Shown here piece after piece: positions 1 through 64,000 of a stretch of 64,000 nt of DNA. The DNA comes from Fimicolochytrium jonesii (lineage: Eukaryota): contig NW_026515671.1 in the NCBI RefSeq assembly GCF_025526975.1, forward strand, positions 1,674,001-1,738,000, read 5' to 3'. Positions within the stretch are counted from its first letter, which is position 1. Each line of letters begins with the position of its first letter. The notes beneath the pieces were generated by a model. It worked only from the letters and a program-made list of their open reading frames with translations. It was not told the origin of the DNA and did not search any database. A program made the translations under genes and the position numbers.

Positions 1-560
1 CACAGCGGCCCAACCAAGCCGAAGGCAAGGGACCAGCAGTAAAGGAGAAGGAGGAAGAAGAGGAGGAAGAGGAGAGCTCGTCGGAGGAGGATGAGGCTGG
101 AGCGGACGCAACGTTGGGAAGGCAGGATAAGGAGACGATGCGGAAGGATAGAAGTTTGGCGGAGTTGTTAATGATGATGGATGAGTATAAGCCTATTGTG
201 AGTGTTTAAAGATTCCCCGCTTCCCCAGGCATCTGTTCTTCTTTTGCAGAATCCTTGATTAAACTCCCCACCTCCCATAAACAGCTGCCCGACTCAGTAA
301 CTGACTACTACATGACCCGCTCCGGCTTCGAATGCGAGGACACCCGCGTCAAGCGTCTCCTCGCCCTCGCCGCGCAAAAGTTCATATCAGACATCGCCGT
401 TGATGCGCTGCAGTACTCGCGCATCCGCTCGCAGCAGCCGCTGCCGAAGGACCGTAGGAGCGTCGTGAAGGATAAGAGGACGGTGCTGACCATCGATGAT
501 TTGTCGGCCGCGTTGGCGGATCATGGGGTCAATATCAAGAAACCGGAGTATTATTTGTAG
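1..560 (+). CDS. TAF10: TFIID/SAGA subunit TAF10 (5' partial; intron ~198-284)
   Basis: Spliced translation ...DRSLAELLMMMDEYKPI|LPDSVTDYYMTRSGFECEDTRVKRLLALAAQKFISDIAVDALQY...VLTIDDLSAALADHGVNIKKPEYYL* is the characteristic TAF10 histone fold. Confidence 0.95.
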
Positions 561-848
561 ATTGACTGCGTGCGGGAGGGGAGTGGAGTTGGGAATGGAG
601 AGTGGAATGGCAAGTGCGACACGGAAACCGCACAAAGCGAGGTTGGCTTCGCTTCGACAAACATAAATTATCATCCGAGTCAAGAAATATCGTCGACATC
701 AACCCCAGCCCTATCCCTCGACTTTGCCCCCCAAAAATTAGCCTTCTGTCCCTACTATACAATCCACCCCACGCTCGCAGAGCCCCGCATACATTTTGGA
801 ACACCCTCCCTTCATCTGTACATAAATTCTTTCCTCAAAACTCGTCGA

Positions 849-2304
849 TCAAACCTCCAGTAGATAAACACTATTGTACATGCCCCCCAAATCCATGCCT
901 GCAAACACAACCATCGCGTCTTTTGCCGTAATCGCGATTTGCGCTGTGGTGTTGGACGGGTCGGCGTCTGCCATTGACCCGATGAGCGGTGCGTATTCCG
1001 TGATGGCGCATGCGTCGTGGCCAAGGCGAGCACCTGGCGGGCCGGGTGGGAGAGATGCTGGGTCGAGTTTTGTCCATACTGTGTGGACTGCAATGAGGTG
1101 GAAAAGGCGTGGTTGGTTGATGGAAACACGCTGTGAGACGGATGAAAACCATACCAGTCTCGAACACGTAAACGTCTTCAAATGCTTGAGTTTTGGGTGT
1201 CCGTGTCAGACCTCCGTATACATAAATCTTGTCCCGGTTCACAGTCGCCGAGTGCCCTGAGCGAGGCGACGGCACGTCTCCTGTCCCTTCCAAGCATTTC
1301 CATTCCCTACTCACTGATACGGATGATGGTTTAGTTGAACATCCCAAACGAGATCCCATTCGACCACCGAGGGACCGGAGGGGCAACGCACCTGTATCAA
1401 ACACCCACACATCATCAAACGTCACGTCACCAGCCATGCCACCAAACAAGTAGATTTTCGTTCCTACGGCCGTGAACGTGTGCCCTAAACGCGGCGCAGG
1501 TGCCGGCTGCTGCGACGGGGCCGTTAGTCGCGTCCAGAATCTGTTTGCTGTTTCGTTGTCAACATCATGGTCACTTGCGTCTCATCTATCACACTGTGTG
1601 TCGCTTCCATGATCAACCCACCAACATCGAAACAATACACGCATCCATCGTCCACAGCCTTGTCATGTTCCGCTCCACCGCCAAAAATGTACACCCTCCG
1701 CGACCCGCTACGTTGATCTTCTATCGCGGCTACGGACCGCAGCGTCCGGGCTGATGGCGCCGTGCCTTTCGTGCATAGAGATGTCCATTGCTGCTTATCT
1801 GGGCGGTGGATATCGAACGAACATCAGGATTCGGCCTGCCTCTCGTAAGGGACATCAATCGCACACGCGTAGCAAACTAACCCAGGTCAAACGTCCAGAC
1901 ATCGTTGAGCAGGCCGTCGTTCCCCGCGCCGTACATCACGAGCAGCTGGGATGCGGCGCTTTCGGAGCCTGGGATGATGACCGCGGCGTGCTCGTACCGC
2001 GGTGGGATGGCGACGGAGTTGTTGGTTGATGCAGGGGCCAACTTTCGCCACTTTAACGTCTCTGAAACACCCATCCCAACGTTAATACATGATCATGCTC
2101 AAGAAACCGAGGGACTGACAACTCACGCAAGTCCAGAGAATGCACGTCGTTGGAGAAACCTTCCTCGTGGCTTGCCCCGCCGAACACTACGCAGCGTTTT
2201 GAGACCGGGTCGAGGGTGAGGGTGTGGCCTGCGCGAGGGGAGGGCTGGGCTTCTGTGTAGAGCGGGCGCCAGGTTGTTGAGGGGTTGGGTGTTCCTGCTG
2301 CCAT
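849..2304 (-). CDS. Kelch-repeat beta-propeller protein (RABEPK/Kel-like), multi-exon
   Basis: Repeated kelch motifs over several exons: PSPRAGHT...VVFGG, PPRYEHAA...MYGAG, LFGGMAGDVTFDDVWVFD, PSPRSGHSATV...YVYGG, VFAGMDLGGMYNSVYLLEV*. Confidence 0.85.
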
Positions 2305-2588
2305 TGCTGGCTCAAAGGGACAGAGGTCCTGTATGTGTCTAGGCTGGTGCTGCTTATCCGTTGAACGTCAGTCTTAATTCCTTCCGTCGGGGGTGAAAGC
2401 CAATGCTCAGAGGGCCTCCGCCGTCTTTTCCGTTCTCATTCCGGACTTGCTTTTCCAAAGACAATCGGCGGCTGCAGTTGCCAGGAGTGCTAAACACCCA
2501 ACCATTGAGTACTCCCTCGCACAGCTACCTCCCTCTTCATTGCTACGACCTCCCTCCCGTCCTGCCCACCCGGCCACCACCATAGACC

Positions 2589-5079
2589 ATGGGGGTAAGT
2601 CCCAACCCGCCCACGCGTAAAACCAACGCGTGCAACACATCTAACAAGATCACCACACATAGTCATCCTACCTCCAACTCCAGGACCCCACCCTCGAACG
2701 CTCCTTCCGCGGCCACAAAGATGTAGTCACCTGTCTGTCGTTCAAGCCCACCATGACTCAGCTGGCGTCCGGGTCGCTCGACAATTCGGTCATGGTGTGG
2801 AACTTTAAGCCCCAGTTTAGGGCTTTCCGGTTTGTGGGACATAAGGTGCTTATCTGAGGGTGGAGGTGTTTAGTGCGGACGGAGGGGAAGTGAGATCATG
2901 GAGTGCGGGATGGAAGGCGGACGGCAGCGTGTTGCGAGTTTCTCGGAGGCTATGTCGAAGACGACATTGGAAACTACGGGGGAGCGGGCGGCACCTATCG
3001 TGGCTACCCCATATCTCACACGTTCTGCATTCACAACAGGGTCCGGTAACGAACGTAGATTTCTCGCCAAAAGCCAACCTTCTCGCGAGCTCGTCCCGGG
3101 ATAAAACCGTGCGGTTATGGACCCCAAATGTGTACGTTGACGGCAACAACGGTTTATGCCGCGAGATTCTGATTTGATGATGTCTTTGTATGCGTCGATG
3201 TAGAAAAGGGGACGTGACGGTGTATAAAGCGCATACATCGGCTGTGCGGACTGTTCAGTTCTCGTCAGACGGGTTGTCGCTGCTTACTGCCTCGGATGAC
3301 AAGACTATCAAGGTATGCCCAGAGATGGAAGCCTTCAACCGTTGCCAGAGACGATAGGAATCTAACGCCGTTTCGTATGGTAGCTGTGGTCGACCCACCG
3401 AACAAAGTTCCAATACTCACTCTCCGGGCACCTGAACTGGGTACGCACCGCGAAGTTCTCCCCTGATTCACGGTTAATCGTGTCCGGAAGCGACGACAAA
3501 TCCGTAAAACTTTGGGATCTCGGGACGAAGAGCTGCGTCAAGACGTATTGGGATCATACCGGGTTGGTTCCACTCGCGTCACGGTTGGGCACACATTCTG
3601 CGAATTCTCACACAATCGTCAATGCAGGATGATATCCTCGGTAGCTTTCCACCCATCCGGCACCGTCGTCGCAACGGCATCCTCCGACCGCTCCATCAAG
3701 ATCTTCGATATCCGAACACATAGATTGCTGCAACATTATGGGGATGCGCACGGGTCTGCCAACGGGGATCCCGCTGGCGGGGCGGGTGTGAACAGTGTCG
3801 CGTTTGGTGGGCCGGGTGGAGAGTGCCTGATCAGTACTGGGTGGGATGGTGTTGTCAAGGTGAGGCAGGAAAATGTGGCGCCGTGGAAGTTGATGGTGTC
3901 AAATTGGAGATGGACTAACACCTGGTCGGTTGCTATCTAGATATGGGACCTAAAGGAAGGCCACCTATTCTACACGCTGCATGGCCATAAGAATGGACCA
4001 ACGACCGCAGCAACTTTCTCTGTGATGGGAGATTACTTTGCGACGGGCGGAAGCGATGCGCAGGTCATGGTGTGGAAGAGCAATTTCGATTCTCTGGCTC
4101 AGGACGAGGGTGCCGCTGAAATCGGCCAGGATCAGTGTGAGTGCATCCAGTACGCGTTTTTGAAGTCCCCCCACACAAACGGATATGTGTAGCTTATCGC
4201 CATTCGGCATTCCAACAGCCACACAACGACCCATCCAACCGCTCCCCCAACCCCGCGCCCTCATAGCCGAACCCACCCTCCCCTCCCGCACCCGAAGCAA
4301 CAGCCCCATCCGCCAACTCCCCATACGATCCACCGTCGGCACAACCGCCCGCTCCATACCTACCTCCACCACCATCCCCTCCACCTACGTTCCCACCCCT
4401 GCGTCCGCCGCATACACCTCCGCTCCAACCTCCGCCACGACCCACCCACCGCCGGCCCCACCCATCATCGACGTCGGTGCCGCCATCTTCGCGGAACAGG
4501 AACTTGAGGGAGTCGACGCCGCAGCTTCTTCTCGCCCACTCACGCGCGATAACACACAGACCAATCATCAATTGCAGCAGCAACTCCATCGGGAGAGGGA
4601 GAAGGAACGGCCGGCGTACTCTGCGTCGTCGTACTCGGCGCCCTTGGAAGTGAGGACGATCCCCGACGAGCTGGCGTCGACGTTGCAGCATATTGTGCGG
4701 CAGGTGGATGTTTTGACGCAGACCATGAGTATTCTTGAGGTAATGCAAACGCCTCATGATATATTTCATCAATGCCTGGACCAACACGCGTTTATGACAG
4801 AGCCGCCTAACAATGAACGAAGACCGCGTCGTGGACATGTCCCAACGCTTCAGCGACGCCGTCGAGCGTATCGAGTGGATCGCGAATCGGATTGATCTCA
4901 CTGCGGGGGCGACTGCTGCTAGCCAGGCTAGTCTCTACGGCGGCGGTGGGGCTAGTGGGAGTGGGGGGAGTGGCACTGGGAGTGGTGGTGCAGGCGAACC
5001 CTCGTCTTCTACCATGCGTGGACAGGCGGTGCCTGTTAAGGCGGGCGCTGGATCGGGAGAGGGCGATGGAGGCCGGTGA
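2589..5079 (+). CDS. POC1: POC1 centriolar WD40 protein, multi-exon
   Basis: ATG GGG|gtaagt micro-exon, then [22 protein letters not shown]...[18 protein letters not shown], several WD repeats, and a C-terminal Poc1 coiled coil ([31 protein letters not shown]). Confidence 0.92.
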
Positions 5080-5381
5080 ACGACGAACCAAAGTAATAGA
5101 ATGGAGAGCTGGGGTTCTTAGGCCGCAACCCTCACACAACCCCTTCTACACGTTTTTGTAAAAACCAAGGAAGGAGCTCGAGTAAGCAAGGTTGATATTC
5201 CTGCAACGGCGAAGAGGGAGCCAATGGTGTCGTTGTGTGTAGGTTGGCTTATATACATTCTTCGTAAACTATTTACATCCGCGGGTGTCTCTCGCGAAGA
5301 CTATTCTTGACCAGGCAGTTTACTTCACGGCCTCTTGAAAGAAGCTTATCCTAGGTTTCGTCCTGCCCCTCATGTTCTCTG

Positions 5382-7256
5382 TCACCCCTCCTCAGCCATC
5401 CCTTCCAACACCGCCTCCAGAGTCTCCCGATCCAGCGGCACAGCCAGCACCTCCCTCCCATCCCCCGGACTCTTTCTCGCCACCACGATCGCATGATCGC
5501 GAAACTCGCCCAACTGCGTGCGGAAGGTGATATCATTCCCCACAAGGAACTTCTCGCGCGCTTTGGCGTACCACAGCTCGTGGGAGAGTCCGGGTTGCGT
5601 GATGTTGTTGCTGCTGTTGCCTTTCTGTTGTTGTGATGGTGATGCAGGGTCGGTCTCATCCCCAGCAGCCAACTGATGCTCACACAACAACCGAAATATC
5701 CCCCTCGCGTTGCTATTCAACGATCTCAAGACATGCAGCACAGCGCTGAGCGTGCGCGCCCCATCCGTCGCCCCAGCAACCCCGCCAACCTCACCCAACC
5801 CCGCGCGCGCACACCGTGCACCCAGCGTCGTGTTCCCGGCACGCAGGGTCTCAACTTCGTAATCCGCAAACGTGGTCAGGTCGCGCCACAGCCAGTTGAA
5901 ATTGTGGGCGGCAACGTTGTCCCATAGTAAAGGCGCGTTGATGTGGTCGATGGTGGCGAGGAGGTGGATGTGGGGGTGGGCGGCGAGGCGGGCGAAGGCG
6001 GCTTGGGTTGCGCGGGCGCGGAGGGGTGGGGCGTCGATGTTGTGGATTAGGAGGTAGGTGCGGCGGGTGATGCGGGTGAGGAGGTGAGTTAGTTGGTCTG
6101 TTGGTGCTGACATTGTCCTATTTGTTGTCGAATTTTTTGCAGTCGTGTAAGACGGGATGAGTTTATCGGCAATACTGTTGAGGATGGATTTCAGCGAGAT
6201 GGCGGGGAAGAACCCGTTCACGACGACGACCGCGGCGTCGGCGCTCAGGACCTCAAGGGCGAATTCGTTCAGCAGCGCGCGTTTGGAGCCGTACCCGTAG
6301 AAGACGAGGTTGAAGCCTTGCCGAAGTTCAAAGAACCACTCGGGGAACTGGTCGCGGTAGAGCGAGGTCAGCAGCGCGGTCTCGGCTGCATGCTTTTGGG
6401 GGCGGAATGATGTGGTGGTGGTCGTAGAAAGTTGCGAGAGCGAGGGCAGCCGTGATAGCGTGTTGTTGGATGTCTTGGATGTCGTAGTTGCGAGGCGGCC
6501 ACCTTTCTTGTTTCGTTGGGTCGTGGCAGGCCGTGCGGACGTGAAATAGCTTTGATGCCCTGGTTCCGCAACGTCATCGCTGATATCATCCCCATCCACG
6601 CCCCCCTCGTCCTTATCTCCATCTCCATCCCCGCCATCCTCCTCGTCTTCTTCTTCCTCTTCTTCCTCCTCTTCCTCGTCCTCCTCATCCTCATCCTCAC
6701 TCCCCGTCGCAAGCACGCTCAAAATCCTCTTCGTAGCCTTCCTCTGCCTTCTCCTCGCCGGCGTTCCCCCATCCGCCCCGACCCCAATATCAAACCTAGG
6801 CGGCCTGCCCAAAACTTCCACACCACCCGTACCACCCCTCGTCGGCGTCGCCACATCTTCCCCAGGGGCAAGCATCCGCACCTTCTTCTTCCCAGTCCGC
6901 GTCGGCGTGTCTGCATCGATTTCGGTGTCATCGAGATGCTGCCGCCCGGCGTCAACGTAGGAGTCAAAGGCTTTGCGTTTTCGGGTCGGGAAGTGGAACA
7001 TGTCTTTTCCGGGGGTGGATGGGACTGGGGCTGCTGAATCGGCTTCATCGTCGTTGGTGTTGCTCTTCGTGATGTTGGAGTGCGAATCCCCTCCCGCATC
7101 ACTTCTTTCAGCATCCCCGGTATTCTCCTGATCCTCGTCCTCCCCGCGCGACCGAGAATGCAGCACCGCGAGCGCCTCCTGGTCTTCTTCGTCTTCGTCT
7201 TCGGGGAGGCCGGCTGCGCTGCAGGTGCTGCTGCGAAGAGTGGGTGCCGCTGTCAT
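5382..7256 (-). CDS. ORC2: Origin recognition complex subunit 2 (single exon, 624 aa)
   Basis: Motifs FPEWFFELRQGFNLVFYGYGSKR, VVVNGFFP, LLIHNIDAPPLR, LLATIDHINAPLLWD, FRTQLGEFRDH; acidic disordered N-terminus. Confidence 0.96.
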   Translation of the reverse strand: MTAAPTLRSSTCSAAGLPEDEDEEDQEALAVLHSRSRGEDEDQENTGDAERSDAGGDSHSNITKSNTNDDEADSAAPVPSTPGKDMFHFPTRKRKAFDSYVDAGRQHLDDTEIDADTPTRTGKKKVRMLAPGEDVATPTRGGTGGVEVLGRPPRFDIGVGADGGTPARRRQRKATKRILSVLATGSEDEDEEDEEEEEEEEEEDEEDGGDGDGDKDEGGVDGDDISDDVAEPGHQSYFTSARPATTQRNKKGGRLATTTSKTSNNTLSRLPSLSQLSTTTTTSFRPQKHAAETALLTSLYRDQFPEWFFELRQGFNLVFYGYGSKRALLNEFALEVLSADAAVVVVNGFFPAISLKSILNSIADKLIPSYTTAKNSTTNRTMSAPTDQLTHLLTRITRRTYLLIHNIDAPPLRARATQAAFARLAAHPHIHLLATIDHINAPLLWDNVAAHNFNWLWRDLTTFADYEVETLRAGNTTLGARCARAGLGEVGGVAGATDGARTLSAVLHVLRSLNSNARGIFRLLCEHQLAAGDETDPASPSQQQKGNSSNNITQPGLSHELWYAKAREKFLVGNDITFRTQLGEFRDHAIVVARKSPGDGREVLAVPLDRETLEAVLEGMAEEG

Positions 7257-8302
7257 TTCTTGCTATGATTCCCGATCAGGGATGGGTGTGGTTTGAGGCC
7301 GTTGGTACTGAACGCTGCTCTCGCTGTTGTTGCTGGTGTTGGGATAAGAGATTGGTGCAACTTCTAGATTTCCGGAGTAGTTTGTTGGGCTCAAAGGGAA
7401 CAGCAGAAGACGAAGACGTTTTCGGACACGAGGTTTCGGACAAACATCGCCACCTCACGTAAGCAGCGTCATCTCACAAGTCCGACGCTCGCCCCACCAG
7501 CAACCTGTTGATGTGAACGTCTTCTCGGTTGGAGGATGGGGCAGCGGGGACAAACTCATTCGCTCCTCGTGCAGAGACTGTTTCCGCGTCCGGTGACTCT
7601 TTGCGGCAGGCAAGCCGGGGAATCACGGAGACGATGCTCGAGGACCCTTGGTACAAGCTTTGGGGGCTTCTTCCCGCACGGATGCCGGGTCTCGTTTGCA
7701 TCCTCGACTCTCCACGTTCGCTTATACTGAAGGAGCTCGAGCTCCAGCCGGAACGGACACCGCCGATACACTGGCTTGGTCCGAAAGTGTGAATGGCGCA
7801 CAGCAATGTCTCGTCAAAAATTCCGTCAGGCGTTCTTGGTTTAATGTGCCGATGTCGCTATGACCTCTCTCGCTGCCGACCCTCCGTTTCCGCCTTGCAC
7901 AAGCGCAGATCCGTTCCGCCCGTGCTGTGCGAGTTGGACGGAAAAAAACCCAGGCGGAGGGTTTCCCTCCCGTGCCCAAAAAGGTCCCCGTGTTGTCTCT
8001 GACTGACGCACCCCGCATCGCCCGACGACTCCGACAGTGAAAAAGGCACATCAACATGTTCCAGGTCAGCGCATCTCGAGCACCCATTCAGCATTCAAAG
8101 AGAAACCCCTCTCGCACTTGGCGAATGCAAGATATATAAACCCCTCACCCAACACATACATACATACACACATAAAAAAACTTCCCATCCTCCCTCGCCT
8201 ACCATCAATCACATACATACATCTCCTCACTCTTCCTTCATCAAAAAGGGCCAGAGGTATTCCTTCCCGCCGTCCTCCTCCGTCGCGTCTGTCCACTTCT
8301 TT

Positions 8303-11300
8303 TCATGAGGATGGATTGGGAGGCCGCGGCGATGGGGACGACGGCGGCTTTGCGTCCGTTTTTGGTTTCTTGCGGGGTGGTTGGGCTTGTGGACTACCAC
8401 GGTAAGAATCCAACCAAGTCAGCGAAAAGAACCCGAAGAATTGAGGAAAAAGGACAAGTGTCTCACTCACCTATCCCTCAGTCCCCGCTCCCCCTCTCCC
8501 AGTTTCCGTTTCTCCCCATCTCCCCCACCCGCACCAGCTTCAACATCAACGTCCATCCCAACACTCCCACTCCCACCCACATCCACATCAACCCCAACAC
8601 TCCCCCTCCTCTCCTCATAAACCGCAAACTCCTCATCAAAAAGCGCATCAAAATCCAACCCGGACGATTGACTATCCCCGGCTCCATTACTCCCCTCCCC
8701 ATGTCCCTCCCCCTCCCCACCACCCTTATCCCCACCACCCACATCAACATCACTCCCACTCTCCTCCGCAAGCGCCTCCTCAATCTCCCTATCCATCGCC
8801 AAAATATCATCCTCCCCAATCCGGATGAAAATATCGTTCTCGTGTTCCCACGTCCCCGACAGGATCTTCTCGTCGTCGTCGTCGTCGTTGTCGTCTGAGA
8901 CGTCGGGGGAGGAGTCCGAGCCTGACTCGTGGTCTGCTTTGGCGGTGCGTTTTGCGCGTCTTTTGGGGGACGCGTGCGTGTCGATCGGCAGGGCTGTCGG
9001 ACGGAAGACGGGTTCGAGGAGGTAGCGCGTTTCGTCTTGGCGGTCCCACCGGCAGATGGAGTCATAGAGCCTGGGATGGGGAAAGGGGTGGAGTGAGTTG
9101 AGTGACTAAGGGAAGGAAACGACCATCGCGCCATTGGATCAGTGGGTTCAAGTGACGTATTCCCGCCGCTTACCAGTCCAACGACACGATGAATACGCCA
9201 GGCATCTTGCGCGCTCGCCGCACTTTGTTTGTCTTGTTCAGGCCTTGTTGCTGTAACACCGTGTAAGAGTCAGTGGCTTCCACGAACCGTATTCCCCGCA
9301 TCATCACCCCTTTGGAAGACATACCTTGACAGTGACAAGATGCGTCACATCATCGGACAAATCAAACACGCATTTAGCGCCAAACTGCTCAGCACCGACC
9401 CAAATATCCGTTCTGTCCGGCACCAACGAAGGGGGGAAGGAAAGTATCAGTTCCCCTTCTACCACCCACCTCACACCCACCAACCCACCCATACTCACGT
9501 CCTCCCATCAACATCCGTCGAAATAACCCCGCTAAACACAATCCTCACACCGGCCAGCACCGCCTTCTTCTGCCTCGCCATGATCCCACCCACACCCAAC
9601 CGTCGCGACTCCTCCACCGCGCCGCTGTAGAACGCGCGATGCACGTCTTTGAGGACTTTGCAGACGCGGTCGAGCTCCCGGTCCGAGTCGGTGAGGATCG
9701 GTTTGGTGCGCAGGCTGGGGCGGCGTTTGGGAGGGGCTGTGGGTGGCGCTGGGGGCGTTGATGATGATGATGATGATGATGTGGGTGGTGGGGATGCCGG
9801 TTTGGGTGTGGGAGGGGTATCAGATACCGCATTCTCTTTCTCCTCCTTGGCGGACACCACATCCATCGCATCAGCATCCACACCCGTTATTCCTTGAGTC
9901 TCCCCCTCCGCATCCAACTCCTCGCTCAACCTCTCGAGCGGGCGGGTCTTTTCTAGATCTTCCAAAAATTGGTGCTGGACGTCTTCGTCCGAGAGCTCTT
10001 TTTCCAGTGATGTGACGGTGTCGTGGTCTTTGTCGGGGATGGCAGGCTTGCTGGCTGCTTGAGGGGTTTGAGGTGGGCCGCTGGGCTTTGGGGGGGAGCA
10101 CCTTGAGCACGATAGGTTTGGGGATATGCACATGCAAGTAAATGACGTACCGGTAGTCGTGGAGCGTTAATGTCTCCGGTTCCGACAAAGAAGTTGACTG
10201 ATCGGGGGAGAGGAGCGCGTGTGAGATCATATGCGTGCTGTGCCTAGGTCGCTCTCGAAACCCACTTACAGGGAAGAATCTTATACAGATTAGGCGACCA
10301 ATGCCATATATCCGACCGATCATCCACTATCACGACCATCGACTGATCGCTCGGAAACAATCTCTGTATGCTCTTGAAATTCGATCCTACCACCCAAAAG
10401 ATATCAGCCCTGGGTCCTCTGAACACCACCCATTCCCCACGTCCACTCACGATTCTCATCCCTCGAAATAATCCGATCCTTAAACAACGCGCGGTCCTGA
10501 TCCAGGATATTCGCAATCTGGTCCGCGTACTGGCGCGACCCCATCGTGTAGATGTGCAGCTCGTAGATCTCGTTCATCTCGAGCAGGAACTCGCGGGTGC
10601 CTGGGCGCAATTTGACGAAGTGGGTGTGGTAGGAGGGGATTTCGAATTTGTGCACATCCTGGGAGTTTGGGGAGGTGAGTTCAGAATGGACCGCCTGTAT
10701 GTTGTCCGACGTAGGGATTGAAAAGGACACGCAGACAATACCTTCAAGAACTGCTGATTGGGATTCGATGGATCGTCCATCCACTGCGCTACAGTTGGAT
10801 CGACCGTAGCGTGCACCAGAGTTTGGTCGAGATCCAGTATGAGCGTCAGCTTCTTGGATACCAGTAGCCGCTCCGAGCGCTCGTTGTCTAATTTCACCGC
10901 GACCTATGTGATGCGCGAAGACTCAGGTATGTTCTCTGGCTTCAAGAAGGGAGGCAGGTCCACTTGCGCTCCACACTTACGTCTCTACTTATGGTCACTC
11001 CCCGATTATCGTGCGCCATGTTGATGGTCGCTCGCCCCAGGTCGTTCCCCATATATGTTCCACTATACATCATTGAGAAGGTTAGCATGGACTGCTCTCG
11101 GATGTATGCCGCAAATAACTGGTACTCACATGGAGACATCCTTCCCGCACGTTGCACAGATCCCGTGTACTTGTATCGCGTGTCCGCAGGGCTCTATTAT
11201 GACGGCGAGGGTCTTTCTGAGGGGAATTCATGTGTCAGTAGTTGAAACAATGTATCAAGGCGATATGAAGCGATGCATTAAGACGTTGGATGAACGATGC

Positions 11301-11829
11301 TTCGGCGATGTATTGGGATGATCGCTTTGCTCGCGACAAGCAGGTTGCGCTGGGAATGTGCGGAAGTACTCATGTGCCGAGGACGCAATCAATCAGCTGC
11401 CTGTTCCCGCGCTTCCTTCTCGCTCTCGCTCGCCAACACACACCATCCATGGCTGCGCTCGAGCACCTGACGCTGGCTCTCGTCGTAGCACTCCAAAGAC
11501 AACTACCGTCCGCTTCGCTCGCCCTTGCCACTCCCACTCGACGTCTCTCCTCTCGCGGTTACCCACCTGACACCCACAACGACCTCGCCTTCCTTCACAC
11601 AAACCTCGTCCACCCTGCCACTATACGGACTCCTCCACTCCTCCCTCACCGTGCGCTTCCTACTAGTCGTCGCGGTGGCATTCCCCGCCTCCTGAGGGTT
11701 ATTATTATCGTACTCGTAGATGCCAAGCACGTCGTCGCGGCGGACCTCTGACCCCGCTGTGACGCGCAGGGAGGTGATCTTGAGCGGGTAGCGGTCGGCG
11801 GGGAGGGTTAGTTTCTGGCGGGACTCCAT
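8303..11829 (-). CDS. FCP1: RNA polymerase II CTD phosphatase FCP1, multi-exon
   Basis: N-terminal sandwich-barrel domain, catalytic LILDLDQTLVHA, VKLRPG, YELHIYTMGSRQYA, MVVIVDDRSDIW, and a BRCT domain (FSGVI...GAK...VTHLV). Stop inferred at 8303 after a final short exon. Confidence 0.93.
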
Positions 11830-12112
11830 TTTCGGTAAGCGGGTTATTGGATGAGCGGAAGAGGCCGAAGCCGAGGGTTCTGTTTATTGAAAGTCGCCGT
11901 TCCTGTTGCTTCTGTGGTGTATGTACAGTATGTATGTCTGTACTGAGCCTGTTGGGGAAGTCTGCCCTGGCGGTTGGTTCCTGCGAGAGAGGTGAGAGGG
12001 CCTAGAGGGCAACACGTCGCGCGTGAAGGCCCCTCTTGTCCGGACTCCCCCCTTCCCCTCTCTTTTTTCGCACGCTCCTACGCAGCACACCTATTCTCAC
12101 ACTCAACACAAA

Positions 12113-13484
12113 ATGTCCTCCCTCCACACCCACCTCAACTCCCGCTTTTCCCTTCCCCCCACCCCGTCAACCCCTCCCATCCCCCGCGCAACCCTCCTCC
12201 TCGCCGCACACCGCTCCTCCACCCCCGAAGCCTGTGAAGCCCTAGCAGAAGCGCTCCCTCGCAAACTACACGCCTCCCGCCGCGCGTTCGCCAGCAAGGA
12301 GTTTGTCAACGAGTGTGTTGCGCTGGATAGGCTGCGGTATAAGAATGGGAACCAGCATAGGAGTGCGAGGTATTTTAGGAAGTTGGTTATGGTGAGTAGA
12401 CGGGGGAGAGGGGAAGAGAGGAGCGAGAGGGAGTTGGGTTGCGCACTTGTAGTGGGCGAAGCGAGGCGTGGGGGATGTTTGAGGTTGTGCGAGCGACGAG
12501 CGAAGCGAGCTCCCAGTCGGTCAGCGAGCGCCAGTGAGCATTGGTGGTTTTTGTCCCTGAGCGGAGTGAGCAGGTATATCGTTCATCCATCCAAAGTATC
12601 CTCACATTCCTTCCCTCTCCCTTCTCTCACCCACCGCCCAGGTCCGCCGCCTCCTCCGCCGCTTCTTCGAAATCGATCTAGAAGCACTCATCCAAAAGCT
12701 ACTGGACGACATGCATCCCAACAAGTAGGTCCCACGCTCTGTTACGTACTGTGCAGGCGTCGCTCTGCACTCATCTCACTCACTGTGATTGTACTGCAGA
12801 ACAAAACGCCACCAAGGCCGTTGGGAACACCTCCCGCCACGCGCCAACATGGCATATCTCCTGCTGAGACTCGCAAGCGCCTACCGGATCCTAACACAGG
12901 TTCGTCCATCACCCTCCATACCACACCCCCGCTCCATCCCTCACAACCCGTGTATTTTACAGCTCCGCCCCGCTCTCCTAACCTGCTACACATCCTTCCG
13001 CGCCCTCCTAACCCAAACCTTCTTCATGCCCATGTCCATGATCGTCATGGCGGCCTGCGCGCGGCTGCATCTGTTGACCGGGACCATGATGCGGGAGCTG
13101 GAGGCGTGTTACAACGAGCTCGCGGGGTGGTTCGGGAGTATGCCGGTGAGTGGGGCATGTCAGCAATAGCAATCATCGGTTTTTTTTTGGAATGAACTTG
13201 GGTGTTTCTGGATACTGACTGCCGTGGGGGCCGTTTCCGGTTTCCGCGTATAGCCGCTCCCGACAGACCCGCCGTACGCAGCCCTGTTGCCCGCCACCCT
13301 CTCCGGCGCCGCCCTCACGGCGCCGGATGACCACCGCACAGACGCATCGCGCCCGGGATCGCAGGAGGAGGGAAACGGAGCGCACGATCAGATGGACGTC
13401 GATGGCGGGGGAGATGCGTGGGACGTCGGGGTGCTGGACACGCACACGGCCGCGCTGTCGGATGCGTTCTGGAATGACGGCTGA
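12113..13484 (+). CDS. NEPRO/Rmp1-like (DUF4477) RNase MRP-associated protein, multi-exon
   Basis: ECVALDRLRYKNGNQHRSARYFRKLVM|VRRLLRRF, and LLTQTFFMPMSMIVMAACARL, resemble the DUF4477 N-terminal domain. Recognised from memory. Confidence 0.7.
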
Positions 13485-14217
13485 AAAATCTCCACCTGAA
13501 CGAGATCGTTTGCAGGACCATGGAGACTTTGTACGCATTGCAGACGGGCGTATCATAGCATATCACATCATATCATGTACCGGGGTTTTTTTGGGAGGGG
13601 TGGTGGAGCGCGGCGGGCGCTATAGAACGGGGGGGGGTTTTTTTGGAATAGGCAGTTGCGGAATAGGATAGAAGAGCATGTAGGATGTTCAGGCGTCGAG
13701 GCGATTTAGAACGAGAAGTATACACCATCCGAAACGGTCATGCTTGTTTTACCGGTTGGCTTCACTTCTCGTCTTTCTCGTATGCCCGTCTTCAGCAGAT
13801 ACGTTGCTCCTGGGTGGACAAACAAAACAAAACACGACTGCCCGAAAAACAATGGCATCTCAGAAACGGAAAGGGACGACGAAAAGGCACAAGACTTGGG
13901 TTAAGAGTAGACGGTTGAAACATTTGAAGGTACAGAACAGGAAATACAAAATAGAATAGAGGTAGGAGAAAGGGGGGAGAAATGCGACAACGGTTCGGGA
14001 TGGGGTGATGGGATGAGGGGTTGGGGGTTGGGGGTTTCCGGGGATGGCGGTACTTTGAATTGGGGGTGGGTTGCTGGGGGGGAAATGAACAGTGAAGAGG
14101 TAAAATGTGTCGATGGGTTCTTGCATAAATAAAAATGCATGGCAAAATGAAAGGGGTAGTTCCCACCAAACCCCTCCACCGACTCTCCCCGCAAGGTAAA
14201 CGATGGGGTTTCCCCCC

Positions 14218-15569
14218 TTACGCGTTCGCACGCGCGGCCTTCCTAGCATCCCTCGTCTGGGCGACGAAACCAGTCTTGATCGCCGACACGGTCCTGGTGG
14301 ATCCGCACGACTCACACTGCAGGAAAAAGAGACGGTTTTCCTTCATCATGATCGTGTCGGCCGATTTGCAGGTTTTGCATGTTACGTATTCCACTGTGAA
14401 AATAAAAATGCCCCATTCGGAAGGGGTTAGACACCTCGTCGACGAAAAGAAAAGTGGGGAAGAAAAAACCAGCAGGGTACGTACTGATATAACGCTTAAG
14501 CACATTCTCAATCTGCTTCGGCTGGAACCGCCCTTTAATAACCAACCGCTGAGCACCATCGATGGAGCCCGTGGTTCCCAACTCGGCAAACAGGAACTGG
14601 ATGACGTGGTCGGGCTGACGGTGCATGCGCTTGCAGATGTCGACGACGTTGGCGAAGAGGGTCTTCTTGGTGCCTTCGCGGAGGACTTGCGGGGGCGCGA
14701 TCGTGTACCGCTTTTTGTCGCCGACGAGGTCGGGGTTGTTTTCGCGAAGGACGGAGAAGACGCGGTGGAGGAGCTGGAAAAAATATGGGAGGGAGAAGAT
14801 TTGTGAGCACGAGGTGAAGATGACAACAGCTGAGGTTAGCTCCAAAAGCAGACATACCTCTTCGTAGGTGTAGTCCCTAGTGCTTCCCAGCCATGGCTCT
14901 CCCTCCGACGCCTTTGCGCCCGCGGTCTCCTCCCCAGCAGCCGTCTCCTCCACACCGACCGACTCGGTTCCATCCTTCAACGCCGCCTCGAAATCCGCCA
15001 AATCGGTCTTCTTGGACCTCTTCTTCTTCTTCTTCTCCCCAAACACAAACTCCTCTGCGGGTGCAGCGGCAGCACCCGAGGCGTCGGCGTCGTCGGCGCC
15101 CTCAGCGTCCGCGCCGTCTTCGGTGGTGCCCGTGGGGGTGTCGTCACCCTCGAAGGTGGCCTTCTTCTTTTTCTTTTTCTTCTTCAGGTCTGCGAATACG
15201 TTGGCGGCGTCGTCGTCCTCTGCGGCGGCGCCGGTGGCGGCTGGTTCTGCTGCTGCGTCGTCGTCGGCTAGTATTGTTGTTTGTTCTGACTCCTGTTGTT
15301 GGGAGTCGTCGTCGAAATCAGGCACGGCCTTCTTCTTCTTCTTCTTCTTAATTCCAAAGTCGAACTGTGTGCGATTTTTGACATGATCGGATATTGGTGG
15401 CGGTTGGGAAGCCGCGGTGGCGAGGACAGAAAGAAGTGAGCAGTGGTTCCAAAAAAAATAGGGAGGCAGGAGGTGTTTTTGGGTGCAACTCCGAGCCATC
15501 TCTGACAGAAAGCAGGGCAGAACTTACGGTCTCGGTGTCCTGGACGGGCTTTTCGTCGTTTAGCGACAT
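14218..15569 (-). CDS. SUI3: Translation initiation factor eIF2 beta, multi-exon
   Basis: Three poly-Lys boxes, [40 protein letters not shown], and a C2-C2 zinc finger YVTCKTCKS...CESCGS. Confidence 0.97.
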
Positions 15570-17821
15570 GTTCGGATGTCTATGCGATAGATCGAGGTAT
15601 GCGGGTGGAGTGCCAGAGTGCCTTTAATGCTTGTGCTGTGGGGGGCAGGATGGGGCGTCTCCCTCTCTGCTGTGTTGCTGTGGTTGCAGAGTGATTTTAA
15701 CGAAGGTAAGATCTCCGGGTCTGTTCCTTTTTGTTGAAGCTGTTTCCGTCGCCGCCCTTTGTGTCGCTCCTCTTGAATGCCTTTCTCAGTGAGTCACACC
15801 GCCCCCACTGACAGCACCGCTCCCCCTCGCTTCGATTGACAGGCAAAATGCGCTTTCCAGACTTCCGCAGGAGAGGATCCTCACGCACCATCAGACGCTG
15901 TCCACCACCGCAGCCACGCAGACGTCGGCCAAGAGGAAACGCAAACGCAAGCCTACTATAGTACGGGAACCAGTTCAGTCACCTTCGAGCGTGGAGACGT
16001 GATTTCAAATCAAATCCAGGAGGTGCCTGTCATTTGAGCACTCGTCGCCGTCAGTCGTTTTATCCAACTAAAACGAGCAGCAAGTGGTTCTATAACCACA
16101 TGTGCACCATGTGCCCGATTTTGCGCAAAGATGGACGCATGAAAAGAAGCGGCGGACTGTGGAAGGTTGTGAAAGATCTCCAACTGCGAGAGGTGAGGTT
16201 TCATCGAACTCTGCCAAAGCGATTTGTGTGATAAACCACTTGGATATCCGATTCGATGTCCCATTGGCGCAATGTCCTCTCAGTTGTTGAGAAAGGCAGT
16301 TGTCACGAGAAAGATCACAACCACGAACAGCTGCACAAAGTCTTCGGGCGCAAAGGTTATCAGCACTGCGCCAACATCCTACGACTGCACTACTACACAG
16401 GCAGTCCATCGGGTAGGTATTTCTTCAAAAGGTCGGTCACAAGGGAGGGAGGGTGCGGGATACGGTTTGCTGTGGTGTGTGCAGAAGCTGTGCGTAGTTG
16501 CCGGATGAGGGAACGGGAAAGTGGGGAACTGCTGAAGTCGCCTCATGGAAAGGGCCTCAATTCTACTGCCTAAATTTCATGGGAAAGCAGTTCATCATGA
16601 CCTTGGCCTGGTGTCGGCTTAGATGCTGAGGAAACCGCGCAGAAACCCGAGGTCGTACAGTACGTTGGGAGGTGAATTGGGGGCCCGTTAGTGAATAGGC
16701 ACAGTTGGAAGCGGTCGTGGCGCAGGACAAGAGTAAAGGCGAATAGAGGGGAGTGAAGGCGAAAGGAGAGAAGCCAAAGCTGCATTTCAAGTACATGGAC
16801 TGACGATCGGGGAGATCCTGATCAAACCATTTATCAAAAACACTCTTGGGTTGAGCAAATACCGCGGGCATGGAACGGCCGTCCTCCGTGGAATGCGACA
16901 AGCGTTGAAATAACCTAGAGCACTGTGCTTCGCCCCTTCTCTACAGTCACCGACAGTTCGCTCTTGAAGGACGTATAGTACCGTCAAAGCCAGTCAGCAG
17001 TTGGGCCTGTTGGCCACTTGGGTCGAGTTCTGGGTCGAGTTGCTGAGGAAATCCGCTTGTTCAGCCAAAGCTTTACGGAGCGTACAAAAGCCGTCCTCCA
17101 CCCCCATGAAAAGCAGTCCTTGATGCGACAAAGAGGCGCAAATGGGACAGAGAGCTGTGTATACCATCTCATTCTTCACGGCATACCCACAGTCTCCGTC
17201 GGCGGGCCATTTGTGAGTTCTCTTGACCAAAGCTTCTGAGTGCTCATTGTCTGGGGACCGTAACGGGTTGCCAGCTCCCGCTACAAGAGCGACATCAACG
17301 CCACCCTCTCCATCACCCTCTCCCAAAGCCTTCACACTCATTGTCGGTTGTCTCTCGACACTCAAACGAAATGGAGATTACCATACCTATAACGTACCGC
17401 CATTTGTCCCTTGCGGGGGACGAGCAGTACGCCTCAAACAGGCACCTTGGGTATTCTTGCGTACGCCTAGTCACCCCCACTACGGAAAGGTGGCAGGTAT
17501 AGGACCTTTGGAGGAGAGGACATACTGACAGACTTTAGGTCCTCTCGCTCCGGTCCCGATCGCTTGGAGGAAACCACAGGAGTTTTCTGCTTGAGCGGCC
17601 TTTTTGTACCCGTCCTGGGAATAGAATGTGGCGGGTGCACGTGACTTCACGTGAGGGAGGGACGTTCATTGCGCTCAGAGGATGCAGGGTCGGATGGGGG
17701 GGGGGGGGGGGGGGGGGGAAACCATCACAGAGCAAGCACAGCAAACAGAAAGCGAGACCAAAGCGCATCCACGCCTTCATCGTACACCCACCCAAACCAG
17801 CTCAAATACTCACGCTCCACC

Positions 17822-19594
17822 ATGGGCCGTATTTCGCGCTCATCGGCCGCTGCAGAACACGCGGACGAGGACGACCAACACTACGAGGACGACCAGATGC
17901 AGGTTGACGAGGAGCAAGATCCTGAGGAGGAAGCCGAGGACGAAGATGAAGACGAAGACGACGATGAGAATAGAACTTATGATGTCGAGAAGATCTTGTC
18001 TCATAGACGCGATAGGAAGGTAAGTAATGGGGGAAGGTGGACATTGTTGATCTTTCGTGTTTGAGATGATCTGCCTGCGGGGATTCCCATCAACGCGAAT
18101 AGGAGAAAAATCACGGTACTTACAATCTTCTGCCCGTTTCACCCAATTTCCTAGACGGGCAAAGACGAATTCCGCATCAAATGGGCAGGGTACCCCTCGA
18201 CCCAAAACACGTGGGAGCCTATTGAAAACATCACTTCGAAACAGTTACTCGAGGACTACTGGGCTGAGGTCGCGAAAAAGGGCAAAGGTGATAAAGCAAA
18301 GTCACCTGTGAGGAAGGGCAGGGCTTCTGCCGCCGCGACGCCTGCGACTGGCCGGAGTAGCCGATCAACCAGGTCGGCTGCCGTGGAGAGTGAAGAGGAG
18401 CAGGAAGACGAGGAAGAAGAACATGAGGAGGCTCCGGCGAAGCGCCGCGGAAGACCAGCTAAGTCGGCTAGTAATGGCCGCGTTGGAAGGGCTACTAATG
18501 TGCGTAAGTTTTCTCCTTGTTACTCTCAACTACCGCTTGGAACGGCACTCGCCTGGGAACAGATCTACTCACCGTTCTTGCCCTTGACTGCGACCATAGA
18601 CACGAAAACGGGATGACGAAGATGACGAGCACGATGAACGCGCACCCCGCAAGCGTCAGCTCCGCACCCGCGACGTCACGCCCCCTATCTCGCACGACGT
18701 CGAGGACGGGGAAGAAATCGACGACGACGACGACGAACCGCGTCCCCTCAAGCTCCGCTCATCACGCACCACCGCAGCTAGCTCAGGGTCCCCCGCCGCC
18801 AAACGCAAAGCCGTTCCCCGCAAACCCACACAGTCCATCTTCAACGCGATGCCCGACGCGCCGGACATCGACAACGACGAAACGGACGGCGACGATCCGC
18901 ACGTGACCAAAGAGGGCTTCATCGCTGAATCCCGCATGGACCCCAAACTGATGGCCAAGCGCTCCTGGGAAGATGATATCGACCATGTCGACACGATTGA
19001 ACGCGCCGGGATCGGGTTGTGCGTGTATCTGGTCTGGAAATCGGGTCTGAAGTCCGTCCACCCCACCCCGACTGCTAACAAGAAGTGTCCGCAGAAGGTA
19101 GGCTCATTCTTTATACCCCGTTGCGACAGATATACGCTCAACGCAACGGAAAAACTAACCCAAACTCCCCCTCAATTCGCCGCCCCCAGCTACTCGCATT
19201 CTACGAGAGCCACCTAAAATTCACACCCCCAGCAAACCCCTCCTCCTCCTCCTCCCCCTCCAACGGCGGAGACCAACTCGAAACTCACGGTGCGCTGGCC
19301 CTAACCCAACCCCCCAACTCAGACCCTGAAGCCGAAGAAAACGACACAACAATCACAACCACCGAAACCACCACGACCCACTTCCGCGTCGCTACAATCT
19401 CCACCAACAACACACTCCCGCCCTCACCCTCCGGCGACATCAGACGTCTGTTTGATGAGTTGGCTGAGGCTGACGCGGGTCTCTCCACCGCCTCCCGGAA
19501 TCATAACGAGGATGAAGAAGAGGAAGAGGGTTTACCTGAAGGATATGAGACGCAACGCGGTCGCGGGGCGGGAATCTACGGCCACCTCTTCTGA
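17822..19594 (+). CDS. HP1/Swi6-like chromodomain plus chromoshadow protein, multi-exon
   Basis: Chromodomain YDVEKILSHR...FRIKWAGYPSTQNTWEPIENI; basic hinge with KRRGRP; chromoshadow SWEDDIDHVDTIE...VYLVWKSG...NKKCPQK|LLAFYESHLKF. Confidence 0.88.
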
Positions 19595-20183
19595 GTGATG
19601 GGAGGGGGGTTAACGCAGGGTGGTGGGAGCGAGTCGGGGAACGGGAAGAGTGGGGGAAGGGTTGCGGGTGTGAAGAGGTTGTTGGCTGGGTTGGGAAACA
19701 CTGTTAAGGGAATTGCGAGGGGAGGGGAGTTTGAGGGATGAGCAAGGGGGTTGGATGGGATGATTATGATGGAAAAGACGGAGGGATTATCCTCTGCAAC
19801 ATGAGAAGCGCGTTTTGAGGAGAGAAGGAGTGGCATATATATACATCACATATCACGACTATGAGGGGGCATTCCGCGAAACACGAGAAAGCAAGGCGCG
19901 AGAGGAGCCGGTGCCCCAAAATAGGGTATTTACAAAACGGAAAAGCGCTACGAGGCTTGGCGGTGGTATGGAAGATTCCGATTGAGTTGCGGGCTACGGC
20001 GGACGGTGTTCGTATGCCGGCGGTAAGGGTAGTGGTGGTGCGGAAGTGAAGCGCGAGTGTGTGGGATTGAACGCGGAGGAGCCCTCTGCGTCGGGAGTCG
20101 GGACATCGCTTATGCTCGCCGTCCGTCCGCCGCGCTGGTTCCTCCGCCCCCACCGGAAGCTTCTTGATCATCCCAGTGCGATT

Positions 20184-21309
20184 TCATTCGCTGTCGACCC
20201 ATTGTGATGCCAACTAGACGAGTTTTCCAAAAACGAATGTCAAGTCGTCCCCCCCTAAACAGGCCGACAGAAGATCGAACAACTACTCACCGGCCCAAGA
20301 TACGGCGCCTGATACCTCTCCAGCGAATCCGCATTCACATACGCCTGATACCTATAGATCGAAAATTCCGAAATCAGCATTCCTTCCCCTCCCCTCTTCA
20401 ATCCAAAAAAACCCCCAAACTCACCCCAACCACCCGACCCCCCCAACGCCCGCGACAAACATCAACCAAACGACAGTCACGCTCATCCAGCTGAAGACGA
20501 ACATCAGGACGAGCAGGGCGGTGGAGGTGAGGGCGGACTGCCAGGCGTGGAAACGCACGTAGTCGTTCTTTTGTTCGAGGATTAGGAGGAGGGTTGCTGG
20601 TTGGAACAAAGAAAAGGAGGGCGAGAGTATTCAGCAGCCATCAACCACAGAATCAGTAAAAAAAAACAACCGTTCGCTTGTCGCTCACGCTAAGAACGAT
20701 GTGAGGGGAGTCTTGCGCTTTGGGCGGTTGCTCGCTCCGCTCGTAAAAGATCTGACGCTTGCTGAGGCTCGCTAAGAGCCGTGGTTAAGGGAGTATTGCG
20801 CCTTTGGCGCAATGTGACTCTCGCCTAGATCACTACGCTCACCGCAGTAATGGAACCAAGGCCTCGCTCGCCGCCCGCCGCAAACAACCACCCTCGTTCC
20901 GCTTGATGGCTCGCTCGCTTCGTGCACGTCTGCCTCCACTTATTGCGAACATACCTGAAATAACACCCAAGACATACGCGCCAGCCGCCTCAATATCCAC
21001 CCTAGCGCCCAGACTCGTCTCATACTTATTCACCCTCTCCTCCGCCCCACCCCCACCTCCAATGCCACTCCCCACCGGTGCATACGAGGATCCTGCTCCT
21101 CCCCCACCACCGCCACTACTACTACTACTGCCCCCACCGCCATGCCCCTGGTGAGGGTATGTGGGACTGCGAGATGGGGTACTTTGCTGGTAGCTTGGGA
21201 TTGTTGTTTTTGGGCGGGATGAGGACGGCAGCGGCGAGGAAGGGGAGGGGAGGGGGCGCGGGTCGGGTGGGGGTGGCTGGTAGGGAGCGAAGTTTGCGGG
21301 ATGGGACAT
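20184..21309 (-). CDS. UPF0132-like small membrane protein, multi-exon
   Basis: MSHPANFAPYQPPP...YETSLGARVDIEAAGAYVLG...LLILEQKNDYVRFHAWQS...AYVNADSLERYQAPYLGP|LASQWVDSE* matches a conserved fungal family. Confidence 0.8.
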
Positions 21310-21643
21310 TATAAAGAAGGGGTTGTTCTGGCAGCTGTGGTTGTGTTGAGATGTGGAGGGGAGGGCGGGGGGGGGGGGGGGGGGGGATGAGGGGAGTGTT
21401 CCTGAAGTCTTGGAGGGTTGGAGGTGAGACTCCCTTCTGCACAGCCACCCGAACACGTCAACGACTCAACGGCCTCGCAGCAGTGGCAGCACACCTCCGG
21501 AAAGCACACCCCCCACACCCTTCACTACTGTACAGTACTACTGTCCTCAGGTCGCCTGTCATCGCTGCAAATATATACTGTATCAGCCGCCCAGGGTTCA
21601 CTGCACTCTCCGTCTATCCCACCCGCACCCTCCCCAACTCTGA

Positions 21644-22543
21644 ATGAACAAACTTGCGCCCTCCTTCCATCTCCTCACAAGAACATCCCCGTTACTCCGC
21701 ATACTCCCCTCAAGAGTTTCTCCGCTCCCCATCTCACCTCGCAGAAAGATGGGCTCCACCGCCTCGCAAACACCCTCGGGAACAGGATTCCCCGTCGATC
21801 CTACCGGCGCGTACGGCCTCGCCACGTTTGGCGCGGGGTGCTTCTGGGGCGTTGAGAAAAGTTTCAAAAAGAAGTTTGGCGGGGATGTGGATTTGTTGGT
21901 TGGGTATGCTGGAGGTGGGTTCTGGTTGCCATAGCGTTGATGATGTCTGGGAGGAGAGGGCTGGGGGCTCTGCGAGGTGTAGTCTGCAGTTGATAGGGAT
22001 TGTCGATTTGCGGTTATTGATCAGTCGGACCTCACACAGGCGCCGCGGAACAACCAACGTACAGGCAGGTATGCTCCGGCTCAACGGGCCATGCTGAAGC
22101 CCTCCAAGTGAAGTACGATACCAAGAAGATCACCTACGAGAATCTGCTAGACTTTTTGTAAGTGCTGGAAGCCGGGGCTTGTCATCGCTATCGCGTGGGC
22201 GCAATCCAAGTTGACACCCCCCACCGTGACGTTGATTCGTAGCTTCCGCATGCACGACCCAACCACCAAAAACCGCCAAGGCGGCGACACCGGCACCCAA
22301 TACCGCTCCACCATCCTCTACCACACCCCCGAACAACAACGTCTCGCAAAGGACTTCCTCGCAAACATCCAGCATCATTTTGGTAAACACACTGTCGTGA
22401 CGACCCTCGAGCCTGTGGGGACCTTTTGGAATGCCGAGGATTACCACCAGGATTATTTGACGGGTAACCCGCATGGGTATGAGTGTCCGACGCATTTTGA
22501 GAGGAGTTGGGAGAGGATACATGAGATCTATGGGGGGCAGTAG
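21644..22543 (+). CDS. MXR1: Peptide methionine sulfoxide reductase MsrA, multi-exon
   Basis: [12 protein letters not shown] active site, [37 protein letters not shown]...GYEC. Confidence 0.96.
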
Positions 22544-23256
22544 GGGCGTGTGGGGAGGATGCGGCATGTTGGAGGACCGAGACAGGCAGAGCGAAGAGTT
22601 TACCAGTCGGAGGTATCTCCATATGTTAAAGATGGAGGGAGAGACTCGATCGGCGACCCGGCTCTGGTCCGTTGTTGGCTACTCGGCTCCTTGTCTATGT
22701 AGTTGTACGGAAGAGATCGTAGCGTTATTCTAGCTTTTGGAGGTTCGTCTTTCCATTCCTGAGTCACTGTACATAGTAGGAATATAGGGGCTGCAAGAGT
22801 GTTACCCCATCGCTCGATGTAGGCTCTTATATACATTCCCTCTCTCCGTGATCTATCCCCAGAGCTCCGCTGGCACGGGAGCTCGCAAGTGCGACTTGGG
22901 ACGATGTCTGGCCGGAAAATCGGTTTCGTACGGGAACAGGGCGGTTTCCACTTGGTACGCGTCCGCTTTGTGAAGTGACATTGACGGTGCAATTCACCGT
23001 CACCCTGATACGTCGCATACGATCTCGCGCGGCTAGGTTCACCTCGGCTACAAGGGGATGTTCCCAACGCGTTATTTCCATCTGCTAGATCTGCTCACAA
23101 AGACTCGCACAGGAACAAATGTGCGTTACGGCCAGGAATTATGCATCACACCCCCATGTGCTATGTACACTAGCTAGATAGCGCTAAATCCAAGCCATCA
23201 GGCCATCAAGCCGTCGAACCCCAACGCACCCTGTCGAATGATATAGCTTATACATC

Positions 23257-26200
23257 TCACGCCGCCGCCTCCTCACGCTCACCCTCAGCCGCAGGTGCCT
23301 CCTCCCTCACATCCTCCTCGTCACTATCCGCCACCGCCGTCCGTCTAATCTTGCTTAACCGCGGCCTCACCCGCACTTCATCCTCATCCTCCTCATCCCC
23401 ATGCCCATTCGCTTCAGCCCCATCATCCTCCTCGCTCCGTCGCCGTTTCTCCCCATGTGGGCTCTCATCCCCGTCAGTAACCCCCGCCGCCGCTGCAGGG
23501 GAAGGTGAATGACTCCTCCCATCATTCCTACCGTTCTCCGCCGCCGACTCGTGACCGTTGTCACCGTTGGTTCTACCAACCGTATCTTCATCACTGCTAT
23601 CCGAGACGAATTCGGCAGAGAGTTGGGATTGCACGCCGCGTGGACGGCCTCTGCTGCCCGTTCCCCGCGGTTTCTTGTCGGTGCTGGTGTCCGAGTCGCG
23701 GGATTTGGTTGAAGAGGGTTTTTTGCGGAGTTTTTTCCTGGTGGTGCGAATATACACATGTATTAGCCAACTATCATTCGAGGATATATGAAGGAGGGAA
23801 ACTTCAACCAACCTCTTCTCAACCGGCTCCCTCTCCTCACCCGCCGACTCCGGGGACACGTCCCGTTCGCGGTCGCGTTTGTTAGCTCCTCTCCGCTTTC
23901 CGCCGCCACTGGCCTCCTCGCGCTCGCGTTCCTCTTCCGCGTACTGTTGTGCGCGCTGCAGGTCGCTTTGGACTCGCGCTTGGACTTCGGCGCGTTGTTT
24001 GGCTCGTTCTTCTTCCTGAAGGCGGCGTTTCTCGGATTCTTCGTGCTGAATGAGAGATGTGCGACGGAGCGTAAGTCATTCGCGGTCGTCGCGGACACAA
24101 AGAATAGATGCACGATATCATGACACAGCTCTCCCTACCTCACGCCGCCTCTTCTCCTCCTCCCTGGCTTTTTGCTCCTCCCGAATCCGCTCCTTACGCT
24201 CCTCCCTCTGCCTCTCCAGCGTAGTCGTCTCATGAATCTTTTTCTCAGACAACTTGCGTACATCCTTGCAATAAGCCTTCCGATGTGATGCGTGCGCGAT
24301 GTTGTAGTTGGGCCGGCTTTCCGGTGCGCGGTTCGCGAGGGCTCCGAATATCCTGGATATTGAATGGATATTAGAGACTGGTCAAGTCCAAGCTTGATAG
24401 GAGATAGACTTCAAACCTTTCAGCGGTATCAATCCCCTGCAAGGCCCTATGCATAGCCGCCAAATTCCTCCTCTCAATCGGCAAATCATTCAACACCACC
24501 GCCATCTGCTGCTTCACCAACGCAACATTGAACAAGCACGCCGTATCGCTCGGCTCGACCCTCGCCGCCTGCTCAATATACCGCAACGACACCTGCATCG
24601 CCGCCTCGTCTTTCCGCTCGCGGGCAAGGATGTAGTACGCGCGCGCGAGGGCTTGCAGGACATACGCGTCGTTCTCGTTGCCCTTCTTCAGCGCTTTCTC
24701 GTACATGGGTATGGCGCTCTTGGCGTCTTTCTCGTCCTGCGCCAGGATGACGTGCGCGAGGTCCATGGCTACCGCGGGGAGGTTGCCGGTCGCTTGCTCG
24801 ACCTGTCGGAAAATCGCCAATGCGTCCTCTAGCATCCCGACTTCCGCGAGGATGATCCCCATGCCGACGGCTGCGGGCACGTTCTTCTTATCGGCTTTCA
24901 GGGCGGCGTCGTATAGTCGATGCGCACGCTGGATCCATTCGTCCCGCTCTTTGGGGTTATGCCGGGCGGACCGGGCGAGACCGAGCTGGACGTGCGCGAG
25001 GGCTACGAGGGCCTGGATGTTTTGGTTGTCGATGTATTTTAGCACAGAGTCAAAAGCCCGTTTGGCATTGTTTTTGTTGTCGGCGGCTAGGTATGCTTTT
25101 CCCATGTAGAGACGGGGTTCGGGTTGTTTGGGATCGGCTTCGGAGAGGAGCCGGAAGTGTTCGACGGCGTCGTTGTGGCGGCCTTCGTTCATGGCGATTA
25201 TTCCCAGACGGTTGTAGGCTAGAATAGATCGAAAGAAGGACCAAATCAGTTCGCGATCTCAGAAATTGAAGGAATGAATGATTTCCGCTCCGGCCTACCG
25301 ATTCATACCTTCAGAATATCCAGGCTGATCGCGCAACAACTCTTGGTACATATCCTCCGCCCGACTCGTCTCCCCCATACTCTCCTGCACCCTCGCCAGA
25401 TTATACCGCACCGTAACAACAGTAAGCGGCGCATCCTCAGAAACATTGCCTCTCCCAATCTCCTGCTGACACGCCTGCAACGCTAAAAAGTAGAAATCCT
25501 CCGCGAGCCGCAGCAAATTCTCCCGCGTCCAAAACTCCTCGCGTTTCAGCACGTCGTCGATATGCCCTATCGCGGCAAACATGTCGATTGGCGGCCTGTC
25601 GAATGCGGATTGGCCGTCTTCTACCGGAATGTGGGCGGCGGCTGGCCTTTGGAGTCCCGGTAGGATCGGACCCTTGGCGGTTGCGCTCATCCGTTGCGAT
25701 GTGACGTGGCATAAGGATCCGATGTTGTTGTACACTTCTGGAGGTACGGGAGACCCTTGCTGGGTCAGGCGCTTTATCGCTTTGAGGTTCACTGTTCGAG
25801 ACAGATGAGACATGGATATTGGGACATGACCTAAGATTGCGGAGGAAAGGTCTTACATTGCAGCGATCTCTTCATGTTGGTATGTTCCATAACTTTCGCA
25901 ATCTCGAGCCAGACCAAGGGATCCTCTATGGTGCCGCTTGATTTTGACTCGGCCGCGATTCCATTCACTCCATTGACGCTGTCCAGTAATCCACCGGATT
26001 GTTTGTTCGCGCGATCGAATAGCTCGACTGCTTGGGTCCGGTGTTTGGGCGATTGTGCGTATAGATATGCTAGGCGCTGTTTACAGCTCAATGTTACAGA
26101 GCGCTCAGCTGCAGAAGAAACTTTTGGGGTTGACACATACCACAATGACTTCGACGTTATTGGGCTCCTTGGAAAGGATAGCTTCCAGGCATCTCACGCC

Positions 26201-27919
26201 TTTCTCGGCATCGCCTTGTAGAAATATGATTCAGCGATTCAGGTCATCGACAACGCAGTTCTCGGTACACACACACCTTTCTGCACATATAGCATTCCCA
26301 GGGAGTACTGAGCAGATCGTGACCCGGGGTTCAGAGCGTTGGCTTGTTCAAAACACTGCAATGCAGCATCAGAGTCACCCTATATAACCGAACGAGGATC
26401 AGGTCAACACTCCTTGCTTTGAATAGACATGAGAGACTTGAACCAACAAACCTGTGCTTTCAGGGCCTTCCCCTTGCAAACCAACGCCTCCGCACGCAGT
26501 TTTGGGTTATTACTGTGATGCACCACACGATCTGCGTACTCAATTGCCTACAGTTGGCAGATTCGTCAGGAACCACCAGGCATAGTGCATCTCCCGCGTA
26601 CAGATGCATTCTCCAACGTACATCTCCATACGACTGTGTTATCAGTTTCCTCTGGGCCATCTGACACGAAAACAGCGGGTGCTTGCTTTCGTTCTTATAA
26701 ACCAGCAACAGACGCTCGTTGGCGCGAGCCACGATCGCGTCCTTCTCCACTTTCGTCCCGTCGGTCGTAGAGCGAAGGCCGTTCCAGTCAATGATAGAAA
26801 GTAATGTGAGGGCGTCCGGGTTGTTGGGATCCTGTAACGGAAAATCTCAGTAGGATGTTGTAGAACTGATGGCAGCGAGGGAGTGACACACACCACAGCC
26901 AGAGCTCTTTCGAACGCCTTGCGGGCCTGGATCATGGCTCCAAGATTGTAATAGCATATTCCGATTGCCACCCGGACGTCCGGACGCATGTCGGGTTGCA
27001 ATTGCAGAACCCTTTGATATCTCTGCAGGGCAGTTTTGTGGTCTCCACTAGCAGATCGAACCGCACCCTAAACATGTGCAGGACCTGATCAGCAACGGCC
27101 GTGCACAATACGCCATGCCACCTTTCCAGACAGCGCTCCTGATATCATACCTCGCCTAGTAACGCAGGCACACAATTTGGGTCGCGGCGAAGTGCTGCAG
27201 CGAAAGCCTCCAATGCCTCGTCGTGTCGATGCCGCGCCAGGAGAATGTTGCCTAAGTTCACATCCCGAGAGCCAGTTCAGCATCTCGCCTGCCTTTCCCA
27301 TCCAGCCCAATCACTCTCCCCACCTGAGGCAACAATAGCGAACGTATCCTGCGGGTCCATCTTCCGCGCCTCATTCAACAAAGCCGTAGCTTCCAATAGG
27401 CAGTCCTCCTTCGTCAAGTTATTCGATTTGTGCGTGACATAACGACCGTCCGCTGGAGTGGTTTTCGCTAGCTCGATGTAAAACGACGCCAGGACGTTAA
27501 GGAGCAGCAGCTGATGTGGCTGTTCCTTTGGGTTTCGCTCTGGTGGATATCCACGCGACGGGGTCAGTCCCCACTTCCGAAACCTCATAATTCCTGCGAC
27601 GAGAGACCCACCCTGTTGTGCTCGATAGATCCCCGACCGGATCGCTTGCTCAAACTCTAGCAAATGTCCCTGTTTATAGTACTCCAGCTACGAAGCGCAA
27701 ATTAGTACTCCCACCGAAGGTGATCATATAGGGTATGAACCAACGTACCCCAACATCCAGAAACACCCACAGCGCAGCGACCTCGTCGTTCAAGATATTG
27801 AAGACAAACTCTTGGTTTCCCTTCAGTTCCCTTCGGCTGACTTCGAGAACCTCGCCATGTTGTCGGAGGGGGATATCGATGGTCTCCTCGTGGGAAACGT
27901 CGGCCATCTTCGACGACAT
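23257..27919 (-). CDS. CTR9: Paf1 complex TPR subunit CTR9, multi-exon
   Basis: N-terminal TIDIPLRQHGEVLEV, many TPR repeats, PPEVYNNIGSL, VTVRYNLARVQE, CLFNVALVKQQ, and a charged C-terminal tail with LSAEFVSDSSDE. Confidence 0.9.
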
Positions 27920-29019
27920 GTTTCCTAACGTTCCTTTTCGAAGTCCAGTAGGTGGGATCGCCTGTTGTTTTCGACCCTATTCTTTCTGTTGCTTTTGAAT
28001 AGTATGGGCGAGGTGTGTTTACAGCGCTGAGGTTGCCAGCCTGTGCGGCATTCCTGGTCCAAATAGGGTTCTGCGAAAGACGGCAAAACGCTTGGGATTC
28101 TACGCGAAGACTTTGTAAACGCTCAGAATTGGCAACTCCTTCTACCCCTCTACATCTACATCTACTTCCAACGTATCTATTTGAACACCGACTCGCTGCA
28201 CCGGTCGCCTCGTTCTTCTGTCTCCGTCGATTGTGCTCTGCTAGGAAGAGGCCCATCTGCGCTTTTTCCCTGACAGTTCTCCTTATAACTGCCGTCGCCG
28301 TCCTCTTTCAGCCGCACTTGCTATACTTCCCGCGCAGTGTTCAAGAAACGCTCCCGCCGCTCTCTATTATCAAAATCCACTGAGGCTGCGACCGAGTCAG
28401 CCACGCTGACAGCCGCCGTGCGGAACGCTCTCCAATTCAACCGTGAAGACGAGACCGCCGTTGAAGAGTTTAAGGAGTTTGTGTCTAGGCCCCGCGGTGC
28501 TTATCGGTTGAACACTGGGTTCTTCGGAACTGTAACATATCTCAACCGAAATGTTGGAGGAGGCCAGAGGTGAGCGGATTTGGAGTGCCGATAAAGTTTT
28601 TGCGCTCACTATCCCTTTCCGTCGAGGCTTGTGGCTGCATAATGTATGACTGGAGTGTTTACGGAAGATGGCGACGAGTGAAATCAAATGTGGGGCTGCA
28701 CGTAGGGCTGGTATGCACAGCGTAGTGTACGAGTTCTTGGGAGACGGTCTAGCGCTGTGCTGGTGTCCAGTAGAGCAATGCGGAGTAATGAGCAAGTCAA
28801 TGCCGTTGGTTGTTTAGGCCGAAATTGTTCTCGAACGCATATCATTATTGTAAGATTTTTGACACCAGGTGAAAAACAATACTCTAAATACACTACGGCC
28901 TTTCCCAAAAAGCCCTCGGCTGCTGCTATGGTATGATATCTAGCCACATGCTGTCCACTACCATGCTACATTATTTGAAGATTCGCCTGACTAGTCGTAT
29001 TTCCTTTGCAGAGCCCGCC

Positions 29020-29808
29020 CTATGATGTCAGGTGTTCTGCTGCCGTATCGACCCTCCTCACTTCCGCCATCAGCTTCCTCGCCCTCCACCTTGCCCAGAC
29101 GCCTTTGCCTGCTACATACGCGGTGACAGCGGCATACAGGAGAACTGCCGGTCCCAGACCCAAACTCCACCACAAAAACGTTTTAATCCTCCCCGGTCGA
29201 AGCTTAGTGACAGCGGCGTCCAGTTGGGTGCGCATGTCATCCGGGGTTGCGGAGGAATTGTCGATCAGGATATCAGCGCGCTGGCGCTTCTCGTCGATAG
29301 GCATTTGGGAGGCGATGCGGGATTTGGCGTCGGTCGGCGTGAGCGAGTCCCGGGCTGTGAGCCGTGCGAGTTGAGCTTGTTCCGAGCAATAGACCACCAT
29401 CACTACGTTCACCACCTTCCACAGCCCGGCCTCAAACAGCAATGGCGTATCCAACACACACATCCGCTCTCCCCTCAAAAAGCACTTCAGCGCGCAGTGC
29501 AACATCTCAGCCCTGATATCCGGATGCGTTATTCCATTCAAGACCTTCCGCTGCCGTCCATCTACATCCTCACCCGAGAAAACAATCGCGCCTAGCTTTG
29601 CGCGATCAATTTCTAGTGTTTCTGGGTTTATAATCTGTAGGCCGAAGTGGCGGACAAGGGAATAGTACGCCGGGCGGTGTGGGGCGACGACTTGGCGGGC
29701 GATGAGGTCGGCGTCGATGATGGGAATAGGCGGGGCGGAGTTGGCGAGGTGCTGCGAGGCAGTGGACTTGCCGGTCGCAATCCCGCCCGTAAGGCCGATA
29801 AGAAGCAT
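29020..29808 (-). CDS. CAB5: Dephospho-CoA kinase (DCAKD/Cab5), single exon
   Basis: IGLTGGIATGKST P-loop, IIDADLIAR, LNGITHP, VLDTPLLFE, RIASQMPI, and a hydrophobic C-terminal segment. Confidence 0.95.
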   Translation of the reverse strand: MLLIGLTGGIATGKSTASQHLANSAPPIPIIDADLIARQVVAPHRPAYYSLVRHFGLQIINPETLEIDRAKLGAIVFSGEDVDGRQRKVLNGITHPDIRAEMLHCALKCFLRGERMCVLDTPLLFEAGLWKVVNVVMVVYCSEQAQLARLTARDSLTPTDAKSRIASQMPIDEKRQRADILIDNSSATPDDMRTQLDAAVTKLRPGRIKTFLWWSLGLGPAVLLYAAVTAYVAGKGVWARWRARKLMAEVRRVDTAAEHLTS

Positions 29809-30228
29809 AGCAAGAAAGAATCGAGCTCTGGTTGGGGTTGCCGGAGGTTGAGGATACTGACGATGTCCACTAGTGCCTTATATATAAGGCATGGGGTTTT
29901 AACAAACTTACACACTGCCAGTCCCTGTTCTGGACGGCTCCAACGTTTGCTGATAGTCAGCTGGTGGCCAAGTAAGTGTTGTTGAACGTCGCCGGAGGTA
30001 AGACTTGGACGATGGAGACGATGGCTGGCCGAAGGGGTGACGAATTGCCGAGTTCAAGTTCCGTCCTCTCGTTGGTCGTGGGGGAGGAACGACGAGACAG
30101 CGCGTCGGCGAACATTCCCACGCAAGCCCCACCTTTCCAACAGCCCGACACCCGAGCATCGCTGAGCCGGGCGTTGACAACATACGCCACAAGGGACGTT
30201 CGAGTGTTCGCCGTAGCCATATGATACC

Positions 30229-33200
30229 ATGGAGTCCTCTGATAGTATGTACTCACTCTCCGCAAGCATGGGTGTCACGTTGCTCATTGCTTCTGCCATC
30301 TTCAAGGCGTAGGAAGGAGCAATGCGCAAGCGGGCGCTGTGCCGGGTGGGAATAGCGGTCATATCAGAAAATTAGATGAGAAAGTAGTCAACAGGATTGC
30401 GGCCGGGGAGGTGGGTGAGCATCTTCAAATGTTTTTCGGGAGGTGTGTTTGAACGACGGCGATGGTTGAACGTCTACACTCGTTTGTAGATCATCCACCG
30501 GCCAGCGAATGCGTTGAAGGAGATGATAGAGAATAGTTTGGACGCTGGTGCGACGATGATTCAGATCACGGCTAAGGAAGGGGGTTTGAAATTACTCCAG
30601 GTGCGGGTCGAATGAAGCGACCGGGACAGACCTCGCACGCACCATCAACGGTCGCTAAAATCCGAATTCCAGATCCAAGACAACGGCCACGGCATCCACA
30701 AGGAAGACCTCCCCCTTGTCTGCGAGCGTTTCGCCACCTCCAAACTCGCCAAATACGAAGACCTCTCCCACATCGCCACCTACGGCTTCCGCGGCGAGGC
30801 CCTGGCTAGCATCTCCCACATCGCGCACGTCTGCATCACCACCAAGCGCGACGAGTCCCCCTGCGCGTGGAAGGCCTACTACGCCGACGGGAAGCTTGTA
30901 CCCGCGAAACCGGGAATGAGCGCGGACCCGAAACCGTGTGCGGGGAACAAGGGAACGCAGATTGTGGCGGAGGATTTGTTTTATAATATGCCGACGCGCA
31001 GGAAGGCGTTGAAGAGTGCGAGTGAGGAGTATAATCGGATATTGGATGTGATTCAGCGGTATGCGATACATAATAGTGGGATTAGCTTTACTTGCAAGAA
31101 GGTATGTCGGGATCTGCTCATGTAAATCAGGTAGGAAGGGCGGGGACTCAGAAAGTGTGAAAAGCAAGGAGCAAGCACAGCGGATGTACATACCCCGACG
31201 GCCGCTACCACCCTCGACAACATTCGCTACGTGTACGGAGCGACAATCGCGAAAGAGCTGCTGGAGCTGAAGCACGCGAATGATCACTACGCGTTTGACG
31301 CAAACGGGTATATCTCCAATGCCAACTTCAACACCAAGAAGATGGTCTTTCTGTTGTTCATCAACCGTAAGTTGCGCCATCCCTTACGATTGCGCTTCTC
31401 AAAGTACGCCCAATCACACCCAACTAACCAAAAAAACCCCATCCCCAAGACCGCTCCGTCGACTCCCCCACCCTCAAACGCGCCCTCGAAGCCCTCTACA
31501 CCGAATACCTCCCCCGCGGGACACACCCCTTCGTCTACCTCAGCATGACGATCGCGCCGCAAAACGTGGATGTGAACGTGCACCCTACGAAACGCGAGGT
31601 GCATTTTTTGCATGAGGATAAGATTGTGGAGAGTATTTGTGCGGCCGTGCAGGAGCGGTTGGTGGGGGCTAATCAGAGTAGGACTTTTTTTACGCAGGTA
31701 TGGGGTTCTGGTTGGGGGGTGGGTTTGGAGGAGGGGCTGATTGAGTGGCTTTTGTAGACGTTTTTGACGGGGCAGGGCGCTGTGCCGTCGGATACGATCG
31801 CGGGGCCTCCAAAGCTTGGTACGTAGAAAAACACCGTCTTCCATCTCGTTCGTTGCAGGGTACGAACTCACCAGTCCCTGGGACCACTACGCAGGCAAAA
31901 CCCCCGAGCACAAACTGGTCCGAACCGACAGCCGCAGCCGCACCCTCGACTCGTTCATCACAACCCTCACGGCTTCCTCACCTTCCGTGTCGGCAACCTC
32001 TGCTATTGGGTCGCTTGACAGCGTTGATGAGGGCGATGAGGACGATGATGAGGACGCTGAACAGGCGGGACGGAAACGGCCACGACTGCAAGAAAGCGGG
32101 AGATTCAATACGACACGTACGCTGACACCAACGCGCGGATCAACGGCCTACCCGGACATCACCGCCCTCAACACCGACGACGCAACACAACCCGTAGACG
32201 AAGACCAAGATGATGTGCAGATGGACGTCGCCTACGGCCCCATCTCCCCACCACCACCACCCGCACGAACACGGGAGCGAACGACCACGCGGGATTGCGG
32301 GGCATCGAAACAGATGAGAAGAGCGCCTGTGGAGGTGAAGTTGACGAGTGTGTTGAAGTTGAGGCAGGAGTTTCATCGGGCGGGGCATAAGGGTGGGTAC
32401 CAGGACACTCATTTTTCTGCTTTCCGCTTCGATGTTTTCATTGGCTAAGGGCGTGATGGTACCCATCAGGGCTTACGGAGGTGTTTAGCGAGCATACGTT
32501 TGTGGGGTTTGTGGATGATATGTTGGCGCTTATTCAGTTCCAGACGAAGCTGTTTTTGGTGGATTTTGGTGTTTTGAGGTGAGTTAATGAAAGTCATGGC
32601 GAGTCCGTGGTGTGCCAAATGGTCGTAAGCTCATGCCGTGATCCGAACTCATTCTAGTCGAGAACTATTCTATCAACTGGTCCTCACGGGATTCTCGAAC
32701 TTTGGACACATGCGGCTTTCTGAGCCGGTGCGAATCGCTGATCTCGTTGCGGTGGCTGTAGCTGGCGAGGATACGTCGGCGCTCGGTGACGACCTCATGT
32801 CTCCCGACGAGATCGCTGAGGTAAGCATATGATCATCTCTGCAAGAAAGGCACGTTCGCCCGTCGCTAATCTTCGCCCCCCCCTACAGAGCTGCACACGC
32901 CTCCTCATCTCCCACCGCGAAATGCTCGCGGAATACTTCTCCTTCTCCATCACGGCCACCGGCACGCTCCTTACCCTCCCGGTCCTGCTCCGCGGGTACA
33001 CGCCGCCGTTCCACAAACTCCCCGTCTTCCTATTACGTCTCGCGAGCGAAGTCGTGTGGGATTCCGAGAGGGAGTGCTTTGAGACGTTTGCGAGGGAGTT
33101 GGCGGGGTTCTATGCTGTCGAGCCGCCTGTTGAGTTGGACGGGGGTGGGGTTGGGGATGCAGGGCCTCCGAGGGGCACGCCGAGGGGGATGATGGATGCG

Positions 33201-33350
33201 GTGAGGGCGGAGTATAGGAGGAGTGTGGAGCATGTGGTCTTCCCAGCGTTGAAGGCGCATTTTGTGGCGGGGAGGAGGATGGTGGAGGATGGGAGTGTGG
33301 TGCAGTTGGCGAATTTGCCGGATCTGTATAGGGTCTTTGAAAGGTGTTAG
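30229..33350 (+). CDS. MLH1: DNA mismatch repair protein MLH1, multi-exon
   Basis: [60 protein letters not shown], and the C-terminal LYRVFERC*. Start inferred from an in-phase intron at 30245-30312. Confidence 0.97.
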
Positions 33351-33725
33351 GGAGGGGAACGAACGAAAGCCTCGCGTGTGTGTGTCTTCTGCACGTGTCA
33401 GTTGGGCCTTCACGGGACCGCGCGTTTTTGCTTGTCTCTCTCGAGTCTCTCGCCCAGGACTCCCCCTTCGGCCGGCAAAGAGCAGGCGGAGTGCACCCTC
33501 AACCCAACTGCTCCACTTACGCATACGAGGCCCCAGCAACCACTCCTCTACCGTCACATACACTCCCTCTGTCTTTCCCGATACCGACTGCAGGTGTCCG
33601 CCAGTCACCCGCATTTCGAGCAAAGCACCTCGACCACAACGCGTCCTGCAAACTCCAGCACAAGCCGCACTCCTCCCACCATTCCCCCACATCCCCCGCC
33701 CACCACTCATCCAATCACCAAAAAA

Positions 33726-35142
33726 ATGTCCACCCAGCCGGAAACCTACCTCTCGCGCATCACCTCGATGCGCGCCTCCTTCCTCACCCTCGCGGACCTC
33801 ACCGTCAACGCGGACGACTGGACGACGGTGGCGCTGCTGCAGACGCCGCCGATCCAGGTGCATAAGCGCAAAGACACGAATTTCTGTCTGAGGGTCGTGG
33901 CGGATCTGAACTGCACGCCCGAGTGCGCGTTTGATCTGATGGCGGATATTACGAGGAGGAGGGAGTGGGATGATCTTTGTGAGTTTCTGACTGAGATGAG
34001 CGAGAGGGGTGCGAGGGATAGTGAGTGAGGACAACGGGGGCGTAGAGTCTGAGGGAAGCGAGGCCCAGGGATGGATTGAGGGTTCCGAACGAGGCGAGTC
34101 CGAGTGAAGCGAGTCCGAGGGCGAGGCCAGTGCGCCGGGGGCATCGTTCAACCATCCGCTCCATGTTGGTGGTTATTGATGGGATGCTGGGTTGATGGGT
34201 ATCAATGGGTAGATGGGATGATGGTGGATCCTCGTTGTTGGGGGGGGGAAATGTTCATTGACACTCCTTTTGTGATCCCCTTTTCGTCCAGGCGAAGAAG
34301 CCGGGATAGTAGAAATCATCGACAACGCCACAAAAGTCCAATTCCTTAAAGCCAAAGGCGTCTGGCCCGCCAGCCCGCGCGACACCCTAACCCTCGCCCA
34401 CGTCGAGCAGTAAGATACCGTCCGCCCCATGCCCCGCCATCCTTTCCCGCCCACCACCACCCACTAACACCCCACCCTCTTAGACTCCCCGACGGCCGCT
34501 ACCTCAACATCGCCCAATCCATCTCCCACCCCCGCTACCCTCCCCGCGACGCCGAAGGCATCGTGCGGATGGACGCCAAGATCTCCGGGCAGATCATCGG
34601 GCCTTCACCGGACTGTACGGACGGGAGTATGTGCAGGGTCGTGCAGGTAGCAGATGCGGATTTGAAGGGGTGGATTCCGAAGAGCGTTATCGGGTTCGTT
34701 GGTGAGTATGTGTGTGCCCCCGCCCCATTTTCGAACATGGAATGGCGGGATCTAAATGGGGTTTGTGTGTTGGGGGGCGCTGTACGAAACAGCGACGAAG
34801 AGTCTCCCGAACAGCTTCAAGAAACTGGACTCGATCCTCCGCATCACCGAACAACGCACCGTCTCCGAAGTCATCACCCTTGCCGAATCCGACGAGTCCC
34901 AACCACCCCACCCATCCCTCACTCAACCTCTACCCGATCTCCCCATCCCAACCTCCGTCTCAACAACACCGTCCGCAGCATACCTCCCAGTCGTGGCCGC
35001 GGCACCGGCAGCCAGGAGACGAACGCTCTGGACAAAGTTGAGGAATGTCCTGGATTGGTGGAACCCGTACCTGATCTTCTTCTATTTTCTGTTGAAGGCT
35101 TATAAGCTGGCGACGGGGCGGAAGTTGATTGGCGGCGCGTGA
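33726..35142 (+). CDS. START-domain lipid-binding protein with hydrophobic C-terminal tail, multi-exon
   Basis: RRREWDDLC, KGVWPASPRD, SISHPRYPP...IVRM, VADADLKGWIPKSV, and tail WWNPYLIFFYFLLKAYKL. Confidence 0.85.
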
Positions 35143-35648
35143 GGGGGCGGCCTGTCCTGTCTTTGGGTCTGGGCACGCTGCAACTGTTTCGGATATCATA
35201 CCATGTACATGTTTGTTTTTCAAAATGCATTCACCTGTCTCATTGACTAACGGAAGACTCTCGGTCGGGCAGAGGAGTTTGTGTTCTCACTTTGGTCTCT
35301 CGAATTCAGTAGTAGGCGATTGGTCGCGGAGATCTTCGTGCCTGATCGCTCTCGTATGATCCGGAAGGGCATACTCTCCATAATGGGGCAATGATGGGAG
35401 GACAGAGAGCTCCGAGTTTTCCTTTCGCAAATGGCTCGTTTTTTCATTCTTACAAAGGTAGAGATCGTACACTCCGAGGAGTGTCTACAAGGCTCCAAAA
35501 AGGCGAGAAGACGGTCGGGGAGGACGCCCTGACACGCGGGGTGCCCGTAAATATGTTCGCTAGCTGTGTGGGGGGGGGGGGGGGGGGGGGGGCTCGTGCG
35601 CGGGGGGGGGCAAGGTCTGAAGCGCGCCCGCCATTCGAATCTGTTCCC

Positions 35649-36360
35649 CTAACGGCCCTCCTTCTTGTGCTTCTTGTTCAGCAGCTCCGTCGACTCCTTC
35701 TGCAGCTTGATCGGGTCGTCGTGCTTGCCGTGGTGGTGGCGGTCGGCTTTCACCTGTCAAAAAAGATGAGATGGGATTGAGTGTCGGGGGGGGGGGGGGG
35801 GGGGGGTTTTCTGTAGGATGGTTTTTGGGGGATGATCACGTACCGCAGCCTCGGATGAAGACGCCCGTTCCTCTGCCCACCCGCCGTCTTTGTTGAAATG
35901 GTGCTCGGTGTCTTTCTTTGCGGCTATAATGGGGAAAGGGAAAAAAAAAAAAGAATGATGATGGGAATGACGCGTTAGCCAACCGGGTGAACTCGTAAAA
36001 CCGCAATCGCCAAGAGGGCTCACTCCGCTCGCGGGTGGGCAGACGTCGGCTTTCGGGTCGACACTCGCGCACGTCGCCGGTCTCCCCAGCCCCCGAACCC
36101 AGTCCGGACCCTCGCCCTGCACGCCGGGAAGAAACCGCGCATCGCTATCGGGGGCTCACTCAGTTCCGGCATCCGCAGTTCCCCTTCCCACTCTTTTCCA
36201 AAACCACAACGGCTTCTCGGATGGACGTACGATTGTGGGCCTTCTTGGACGGTGGCGCCTTATCGCTCATATGCGACCCTGATCCCGTCGCCATGCATCG
36301 TGCGGACGATACTAGAGGACGAGCGACGAACGTGCGTTGGAGAGTGCGGACGGCGAACAT
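35649..36360 (-). CDS. Small (~105 aa) probable mitochondrial protein of unknown function, 3 exons
   Basis: Arg-rich presequence-like MFAVRTLQRTFVARPLVSSARCMA; spliced continuation PAKKDTEHHFNKDGGWAEERASSSEAA|VKADRHHHGKHDDPIKLQKESTELLNKKHKKEGR*; all introns GT-AG and in phase. Confidence 0.75.
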
Positions 36361-36464
36361 TATTTGCTGTCGTAAGTTGGGGAAGGTGGAAAGATGAGAA
36401 GTTTTGAGTTTGCGGGGGGGGGTTATGGCGAGGGGGGGTGAAGGGGGGTTATGGCTGGCTGGTA

Positions 36465-36476
36465 GGTATTTATAGG
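36465..36476 (-). promoter_or_regulatory. TATA box candidate for the small mitochondrial protein gene
   Basis: CCTATAAATACC on the minus strand about 105 nt upstream of the ATG at 36360. Confidence 0.45.
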
Positions 36477-37095
36477 GGGAGGATGTTCACCGAGGCATGA
36501 GGGAAAGGGACCGTGCGCGTGACCTCATAATGCGCCTGTGCCCTGTGAAGCCCCTGTTCTAGTCCTTCTGGGCGGACGCGTAACCTTCGCACGAGAGAAG
36601 GGAGAGAGTCCCAGTCGGCCATTGCGTCATTCATTCATGTCCATGGGGGGCGTCGGTTGCTGCGCCCTTCCAAGATAGGTCACAAGTCACGTGCCAACTG
36701 CCTGTCAATCCGCGTTGGGTAAGCACACTCCGACCAGCAACATTGGGTCACCTCCAAACATGGGAAGTTGCTCAGAGTCGGGGTTGGGAAGGTGGAAAAT
36801 GATTCTCGCCTCACTGGCTGCGGACGCAGAAAAAAAGTGCAACTTAACGGCACGACGGCTGATACAGTACGGTTCTCAGCTACGGCAGATGTCGAGGGCT
36901 CTTCAGACCCCGTAATGGGGAAACCCAACGACCAGGTGCGTGAGCCATTGTCCGACTCAATTGACCCTTACTACTATTATTCTATATACACATACACAGC
37001 TATCGAGGCGGAAGGTCAGCAAGTATCAGAAACGGGGGAGTCTAACCCTTTCTTGTAAGGATTCAATCGGGAAACCTCACGGGCGAAACACTCGA

Positions 37096-39447
37096 TCAGC
37101 CCTCCCCACTCCCTCCCACACTCGCCACCTCCCTCCCCTCCTCCCCCTGCTCCTCGTCCCGACTCACAATCTCCGGGAGCACCGCCGTCCCGCCTCCCCC
37201 CGCAGCCACCGCCGGCCACTCCGCAGGCACAACACTGCTCATCAGATGCTGCAGCGTGGCGCTCACCGGCGGCGTGGATGCCGCTGGGTCGTCGCCGTCC
37301 GCATCGTCGTCGTCACGGCCGGCTACACATCGGTGGGAAAACATGCATTTGCTGGCGCGGGATTGGATGGTGGGGTTCAGGGCTTGGTTGACTATGAAGT
37401 GTTTTCGAAGCTCTGTGGAATCGAGACGTGGGATCAGAGGTTGGGAGTCGGGTACTAACTAGCTCAGGGGGTTTAAAAAAAAAATAGAAAATGGGGGCAC
37501 TCACCGGCCTCCCCATGCGCCACAATCGCCGCCGTCAGCAAAATCGCCGACATATACAGCTGCAGCATATACCTCGCCCCACTAAACACCATCGCGCCAA
37601 CCGCAACACACGTCTCCATCGCCAGAACCGCCATCGAATACGGTCCCCTCAGTCCCTGCAGCGTCCCTCGCGACAATATGAAATTGATATGCAGCAGGAA
37701 CACGCTGACCAGCGGTGCCATCAGCCCATACAGATCCGTCGACGTTTCGTAGTTGTCGTCCCACAGCTTCCACGTTTCCACGACGATGAATGCCAAGCCG
37801 ATCTCGAGGGGGGCGCCGAGGATGATACAGCTGAGTTGCTCGCGGCGGGGGTGGGCGGGCCCGAGGCAGGGCAGTTCTTTGATGGCGGCGGCGAGGGCGC
37901 ACCCGAGGGGGACGGTGATCCACATGTGGTAAAGCCAGGGTGTTATTGTGCGGGTGAGGTAGTACTCGCCCGAGGCGGAGAGCACGCTAGAGACGCCGGT
38001 GGAGAGGAAGACGAATTGTTGTTGGCGTTGGGAGATTCTAGAGCTGAAGGTGGCGTACTTGGATTCCCATTCGGAGGCGGGGAACTGTTGCCAGCAGAAA
38101 TGGAGGACGAGGACTTTGATTGTGGACCAGAGGGATTTCAACGCGTTCCTGGCCCTTGTGCGAAACGCGTCGTGGGGGGTATCGCCGTTCGCGGACCCTA
38201 GTTCATGGATATCCCGTAGCTTGCTGCTGTTCTTCGCAGCAGATAGTGTATCCAGAACAAATATCGATTTCCAGCGACTGCTCTCAAATCGAGACTTTTC
38301 AGCCTCGTCCTGCTGTTCCACGGCGGCCGATTCCACCTCCTCCTTGTTGTTGTCGTTGTGATTGTCGAATGATAGCACTTTTCGGCTGCTTTCACCATGG
38401 TGATACCCATTCGCCCCACGCATCTTTTCCGTGCGGAGGATCGATACCGGGCGTACTAAGTTCCCCTTGGCCTTCCGCGGGCTGAGCTTATTCAGGATTT
38501 TGTTCTGGTTGGATTGGTATAAGAGCACAAAATCTTTCTTTTCCTGTATCGTTCGTCTGCAGGACGAATTTTGAGCGTGTGAGAGTGACATCGATTGCGC
38601 GAATCATTCCCGGGTTCCGAAGCCCCCTCACCTCCGATCATCATTCAACAACGTAACCAACTGCGTAAATATCAGCTGCAACGGCACCTGATACCCCCCC
38701 TTCACAAAATCCTCCGTGTGCCAGAGCGCCGTCACAATCGTCCTCACACCCAAAATATACAGCACCGTGACGACCGCCTTATGCATCCACTTGCAATTCA
38801 CCGAGCGCATCGCCACCGCCGTGAGGGCCGCCTCGCCCGGCCCGGCGAGGGAGAAGGCGGCCCGGCTGGGAGTGTAGTGAATGAAGGGGACGTTGATGAG
38901 CCAGATTGTGGCGGTGACGTAGAGGAAGAGGAAGAAAGCGTTGAAGCGGGAGACCCAGGGGCCGGTTTGTGTGCAGGAGATGAGGAGGGCCGTGAAGACG
39001 TTGAAGTACGCGAGCTGCGAATGATCAAAAGAATAAGTCGTGGAGATACGGCGACAGTGCCCGCATGTCTCCCTAGAACGCGATGACCCGCGGGGGTGCT
39101 TACCGCGTAGGGACCATGGACGATGCACATCTTATCGAATAGGGGCAACGCTGGATCCCAATCGGAAGATGCCCTTTGCCAGAAGATCGCCATGATTAAG
39201 CATCCAGCGGTGTAATTTATCACGTTCCGCCGTCGTCGGATGCGTCCTACATGCCGCTCGTACCTATCATCAGAAAGCCCCCAATTGGTTTTCCGTCAGT
39301 TAACAAACCCCAATCCCGGGGCACTTTTTTAGGACCAAAAAGGCAGACCCCCCCCCCCCCCCGAGCGTACCTCTCTTCCATCCCACGATCCAAAAACTCC
39401 GCCGTCCAGCGTGATATGCGATACTCAGTCGCCGCCGCGGTTTCCAT
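37096..39447 (-). CDS. Multi-pass membrane protein with two hydrophobic bundles, multi-exon; start uncertain
   Basis: Two clusters of predicted TM helices separated by a hydrophilic linker, each preceded by a W-x2-3-F-x4-5-E-x2-Y motif; exons join in phase. Confidence 0.65.
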
Positions 39448-40402
39448 ACTGGAAGTGAAAGCGGGGTGCTTTTCTCAACGTAGAACTGCTTGATTGTGCG
39501 TTGTCGTGCATATATCATCTTCGCCCCCAAGCTCGTTTGGGCACCCAAAGAGCTACTGAATTTTTCGGGCTTGGCCACCCGGAACGAACGGGCAGGCAAA
39601 CCAACGGTTGCTTCATAGACGCCACGGTGGGGCAACCTCCCACCCGAGCCTCTGTTTGTCAGACGCCAGGAATAGTACGAGGCATAAGGTTGAGCTGCGC
39701 CTGGTTTTGGGAGTTTGCGGGAAGGAAAGAGCTTAAATGCCTTTGGCGTTGTTGGTTCCGACGGCCCGTCACGAAAGAAACTTCGCGGTGTTCATCCTGG
39801 GTTGTTCTGCTACATCCCGCCGGCGTCAGTCGAAACCCATGTCGGGGTGCTGGTCGGGGTGTGTGTGAATGGCCTCTCTGCTTGTCAAGACGCCTTCTCG
39901 TCGTTGTTCTGGTACTTGTACAGCCATCGTCGAACGGCTTGGGGTTTGGCCTCTGATGGCCATCTTCCCAAGATGGTGGAAACGCCTCACACGCCCGCGC
40001 CCGCTGAGCCCTCTGAGCCCACTGGTATTCTGAACTACTGTACACGACGCCTGCCTCGCGCGATATTGCAGCCGGCACTCATCCGCTACTTCGCTTGCGA
40101 ATGGAGAGGCAGGGATAGTCTCCTCCGTGCCAGAGGGCCCTAAAAAATCATAGTCTGCAAGGCTTTCGCTTAAAGACACCCGCCCTGTTCATCAAATGGA
40201 ATCATATAATCCCACAATGCATATGAAAACGTGCGCTATGAAAACAACCATGGTATGATAAACGAAAGCGCACAAATGACTTCTCCGCGACTACTACTTC
40301 TCCCAAAAAAAAAAGTACTTTCCCGAATCCCTATCTGCGCTACAACGACCGGTGATACTCTCATGTGTGTGGATGGCGTCGTCAAGAAATCCCGGCCCCC
40401 AA

Positions 40403-43400
40403 TCAACCCGCCCACTTCTCATAAAACAGCATATAAACATGTCCCGCCGCATGCTCCAGCACCTCCTCCAGACTCACAACATCGACGTTGGAGTCCGATA
40501 TACGGTACCACACGTCCTCGGTCGCAACCGCTTCCTTGTCGGTCGCATCCCCGTTGGCGTCAAGAGGCACGGCGATGCGGCGGTATGCGATGAAATGGCC
40601 GGATTCGTGGGAGCCGTAGTGTAGGACGACGGAGGCGAGGCGGTACATGTGTGGGTAGGGGGGGATGAGGTCTGGGGGGATGGGGGCGTGGGTGGAGGGG
40701 GAGGTGGAGTCGGGTTCTAGGGGTGGGGTTTGGGTGTCGGGGGCGGCTGGCGGGGTTGATGGTGGTGTTGGTGTGTCGTTGGGGTGGTGGGAGACTGCTG
40801 GTGGCGATGATGCTTTTGACGTGCGGTTCGGAATTTGCGAAACTGCTGGCGGCGGCGTGCCGTTGGGTATCGACTCATCCGGAGGAAACACAAACAACGT
40901 CGGTGCAGACGACGACGCTTCCAACTTTGACGCAGCAGCTTTCACTTCCTCATCCTTCGCCCTGGCCTCCTCCACCGCCCGCTCATGGTATATCCTCGCC
41001 CTATGTATCGCCTCCCACGTCCCCCTCGACACGCCCTCTCCCGCAAAATACTGTCCAATCCGCCCGGCAGTGAGGTACGGCCCGATATCTAAAAACTCCT
41101 CAAACTCCACCCTCAGGTTATTCTTCACAATCCTGCCGGACTGCGGGTTGAACACCGACCGCTGCATGTGCAGGCAGAGACACTGCGGGGGTGCAGCGAT
41201 CTGGGTCGCTTTCAGCGAAAGGGGCGCGAGGATCTTGACGCGTTTGACGGTGGGAGGGAAGACGGCGTCGACGTCTTTGGTTTTGTAGGCTTGCCGGACA
41301 ATGTCGCGGTCGCGGGTCAAGGTGACCAGGCGCTTTGCGTGCGCTTTGAGGAGGTTGGTGCGCTGTTTGAGACCTCGGACGAGAGCCGGATCGAGTTTGG
41401 AGGGTGGGGATGAGACGCCGTTGGGGAGGGTGGCGGAGGTGACGTTTGCGGTCAGTTGCAGTTTTTCTGTCAGCTTGGCTGTTACGTTCGCTGGGAGAAA
41501 CTTTGTGTGCGTGTCTTCGTCCGACGAAGGTGTGGCCATGCCACTTGACGATGGGGATTCGCCAGGTGACGATCCATCGCTGATATCGTGTACACCGTTC
41601 GGGGTTCCCTTGCCGTTGATTCCGTTGATGCTGCCGTTGCTTCCGTTCGTCAATAGAATGTCCTTCATCTTGAGATTATCCGCCGACGTGGTCTTATAGT
41701 TTCCATGCCCATCCGCCTCACCAGCCACCTTCGGCTTCCCATTGATCCCCGCCTTCCCCGCCTTATTATTCCTCCGCTTAGCAGCCGCAGCATCCTCCGA
41801 CATCTTGGCAACGTAGTCATTATACTCCGTTTGCAGTTTGCGTGTAAGTTCGGTCAGCTCCCAGTACTCGCCCGTAATGGCGTGGTTCGTGGCGTTTAAG
41901 GAGCATTGGGCGCATACGTAATCGTGGATGCTTTCGGGGCGCATGTAGGCGCGAAGGAGGTAGTCGAGGGATACTTGCCGTACCTGAAGGACAATTGGTG
42001 AGTCACTTAGTTGAGCACTTGAGCCGTCCGCGAATGATTTCATCGGAAACCATGGCACTCACCCCAAGAGGGACGGCTAACGAAAGATTGTCAAAAACTT
42101 CATGACGCACGCCGCTCTGAGATTGCATCCCGCGATCAGTAACCTCACCCATTATGGCTCATCCCCGATTCACAAAGCATATCCCACTTACTGAATATTT
42201 ACACGTCTGACATTTAATAGCGCTTGCCATCAATCCGGTCAACGGATTCCGCATCGGCGGCGGTAAATAGTAGCTATCCAGCCGCTTGCCGGCATATATC
42301 ACGGCCTGCACGCGTTTGAGATGTTGAACGGCTTCTTGGTGTTTGGTGGGTGGATATGCTACTGATTCGAGATCAAGGAGTTGCCGGAACCCGGAGTCGT
42401 CCGGTTCTTCGTCGGTGAGGGCACCGGATACGAGTTGGAAGAGCTCGTGTGCATCCTGAAGGGGGGCAGAGGGATGTCAGCTTACAGTTGACGCTTGGTT
42501 TCTTTTACAACCTCCGGCTGGGGGGACATACCTGCTGTTCATAGCACATCAGCCTCCTATTCGAGGCATTACTGCTCGCAAGCGCATCCATGAATTCGTT
42601 CGGCCGGTATGATCTCCTATGCTTCGTCAGTTGATTTATGCCTGCGCATGGGCGAACTCGTCGTCAGTATACCAAACCAGAGACGCACTTTCCACACTCC
42701 AACAAGTAGCTCACCTGAAGCTAATTGGTATAGAGCATGATTCATGGGAATCTTGCCTTTCTGTTCGCTTGCGGGAAACACCTTGATCTGCGCGTGGTAT
42801 TTAGACCGCTCCAAGACGTATGTGCAAAGTGAGGGTAGGGATGCCATTGACTACACCGCAAAGAACAGAATCTTGAGTACACTTGATTCGTATTTACGGA
42901 AAGGCTCGAATAGATACACACCTGAAGCACGGAGTTCATAAAGCATGTGTTGCCAAGATTGGTCAGCCCTCCTGGGTATACAACTATGGAAGCGAAAACG
43001 TCAAGCATGAGTTCTCTGAACTTTGCGAGCCCGGAAATACCAGCTTCCACTATGGCCGTCGGGCAGCTGTGATGGTCCCTCGCATCACATCCATGCAAGC
43101 ACGCCAAGTCTCACCTTGCCCTCGACTCCACCACCCTTTCGCCTTGCCCTCCGCACCACCTCCATCCTGCTTCACCGAACTCTTCCTCCTCGCCGCCGCC
43201 GTCAAACTCCCCTTCCGCGTCCCATTCACAACAACAGCGTTTCCCTCATCCTCCTCCAGTTCAACCTCCTCATCTTCACCCCCCTCGTCCCTCCCCACCG
43301 CCCCGCCAACCCTCCCAACAAACGTCACCAGTTTCCACATCCCCCAAACGCCCGCAACAGCCAACACTGCCGTCGGCGCATTCAAGATGAGGAATCGCCG

Positions 43401-43541
43401 CGCGGAATGCACCCCAGGGTATCGGTCAATCAGCCCCATGACGGCGGTCGCAGGGTCTGAGAAGGGGAGGAACAGGAGTTGCAGGTAGTCGAATAGTTGA
43501 GTTAGAATGGTGTGGGGCGTGGGTGGGAGGTCCGGGAGCAT
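40403..43541 (-). CDS. Ubiquitin-specific protease (USP30/Ubp16/Ubp1-like) with N-terminal membrane anchor, multi-exon
   Basis: Cys box GLTNLGNTCFMNSVLQ, QQ|DAHELFQL, His box VVLHYGSHESGHFIAYR, WYRISD, YMLFYE. Confidence 0.92.
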
Positions 43542-44250
43542 TTTCTGACCCTACTACGATTCTTGTGTCGTAGGGCTTTTTGGGATATGTACTGTAGACA
43601 CTAAGTCAAATACTACAATACAGAGGAGCGGGCTAAAACAGGAGAATGGGCTTAGCCGGTGGGGTGGGGAGAGGGGTCAGTCCTAGCCAGAGAGCGGTGC
43701 GGCGCCATTCGACAGTGACATGTGTAAGGTTTGAGCTTGCATTGGAGGCCTGGCGAGGTTGGGCTTGGGGCTGGGCTTGGGGCTTTCCGCGCTCTTCTGG
43801 GAACAAGGGTTGTTGTTTCCCACCATCGCGTAATCGTCACATTCCACTCCGGACCAAAGACGACGGCGACCAAAAAGCTTATATTGCATAGACATAGACA
43901 CACTATACATAGGTAAACTACAAGCTCACAACCAGAAATGGGCCCTAAAAGGAACTCACGATGATAGAGAGGGATATATATACTAGCGAGTCCTGGTGGG
44001 GAATCGATATAGGCTATGGAAACGAATAACAATAAACCAAATTGTGCTGGATTATGGTAGGAAGAGGGCCGGACTTTAGATTTCGAGTACTAATGCGTAG
44101 GCTGGTATGGAGAGAGAGTGGTGACAGGATCGGTGGATTTTTGGAAACAGGATGTTTCTGTGAGGTGCGGCAGGTCGAAAGGTCGATTTGCGAGAAGATC
44201 GGAGTTGAGTTGAGACGTGTTGCGGCCCAGTCTCGACGACGTTGACGATC

Positions 44251-46093
44251 TCACTCCGAGGCCTCCGAGCCCTCCGACGTCTCACCATCACCCGACGGCC
44301 TCGAATTGACATCCGGACGGCTTCCTTCGGACTTTATCGCCTTCCCGTTGTTGCGTAGCGTTATCGACGTGGTCTTTGCCGAAGGCACCGGTGTGCTGCT
44401 TGTCGACTTCGGGTTGTCACTGCTGCTGCCTTGGTTCGACTTGTTGGTGTTCCGAACGTGTTTCTTTTTGGACCGTGGCACGGGAGATGGTTCGTGGGGC
44501 TGCTGGGTGCTAGTGAAAGCTTCCGGCATTGGGGGGGTGCGCACGTTGTCCAGCAATGGCGGTGAGTGGTTGGTGGTCGATATCGCACTGCCACGACGGC
44601 CGCCCGCAGGTAGCCGACCGCTCATCTGACCGTTCACCAGATGTCTCCGCATATGCTGGATGGTCGAAGATGTTTGGAAATACAAGGAATTAGATTGTCT
44701 GCCAACGTGAAGAGCTCAAAAGGACACCAAGACACGGAGCTCACCTCTCTCAAATTATCAGCTCGAGTAAACTTCCGGTCGCAGTCGGGAAACTCACAGG
44801 CGTGAGGTCGATCGTCAGTGTGCCCGCGTGCGTGTCGACTCAAATGGCCCGTGGTGGAGAAGGTCTTGCCGCAAATCCTGCTGCCTGCGACTGGATATTC
44901 GCAGATGAGGCGAGGTTTTGCACTGCCTCCTGGTGTTGTCGCGCTTGATGGCGTACGCTTGACGGGTTTTTTCCTGACTTGCATGGTGCGACTGGGGATC
45001 ACTATGGACAATGCAGCAGGTGGCGGCTTTTGCGACGGGAAGGTAGGCGGCTTGGGAAGTGGGGTCGGGGTGGGGTCCGGAACTTCCGAGCTGGTTTCGA
45101 AGAATTGGACTATCCGTCAGCTTGATACACCGCTGAATTTCAGAGAAACCACGAGACTTACATTGTTGCCTTCGGCTCCAGATCAGGTCGCCAAGCGGCC
45201 GCACTCACCCTCTTAGCAGTGGCGGCCATAAGATTCAATGTGTCAGCCCTGATTTGCAGTCTGTGTTGGATTTCGCTATCAGGCATATGCTTTTTGTCGA
45301 TGGTGATTTGCGGTTCTTCCGGCATCGGGTAATTGGCAGGCTCAGTTGACTCATACGCTGATCCATTGGAGTTAAAGCGATGAAGATGTTGAAGCGGGAC
45401 AGGGACCTTAGGATGCAGCCACTGCGGTGAAATATAGCTAGAAACCCACGGCGAGTCCAATGTGGTTTCTTGGGACAGCTCGCCATCGTACTCATTTGCG
45501 GACCACGTGTGGCTGGAAGTCGGCGAGATGGAGGCTTGCGCATATGGACGGTGATCGCGGTACGATACATCGGCAAGCTGAGGAGAGCTCTCGGATCTAC
45601 GGAACACCGCAACTTGATCGAAGTATCCAGCTTGCGGGCTGGTATACAATGCCGAATATGTCGGAAGCTGAGAATAAGATATGGGTCGGTTTACGCCGCC
45701 CAGACCGTCCGGGCTGCCATTTGCTATCGTGCCGCCGGACACGTCATATCGAGGATACTGCGAAGGTGGAGAATAGTCCTGCCCCTGGGCTGTGTAGTAC
45801 GACGACTGCTTGAACATGCTGGCGTGATCTTCGGTTCCCGGAGGCACAGTGCCTGCTTGCGAGTCTTGACCGCAGGTGGAGTGATCTTTCACATCCTCTT
45901 CTGTGCCCCCATCTGCTCGACATCCCGCGTACGAATAGTAGTGGTGATGATGGATCTCGTAAAACTGATGATGATGGGTGTCAAACGGACCATCCTCATG
46001 GGCTTTGGCCGAGGCGTTGGGAGTATCGGGCAGGAGATTGCAGGAGTAGTTCGCCGATAGAGTGTCGTACGGCTCATAAGCCCAACTGCTCAT
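44251..46093 (-). CDS. C2H2 zinc-finger transcription factor (Nrg1-like two-finger pair), multi-exon; start uncertain
   Basis: CEYPVAGSRICGKTFSTTGHLSRHARGHTDDRPHACEFPDCDRKFTRADNLRE|HMRRH after a long S/P/Y-rich N-terminus. Confidence 0.85.
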
Positions 46094-49000
46094 GCTGGGA
46101 ATGCTGGGAAGTCTGGGAAGAGATAGAACCGTGTGAGGGCCGGTAATCAAGCCGATCGTTGAGGATACGCCAAGCTCAGGGAGCTTTTGCAGCTACGAGC
46201 TCACGAAATCACGAAGCTTACATGGGCGGTTCCTCGGCATCCTTGGGCATGCTGCTATGATAGGACGTGTGACTCTCAGGTATATCTGGCCCATAGTCGA
46301 TACCGCTAGCATTTTCTTGGTTATGCGCCGTCGGCATCGAAGAGCTTCGGTCGAAACAAGGGTGAGAAGGCAGAGGGCACCATTGAGGTTGAGCGTTCCT
46401 GGCCAGCTTCAGTAAATTGTCGCTGGAAATGCACTGGTGCGACGGCCGTTGCTGTAGGGCAGACACTGGGCGGCAAGGAAGACGAAGAGCTTTAGCCTGA
46501 GAAAGGGCGTTCCCAGACAGAGCCGGTCCCCGCTCGAGCCAGATATGACGAAGATCACCAAACCTACTTGCAGGCCGATTTCCCACGGGGAGTCTTGGTC
46601 TTGTGGCGATGAACTTCAAAGCACAATTCCCGCAAAGCACCTCCTGGGTTGCTGGTCCGGGGCAGAGGCTTGCTTTCAGAGCAGAGGCGGGTCGGAGCGA
46701 TCGTCGTCGGGTAGTAGACATGTCGTGGGAAAAGTGTGAAGAGAGAGAAGAACGGAGTCAGTGCTGGCGCCGATTTTCCCACGGACTTCGACGAAGAAAC
46801 AGTGCGAGAACAGGGCGTGGGAAAATCGTCGTTTTCGCCTGGGATATCGACGACGGACGTAAGCGTACGTACCTGGGATGAGCGGAATGAAAGAAGGGCA
46901 AAACGGGTTCAGCTTGCGATATGCGGTGAGGGCAACTCTCAGCCGACGACGAAGGGCAACGAAGGGCAACGAAGGGGTTCAACCTGCGATAATATGGGAT
47001 GTGGAAAGAGTTTGAGATGCGGAGTTTGCAGAAGGGGAAAGGGTCAGTTCGTGGGAACACAAGTACCACCAGCATCAGAGACAAAAGTGAGTGCGGCGAA
47101 AGTTCTCACGCGTTCAAATCAAGGAAGTGTGCACAGACACACAGCCAAAGGGGAGTGAATCAAAGATTCGATTTGCAATCGTTTTCGGTCCATCGCTTAA
47201 CATTTGGCGAACCGAAAGAAGATGGGGATGGGAGCACAAGAAGATCACTTTGCCCGTTTTCAGTCGGGCGCGAACTATGGCGGATACAATCCAGGGTTCC
47301 GTCTTATTTGGAGGGTGTCCTCTCTGCACTGACCGATTTAAGGTTTCTGCTCGGATACGATTCAATGCCAGGCACTTGTCTGTCGTGGTTCGCTGTGGGT
47401 CTGCTATCGGATCCTATCCTAGAACAAGCCTGCGAGAGTTCTTTTTGGTCTTCCCACGCTGGATTCTATGTATACATCAACCGCCGGAAGGAAATCCCAG
47501 TCGGTCTTCAAGTAGGTTGTGAAGCGATGCTTTCTCACTGCAGGCCGACATTATTGGGCAAGGACCGGGTTGTGAGTCTTGAAGCGATTCTTTCTCCCAG
47601 CGTGTTGAAAAGTTGCTGGAAGGCACGAAAAACACATACGTAGCTCTTGTCATCTTACGCGTTGCATGGCGTTTCCCCCATTTCGAACCAGAGGTTTTAC
47701 GAATCCTGGTCTTGGGACTCCCCCGTTCCGCAGTTCCTGAGCGATGTCCAAGGTCTTACTCTTGCCCGCCTCTGAATCTCGGGTTAAAGCCGGCCCGTCA
47801 ATCACGCCAGAACGGGGGGGAAATTTTCGGCAGGAAGGCACGGGGATGGAGTGATTGATCTAGTCTTTGGCCCCCGCTGACGACACTGTCTGAAGGTCTT
47901 CTTGAAGCGATCCTGGACTCTCTCAAGGTTCTTACAGCGTCACAGCGCTTTCTGGCAAGTCCGGCGACCACACTCTTGACGCGCCATCTTGACGGGCGGG
48001 GGCTTCAATGACCAAGCCCAGATATCCGCAGTCCAGAGATCCCAAGCGCATGTGAGGGGCATTCCTAATGCGATCCTGGATTTTGGGCAAATGCTTCTTA
48101 ATGCGCCATTCCTATCGGAGGGAATGCTTTCCGTGGACGTGCCCAGATCGCCGGAAACTGGCCCCATGTCCTTTATTGTGGCAGGGTGTGAATCCACACT
48201 CCAGGATTTCACTTATGCAACGTGCGGCCAACGCAGAGACCAGGAATTTAGATGGACAAAAGCGAGCAGCAGAATCTTTAATTGGCGAAGGAGATCTCAG
48301 ATCGAGATTAGGGCATGTTGTTAGAGCAGATCAAGCTTTGGATAGGGACGAGCCATATGGACGTGGAAGCTTGACAAGACAGAATCCAGATGTCTCTCAT
48401 TGCGTACGGTTTCTACGATAGTGGTTGGGAGGAAGACGTACGCACAAGTAAGAAAGCATGGCGTATTCGTATGCGAACGCTGGCGTAATGGTCGCAGCTG
48501 TGGAGGTTGTCTGCCAGCATTTCGAATGATGTCAAAGGGTGTCAACCCCTGTCATATGCTGTCAGTCCGCCGCTGTCAAAGCGAAAGGCTGCGCGCGAAT
48601 CTGAGAGACAGATGGAGCAGCCAATTACTCCAAGACCACCGGTCCAACTGGCCAGACCTTTCCTGCGGTGTGCATGTATGACTGCGTAGACAAGAACATC
48701 GGTCTTTTCAAGATCGGTTAAGGTTATGGTTTTGACAATGCCTCGAAATGTCATCGAGACGACTCGACCGCCGAGCAAATTCGCTTCCGGCATGAGTTCA
48801 TTTCTGGTCCTGGTTCATATCCTGCATCTCTACGAAACGATTGAGGATACGGGAAGTAAGATCGGTGGGATCTGGACGAGAGTGCCGGCTCCGTGTTGCT
48901 TCGCCGTTCTCTGATCCAGCACCGAAATTCCTTACCATGTTCTTGTCATGCCATGTGCATACACACATACTGTCACACAGCTCGTGCTCTCTAAACGAAG

Positions 49001-50435
49001 AGACTTTGACGCTATCCGTAAATCCGAACGAGAAACACCGTCCTAAAACCCTAACCCCTCCTAAGTTCTAAAGAGAAATGGAAATCGAATCTTGTGGTTT
49101 GAATCTAGTAGGATCATCCCTCCCAAGCCCTTATGTGTCTGACGTCACGCGCCCTTAATTATTTGTGATTAGCAGTGCGTTTCCTGCGCACAGTTAGTTC
49201 CACCGTTCCATCTCCCGTTTTTCTGGGAGGTCAGGATGTCCCCGTCGTCTGCCTACTGTACGTACCGTCCATGGAGATGGTGGGAAGTGCTCGCCGCATC
49301 GCTGGTAAAAAAAATGCGGTTCAAACTGCATACGGACGGCGGTGTATAAGCGGTGCTTTGTGCGCATCAGACTCTTCCTCCATCTCAACCAGGGAACATA
49401 AAGCTGTGCCCCACCCTTGAATGAATCAGCGACTGCCGCAACGCCAAAATTTACTTGAGCGACCGACATGAAGTCACTGCGATGGTACAGTATATCCCAA
49501 ACTCTCCATACAATGGGTCTCGGGCAATCTCCCGCTGCGAGCAATCGGCGAGCGAGCGGCATCCCTGCAATATGGGGCAGTAGATCGGGCTGTATGGCCG
49601 GATTTACACGCATATCTCTTCCCAGCTTCGCAATGAGCAACGTTTGTAAGCTGTGATGAATGTGAGCCATAGTCACGGCGGATGTTTCCCCCTTGGCTCG
49701 GTTCGTTGACCCCTGTCTCCTGGAAGGAAGGGAAAACGCGTGGTCCCGTTGAGGGCATGCATGCCTCTTGGAGGTGCGACGCGATCAAAGCGATGATATA
49801 AACCCTCTACGCATCGCCGCGCGTGCGCTTTCCCGTTGCCTTTTTTCCATTTTTTTCTTCGCCTTCCTTCATCGGTGAGGGACAAGACGAACCTCTTGCG
49901 TGCTCTGTCTGGCCCAACTTCCTGTCTGTGTTTGTACGCTCAAGCCGAACAGCGACCCATTTCCCTGCGTGCATTCGAATCCCTTATCTTATTCGTAGCT
50001 GACTTGTTCGCGACACGCGTTTGGCTGGGGAGCAAGCGAACCTACGAAAGGAAAGCAGCAAAGCGCGTACAAAACCCTACTCTCTTTCATTATTCCCTAC
50101 GATTAGCGTGCAACATCCTACGCACCCCACGCCCCTCTTCGGGCCCGCCGCCACACCTCGTAACTTGAACTCCGCTTCGCACTCTACCCTCGTAGCACGT
50201 AGCACGGACACGCTGTTAAAGTCTCCCACCAGCCAGATCGCACGCGTTGGTGGCCACCACCGTCGACGGCAAGTTCGACACGGCGTCGTCGGATCCACAG
50301 CTCCGTCCCACATCCACCGTCTCCGTCTCACTTCTGCTCAAGTGATCTGCTCAAAGCACTCGTCGCCGTCGTCTTCGAGACGGACCGAATAGCTTCTCAC
50401 GGGCACTTCCACACCCGCCTCCTAACGCGTGAAGG

Positions 50436-53400
50436 ATGCTCGGCGGCACCCACGAGCTTCGTCCTGACGCGTCGCCTGCGTCGGGAGCCCGACAAGCCAA
50501 CGTCGCCATAGATGACGCTCGGGACGCTCATGTTCCGAACCTAGTAGTGACGCCCGTCGCCGGTGCCACAATCAACAATGATAATGAAGCGAATGGTTCC
50601 AACTGCAACACGCCCGAAGCGAAGCGACACAAGAACGCGGTCGGATCTAGGACCCCGCAACATCGCAATCTTCGGTCGGCTAGCAGGGCTGGTGGCTCCA
50701 CTAGAATGGCGAGAAACACCGACACGGCCGCTGGCGATCGTGCTGGTGCCTCGTCGCAGCAACTAAGTGATTTACAAGGTGGTATTATTACAAGACTCAG
50801 GGAGCAACAACTATGCGAACAGAACGTCCCGCAGGCTAGGGCTGATCCTACTTCGGTATCCGGATCAGCTGATATGCGACTTCGGAAAGTCGTTTCCAAT
50901 GAGCTCGCTACTCAAAGCGGTAGTACTAAGAAGTCAAGGTAAGTTGAGCGTCGTCCTTATATCTGTACCTGGTCACATCTCATAATATTCTTTCCCATCA
51001 CCAATATTGGTAGAATCCCTCATCTGCGATCAGATGTATTGCTCACACCGTCCAAAGCAAGCTCTGCTTGGGCGGCCATTCCGCTGGACTCTCCAGCGAG
51101 TAACACTAGATCAAAGTAAGTTTCTCGCCTCAAAGCGCGCCGACATGGGGACAGCTTCATCAAAACGAAACTTTCACTGACTATATCCTTCATGCTCGCT
51201 AACTACAGGAGCTGCCTGCAAACCAAAAACATCCATGACCTACTTCTAGAAAAGACCAGCCCAGGCCTCATCGCTGCGGGGGCGAGCAGCTCACAAGATA
51301 TTGATGACCCTGAAGCGGACGTCTGCCCAGACTCGCCTTCGTATCGTCGATCAAGCAGCAAAGGGAAAGGAAAAGCACCAATGTACGGCTCCTCGGCGAA
51401 AACCTCGCCGGTATCAAGGATCCCCTCTCGACCAGCTTCGCGCTCCAACAGTAACCTCGGTTCTCCTCGTCTTTCGCGATCGTCGTCCACCATCTCGTTC
51501 CAGGCGATCGATCACAACAATCTGTTCGATGACAGCCTTCCGACCCCTCAGGCGCCAGGTCCGGATATGGATGCAGATGACTTCATCAGTCAGATTGCTC
51601 CTGCCGCTGAGCCTGACACGCCCAATCGTTCGACATTTTCGGCGCCTTCTGATCCTAGCGATATCAGCCCTTTTGCCGTCACGGAAGATACACCGCGAAC
51701 AGCCAAGCTTTGCTCGGCGCTCAGCGATTTCGGCTTTGGCGCGGCCCCGACTCCTTCGCATCGTCCTCACGGTCTCTTGCGCAATGCCACTATGCCACAA
51801 GGCAGCAGCAGCCACAGCATGAAGAACAGGATGGTCGCTTCGTCTCCCATGAACCTGGGCTCCCCGAGTCGTTCATCCACAGGGCTATCCCCGCAACAGT
51901 TCTACGGCGAGCAGCCTCGAAGCGGTGGTAGTCGGGCCGCAAGCTCACCGCGCGCCTCACCCGTCGTTGACCCCGAGCTGAACCCATTCATGGGATCCAG
52001 CATGCAAGTACCCAGGATCCCTGCAACCCCTGCAACCCCTCGCGTCTCGAGTTCTCGTGTGCCTCCACCCGGCATCCTTGCTGCGGGAGAGGGCGCTTCG
52101 TCGAGATCGCTCATGTCTCGAATGTCAGCTACCCCTTCCGCGCTTCTTAGCCCGTTCGGCAACATGGGGCTCCGCAGCGCTATCGCAAGTCGCGGACCAC
52201 ATGATGGAGAATACCTTCGCAGCAGGGATGTCGATCAGACCCCGTCCAAGCAGCGTCAGCCGGAAATGGATGAAGCTAGCCCGTTCTTAGCTGGTCCGTC
52301 GTCCCCATCTTCCCCATCGCGTCGACGAAACCTTAGCTGTGGCCCGTCCGCACTTCGGCCGCCTATTCCAGGGTCGCCGTCACCGATGTCGTCCGGCAGG
52401 CCAAAGTCCGTCAGCCGTCGCCTCTTTCCTGCGCCTGAACACGATGACCGCCGATTCAAGCACCGTGCTCACTCCCTACCTCATCGCGGGGCTTCAAGCA
52501 ACTTGGCAGGTCCGTCCCAGCTCCCTGACGACGGTCACATGCAAATTGATGCACGCACGCCGTCACGAGCCGGCACAGACATTGCACGACGACGCCCCGG
52601 TGTCGACATATACGGCCCAGCTCCTCCAAAACCTAACTTCTTCGGGGCAGACGGGCCCAGTTCATCGACGATGACCAGCGCTCTACCGCCGCGAACACCA
52701 AGGAGGCCCAATGGCAACAGTCTACGCCACGACGTTCTTCTTCGAAGCGCAAGCAAGAGTGCAAGGAAAGGCCCTTTTCCGAATGATTGCAACCCATTCC
52801 TCGCCGCGGCTAGTGGTTCAAGTCAGTTCCCATCGACGCCTTCTCGCCCTGGCCCACAGCGAGAAAGTTCTAGCGGTGCCGGTCTATCTACTTCTACCCG
52901 CCCAACACCTAGGAATAATGAGCCTTCTCGAACACCGCCAGACCAACAGGAATCGCCGTACGCACACCGTGTCCCGCCCACACCTCGTACCGACCGCAAG
53001 CGCAAAATATCAACAGAAAAATCCCCTACGCCTCGCAAACAAACCCCGCAAGGCCGGCTAAGCTATGGTGCCCCACCTTCCAGGCCAGACTTCTCAGGCT
53101 CATCGACGCATTCATCGGCGCGGAAGCGTCAGCGAGTGGACCCGGCCGAGGAACTGAAGTTGAACGGCTCGGCGTCCATCGCCGCCGACTACAGGCGGTA
53201 CGACGAGTTGCCTGCTCGTCTCGACTTTGACATCCCTGACGATTCCGATGAGGAGTCCGACTCAGACAAAGACTCTGATGATGGCGATTCCGACTCTGAT
53301 GAATGTACTCACGCTCATCGCACATACAAGAAAGGCGATGATGATCAAGGCAATGGTGGAGGCACATCTTCGTCATCCGCTGGTAGCAGCTCGAGCTCTT

Positions 53401-54383
53401 CCGGCTTCGGCGAGGGCGGCTCGACTTACTCCTCAGCTGGCAAATCAAGCGGGTCAGGCGAGGGAGCCTCCCACTCTGCCCAAGGCATTCCTGGCACCGC
53501 CTACGCCGGTCAAGTGACAGTGTACTCAACTACGGTCACCATCCAGCAAACCACAGTCGTAATCGCCCCACTGTCGCCCTTCGCAGATGACAAGGAGAAC
53601 CCAAAGAGAGGCGATCCGACTTATAAGGAGTACACCCGAGGGGTGGTCTTTGAAGCCAACTCAGTTGACGACAAGCTCGCTGGGTCAGGCTGCTACTGCC
53701 GTCAGTGGCGCAAGAAAACCGACCAGCCGCGCAAAATTCTCGGGGAACTCGAAGAAAACATGTTCGAGTGGGTTGACTGCGGACCGTGCGTGAAGAACTT
53801 CAGCCCCATCAAGAAGGAGATTGGCACCGGCAAGAAATCTACGCACGAGGATATCAAGTGTATGCCATCATCTACCGACGGCAAAGCTCTGTCCTCTCGA
53901 CGCCTATCTATCCCTCCGGCGTTCGGAAGCAGCTCGCCGCGGTTCCCAGACTCGCCGGTCAAGACGTCGTACGACATGAAAGTACATGCTCCGAGTGATC
54001 CTTCGCCGTTGCGATGGATGTCAACGGCCACGTACCAGACATCTCCTACGCGCAGCCCGAACATGAACCGCCCCTTCTCGTCTCCCGCACGTATCCAAAA
54101 CCCCGACCGCAAATTCTCCTTGTCCTCGTCGGCCGGAAGCAAGCACGCCCGATCCCCCGGCGCGATTTCCCCCACACCGGTCCGTCCACCCGTCTCGCAA
54201 CGCCGACCGTCCACCTCCTCAACCACGTCAGGCAGCACCTATTCCTCAAGCAGCAGCGGGTCCCCGACCAAAAGCCCCGTTGCGAAACGCCGCAAGGACG
54301 AGAGGATGACCGCCAACACCTCCATGCTGCACCGGACGCTGTATGGCAAGCATGTCTCGCCTGCACCCGCCTGGCGCCCTTGA
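50436..54383 (+). CDS. Long intrinsically disordered Ser/Pro-rich protein (~1260 aa), 3 exons
   Basis: In-phase introns at 50939-51013 and ~51116-51208 join the 168-aa ORF to the 1063-aa ORF; no globular domain recognised. Confidence 0.75.
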
Positions 54384-57300
54384 CGGCTCAATCGCGAACT
54401 ACGATACAAGTATTTTGGGATAGAGGGGTGGTACGACGTATGCGCGGAATCTTTTTGGACACGTACACACAAACACACATTGGACGGAAGAGCAAAGAAC
54501 TAAAACCACAGAAAAAAAGCGTTACGAAACAACACCCCCCGGCCCCTACGCAAAACACCTAGACGTAATTTAACCCAAACGATACCCCACCGGCCCAAAC
54601 CAAACGGTCATCATCGAAAACCCGATATCAGAAAAACAAGAGCTGAACGTCCGCACAAACGAAGTGAAGATTACGAGAACTTTCAGCAGCTGGCATCCCT
54701 TGCTTATAAGCGAACCTGCACAGCACGGACTTAGATAGATGGGCGAAAGAAGTGTACAAAAGAGTAATAATGGACATATGGAATGAAGTGTGATATTGTA
54801 TATGAACCGAAAAATATGTGGGGCGGAGGAGAGATGACGAGGTTTAAGGGAGGAGGACTACAGAAGCGGGGATGCTACTTTTATGAGTCCCTGTGTATGT
54901 GGTCTCCTCCCCCTTCGTCGAGAACGTTTGAAGTTTTTGGATAACTTTTCCCCCCTTTGTGTACCGAAAAGGTCGATATAAATAAAAACAGAACATATAT
55001 ATATTGCGGTTGCTGGGATTATGCGTTCCAGGACTCTGCCATCTCGACTCGGTTTCCAAAGAAAGCAGTACACATGTTTGGATCCTCGCAGACTAGTAAG
55101 AACCGCATCCATCTACATGAAAACATATGGTGCTGCATGAGGAGCTACGGGTCCCTGCAGCAAAACCCTTTCTGGTTCATCGGAGTTCCTCGGTCTTTGA
55201 CGGTTAGTCGTCAAACACAAGTAGTTGGGATAGATGTGGGCCACCTAGCCTCCTGTACAGCGGCGGGTGGGATTCTCGGAGCCATGATGCAAGTGCGTCG
55301 CGTTGATGAGAGGATTGCTCTTTCATCGACGCGACGCGCTTGTACAGTACAATGGGCTTCGCTCTGGCACACGCAATGCTGACAAGCCGCAGTGCCCTCT
55401 CCTTAAGGATGTGGTTGACGCCAAGCAATGAGGTGCTTAAGAGGTGCTTCGGAAGAATGACGGACACCAGGAGCCGAATCACATGCGTGTCCTTGTTTAC
55501 CGCCTAATCCCGCTCACTCCCGCGGGGCTTCCGCGTACCGCGCAGACAGTATCATGCATATTTTTCGGTGCCAGGCGGCATTCGGTATGAACATTCGTTG
55601 AATGGCACCCAAGTGCTGGCTCGAGACAGGGAGTGTCGTCGGCTATATCTGGGGGCGAGCTTGCACGTTCCACTAGTCTGCTGTGTTACACCAACGTATT
55701 GGCGCTATCCACAAGAACCCCTGCCGTCGCTACACTTCTCTGAACACGTTCTAGATGTCCACTGCCATTGTTTCGGCTCGGGCAAAGTGATGTCCAGTGA
55801 AGCGGAACAACCATTCAGCAATGCCTGGAAACAAGCAGATTTGTGAGGTTAGCGTGCTCGTAATTTGGAGTGCAGAGAGGTCTGCAGCCCGTTCTCAAAG
55901 GGTTTCTGACTTCGCTCAATGTTGCCGTAACCCCACGTCCAATATCCCCTCGTAGTCTGTACAGAGTCTCGTGGCGCTTCGTCCACCGGACGCTGTGATA
56001 AAATCCTTCTTAGCTCATTATACAAGTCATTGAGCGTTCAGTGTCGTTCCGGTCGTGGAGCGAGGGAATTCTACTCTCTTTGGGCGTCTTTGTCCGGACG
56101 CCATGGAGCGTCGTTGCACAAATCTCGAAAACGTTATATATATGTCCGGGGCTATGCAAGAAATTGTGAGGTCAGGCTGCTCGACCCGCCGTTTTCTTGC
56201 CCAGGTGTTCCTGCCGCTTAAAAGTCGATCCTTCGATTTCAAAACAAGACCTGGTTCGTTGATAGGCTTGCCCAGGATTTGTCGCTCGTGTGGTGTTTAC
56301 CAGGGCGTATGAAAAATGGTACGGCTAGCGAGGTGGTCGCACCAAATGTGGCAAACGCTCTGGGTATGCGGCAACACAGACGTCACGTTCCGCAGAATCT
56401 TTTCGCTGTCTCGTCTCTTTTTCCCCTTTCGAGCAACTGGCTTTGACCCCTCGAAGTACCCAAGCGGCAGTTTTATCCCTGTTCTGGACAACTGCGACGC
56501 CATCTGCCTTCTCTCGCTCCACAAAGACCTCGTTCGATATTTCGCCGGAACGCCAGACGGTGTTCATACGCACAAAGCCCGGTCTAGTGACCCGGTATCG
56601 AAACAACAGTTGGTACGTCTGGTTTAATGCCATCGTTGCTGACTAAGACCCTTTAGTTCTTCGAAACACAGTGTGTCCGCGCATCGAGGCTCCAGCATCT
56701 CCATTACTGTTCTTCAATAGCCTAGCGCCATACAAATCGTAAGGGCCCCAGTCCGTCATCCTTGTCCCAGTTTCTACAGTCCCAATGTGTTGTGCAACCG
56801 TCTTCCTCGCGACTTCCTCCGCTCCACCAGACAGACCAGATGAAGTTCACGTTCGCTGGCCGGCGTGACGTCTGCAGTCTTGAGCTATGAAATGCTTCCA
56901 CCTCCCTGACCCCTGTGGGACCACGGATGCTTCTTCGTCCCGGAACCGATGCCCTCAAGTCAGCCTCAAGTGTCTGAGCCAGTGTCTGAGCGGAGCTTGG
57001 AGGAGACCGCCGTCCTCGACATCCTCGCCCCGACACGCCTCGACTCTGGGGACTGCCTGAACCGAACCCCTAATCGTCCCTGCTATCTCATGGCAGGCAT
57101 CGACAAACACAAGTTAGATTCAGTTAGAACCCACATTATACCAACAACTCCGCGATAGAGGCCTTCTCGGACGCGTTGGGTCGCTCCTCAGCCGTATACA
57201 ACCAAATTAGAAAAATTATACCTTTTTCACAAAAGTTTTTTAGGATGAAGAGTGTATCTTTTTTTTCAGAAAAAAAAGGTGAGCTCCCTACTGGGGAACT

Positions 57301-57468
57301 TCTTGAAAACGGTGTAATCGTTCTGACTGGTATAATCGGTCCACCACGAGACACAACGAACATTCCCCCCAATGGAAGATCGCTTGCTTAGTTCAGCACT
57401 ACACTGCAAATAGTCTACGAAACGCTAACATTGTGGGAAGCAGAAACTTGGCCTAGGAGCGTTGTGCA

Positions 57469-58074
57469 TTAGGACGTGGAGAGCAACTGTGATTCCTTCA
57501 GATGGGACTTACGGGAAACGCGGATCGTTAGCGTGGTGGCGGTTGTTGTCGCCTGCATACCATCAACGTAGTCCTTGGCTTTTTGAACCGCCTGCTTTGA
57601 GACTGGAAGACCGTACTCTGTGGCCAATGTTTTGATGACATGATGCTCGTGTCCTAGGTCGTCCTTCAGTTTTTGGACGGTGTTTGCATCCAACAGCATT
57701 TCTTTGTTTTGGAAAACCTCCACTAAATAAGACGGGTCAGTCGAAACGTCCTGAGTATTGTATAAATCTATGCACCTGCCGGTCTGACTAGTGTGATTAG
57801 CATTGTCATACGTGAGTATGATGTTGTTATAACGGAGCACAAGGTCTTTGGCGTTGTTCATTTGATCAGCAATGGCCTGAGATGTCTCTTCATTTGTGAT
57901 GCCGGGGAAGACTGTTGGTTTGTTGCGAATGTCGGCAGCTTTGAACTGACCGCTACTGGGGAACTCCAACTTCGCAGTTACTTGAGTAGCCATTTGGGAT
58001 CGGAAGGAAGTGAGAATGCGGCAGGTTTCAATGTTGGGATCCTCCACGAAGGAGGAGGGGTTGGGTTTCATCAA
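57469..58074 (-). CDS. Hypothetical protein or gene/transposon relic
   Basis: 201-aa ORF (frame open from ~58176) with protein-like composition and more A/T-rich codons than neighbouring genes; no family recognised. Confidence 0.35.
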   Translation of the reverse strand: MMKPNPSSFVEDPNIETCRILTSFRSQMATQVTAKLEFPSSGQFKAADIRNKPTVFPGITNEETSQAIADQMNNAKDLVLRYNNIILTYDNANHTSQTGRCIDLYNTQDVSTDPSYLVEVFQNKEMLLDANTVQKLKDDLGHEHHVIKTLATEYGLPVSKQAVQKAKDYVDGMQATTTATTLTIRVSRKSHLKESQLLSTS

Positions 58075-58263
58075 CCGTCCTTTTATTGACCTACTGGCGA
58101 ATGAGTTGTTCCCGCTGCGCGAAGTGGCAGGAATAATGAGATTGTCATTCTCATTTGTGTACCCACAGGTAGTAAGTCATGCTCGTAACCGTTACGCGAA
58201 ACGCACCAGCACTGGCTCATGCGACGACGATACCGCGCGTGCAGCGGCGACATCCGGGCGTGA

Positions 58264-58490
58264 CTAGAAATGGGTAACTCGTGCTAAATGTGGGTAGCTC
58301 ACCTCAAGAATAAGACTTTTTTACAGCCAAAGTGAACCATTTGATTAACAAACCTAACCCCTTTGCCTTCGGTGAGTCGGCCTTACCCGGCCTCCTACAA
58401 TCAGGGTCTACTCGCTCCGCTCGGCAGCTGCCTAACTAGTCTAACCCTAACCCGAGTTACTCACATTTAGCACGAGTTACCCACTTCTAG
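58264..58490. mobile_element. MITE-like non-autonomous DNA transposon
   Basis: 37-bp inverted repeats at 58264-58300 (CTAGAAATGGGTAACTCGTGCTAAATGTGGGTAGCTC) and 58454-58490, 3 mismatches, around a non-coding interior; TA or CTAG duplication at the ends. Confidence 0.8.
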
Positions 58491-58714
58491 TCAATCCCGC
58501 GACATCCTCGCCGCTTACATAATCTGGACTCTGACTCACCTCGCCGCGAATCCTCACAAAAGTTCGACAGCGCGGGTCTTCGGGTGACACTATTCTGGGA
58601 CCGATGGACTTTCGACCAAAGTTTCTTTTCCGGGGTTCGGGAGAAGCATTCCTCCAAAGCTTCGGTTACTATCAATAAACAGTGGGAAGCTTCGGAGAGT
58701 GGAGTGAAAAAAAG

Positions 58715-58721
58715 TATATAA
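58715..58721 (+). promoter_or_regulatory. TATA box candidate
   Basis: TATATAA upstream of a putative 5'UTR intron (58833-58905, GTAAGC...ACTAAC...TTCAG) and the ATG at 58927. Confidence 0.5.
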
Positions 58722-58926
58722 GGCAGGGGGGTCTCTAGGCAAAAACTTCCCTCTTCCATCATTTCTCATACAAGCTTATAAAACGACAACTTTCTCTCGT
58801 ATCTCGCCCACCCACCTTATTTCATCTGTCATGTAAGCCAGCTTTTCCCCTGGCTTTCGTCCTTGCTTTGTTGTCGGATTGGAGGGATCGGGACTAACTT
58901 TTCAGCCTTTGGCTTTCCCCAGTTCA

Positions 58927-59523
58927 ATGAACAGCTTCACCGCCAACATCGACGACACGCCAGCATCCTCTTCCAGCAGCAGCCGCAGTCCCAGCCCCAT
59001 CCTCGGCTTCTCTCATCGCGACATGGTAGTCGTTCACATTTCGCCGGCGCTCCCACAACAGCCACCCTCGCCCACTCCGCAGCTCGACGCAATGGATATG
59101 GATCTCTACATGGATGACGAGCCGGTATCATGCCCGTGCTCTGAAGCGTCTGCATCGCCTTACTGCTTTCGCGCCTCTAAAACAGCAACAATCACTTCGC
59201 ATGCAACATGGGCGTACATCCCGAAAACTCCTCCTTACAAACGCAGCATGGTCACCGTCACCATCACCCCCGCGGCGCCTCGCCACAGCAATGGAAACCA
59301 ACAGAACCGCATTCCGGCAGCATCCCTGAGGAACCAGGAGGCTCGCTTCAAACCGTACCGTCGCCCTGCTGGATCGAACTTGGAAAAGTTGAGGATCGTC
59401 CGTCAACGGAGCCCGATGGCTGTGGACCATGTGACGCTTTCAGCGACGATGCTGGCGACGACGAGCGATGTGGATGTGGATGCTCCTCTTATTCGGACTC
59501 GTGCTCGTGCGGCTTCCGTCTAG
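58927..59523 (+). CDS. Hypothetical disordered protein (~198 aa)
   Basis: ORF MNSFTANIDD...RFKPYRRP...; preceded by a TATA box and a canonical 5'UTR intron. Confidence 0.55.
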   Translation: MNSFTANIDDTPASSSSSSRSPSPILGFSHRDMVVVHISPALPQQPPSPTPQLDAMDMDLYMDDEPVSCPCSEASASPYCFRASKTATITSHATWAYIPKTPPYKRSMVTVTITPAAPRHSNGNQQNRIPAASLRNQEARFKPYRRPAGSNLEKLRIVRQRSPMAVDHVTLSATMLATTSDVDVDAPLIRTRARAASV

Positions 59524-60282
59524 GGAAAACGTTCCAGGTTTGGCAAATTACATCTAATGATTTAGTTCCATAAGGCGGTTTTGGAGCAAGGATCTGTCCA
59601 TACTTTCCAATGCTTGCGTGAGTACTAGGATAGAGACTGATGATAGCATAAACTCTTCAGACAGACATGATAAAAGATATGTGACTTTTGAGTGAATATA
59701 TATCGGCGTGGCCTTGATAAGATTGCCCATATGCGTGAGAGGCGTGCTCCTGCCTACTATTGAACCCCCCCCAGTCCTTCTGCGGGAGAGGGAGAGAGGC
59801 GCGTGTGAATCTCTCCCAATGTGAGTCACCCCTCCCCACAACGAAGCCGCACATCGATCCTCTGCCGTTTTTGCACCACAAGCCATCGTAAAAGCCCTAT
59901 CTATCTCCCCATCCTCCCGACACCCACCCTACCAGGGTTCGAGCTGCCTCGTCTGCGTCGGTTCCAGCCGCTTTGAGGTTTCTTTCGGTCATGCGAGTGG
60001 TCTGCTGCCATCCGCTTTCGTTTCGCTAGGCCGTGATCGTCCTGTCATCTCACACCTCCGGAACCGCCATCGTGGGGCATTCGTCTTTCCGTTAAGGGGA
60101 ACTTTATTTTCCATATCTTATTTGTCCGCTATATTCGTACTGCAACCACCCTTTATCGTGGTGCCATACCCCGCATCTCTTCGCATCGTCGTCTCGTTTC
60201 CATAAACCACCGCGTCAGCATTCGACGCCACATTACACCCATATCCCAACCATCACTTGACACCCACCCACCGCTAAACAAA

Positions 60283-62287
60283 ATGTGGGACCCATACGGC
60301 ACCCAACAGCAGCAGCAACAGGCCGCAGGGGCAGGTGGCGATCCACAGAAGACGACGTTGTGGATGGGCGATTTGGAGCCATGGATGGAGGAGAATTATA
60401 TCAGGAGTTTGTGGTAATGTTTTTTGTGTGATTGGGGGTTGACTTCATTGTGGGGATTGTGTATTGATGGGTTTTGTGTGTTAATAGGGCGGCGATGGGG
60501 GAGCAGGTTAATGTAAAGATGATTCGGGATAAGATTACTGGGTAAGCGTTGGTGTGAGGTTTGCGGGAATATCGAGCGACAGGGAGTAATGATGCCGGGA
60601 TGGCCGCCATCGGTGTTGTTTCGCGTCGGAAGGGGCATTCCGAGTGCGGACAAGGGCGATGAATGTCGCCGGAGGTGCAAAAATGATCCCGCATGTCATC
60701 AAAATGTCCCATCCGCCGTGCGTCCCTTCTTTGTATCCTCAAGACCGAGCCCGCTGACAATCTCCTCTCATTCACAGACAAAACGCAGGCTACTGCTTCC
60801 TCGATTTCCCCACCAACCAATCCGCCAACCGCCATCTCAATAATGTGAACGGCAGCCTGATACCTGGGACGAACCGAATGTTCAAGTTGAACTGGGCGTC
60901 GGGTGGAAGAGATATTAGTACGAGGTATGAGATTTGTTCGGGTGGTAAGGAGGGTTTTCTTGCTGATGCTGATACTACGCTTTACCGCCCTGGTCTGGTA
61001 GGGAAGAGCGAGGCCCGGAGTTTTCGGTGTTTGTTGGAGATCTTGGACCTGAGGTTACCGATGCCGTTCTACTGGTATGTCTGCGAGAATCGTCATCATT
61101 AGACGAGCTTGCGATGTACTCATATCACCCTCTACTTCTTTCAAAAAGGCAACGTTTCAACAAGCCCGCTTCACAACCTGCAAATCAGCGCGTGTGGTCA
61201 CTGACCCAGCCACCGGCGCATCGCGTGGTTATGGTTTCGTCAGGTACGTCCACCCATCCTCCTCACTATCCGTTTGTCCCAACCTCCGCTCCTTCACTAA
61301 ACAATCCACATCGTCTCCCCAGATTCACCGACGAAGCCGAACAACAGCGCGCCCTTACAGAAATGCAAGGCGTGTACTGCGGCAACCGCGCCATCCGCGT
61401 CTCCGTCGCCACGCCGCGCAACAACACCGGAGGCGGAGGAGGGATGAGAGGTGCGGCGCAGCAGGGTTATTATCATCCGGCCCAGCAGCAGTATGATGCG
61501 AATAATACGACGGTGTTTGTTGGGGGCTTGGATGGGAATATCTCGGATGATGAGTTGAGGAGGTATGTTCGATGGGAGAGATCTCTTGTTCCGCGGTGGA
61601 CGCGACACGCTTTGAGTGGTTGATTGATTGATTGATTGAACCTTTATTTCTTCGGCAGTTATTTCCTCCCATTCGGCGAAATCGTGTACTCCAAAATCCC
61701 ACCCAACAAAGGCTGCGGGTTCATACAGTTTGCCCACCGCCAGTCCGCCGAGATGGCTATCATGCAGATGAACGGCGCTATCATCGGTAAAATCACGAAC
61801 TCCCCTCTTCTCTTTCCCCACCCCCCACAATCCCACTAACCCTCCGGTCCTATTCCTAGGCGGCATCCGCGTCCGCCTCTCCTGGGGCCGCACGCAACCC
61901 TCCACCCCCAAATCCGATCCCTCCTACCGCTCCTCCGCCCCCTCCTCGCCCTACATGTCGCACACCCCGCCCTACGGCACCTCAGGCGGCCCGCCAAATC
62001 TGCATTTCAACCCGATGACGATGATGGGCATGCTGGGCCACCACCCGCATCACCATCATAACCAGCAGATGCAGATGCAGATGATGCATCAGATGCATTT
62101 GCAGCAGCAGCAGATGGGGATGGGGATGGGTGGGCAGAGGGGGGTGGTGGATGAGCAGCAGCAACATCGTAGCGCCACTTCTACTGGTGGTGCCACTGGC
62201 GGTGCTGGTGAAGAGGCGAGTGAGGAAGAAGGGTTTGCGAGGAGGAAGGAAGATGGGACTGGGAAGAGTGAGCCGCGGGCTGCGTAA
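60283..62287 (+). CDS. Triple-RRM RNA-binding protein (Nam8/Ngr1/TRNAU1AP family), multi-exon
   Basis: TTLWMGDLEPWMEENYI, AGYCFLDF, FKLNWASGG, FSVFVGDLGPEV, SRGYGFVRF, NNTTVFVGGL, KGCGFIQF, VRLSWGR; Q/H/M-rich tail. Confidence 0.93.
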
Positions 62288-62695
62288 GGCGCGCCCCCAT
62301 ACTATATTTACGTCGGGGCGCGGAGACGGAAAGTGGGAGGTCGGAGCCCCAACAGCAACACACAGCGGGAAGAACCCAAAAGCGGGCAGATAGCCCCCGG
62401 GGTTTATAGGCATAGCAAAATAGTATTACAACTGTCTCACCCCGCCGCCGCCCGTTGAAAGGAAAGGCATACCATTACAACAAAGCAAAGCCATTTTGTG
62501 AACGTTGAAAGAGGGCATTGGGGATATCTATTGCTGTAGACGTGCGGAAAAAAAAAGCATCAACGCGCAGTCCCAGGTATCCAGCAGTATCCTGACCGTG
62601 CGGAAACATGAAAGATACCATATGTAATCAGATACCATTGATGAATGTCATTACACAGCTTTATGTTCGAACAGTTTTGACTGTTTCCCGACAGC

Positions 62696-62769
62696 TACAA
62701 GTTGCCATCATCGGCGACGCCTCAGGCAGAGGTACAATGATGTGGATGGCAGATAACCACCACGGAAAA
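62696..62769 (-). ncRNA. Candidate Fanzor omega-RNA scaffold / transposon right end
   Basis: Starts ~24 nt after the Fanzor stop. Self-complementary TGCCATC...GATGGCA stem encloses a CCTC-TGCCT-GAGG hairpin; ends in TA. Boundaries inferred by analogy to characterised Fanzor1 loci. Confidence 0.55.
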
Positions 62770-62792
62770 TGGGATGGGGTGAGGATTCTAGA

Positions 62793-63643
62793 CTACCTAC
62801 GGTTACGGGAGAATACGTCTGGTCTGCGGCCATTGCCAAACACCACCGAACGCACAATCGAGAGGAAATTCTTGGTGCTTAGGACGTCCCGATTGTGCAC
62901 TCTCATCCGTAGTGGTCGTCTTCCAGGAATCTCAAATGGCGTCCAGTCTTGGTTGATACATTTGGGGTTGGGGCAACCCACCAATCCATGGACGTATTCC
63001 ATTCTTCCCTTTCGGGCTTGCCACGGCCGAGGTGACAGCCGGGGTCGGATGTTTTTCTTCACACGCCCGTGGCAGTCTGGGCACACGGAAGACGTTCGAT
63101 ACTCATCTAACAAGTAGCATGGAATGCTGTTTCTTGCAAAGAGGGTGCGGAATCTGATTTCCATGATGAGTTAGCATATTAAAATACTTAAAAAACAATG
63201 ATGGTCACTCACCCCTTGGTCTTTGATGACTCCTGAAAGCGCATGGTTTTTCCAGCGTCGCTCCAATCACCCAAGATGACGGCAAAATGCTTTCCATACA
63301 GGCGTCGCATGTTCTTGATGAGCTTGCTCTCAGACTTTTGCCGCAGTGAGAACGCCTTGAATCTGCGAGCGACGTGAATCTCATCCTGGTAAAACTCATC
63401 CAGGGCGGGATCTGGGATATGGATGTCAGCCCATGTATTACCAAATTTGAAGACAAAGCATGATACATCATACCCGCATGTTCGTAATCCACAATGAACG
63501 CTGAGAACGCCTCAATGTCCATGCTCTTGTGCGACGGAATATGTGATTCCATCTCAGCGATGCCGGCATTGATCTTTCGCTCTGTCATGTCTCGTTGAAA
63601 GTACCGAGACTTTGTCTCGACCGCCCGTTGATTGGATGTGTAT
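62793..63643 (-). CDS. Fanzor1-type (TnpB/Cas12-related) RNA-guided nuclease, C-terminal ~243 aa; exons 63643-63474, 63411-63213, 63153-62793; 5' part not in window
   Basis: Spliced frame is intact: YTSNQRAVETKSRYF...LDEFYQDEIHVARRFKAFSLRQKSESKLIKNM...VILGDWS...TKG|FRTLF...YLLDEYRTSSVCPDC...VHGLVGCPNPKC...HNRDVLSTKNF...RPDVFSR. These are RuvC-II (E), zinc-finger and RuvC-III (D) motifs. Introns of 62 and 59 nt have GT-AG ends and CTRAC branch sites. Confidence 0.88.
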
Positions 63644-63682
63644 CTGGTATGGGGTGGTGCATTGTGAGATTACTACTGCCCT

Positions 63683-63878
63683 GCTGTCCCCGCTGTCCCC
63701 GCTGTCGCCGCTATCCCCGCTGCCCATCATCGGCGACGCCTCAGGCAGAGGTACAATGATGTGGATGGCAGATAACCATGCCCCTATCCCCGCTGTCGCC
63801 GCTATCCCCGCTATCCCCGCTGTCGCCGCTGTCGCCGCTGTCGCCGCCGCTATCCCCCCTGTCGCCGCCGCTGTCCCC
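63683..63878. repeat. 9-bp GC-rich minisatellite (GCTRTCSCC)n, ~14 units, interrupted by a 53-55 nt insert
   Basis: Units gctgtcccc/gctgtcgcc/gctatcccc read directly at 63683-63718 and 63783-63878. Confidence 0.9.
63724..63778. repeat. Exact 55-nt direct repeat of 62705-62759
   Basis: CCATCATCGGCGACGCCTCAGGCAGAGGTACAATGATGTGGATGGCAGATAACCA occurs identically at both positions. Confidence 0.97.
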
Positions 63879-63949
63879 GGTTTCCGAGTTATACAGCCCG
63901 TAGTGCAACATATGACCGTAACCATGTCTGTGTTCCATAGACGTCATCA

Positions 63950-64000
63950 GACACTGTGTCCGAGTGGTTAAGGAGTTTGCCTCGAAAGCAAATAGGCTTT
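63950..64000 (+). tRNA. tRNA-Ser(CGA), 3' end beyond the window
   Basis: GACACTGTGTCCGAGTGGTTAAGGAG (acceptor 5' strand, A-box/D-arm), then anticodon stem TTTGC-CTCGAAA-GCAAA (anticodon CGA at 63983-63985), then the start of a long variable arm. Confidence 0.88.

Follow-up and report, generated by a model that had tools for sequence, protein, structure and literature searches.

Does the DNA that directly follows the stop codon of a Fanzor1 reading frame in Fimicolochytrium jonesii encode an omega RNA, and where would its scaffold give way to its guide when the adjoining gene is itself only a remnant? The locus lies near the end of a 64,000-nt window (the whole stretch of DNA analysed: assembly GCF_025526975.1, contig NW_026515671.1, forward-strand positions 1,674,001 to 1,738,000), and a preliminary description had proposed an omega-RNA scaffold and guide there. 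By its sequence hallmarks, and by analogy with known systems, the minus-strand segment 62770–62696 is probably the scaffold of a SpuFz1-type Fanzor1 omega RNA, predicted to be transcribed with the next ~15 nt (62695–62681) as its guide and to depend on a full-length paralog for loading in trans, or else to be a recent relic. The stretch is thus likely an ordinary new omega RNA of the known SpuFz1-type system.

SpuFz1, the protein of element Spu-1 of Spizellomyces punctatus (structures 8gkh and 9ceu–9cez), provides the reference. As described by Saito 2023 (PMC10432273), its omega RNA consists of a 75-nt scaffold and a 14–15-nt guide and is encoded 3′ of the ORF, spanning the right inverted repeat. 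The RNA is laid out there as SL1, a 6-nt linker and SL2, with SL2 closing at the scaffold/guide junction (U35-A75), and U5, C6 and C7 contact the NUC and RuvC domains (PMC10432273). According to Xu 2024 (PMC11423790), SL1 has seven base pairs in 3/3 solved Fz1 complexes, and the remaining scaffold outside SL1 is seemingly unconstrained. We took the SpuFz1 scaffold and four ghost scaffold sequences from the supplement of Saito 2023, and these sequences were compared by eye rather than computed.

The 74-nt string of the preliminary description is present on the minus strand at 62769–62696, followed by GCTGTCGGGAAACAG at 62695–62681. We number the RNA such that nt n corresponds to window position 62771-n, with A1 at 62770 and A75 at 62696. 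The predicted parts of the RNA are as follows.

62771–62792, minus strand: 22-nt spacer between the Fanzor stop and the scaffold, with no similarity by eye to the 21-nt SpuFz1 spacer.
62696–62770, minus strand: predicted omega-RNA scaffold, 75 nt (nt 1–75), from sequence, CM alignment, pair probabilities, signature count and by-eye comparison with SpuFz1 and ghosts.
62764–62770, minus strand: predicted 5′ single-stranded AUUUUCC with the equivalents of SpuFz1 U5, C6 and C7, from sequence and the account of Saito 2023 (PMC10432273).
62742–62763, minus strand: predicted SL1, 7 Watson-Crick pairs with U25 bulged and loop UUAUCUG, from pair probabilities, CM alignment and covariation in relatives.
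62707–62741, minus strand: predicted SL2, with outer helix AUCAUUG/CGAUGAU (nt 30–36/58–64) and inner hairpin CCUC/GAGG, from the MFE of the 55-mer and pair probabilities.
62696–62706, minus strand: putative 3′ tail GGCAACUUGUA, last bases UA, by analogy with the 3′ ends of relatives and with SpuFz1 ...CUA.
62681–62695, minus strand: predicted 15-nt guide GCUGUCGGGAAACAG, read from flanking DNA, its length taken from SpuFz1 guides of 14–15 nt.

Homology to omega RNAs is suggested by four features: a start with UUUUCCG (nt 2–8), a 7-bp SL1, a stop-to-scaffold spacer of ~21–22 nt, and a terminal UA reached at nt 75. The scaffold start at 62770 lies 22 nt past the TAG (62795–62793) of the Fanzor reading frame, on the same strand. 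Its sequence up to nt 66 reads ...GAUGAUGG and its 3′ end reads ...CAACUUGUA. Placement of the candidate omega RNA right after the Fanzor stop, as the preliminary description had it, therefore matches SpuFz1 in position and structure, but the folding of the region is no better than that of shuffled sequences.

This last point holds at every length that we folded. Energies gave z = +0.51 for 126 nt (132/200 shuffles at least as good), z = -0.60 for 91 nt (52/200), z = -1.28 for 74 nt (17/200) and z = -1.12 for 55 nt (26/200), and the region's folding energy alone is not above chance. Within the thermodynamic ensemble, the predicted SL1 (GUGGUGG/CCAUCCAC, 7/7 Watson-Crick pairs and one bulge) pairs G8-C29, U9-A28, G10-C27, G11-C26, U12-A24, G13-C23 and G14-C22 with probabilities of 0.63–0.86. 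The inner CCUC/GAGG hairpin reaches 0.87 and the outer SL2 helix AUCAUUG/CGAUGAU ~0.48, the latter from a single sequence and with a topology unlike that of SpuFz1. The preliminary description had emphasised another stem, UGCCAUC (nt 20–26) with GAUGGCA (nt 62–68), alongside an alternative pairing of CAUCAUUG (nt 29–36) with CGAUGAUG (nt 58–65) and the pairing of CCUC (nt 39–42) with GAGG (nt 48–51). The bases of all three pairings are present, but the UGCCAUC/GAUGGCA stem competes with the conserved SL1 and has ~0 ensemble probability; we rejected it (energy -14.5 vs -17.2 for the homology model and -21.1 for the MFE). SL1 itself, the 55-nt repeat and the 5′ truncation of the Fanzor gene (both below) were absent from that description, whose interpretation is right in outline and wrong in the stem it emphasised. 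The check that it had proposed, RNA folding with covariation analysis, came out divided: energies do not exceed shuffles, but the SL1 helix covaries in relatives.

To obtain these relatives, metagenome contigs were scanned with an alignment of exon-3 homologs, which matched 158 stretches, 62 of them confirmed, and yielded 61 Fanzor1 loci. Six non-identical sequences (L033, L034, L036, L039, L030 and L022; duplicates L035, L040 and L042 omitted) served as a seed. They align gap-free over 28 nt, with T5, C6, C7 and G8 and the loop positions T15, T16, A17, C19 and G20 invariant, and all show UCCG ahead of a 7-bp stem with a UUAUCG loop. In the seed helix (8–14/21–27), 85.7% of cells are paired and 6/7 pairs are changed on both sides; its covariation score was reached by 0/500 shuffles, and slid registers lower the paired fraction to 40–55%. 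A CM built from the six seeds, with the window excluded, finds six more loci (L054, L048, L015, L026, L020 and L044) in a search of 52 loci from which nine duplicates had been left out, and all six new matches lie on the Fanzor strand. Across the 12 relatives, the module starts between 117 nt before and 371 nt after the in-frame stop, and 4–7 of 7 pairs are standard. TCC occupies nt 5–7 in 12/12, and G8 is found in 6/6 seeds and replaced in 3/6 of the loci found by CM (L048, L020 and L044).

The window shares with these relatives (L033, L034/L036/L039, L030/L048, L022, L054, L015/L026/L020 and L044) the combination of UCCG, a 7-bp SL1 and a UUA(U/A/C)CG loop on the Fanzor strand near the end of the ORF, as well as unpaired 3′ tails after SL2. 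With L033 it has AUUUUCCGUG..GGUUA in common (18/24 nt, by eye). The relatives differ in that their proteins are 26–57% identical to the window's exon 3 (best segment), sequence past SL1 is unalignable, and spacers range from -117 to +371 nt. Two groups bear on where such RNAs end. Between L030 and L048, 98% identity extends through ...CUAGUAU and is lost thereafter; in L034, L036 and L039, conservation sets in a few bases ahead of UCCG and runs to ...GUUACUUU(G).

Several further observations were made on these loci. L030:3486–3700 and L048:679–893 are two independent insertions of one element; a short ATAGTA shared 4 nt into their flanks may reflect a target-site preference. At L033:2255–2288 the final ~11 Fanzor codons are also part of the 5′ module of the omega RNA (AUUUUCCGUGUCGGUUACCG...). 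Such an overlap is reported for GtFz1 but is seen neither in SpuFz1 nor in the window. In L017, L008–L011 and L030, the interval from the Fanzor stop to the module is filled with short repeats, tandem or dispersed, and the L017 spacer includes a run of repeated GGATAGGATATTGT units. L003/L004 and L001 have UUCCG and a hairpin after the stop and were excluded from the CM seed and the pair counts, as they do not fit the 7-bp register. A MAFFT alignment of whole scaffolds (window, L033, L003 and L001) was set aside as structurally meaningless past the 5′ motif. A search of relatives L036, L030 and L003 for inverted repeats found no terminal ones in which the right end takes part.

The statistical case for the site in the window is positional and partly post hoc, because the CM score alone is not decisive: the CM from six relatives, with filters off, gives the site 12.4 bits (E = 0.99, rank 3/18 among window hits). 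The two hits above it, at 52133–52173 (+) and 36725–36750 (+) with 14.7 and 12.8 bits, also consist of UCCG and a hairpin; lacking Fanzor context, they were taken as chance. When BLAST was run with the 90-mer on the loci and with the L033 module on the window, nothing exceeded chance; the 10 exact nt shared with the L033 module (E = 11) were matched by many equally good chance alignments. We then counted a signature derived from the relatives, in which TCCG, six bases and TT[AG][TC]C are combined with a 7/7 stem that may contain no more than one bulge. The count is 1 over both window strands, at the scaffold site, compared with a mean of 0.015 in 200 block-shuffled windows (3/200 had any), a test that is partly post hoc since the pattern was written after the window sequence had been seen. 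The 0.015 figure does not take into account that the site must also lie 22 nt past a Fanzor stop. Rfam models searched against 60000–64000 returned no omega-RNA family, only a cut tRNA and a weak isrG chance match, and a bacterial promoter/terminator scan, which is not relevant to a eukaryote, gave nothing above shuffles.

The gene next to the scaffold is a Fanzor1 gene in part only. The preliminary description had called it Fanzor, which agrees with its Fanzor1 frame, but just the C-terminal ~210–230 aa of a ~730-aa protein are there.

62793–63666, minus strand: 5′-truncated Fanzor1 gene remnant, from ORFs, exon translations, protein matches and tblastn.

The remnant consists of three exon-like blocks, at ~63588–63474, 63411–63213 and 63153–62793, with two short GT..AG introns between them; the third block contains the TAG, and the remnant's protein homology extends up to ~63666. 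When P0012, P0004, P0011 and P0008 were compared with the whole window by tblastn, they matched only 63666–62799, corresponding to residues ~525–732; all remaining matches in the window are low-complexity noise (E >= 0.003). Exon 3 (119 aa) matches 13 proteins, all from F. jonesii, 12/13 at 89–96% identity and one at 69%, and full-length F. jonesii paralogs measure 707–732 aa. Against SpuFz1 (8gkh), the full-length paralog P0012 gives E = 1.5e-133 and the remnant's exon 3 E = 2.4e-30 (2.4e-11 against PpFz1). In Pfam, the three exon translations gave only a sub-threshold Cas12f1-like_TNB match (14.8 bits vs a 26.3 cutoff), and P0012 gave nothing at E <= 0.01, although PF26935.1 is listed for it in precomputed annotation.

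The remnant retains the RuvC-II Glu (LLDEY), a CxxC zinc ribbon and the RuvC-III NRD (Asp). Mapped by eye, W570, which stacks on U5 in SpuFz1, is conserved, and among 14 SL1-contacting SpuFz1 residues five are identical, two conservatively changed and seven changed, with a 9-aa insertion. WED, REC and RuvC-I (the IDPGKRD motif) are missing from the remnant. The local Fanzor gene cannot make an active nuclease, and therefore the scaffold and the local gene cannot act together in cis. Upstream of ~63666 comes a 9-nt minisatellite, followed at the window end by the 5′ portion of a tRNA gene, so the missing part of the Fanzor gene is not simply beyond the window. No left end, 30-nt inverted repeats, CA motif or TAM is visible at the locus, and a search of 60000–64000 found no inverted copy of the scaffold end, the sole other copy being direct. 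The left end was presumably lost with the 5′ truncation, and because it is missing the TAM is not readable here.

Other copies and neighbors of this gene add some detail. A number of paralogs appear degraded: past ...EYVHGLV / ...QARK the C-termini of P0012 and P0013 are aberrant, P0011 is without the RuvC-I motif and shares a variant HNAPP..RYTSNQ with the window copy, and P0004 likewise is without the IDPGKRD (RuvC-I) motif. On the far side of the scaffold, a gene at ~61077–61836 (+) has two RRM_1 matches (3e-05 and 1.6e-08) and is followed downstream by a His/Gln/Met-rich stretch (ORF 61955–62287), so that the Fanzor remnant is flanked by this gene on one side and by the tRNA on the other. 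The tRNA gene at 63950–64000 (+), cut by the window end, is matched by Rfam at 25.9 bits (E = 0.026); ARAGORN found no tRNA at this cut site, in whose upstream region the Fanzor remnant lies. A plus-strand ORF at 62608–63114, over the flank and the scaffold, was searched for copies mis-called as proteins, and none of the 28 candidates scored.

The scaffold core also occurs a second time, next to the truncation point.

62705–62759, minus strand: 55-nt repeat copy A, scaffold nt 12–66, an exact repeat.
63724–63778, minus strand: 55-nt repeat copy B, 100% identical to copy A, an exact repeat.
63679–63879, no strand assigned: 9-nt minisatellite flanking copy B on either side, its units reading GCGGCGACA / GCGGGGATA on the minus strand, from repeat analysis.

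Copy B lies 1,019 nt from copy A, upstream of it, and 0/100 shuffles gave such a match. Its borders are sharp (by eye, flanking matches are 2/11 on one side and 2/9 on the other), and it sits in phase inside the minisatellite, which abuts the truncation point of the Fanzor remnant. Because it has neither the 5′ UUUUCCG nor the 3′ tail, copy B is not a second omega RNA. Perfect identity between A and B, against 4–11% protein divergence among paralogs, fits better with recent local copying than with an old second element. One quite improbable but specific version of such copying is a repair scar: during homing or gap repair, copying of the element may have started at its right end, proceeded inward and broken off after ~1 kb, and the break may have been sealed with a templated patch from nearby omega-RNA DNA or omega-RNA cDNA. 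If true, Fanzor-linked break repair would have left a native footprint in this genome, the 55-nt copy; in any case, a duplicated core within a minisatellite at a truncation junction is a small, concrete puzzle about the origin of such copies.

The repeat matters for the 3′ border of the scaffold as well. We place the scaffold/guide border at 62696/62695 as a best guess; the same split in the preliminary description is the most plausible one by likeness to SpuFz1, but it is a border set by analogy alone. An unlikely alternative is the same omega RNA with its right border at nt 66 (62705) and CAACUUGUAGCUGUC (62704–62690) as guide, in which case the 55-mer upstream would be a fragment from the end of a second element. 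The two 55-nt copies do cease to be identical exactly at nt 66, where SL2 also closes, and SpuFz1 SL2 as described closes right at the scaffold/guide junction (U35-A75; PMC10432273). However, the left limit of the 55-mer (nt 12) is arbitrary, so that the right one may be too, and relatives also bear unpaired tails past SL2. The border at 62696 is favored because the tail resembles the ends of relatives and of SpuFz1 and because of the length: ACUUG-UA resembles ...ACUUUG (L034/L036/L039) and ...CUAGUA(U) (L030/L048), where conservation between independent copies drops, the reported SpuFz1 scaffold ends ...CUA, and a total of 75 nt equals that of SpuFz1. The guide that follows has no second exact copy in the window, its sole exact match being its own site. 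Allowing <=3 mismatches, it has 4 window matches vs 2.22 expected, and 19/100 shuffles had >=4.

Two other explanations concern what the stretch is rather than where it ends. It is highly improbable that the hairpins and UUUUCCG merely mimic an omega RNA within an ordinary 3′ untranslated region. Such mimicry would agree with folding z-scores of -0.6 to -1.3 and +0.5, a CM E-value of 0.99 and non-significant BLAST matches, but it would have to bring together an identical 7-mer, a stem whose 7 bp keep the register of the family, a UUAUC loop, a UA that falls on nt 75, and a start at nearly the same distance from an orthologous stop (22 vs 21 nt). Such a combination is expected only ~0.015 times per window even if its position is disregarded. 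More plausible, though still on the unlikely side, is that this is a true omega-RNA homolog that is dead, the leftover of a decayed 5′-truncated element that is no longer transcribed, loaded or used. Truncation of the gene, absence of the left end and the degenerate look of several paralogs are all as expected for a relic. Conversely, UUUUCCG and 7/7 SL1 pairs are intact, and the three exon blocks have stayed open, at ~94% identity to paralogs, from which we infer that the remnant copy is young. Absence of a working gene in cis also need not mean loss of use, as S. punctatus ghosts without a Fanzor gene are reported to work with SpuFz1 (PMC10432273).

If the scaffold is indeed that of a usable SpuFz1-type omega RNA, scaffold and guide (the next ~15 nt) are predicted to be transcribed as one minus-strand RNA. 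By analogy with SpuFz1, its 5′ UCC (U5–C7) and SL1 would dock on the RuvC/TNB surface of the Fanzor protein, and SL2 would be dispensable. Because the local gene is truncated, loading in trans by a full-length paralog would be required, as can happen with S. punctatus ghost omega RNAs by the published account; otherwise the locus would be a recent relic. The flank-derived guide would then target for cleavage a copy of its own flank that lies next to a TAM, i.e., the element-free site. In bacterial TnpB, guide-directed cutting serves element retention or homing.

On this reading, SpuFz1-type omega RNAs would extend to a second genus of Spizellomycetales. From the relatives comes a simple signature by which such RNAs can be recognised and checked, UCCG followed by a 7-bp SL1 with a UUAUCG-like loop; it marks a dozen uncultured Fanzor1 loci. 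The combination of an intact-looking guide RNA gene with a dead nuclease gene is a case in which ghost-like loading in trans would matter for the persistence of an element. These findings leave the known Fanzor mechanism unchanged.

The predicted RNA has much in common with SpuFz1 as published. By eye, 14/20 of the first 20 nt are identical (nt 2–8 UUUUCCG, G10, GGUU at 13–16 and UC at 18–19), and UUUUCCG at nt 2–8 is the same in the window, SpuFz1 and its four ghost scaffolds. The stop-to-scaffold gap is 21 nt in SpuFz1 and 22 nt here, on the same strand; SL1 has 7 bp, one bulged base and a UU(G/A)UC loop; a terminal UA stands at nt 75 in both; and a guide of ~15 nt from flanking DNA would follow the scaffold. 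The protein partners belong to an orthologous family (E = 1.5e-133 for the full-length paralog).

There are also differences from the published SpuFz1 RNA. Three of seven SL1 pairs, the counterparts of SpuFz1 A9-U27, C11-G25 and C12-G24, are changed on both sides with pairing kept (A-U to U-A, C-G to G-C and C-G to U-A). The loop has 7 nt here and 6 in SpuFz1, and the bulge is U25 here and G22 there. The window lacks the 6-nt linker, and its predicted SL2 closes 11 nt (the tail) before the guide rather than at the guide. In addition, the gene here is truncated and its surroundings are without visible 30-nt inverted repeats, CA motif or TAM.

The locus also invites comparison with the ghost omega RNAs and with TnpB. 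Ghost Spu-1 is described as 134 loci in S. punctatus with no Fanzor ORF and a ~550-nt conserved region between two inverted repeats (PMC10432273). Like these ghosts, the window would have a scaffold without a functional Fanzor gene in cis, usable only in trans; it differs in that a ~870-bp 3′ gene fragment persists and there is no left end, whereas the ghosts as described have no ORF. The omega RNA of TnpB overlaps its ORF widely and has a pseudoknot, in contrast to the SpuFz1 type, which is described as having none (PMC10432273). In the ISDra2 TnpB omega RNA (reRNA) and in Cas12 guide RNAs the guide lies 3′ of the scaffold, as it is predicted to do here, and as with ISDra2 TnpB the guide RNA would derive from the right end of the element and its guide from the flank.

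Follow-up and report, generated by a model that had tools for sequence, protein, structure and literature searches.

The window analyzed here, a 64,000-nucleotide stretch of a Fimicolochytrium jonesii contig (NW_026515671.1, positions 1,674,001 to 1,738,000), carries close to its right-hand edge the back half of a Fanzor1-type gene on the minus strand, with a predicted guide-RNA end past its stop codon and with a rearranged intron and a putative tRNA gene on its upstream side (Table 1). A multi-intron RNA-binding gene occupies the plus strand at about 60300-62100; two of its exon frames match RRM_1, and the Fanzor remnant is oriented toward the 3′ end of this gene. We take this gene to be NAM8/NGR1-like. 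Farther away, two 46-nt arms that are 89% complementary and 153 nt apart (58255-58499) may make up a miniature inverted-repeat element that has no relation to the Fanzor end; it is adjoined by a 235-codon stop-free frame (57469-58176, minus strand) with no Pfam match.

Table 1. Features at and around the Fanzor1-type gene, in window coordinates
Feature	Position	Strand	Basis or remark
Predicted 15-nt guide (host flank)	62681-62695	-	inferred from SpuFz1 layout
Predicted omegaRNA scaffold, 75 nt, with TA at the right end of the element	62696-62770	-	contig ends, length, motif
omegaRNA second stem (predicted)	about 62706-62742	-	pair probabilities 0.35-0.49
omegaRNA hairpin 1 (predicted)	62742-62763	-	pair probabilities 0.63-0.86
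Exon C: RuvC-II Glu, four Cys of zinc/TNB domain, RuvC-III Asp, stop	62793-63153	-	
Intron 2, 59 nt, GT-AG (GTGAGT..CAG)	63154-63212	-	branch-like GCTAAC at 63175
Exon B (199 nt): RuvC helices, ILGDWS..TKG	63213-63411	-	
Intron 1, 62 nt, GT-AG (GTATGA..CAG)	63412-63473	-	branch-like GCTGAC at 63430
Exon A (170 nt)	63474-63643	-	annotated start MTERK at 63588
Third intron, 3′ end, CAG acceptor at 63644	63644-63668	-	follows RuvC-I exon in paralogs
Minisatellite B and junction to native intron	63669-63723	-	TRF 63679-63722
Perfect 55-bp direct copy of 62705-62759	63724-63778	-	100% identical repeat
Minisatellite A, G-rich 9/12-bp units in element sense, within third intron	63779-63879	-	TRF 63780-63879
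70-bp spacer, no Fanzor coding, no left inverted repeat	63880-63949	.	no tblastn match
tRNA gene cut by window edge, anticodon CGA (Ser) by eye	63950-64000	+	Rfam RF00005

Joined in the order A, B, C, the three exons yield a stop-free frame of 242 codons plus a stop codon (62795-62793). The initial annotation had placed three minus-strand exons and two canonical introns of 62 and 59 nt exactly here, and every motif it named (YT..QR..ETK, ILGDWS...TKG, LDEYRTS-CPDC, HGLVGC...C, and NRD) was found in the spliced frame; the open frame it described was likewise uninterrupted, at 242 codons instead of approximately 243 residues. Its view of the gene as hidden by splicing did not hold, since residues 19-242 are identical (224/224) to a public JGI/NCBI model, P0033 (EV422DRAFT_554766; KAI8824572.1; XP_052928458.1), on a 1,787,891-bp F. 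jonesii contig, and the GenBank/RefSeq annotation of KAI8824572.1 already uses both intron junctions. Among 59 F. jonesii models, all predictions from one annotation, junction 1 was spliced alike in 39 of the 41 models covering it and junction 2 in 40/42. Metagenome contig pieces of related copies, taken from four public DNA runs, revealed four indels (+4 in intron 1, +3 in intron 2, -2 past the stop, and +6 in an exon); the sole exonic indel is in frame, and the frame-breaking +4 sits in intron 1. The GC content was 39% in intron 1 and 31% in intron 2 versus 49-53% in the exons, and in both introns a branch-like hexamer stands 18-21 nt upstream of the acceptor. The exact match to the public model, the paralog junctions, the indel pattern, and the GC contrast together put the spliced frame beyond chance and confirm the two-intron structure as a prediction from gene models and indel patterns. 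In one contig of run X2 (depth 3), the branch-site A of intron 1 (63426) was altered, which may reflect a sequencing error or a dead copy. The initial annotation had overlooked the third-intron acceptor at 63644, the 55-bp direct repeat, the minisatellite, the tRNA gene, and the element end.

The Fanzor1-like identity suggested by the initial annotation was upheld by exon C and by a full-length paralog, and sequence and structure searches with these returned Fanzor1 proteins as best matches. Exon C alone matched SpuFz1 (PDB 8gkh; E 4.7e-30) and PpFz1 (9cf0; E 3.8e-11), the third and last match at E up to 10 being an aspartate carbamoyltransferase regulatory chain (E 0.41). The paralog P0050 (761 aa) aligned with SpuFz1 over residues 129-759 (E 4.6e-149), and Foldseek comparison of its AlphaFold model (mean pLDDT 72; under 50 over residues 1-130) with the PDB gave seven best matches that were all Fanzor1 (best match: E 1.9e-51; TM-score, 0.84; 42% identity). 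The spliced frame corresponds to SpuFz1 residues about 402-633 and, as had been proposed, retains the catalytic E and D: the relocated RuvC-II glutamate before the zinc finger (LLDE, codon 63104-63102) aligns with SpuFz1 E541, and the RuvC-III aspartate (NRD, codon 62888-62886) aligns with D606. The four-Cys zinc/TNB domain is also present (Cys 147, 150, 183, and 188 of the spliced frame). The Pfam match to PF07282 was weak (E 0.034, under the cut-off), and Pfam searches of the exons and the paralogs gave sub-threshold matches only. In a tree of 19 C-terminal regions, for which the bootstrap had not settled, the window protein fell within an F. jonesii clade (100/99) that was sister to a Gaertneriomyces protein (98/99). 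Among representatives clustered at 50% identity, a profile search found 1108 relatives with E no higher than 1e-30, indicating that Fanzors of this kind are common. Collectively, sequence and predicted-fold comparisons support membership of the window gene in the Fanzor1 (Spu-1 type) protein family.

The right end of the element was defined by four contigs, short pieces from two runs (three from X1, one from X3), which stop matching the window at 62695/62696 and have unlike flanks, none of them continuing into the window's own flank; this places the end at 62696, with the terminal TA. The 75 nt from 62770 to 62696 equal the SpuFz1 scaffold in length, and scaffold positions 2-8 (UUUUCCG), compared by eye, are identical to those of SpuFz1. 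Residues U5, C6, and C7, reported to contact the protein in the SpuFz1 scaffold (PMC10432273), are all kept in the candidate. The first hairpin, also compared by eye, has a similar loop and a different stem that still pairs. Xu et al. describe the first hairpin as conserved and the rest of the omegaRNA as variable (PMC11423790), a pattern that the unlike second stem of our candidate fits; this stem is one of several possible folds. The fold energy of the scaffold was ordinary (z -1.2, with 51/500 shuffles as good; z -1.0 in another test), so the omegaRNA call stands on position, length, and motif. At the DNA level, then, the locus carries a right end of the Spu-1 type, with its end at 62696, 75 nt, and the SpuFz1-type 5′ motif and first hairpin. 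No Rfam family was found for the candidate, and the predicted guide had no other match in the window with fewer than 3 mismatches. A Spu-1-type left terminal inverted repeat after CA (TAM CATA) was not found in this copy. One of the four end contigs (X1) diverges behind 62734, after roughly 40-46 bp of the end; it may represent a left end or another element, and the divergence length would fit a left terminal inverted repeat of that size.

The part of the protein that should precede exon A is absent from the window, in which neither the RuvC-I aspartate (D383 equivalent) nor the REC and WED domains were found. A tblastn search with 249 proteins (E up to 1e-3, low-complexity filter on) gave no match upstream of 63680, and with the filter off only the repeat read-through of P0037 reached farther upstream. 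At the acceptor of exon A, PFR and YT are joined in 26 of the 28 covering models, where the third intron follows the RuvC-I exon. A contig of run X4 matches the window to 63668 and then continues as plain C-rich intron, as in the read-through of P0055 and P0037. Another contig (X2), covering 63595-63745 with 1 difference, bridges the 63668 junction and extends only 22 nt into the 55-bp copy. The copied stretch is the central part of the omegaRNA candidate and leaves out its 5′ motif and last 9 nt; it folds no better in place than shuffles (z +1.2) and probably does not function as a scaffold. Neither metagenome contigs nor viral contigs yielded a locus (0 in each) when searched for exact matches to parts of the 55-bp repeat. 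A counterpart exists in P0244 (KAI8815600.1), on another contig of F. jonesii: this model contains the N-terminal domains followed by DPG and ERPF, then reads through 67 codons of the minisatellite A units, and its last residues are the translated 55-bp piece; the neighboring KAI8815599.1 is a C-terminal part. As read from these predicted proteins, a subfamily has this rearranged intron in common, and the P0244 locus retains the upstream exons. P0037 carries such repeats in the same intron in opposite orientation. Models P0037, P0055, P0056, and P0244 all break or read through at the post-RuvC-I intron, with a minisatellite there in either orientation, and this intron may be a rearrangement hot spot.

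Beyond minisatellite A, the 70-bp spacer was considered as a degenerate left end and rejected, as 185/1786 background windows resembled the expected left repeat equally. The tRNA gene that follows the spacer, on the strand opposite to the Fanzor gene, matched RF00005 over model positions 1-49 of 71 (25.9 bits, E 0.011, under the gathering score of 29), and ARAGORN reported 0 tRNA genes in the window; the gene is likely host flank. We discounted contig matches to 63946-63991 and to the minisatellite, attributing them to tRNAs of other organisms and to GC-rich repeats. A tRNA-like sequence also appeared, by eye, to lie ~70 bp from the right end of an S. punctatus locus in the PMC10432273 supplement; two cases of a tRNA at ~70 bp from a Fanzor element may be chance.

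We consider it highly probable that the locus represents the 3′ half, introns included, of a Spizellomyces-type Fanzor1 gene, most likely a dead, 5′-truncated copy from a multi-copy transposon family that has kept its predicted guide-RNA end, with a probable truncation point near 63880. The initial annotation had allowed RuvC-I and REC/WED to lie beyond the window or to be lost, and the second option is the better supported: there is no upstream tblastn match, a tRNA gene begins at 63950, and protein searches and cluster look-ups found only P0008, P0035, and P0033 on the 1,787,891-bp contig, none of them an N-terminal-half Fanzor model. The shorter minisatellite A array (100 bp here versus 67 codons in P0244) also points to loss. 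Lacking the first catalytic aspartate, REC, and WED, this copy most likely makes no working nuclease. The RuvC-I aspartate was essential in ApmFNuc, in which D324A abolished cleavage (Jiang et al., PMC10530073).

That the gene is instead whole, with RuvC-I, WED, and REC exons beyond 64000 and a long third intron that encloses the minisatellite and the 55-bp copy as well as a tRNA gene in antisense, appears improbable. P0244 does show the same repeat structure with a RuvC-I exon upstream, the acceptor at 63644 is intact, the frame is stop-free, and the window stops just 120 bp beyond the repeat. However, a whole gene would require a tRNA gene within an intron, the array is shorter here, and the public model begins at MTERK on a contig with no N-terminal-half model, whereas the P0244 locus has adjacent half-models. 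We regard as very unlikely a scenario in which the truncated copy was kept because it is expressed, its 224-aa RuvC/TNB fragment or its intronic omegaRNA copy acting as a decoy that damps active Fanzors. The open frame and the six other models of 187-227 aa that start at the same exon (MTERK or MRERK) would suit a decoy, as would the report that the omegaRNA first hairpin binds RuvC and TNB, the retained part (Xu et al., PMC11423790); yet the identity to most paralogs is 86-95%, so that youth alone predicts an open frame, a shared start can come from gene callers breaking at the third intron, and the 55-bp copy has neither the 5′ motif nor better folding than its shuffles. It is hardly credible that the upstream repeats are an assembly artefact or that the spacer is the degenerate left end of an internally deleted two-ended element, despite the identity of the 55-bp copy to the locus's own 3′ end and a CATA at 63914 in the spacer, since the independent X2 contig bridges 63668, although reaching only 22 nt into the copy, P0244 shows the other junction, and the CATA site ranks 142/341 for likeness to the expected left end.

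The truncated copy belongs to a family that is most likely large and multi-copy, as is expected of a Spu-1-type element. We counted 81 distinct F. jonesii protein models on many contigs, 40 of them with the last exon; these are models and not DNA copies, and split copies count twice, so the figure overcounts. All motifs from REC to RuvC-III were present in 7/81, and several of these seven contain internal gaps or are fused to host tails. Of 257 pattern matches obtained in a protein scan of metagenome contigs, none was confirmed. P0069 (EV422DRAFT_623327) joins a tyrosine-recombinase-like region (PF00589, E 5.6e-4, under the cut-off) to a Fanzor WED/RuvC-I part and is probably a nested insertion. 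Models P0014 and P0021, in which Fanzor sequence is spliced to host exons encoding CUE and CHZ domains, are likely gene-caller fusions.

The residues corresponding to the TAM contacts of SpuFz1 have changed in part. P0050, as aligned, retains Q129, Q130, and Y345, and N133 is replaced by Ala and N385 by Gly in the three full-length models aligned to SpuFz1. Of the 16 models with coverage of the loop, 14 have Gly at the R96 position and two (P0037 and P0048) have Arg; in other relatives with a residue at this position, it is Arg or Lys in 24/29. Xu et al. reported a REC-loop Arg as essential in GtFz1 (PMC11423790), and we infer that it occupies the same position as R96. Provided that the gene models are right at the loop, these changes predict a changed TAM or attenuated activity. 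A broader picture can be offered only tentatively: F. jonesii might harbor an intron-rich family, sister to SpuFz1 and recently expanded, with a 75-nt omegaRNA, in which most members lack R96/N133 and would have a changed or relaxed TAM or attenuated activity, truncated copies would serve as guide donors in trans, and one subfamily would have spread with its own scaffold copy in an intron.

By analogy with SpuFz1, a full-length family member would bind the 75-nt right-end scaffold RNA, with its guide taken from about 15 nt of flanking sequence, and would cut the matching empty site, whose repair would recopy the element and aid its persistence. The subfamily may first have gained, in the post-RuvC-I intron, a G-rich minisatellite in inverted orientation together with a 55-bp copy templated by its own 3′ end, a structure that template switching within the element during break repair could have produced. 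This copy would then have lost everything upstream, probably within the minisatellite, and, in the absence of the first catalytic Asp, REC, and WED, would be unable to cut or recognize DNA. If transcribed, the locus could donate guide RNA in trans, as a ghost element might. As a listed and probably dead fragment, the locus itself is of little importance. The present analysis adds the right end at 62696, the 75-nt omegaRNA candidate, the second locus with the rearranged intron, and the lack of the TAM-contacting Arg in most paralog models. The family is a close relative of the best-studied eukaryotic programmable nuclease and has a predicted short guide scaffold and natural changes at TAM-reading positions; it could show how the target range of Fanzors shifts, or supply an ortholog that reads a different TAM.

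Compared with known systems, the locus is a known kind of gene and an already listed entry: Supplementary Table S2 of Yoon et al. 2023 (PMC10711439), in the portion covered, includes the same 224-aa protein KAI8824572.1 as an NCBI Fanzor HMM hit and putative Fanzor, among 33 F. jonesii rows. That source, as far as covered, gives the table row only and describes no locus, intron, element end, or RNA. In the covered parts of the literature (including PMC10432273, PMC11423790, PMC10530073, PMC10711439, PMC3627910, and PMC12247965, with supplements partly covered), the family's element end, RNA, and intronic self-copy were not described, and no main-text description of an F. jonesii Fanzor family was found. 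The species name had no match in the supplements of Saito 2023 (PMC10432273) and Jiang 2023 (PMC10530073) as far as these were covered, where tables may use assembly ids.

Intron gain by Fanzors has been published (Jiang et al. 2023, PMC10530073). In that report, CrFNuc of Chlamydomonas shares with our gene the spliceosomal introns in a Fanzor1 gene and the relocated RuvC-II glutamate, but it is Helitron-associated and comes from a different host lineage. The ghost Spu-1 elements described by Saito et al. 2023 (PMC10432273) resemble this copy in having a right end with an omegaRNA candidate, no working nuclease, and possible guides in trans; scaffolds from these ORF-less loci were able to support editing by SpuFz1 in human cells. 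The ghosts, at about 550 nt, have both inverted repeats and no ORF, whereas this copy still has 242 codons and yielded no left end. In S. punctatus, 19 of 42 loci are full-length, and partial copies are the majority.

Another close known system is SpuFz1/Spu-1 itself (Saito et al. 2023, PMC10432273; Bao and Jurka 2013, PMC3627910; PDB 8gkh, 9ceu-9cez), to which the full-length paralog is ~42% identical with the same fold. Our locus has the equivalents of E541 and D606 and, past the stop, a 75-nt region ending in TA; in both genomes there are many full and partial copies, and no transposase was seen in the element. There are also differences: this copy is without SpuFz1 residues 1-401, the F. 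jonesii models have a longer, Pro-rich, low-confidence N-terminus and the substitutions at N133, N385, and (in most models) R96 noted above, and the scaffold is unlike that of SpuFz1 beyond the first hairpin. Moreover, SpuFz1 is one intron-free ORF, whereas at least three introns interrupt the 3′ half of the gene in the F. jonesii family, and the two provide a clean pair for intron gain in a mobile nuclease gene.

Follow-up and report, generated by a model that had tools for sequence, protein, structure and literature searches.

Introduction

How does an exact piece of an omegaRNA scaffold come to lie a second time, about 1 kb from the first, inside a tandem array of short repeats? The question is raised by one locus in a 64-kb stretch of DNA from a chytrid (the whole stretch is referred to here as the window, and all positions are counted within it), in which 55 nt from the putative scaffold of a Fanzor1 element recur within a 9-bp minisatellite. 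Elements of this kind have been described in S. punctatus. The Spu-1 elements of this species have an inverted repeat of 30 nt at each end (Saito et al., 2023, PMC10432273), and SPu-1 was described with terminal inverted repeats (TIRs) of 33 bp and presumed duplications of TA (Bao and Jurka, 2013, PMC3627910). SpuFz1 reads a guide of 14–15 nt from the flank, uses the TAM CATA, and makes staggered cuts with 5′ overhangs (PMC10432273), and its published scaffold is 75 nt long, with TTTTCCG at positions 2–8 (Saito et al., 2023, supplement, “OmegaRNA sequences”). One literature search pairing Fimicolochytrium with Fanzor returned only a paper that names both in unrelated places. Read data for the locus were taken from small shares (0.07 and 0.05) of two metagenome DNA runs, referred to as X1 (soil) and X2 (straw).

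An Exact 55-nt Repeat Within a Minisatellite

Repeat finding identifies a direct repeat of 55 nt between 62705–62759 (copy 1, the source) and 63724–63778 (copy 2, the insert), with 100% identity, in the same orientation and at a spacing of 1019 bp. Copy 1 corresponds to positions 12–66 of the putative scaffold. A search of the 64-kb window at up to 3 mismatches returned these two matches in total, and none of 100 shuffled sequences gave any match; the mismatch-free recurrence described in the initial, sequence-only reading of this DNA is thereby confirmed by two procedures. Copy 2 is flanked by a 9-bp tandem array, which Tandem Repeats Finder (TRF) delimits at 63679–63722 (4.9 copies) and at 63787–63879 (9.7 copies). 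The left part of the minisatellite, taken as 63679–63723, consists of 9-bp units, and the right part, taken as 63779–63879, consists of 9- and 12-nt units. The motif TGCCC occurs on either side of copy 2, at 63721–63725 and 63779–63783, with 53 nt between the two, and with this bracket the insert is also readable as 58 or 64 nt long. A third TGCCC is found at 63677–63681 in the same low-complexity array. TRF and inspection of the sequence thus agree with the first description of copy 2 as splitting a 9-bp array and being bracketed by TGCCC. The array has no second occurrence within the window.

On the minus strand, the minisatellite (63679–63879, including the left part) reads as (Ser-Gly-Asp)n, and its irregular units all have lengths divisible by 3 (9 or 12 nt). 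This frame has an opening ATG at 63937, only 13 nt away from a tRNA gene.

The Truncated Fanzor1 Gene and Its Neighbors

Judged by its translated exons, the gene beside the array is a Fanzor1 of the SpuFz1 family, encoded on the minus strand. Three coding blocks are retained: a first block (RYTSNQRAVETKSRYF...) at 63474–63645, where tblastn aligns residues 46–102 of the relative P0001 at 63645–63475; a middle exon (...AVILGDWSD...) at 63213–63411, to which tblastn aligns residues 103–173 of P0001; and a last exon at 62793–63153, comprising RuvC-II/III and the zinc-ribbon/NUC region, identified by phmmer, PDB 8GKH, and tblastn, and closed by the stop codon TAG at 62793–62795. The blocks are separated by two GT..AG introns of 62 nt (63412–63473) and 59 nt (63154–63212). 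For the last exon, phmmer found 239 proteins at E ≤ 0.001; the best relatives are uncharacterised Fimicolochytrium jonesii proteins with 94 and 92% identity, and S. punctatus SPPG_02771 is 59% identical. The match to SpuFz1 (PDB 8GKH, E 2.4e-30) places the window element in the same nuclease family as SPu-1/SpuFz1, and the Parasitella Fanzor1 structure 9CF0 is matched with E 2.4e-11. The sole Pfam match of the exon translations, Cas12f1-like_TNB, is sub-threshold (E 0.035).

The last exon retains the motifs LLDEY and HNRD. In tblastn searches with full- and near-full-length relatives, the window retains the C-terminal ~243 residues alone, corresponding to residues 46–288 of P0001 and 370–599 of P0006; residues 1–45 of P0001 and 1–369 of P0006 have no match in the window, and the homology ends at 63645. 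By the same searches, the N-terminal ~390 residues, including the RuvC-I motif IDPG, are absent from the window, in which neither a complete catalytic set nor the WED and REC domains were found. An inverted copy of the right end, as expected of a left-end repeat, is likewise lacking in the window. Because the N-terminal ~390 residues with IDPG are absent and a tRNA gene begins at 63950, this Fanzor1 copy is a dead, 5′-truncated pseudogene, and the array with copy 2 stands in place of its 5′ part. In this respect, the window copy is unlike SpuFz1, having lost RuvC-I, WED, REC, and the left inverted repeat.

Between the first retained block and the array lies a junction segment (63646–63678, minus strand), which reads SHNAPPHT and is either an intron remnant or a variant coding segment. 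SHNAPPHT stands directly upstream of RYTSNQ and resembles HPHNAPPRI of the paralog P0003, which likewise lacks IDPG. In the window copy (63646–63669, minus strand) and in P0003, these residues replace 22 residues that bear the RuvC-I IDPG in P0001 and in P0151. A variant segment common to the window copy and P0003 suggests a nuclease-dead subfamily that itself multiplied. P0151 is a 626-residue F. jonesii model in which a Fanzor1 fragment is fused to a CUE-domain protein (Pfam CUE, E 6e-12), and the fusion probably arose because the annotation ran on from a Fanzor copy into a host gene.

The junction segment also holds the motif ATACCAG, which is present on the minus strand, ends at 63644, and had been taken for the acceptor of a Fanzor intron containing copy 2. 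The placement of copy 2 in such an intron is not borne out, as tblastn finds no upstream exon in the window and the tRNA gene starts at 63950. With the gene 5′-truncated, RuvC-I missing, and the tRNA gene ~170 bp upstream, copy 2 cannot be shown to lie in any intron; an intron reaching exons beyond the tRNA would have to exceed the 59- and 62-nt introns of this gene several times in length. An intron reading of the insert itself was also rejected: the only GT..AG pair around copy 2 spans 57 nt, and the Ser-Gly-Asp frame needs 3n+1.

Upstream of the Fanzor remnant, the order is array, copy 2, array, ~70 nt of unique DNA, and the plus-strand tRNA gene, of which the window end leaves the 5′ part (63950–64000). 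The Rfam tRNA match scores 25.9 bits, below the gathering score of 29 (E 0.0099), covering model positions 1–49 of 71 with the 3′ end cut; the anticodon-loop region is Ser-like by eye, and ARAGORN, given an incomplete gene, finds no tRNA at 63950. Unitigs of X1 and X2 that derive from other tRNA copies begin matching at 63949–63957, and Rfam finds no family besides the cut tRNA. The truncated element and the minisatellite occupy the upstream region of this tRNA gene. A neighboring host gene at approximately 60300–62300 (plus strand) encodes at least one RNA-recognition motif (RRM_1, E 1.6e-8, open reading frame 61636–61839) and a low-complexity tail rich in His, Gln, and Met, in which imperfect triplet repeats occur at 62063–62161.

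The Right End and the Predicted OmegaRNA

Two X1 unitigs match 62695/62696–62754 with 1–2 mismatches and then continue in unlike sequence, and three such loose ends fall at 62695/62696; furthermore, three X1 unitigs share ...CTACAAGTTG before the 55-mer and then differ. Because the X1 unitigs and the window diverge at 62695/62696, the element ends at 62696 with TA (minus strand). A distance of 75 nt back from this terminus leads to 62770, where the sequence starts, with TTTTCCG at positions 2–8, exactly as does the published 75-nt SpuFz1 scaffold, and this start lies 23 nt after the stop codon. On the basis of position, length, 5′ motif, and mapped terminus, 62696–62770 (minus strand) very probably constitutes both the right end and the omegaRNA scaffold of this SPu-1-like Fanzor1, in keeping with the first reading, which had placed copy 1 inside a putative scaffold. 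Copy 1 lies 9 nt inward of the terminus. In an ungapped comparison made by eye, with no computed alignment, 29 of 75 positions are identical to SpuFz1, with 20 of 36 in the first 36; no alignment by eye could be made for the 3′ half (identity at 9 of 39 positions). A predicted stem-loop 1 at positions 8–29 is in the same place as in SpuFz1, with the loop UUAUCU versus GUUGUCGCG. The fold energies of the scaffold are not better than those of shuffled sequences (z −0.2 to −1.1).

A metagenome scan with a Fanzor alignment yielded four loci (L001–L004) with 48–58% protein identity, none of which has DNA similarity to the right end. At L001 (3229–3362), a distant metagenomic relative of 48% identity to the Fanzor1, ...AATTCCG is followed by a small hairpin ~35 nt past the stop codon, loosely like TTTTCCG and stem-loop 1. 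A search for paralogous right ends through gene models, using an antisense open reading frame of 173 residues over copy 1, gave 140 candidates, none with E ≤ 1.

The predicted guide, i.e., the host flank that would form the 3′ part of the omegaRNA, is placed at 62681–62695 (minus strand) by analogy with the 14–15-nt guide of SpuFz1 and from the X1 divergence point. It has no match to the array at up to 3 mismatches, and its three other hits elsewhere in the window are at chance level (19 of 100 shuffles give at least 4). Since the X1 unitigs share the last ~60 nt and then enter at least three flanks, the right-end family is multi-copy in a soil organism as well; like SPu-1, the window family is thus multi-copy with variable flanks where the guide would lie. 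As a by-product, base-level positions are obtained for the right terminus of an SPu-1-like chytrid Fanzor1 family and for its 75-nt candidate scaffold.

Origin of the Second Copy

We consider the chance somewhat better than even that copy 2 is a non-functional templated insertion (filler DNA), for which scaffold DNA of the neighboring dead Fanzor1 was copied in cis. This reading follows from the continuous register of the array, the identity at the left junction, and the 55/55 match to a copy 1 kb away. With 55 nt removed, 41 of 54 lag matches are obtained across the insert, and with 64 nt removed, 49 of 54, the lag-9 identity within the array being 0.83; removal of 58 nt, corresponding to a TGCCC duplication, gives at best 24 of 54. 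Triplet register is kept with 55, 58, or 64 nt removed. Since the 9-nt register is continuous once 55 or 64 nt are taken out, the array predates the insert, and the insert therefore interrupts a pre-existing array while an identical template lies 1019 bp off. At the left junction (marked by a slash), the source reads GTTGCC/ATC and the insert GCTGCCC/ATC, sharing 2 nt (CC) or, with a 1-nt C slip, TGCC; no microhomology is found at the right junction.

The neighboring right end is favored as the template because its identity to copy 2 is complete, versus 1–2 differences in 50–60 positions among the X1 members. Perfect identity had been regarded as a sign of either a recent event or selection. 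The window differs from two X2 unitigs by 1 and 4 mismatches in 151 nt, i.e., by 0.7–2.6%, so that 0.4–1.4 differences are expected in 55 nt and selection is not needed to explain the identity. The context also speaks for a templated insertion, a tandem array being prone to breaks and slippage, and so does the decay of the element, with residues 46–288 of P0001 only, no inverted right end, and the tRNA gene close upstream.

The proposed course is as follows. A break or stalled fork would have arisen inside the unstable 9-bp minisatellite, a 3′ end in the array would have primed on the scaffold DNA 1 kb away via CC or TGCC microhomology, and ~53–57 nt would have been copied before the end was rejoined to the array. 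The same complex event may have deleted the 5′ half and the left end of the element. The insert would be inactive today; if transcribed, it would yield a partial scaffold without the 5′ strand of stem-loop 1 and without the guide-adjacent 3′ bases that SpuFz1 needs. A length of 53–57 nt is long for typical polymerase-theta insertions, and this length and a template distance of 1 kb are both at the upper end for end-joining inserts. The locus otherwise resembles the filler DNA of polymerase-theta and break-induced replication mediated by microhomology (MMBIR) in its short nearby copy from the same molecule, its junction identities, and its repeat-rich fragile site next to a deletion. Templated insertions at microhomology have been described for both polymerase-theta end joining and MMBIR (PMC7165422, PMC8421209).

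Among the three explanations originally offered for copy 2 (a repair scar or templated insertion at a break, possibly one made by the nuclease itself, a second guide cassette, and a tiny mobile unit), the templated insertion is accordingly the best fit, and the part assigned to this nuclease has no support, its gene being dead and its predicted guide finding no counterpart in the array within 3 mismatches. We infer the event from one locus. Two observations could count against it: TGCCC on both sides might represent a genuine target duplication of 5 bp, a feature not expected from simple template switching, and the X2 unitig that covers the left junction could stem from a paralogous copy, which would favor an inherited structure.

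The same X2 unitig bears on whether the insert is absent from the organism's DNA and arose as a mis-assembly or from a chimeric read, which we consider very unlikely. A low-complexity array beside a repeated element is a typical site for assembly errors, and the right junction (63778/63779) has no independent unitig across it in X1 or X2, the left junction alone having one. Against an error, this 151-nt X2 unitig matches 63595–63745 with 1 mismatch and runs from unique sequence of the Fanzor exon through the left array to 22 nt inside copy 2; because bridging was defined as 31 letters past a junction, its evidence against mis-assembly is only suggestive. A joint that skips the insert (an empty allele) was not seen among the X1 and X2 unitigs aligned to the window, the cover being sparse there. 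Copy 2 is probably not a product of assembly. It is scarcely credible as a second guide cassette with its own downstream guide, forming a multi-guide locus. Its orientation is that of the gene and the scaffold core is exactly conserved, as such a cassette would have it, but copy 2 comprises scaffold positions 12–66 only. With positions 1–11, stem-loop 1 has lost the 5′ strand of its outer 4 bp, and with positions 67–75 the guide-adjacent bases and the terminal TA are gone; because these bases and the element terminus are lacking, a guide cassette is very unlikely, and the original ranking of this option as the weakest, on account of the missing outermost scaffold bases, holds good. Contacts to the SpuFz1 protein are made by the base of stem 2 and by A72/A75, C40–G70 being the only dispensable part of that scaffold (PMC10432273). 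Furthermore, the sequence downstream of copy 2 is simple repeat and not unique DNA, the region 63700–63800 folds no better than shuffled sequences (z +1.2), and the nuclease gene is dead. Copy 2 is like the ghost Spu-1 elements in being scaffold sequence away from an intact nuclease gene, but ghosts retain the inverted repeats of both ends, all 75 nt of the scaffold, and a guide in the flank (PMC10432273), none of which copy 2 has. The proposal of a tiny mobile unit finds no support either: the X1 continuations of the 55-mer are the normal right-end context at 3 of 3 left ends and 1 of 1 right end, so that none of the 4 unitig ends bearing the 55-mer lies in a non-element context. Searched with a 30-nt core of the 55-mer, the viral_contigs and genome_contigs collections gave no hit, and the 55-mer shows no terminal inverted repeats by eye; the TGCCC bracket is present, and removal of 58 nt breaks the 9-nt register. 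A MITE-like element with copies at several loci is not supported by the same X1 count (0 of 4), the window having two copies, one of them within the Fanzor right end.

The arrangement might instead have been inherited, as a truncated, non-autonomous subfamily carrying the minisatellite and the internal partial scaffold and propagated as such; we regard this as unlikely, though not negligible. Decayed copies are numerous in the source lineage (the P0002 cluster has 6 members with models of 101–184 residues, and P0003 lacks IDPG), S. punctatus has 134 gene-less ghost elements (PMC10432273), and the X2 unitig with the same left junction and 1 mismatch could be a paralog. Yet the X1 right end, which occurs in at least three flanks, shows the array context at none of the four unitig ends of the 55-mer; there is no left-end inverted repeat in the window, in which the array is unique, and the tRNA gene is found where the 5′ part of the element should be. 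An internal partial scaffold duplicate in a minisatellite is not mentioned for Spu-1 elements in the consulted sections of the two descriptions (PMC10432273, PMC3627910). A staggered cut with a 5-nt 5′ overhang, made by the Fanzor RNP of another copy or by another nuclease or transposase, would account for TGCCC by fill-in and for the insert by capture of scaffold DNA. TGCCC directly flanks 53 nt, and with SpuFz1, cleavage falls after base 16/17 of the non-target strand and after 20/21 of the target strand, so that 5′ overhangs of 3–5 nt result (PMC10432273). This origin is nevertheless improbable: removal of 58 nt breaks the 9-nt register (24 of 54 versus 41 and 49 of 54), although triplet register is kept; a TGCCC match is cheap in this array, as the third copy at 63677–63681 indicates; as read from the sequence, neither strand has a CATA at the distance expected; and, at this locus, the guide matches nothing in the array with 3 or fewer mismatches and the nuclease is a truncated one. 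Because 55, 58, and 64 nt all keep triplet register and the array has 12-nt units, the duplication model is only weakened; for the pre-insertion site, a staggered cut predicts one TGCCC and template switching a plain ...GCTGT CCCCGCTGT... array. A cut guided specifically by another Fanzor copy is improbable to very unlikely. The patch might also have been templated by RNA, as a reverse-transcribed omegaRNA fragment captured at a break. The insert lies wholly inside the predicted omegaRNA, as this would require, but its ends (positions 12 and 66) match neither predicted RNA end, it carries no guide part, and nothing sets it apart from a DNA-templated copy, so that we hold an RNA template to be highly improbable. 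Taken as a whole, a natural scar of RNA-guided cutting, with an RNP from another Fanzor copy, fill-in of the 5′ overhang, and a patch from either scaffold DNA or reverse-transcribed omegaRNA, is a long shot.

Perspective

What the copy 2 locus shows is most likely a rearrangement scar of an ordinary kind, left in a chytrid's decayed SPu-1-like Fanzor1 element. Copy 2 is not to be counted as a second guide, nor the locus as a multi-guide Fanzor locus, and as read here it matters little in itself. The locus does provide a case on which the idea of repair footprints left in hosts by Fanzor elements can be tested. If it were a scar of RNA-guided cutting, it would be a genomic footprint of Fanzor activity in a native host, and if many scaffold-derived patches with 4–5-bp duplications existed, they would constitute the first in vivo evidence of Fanzor cutting in a native genome.
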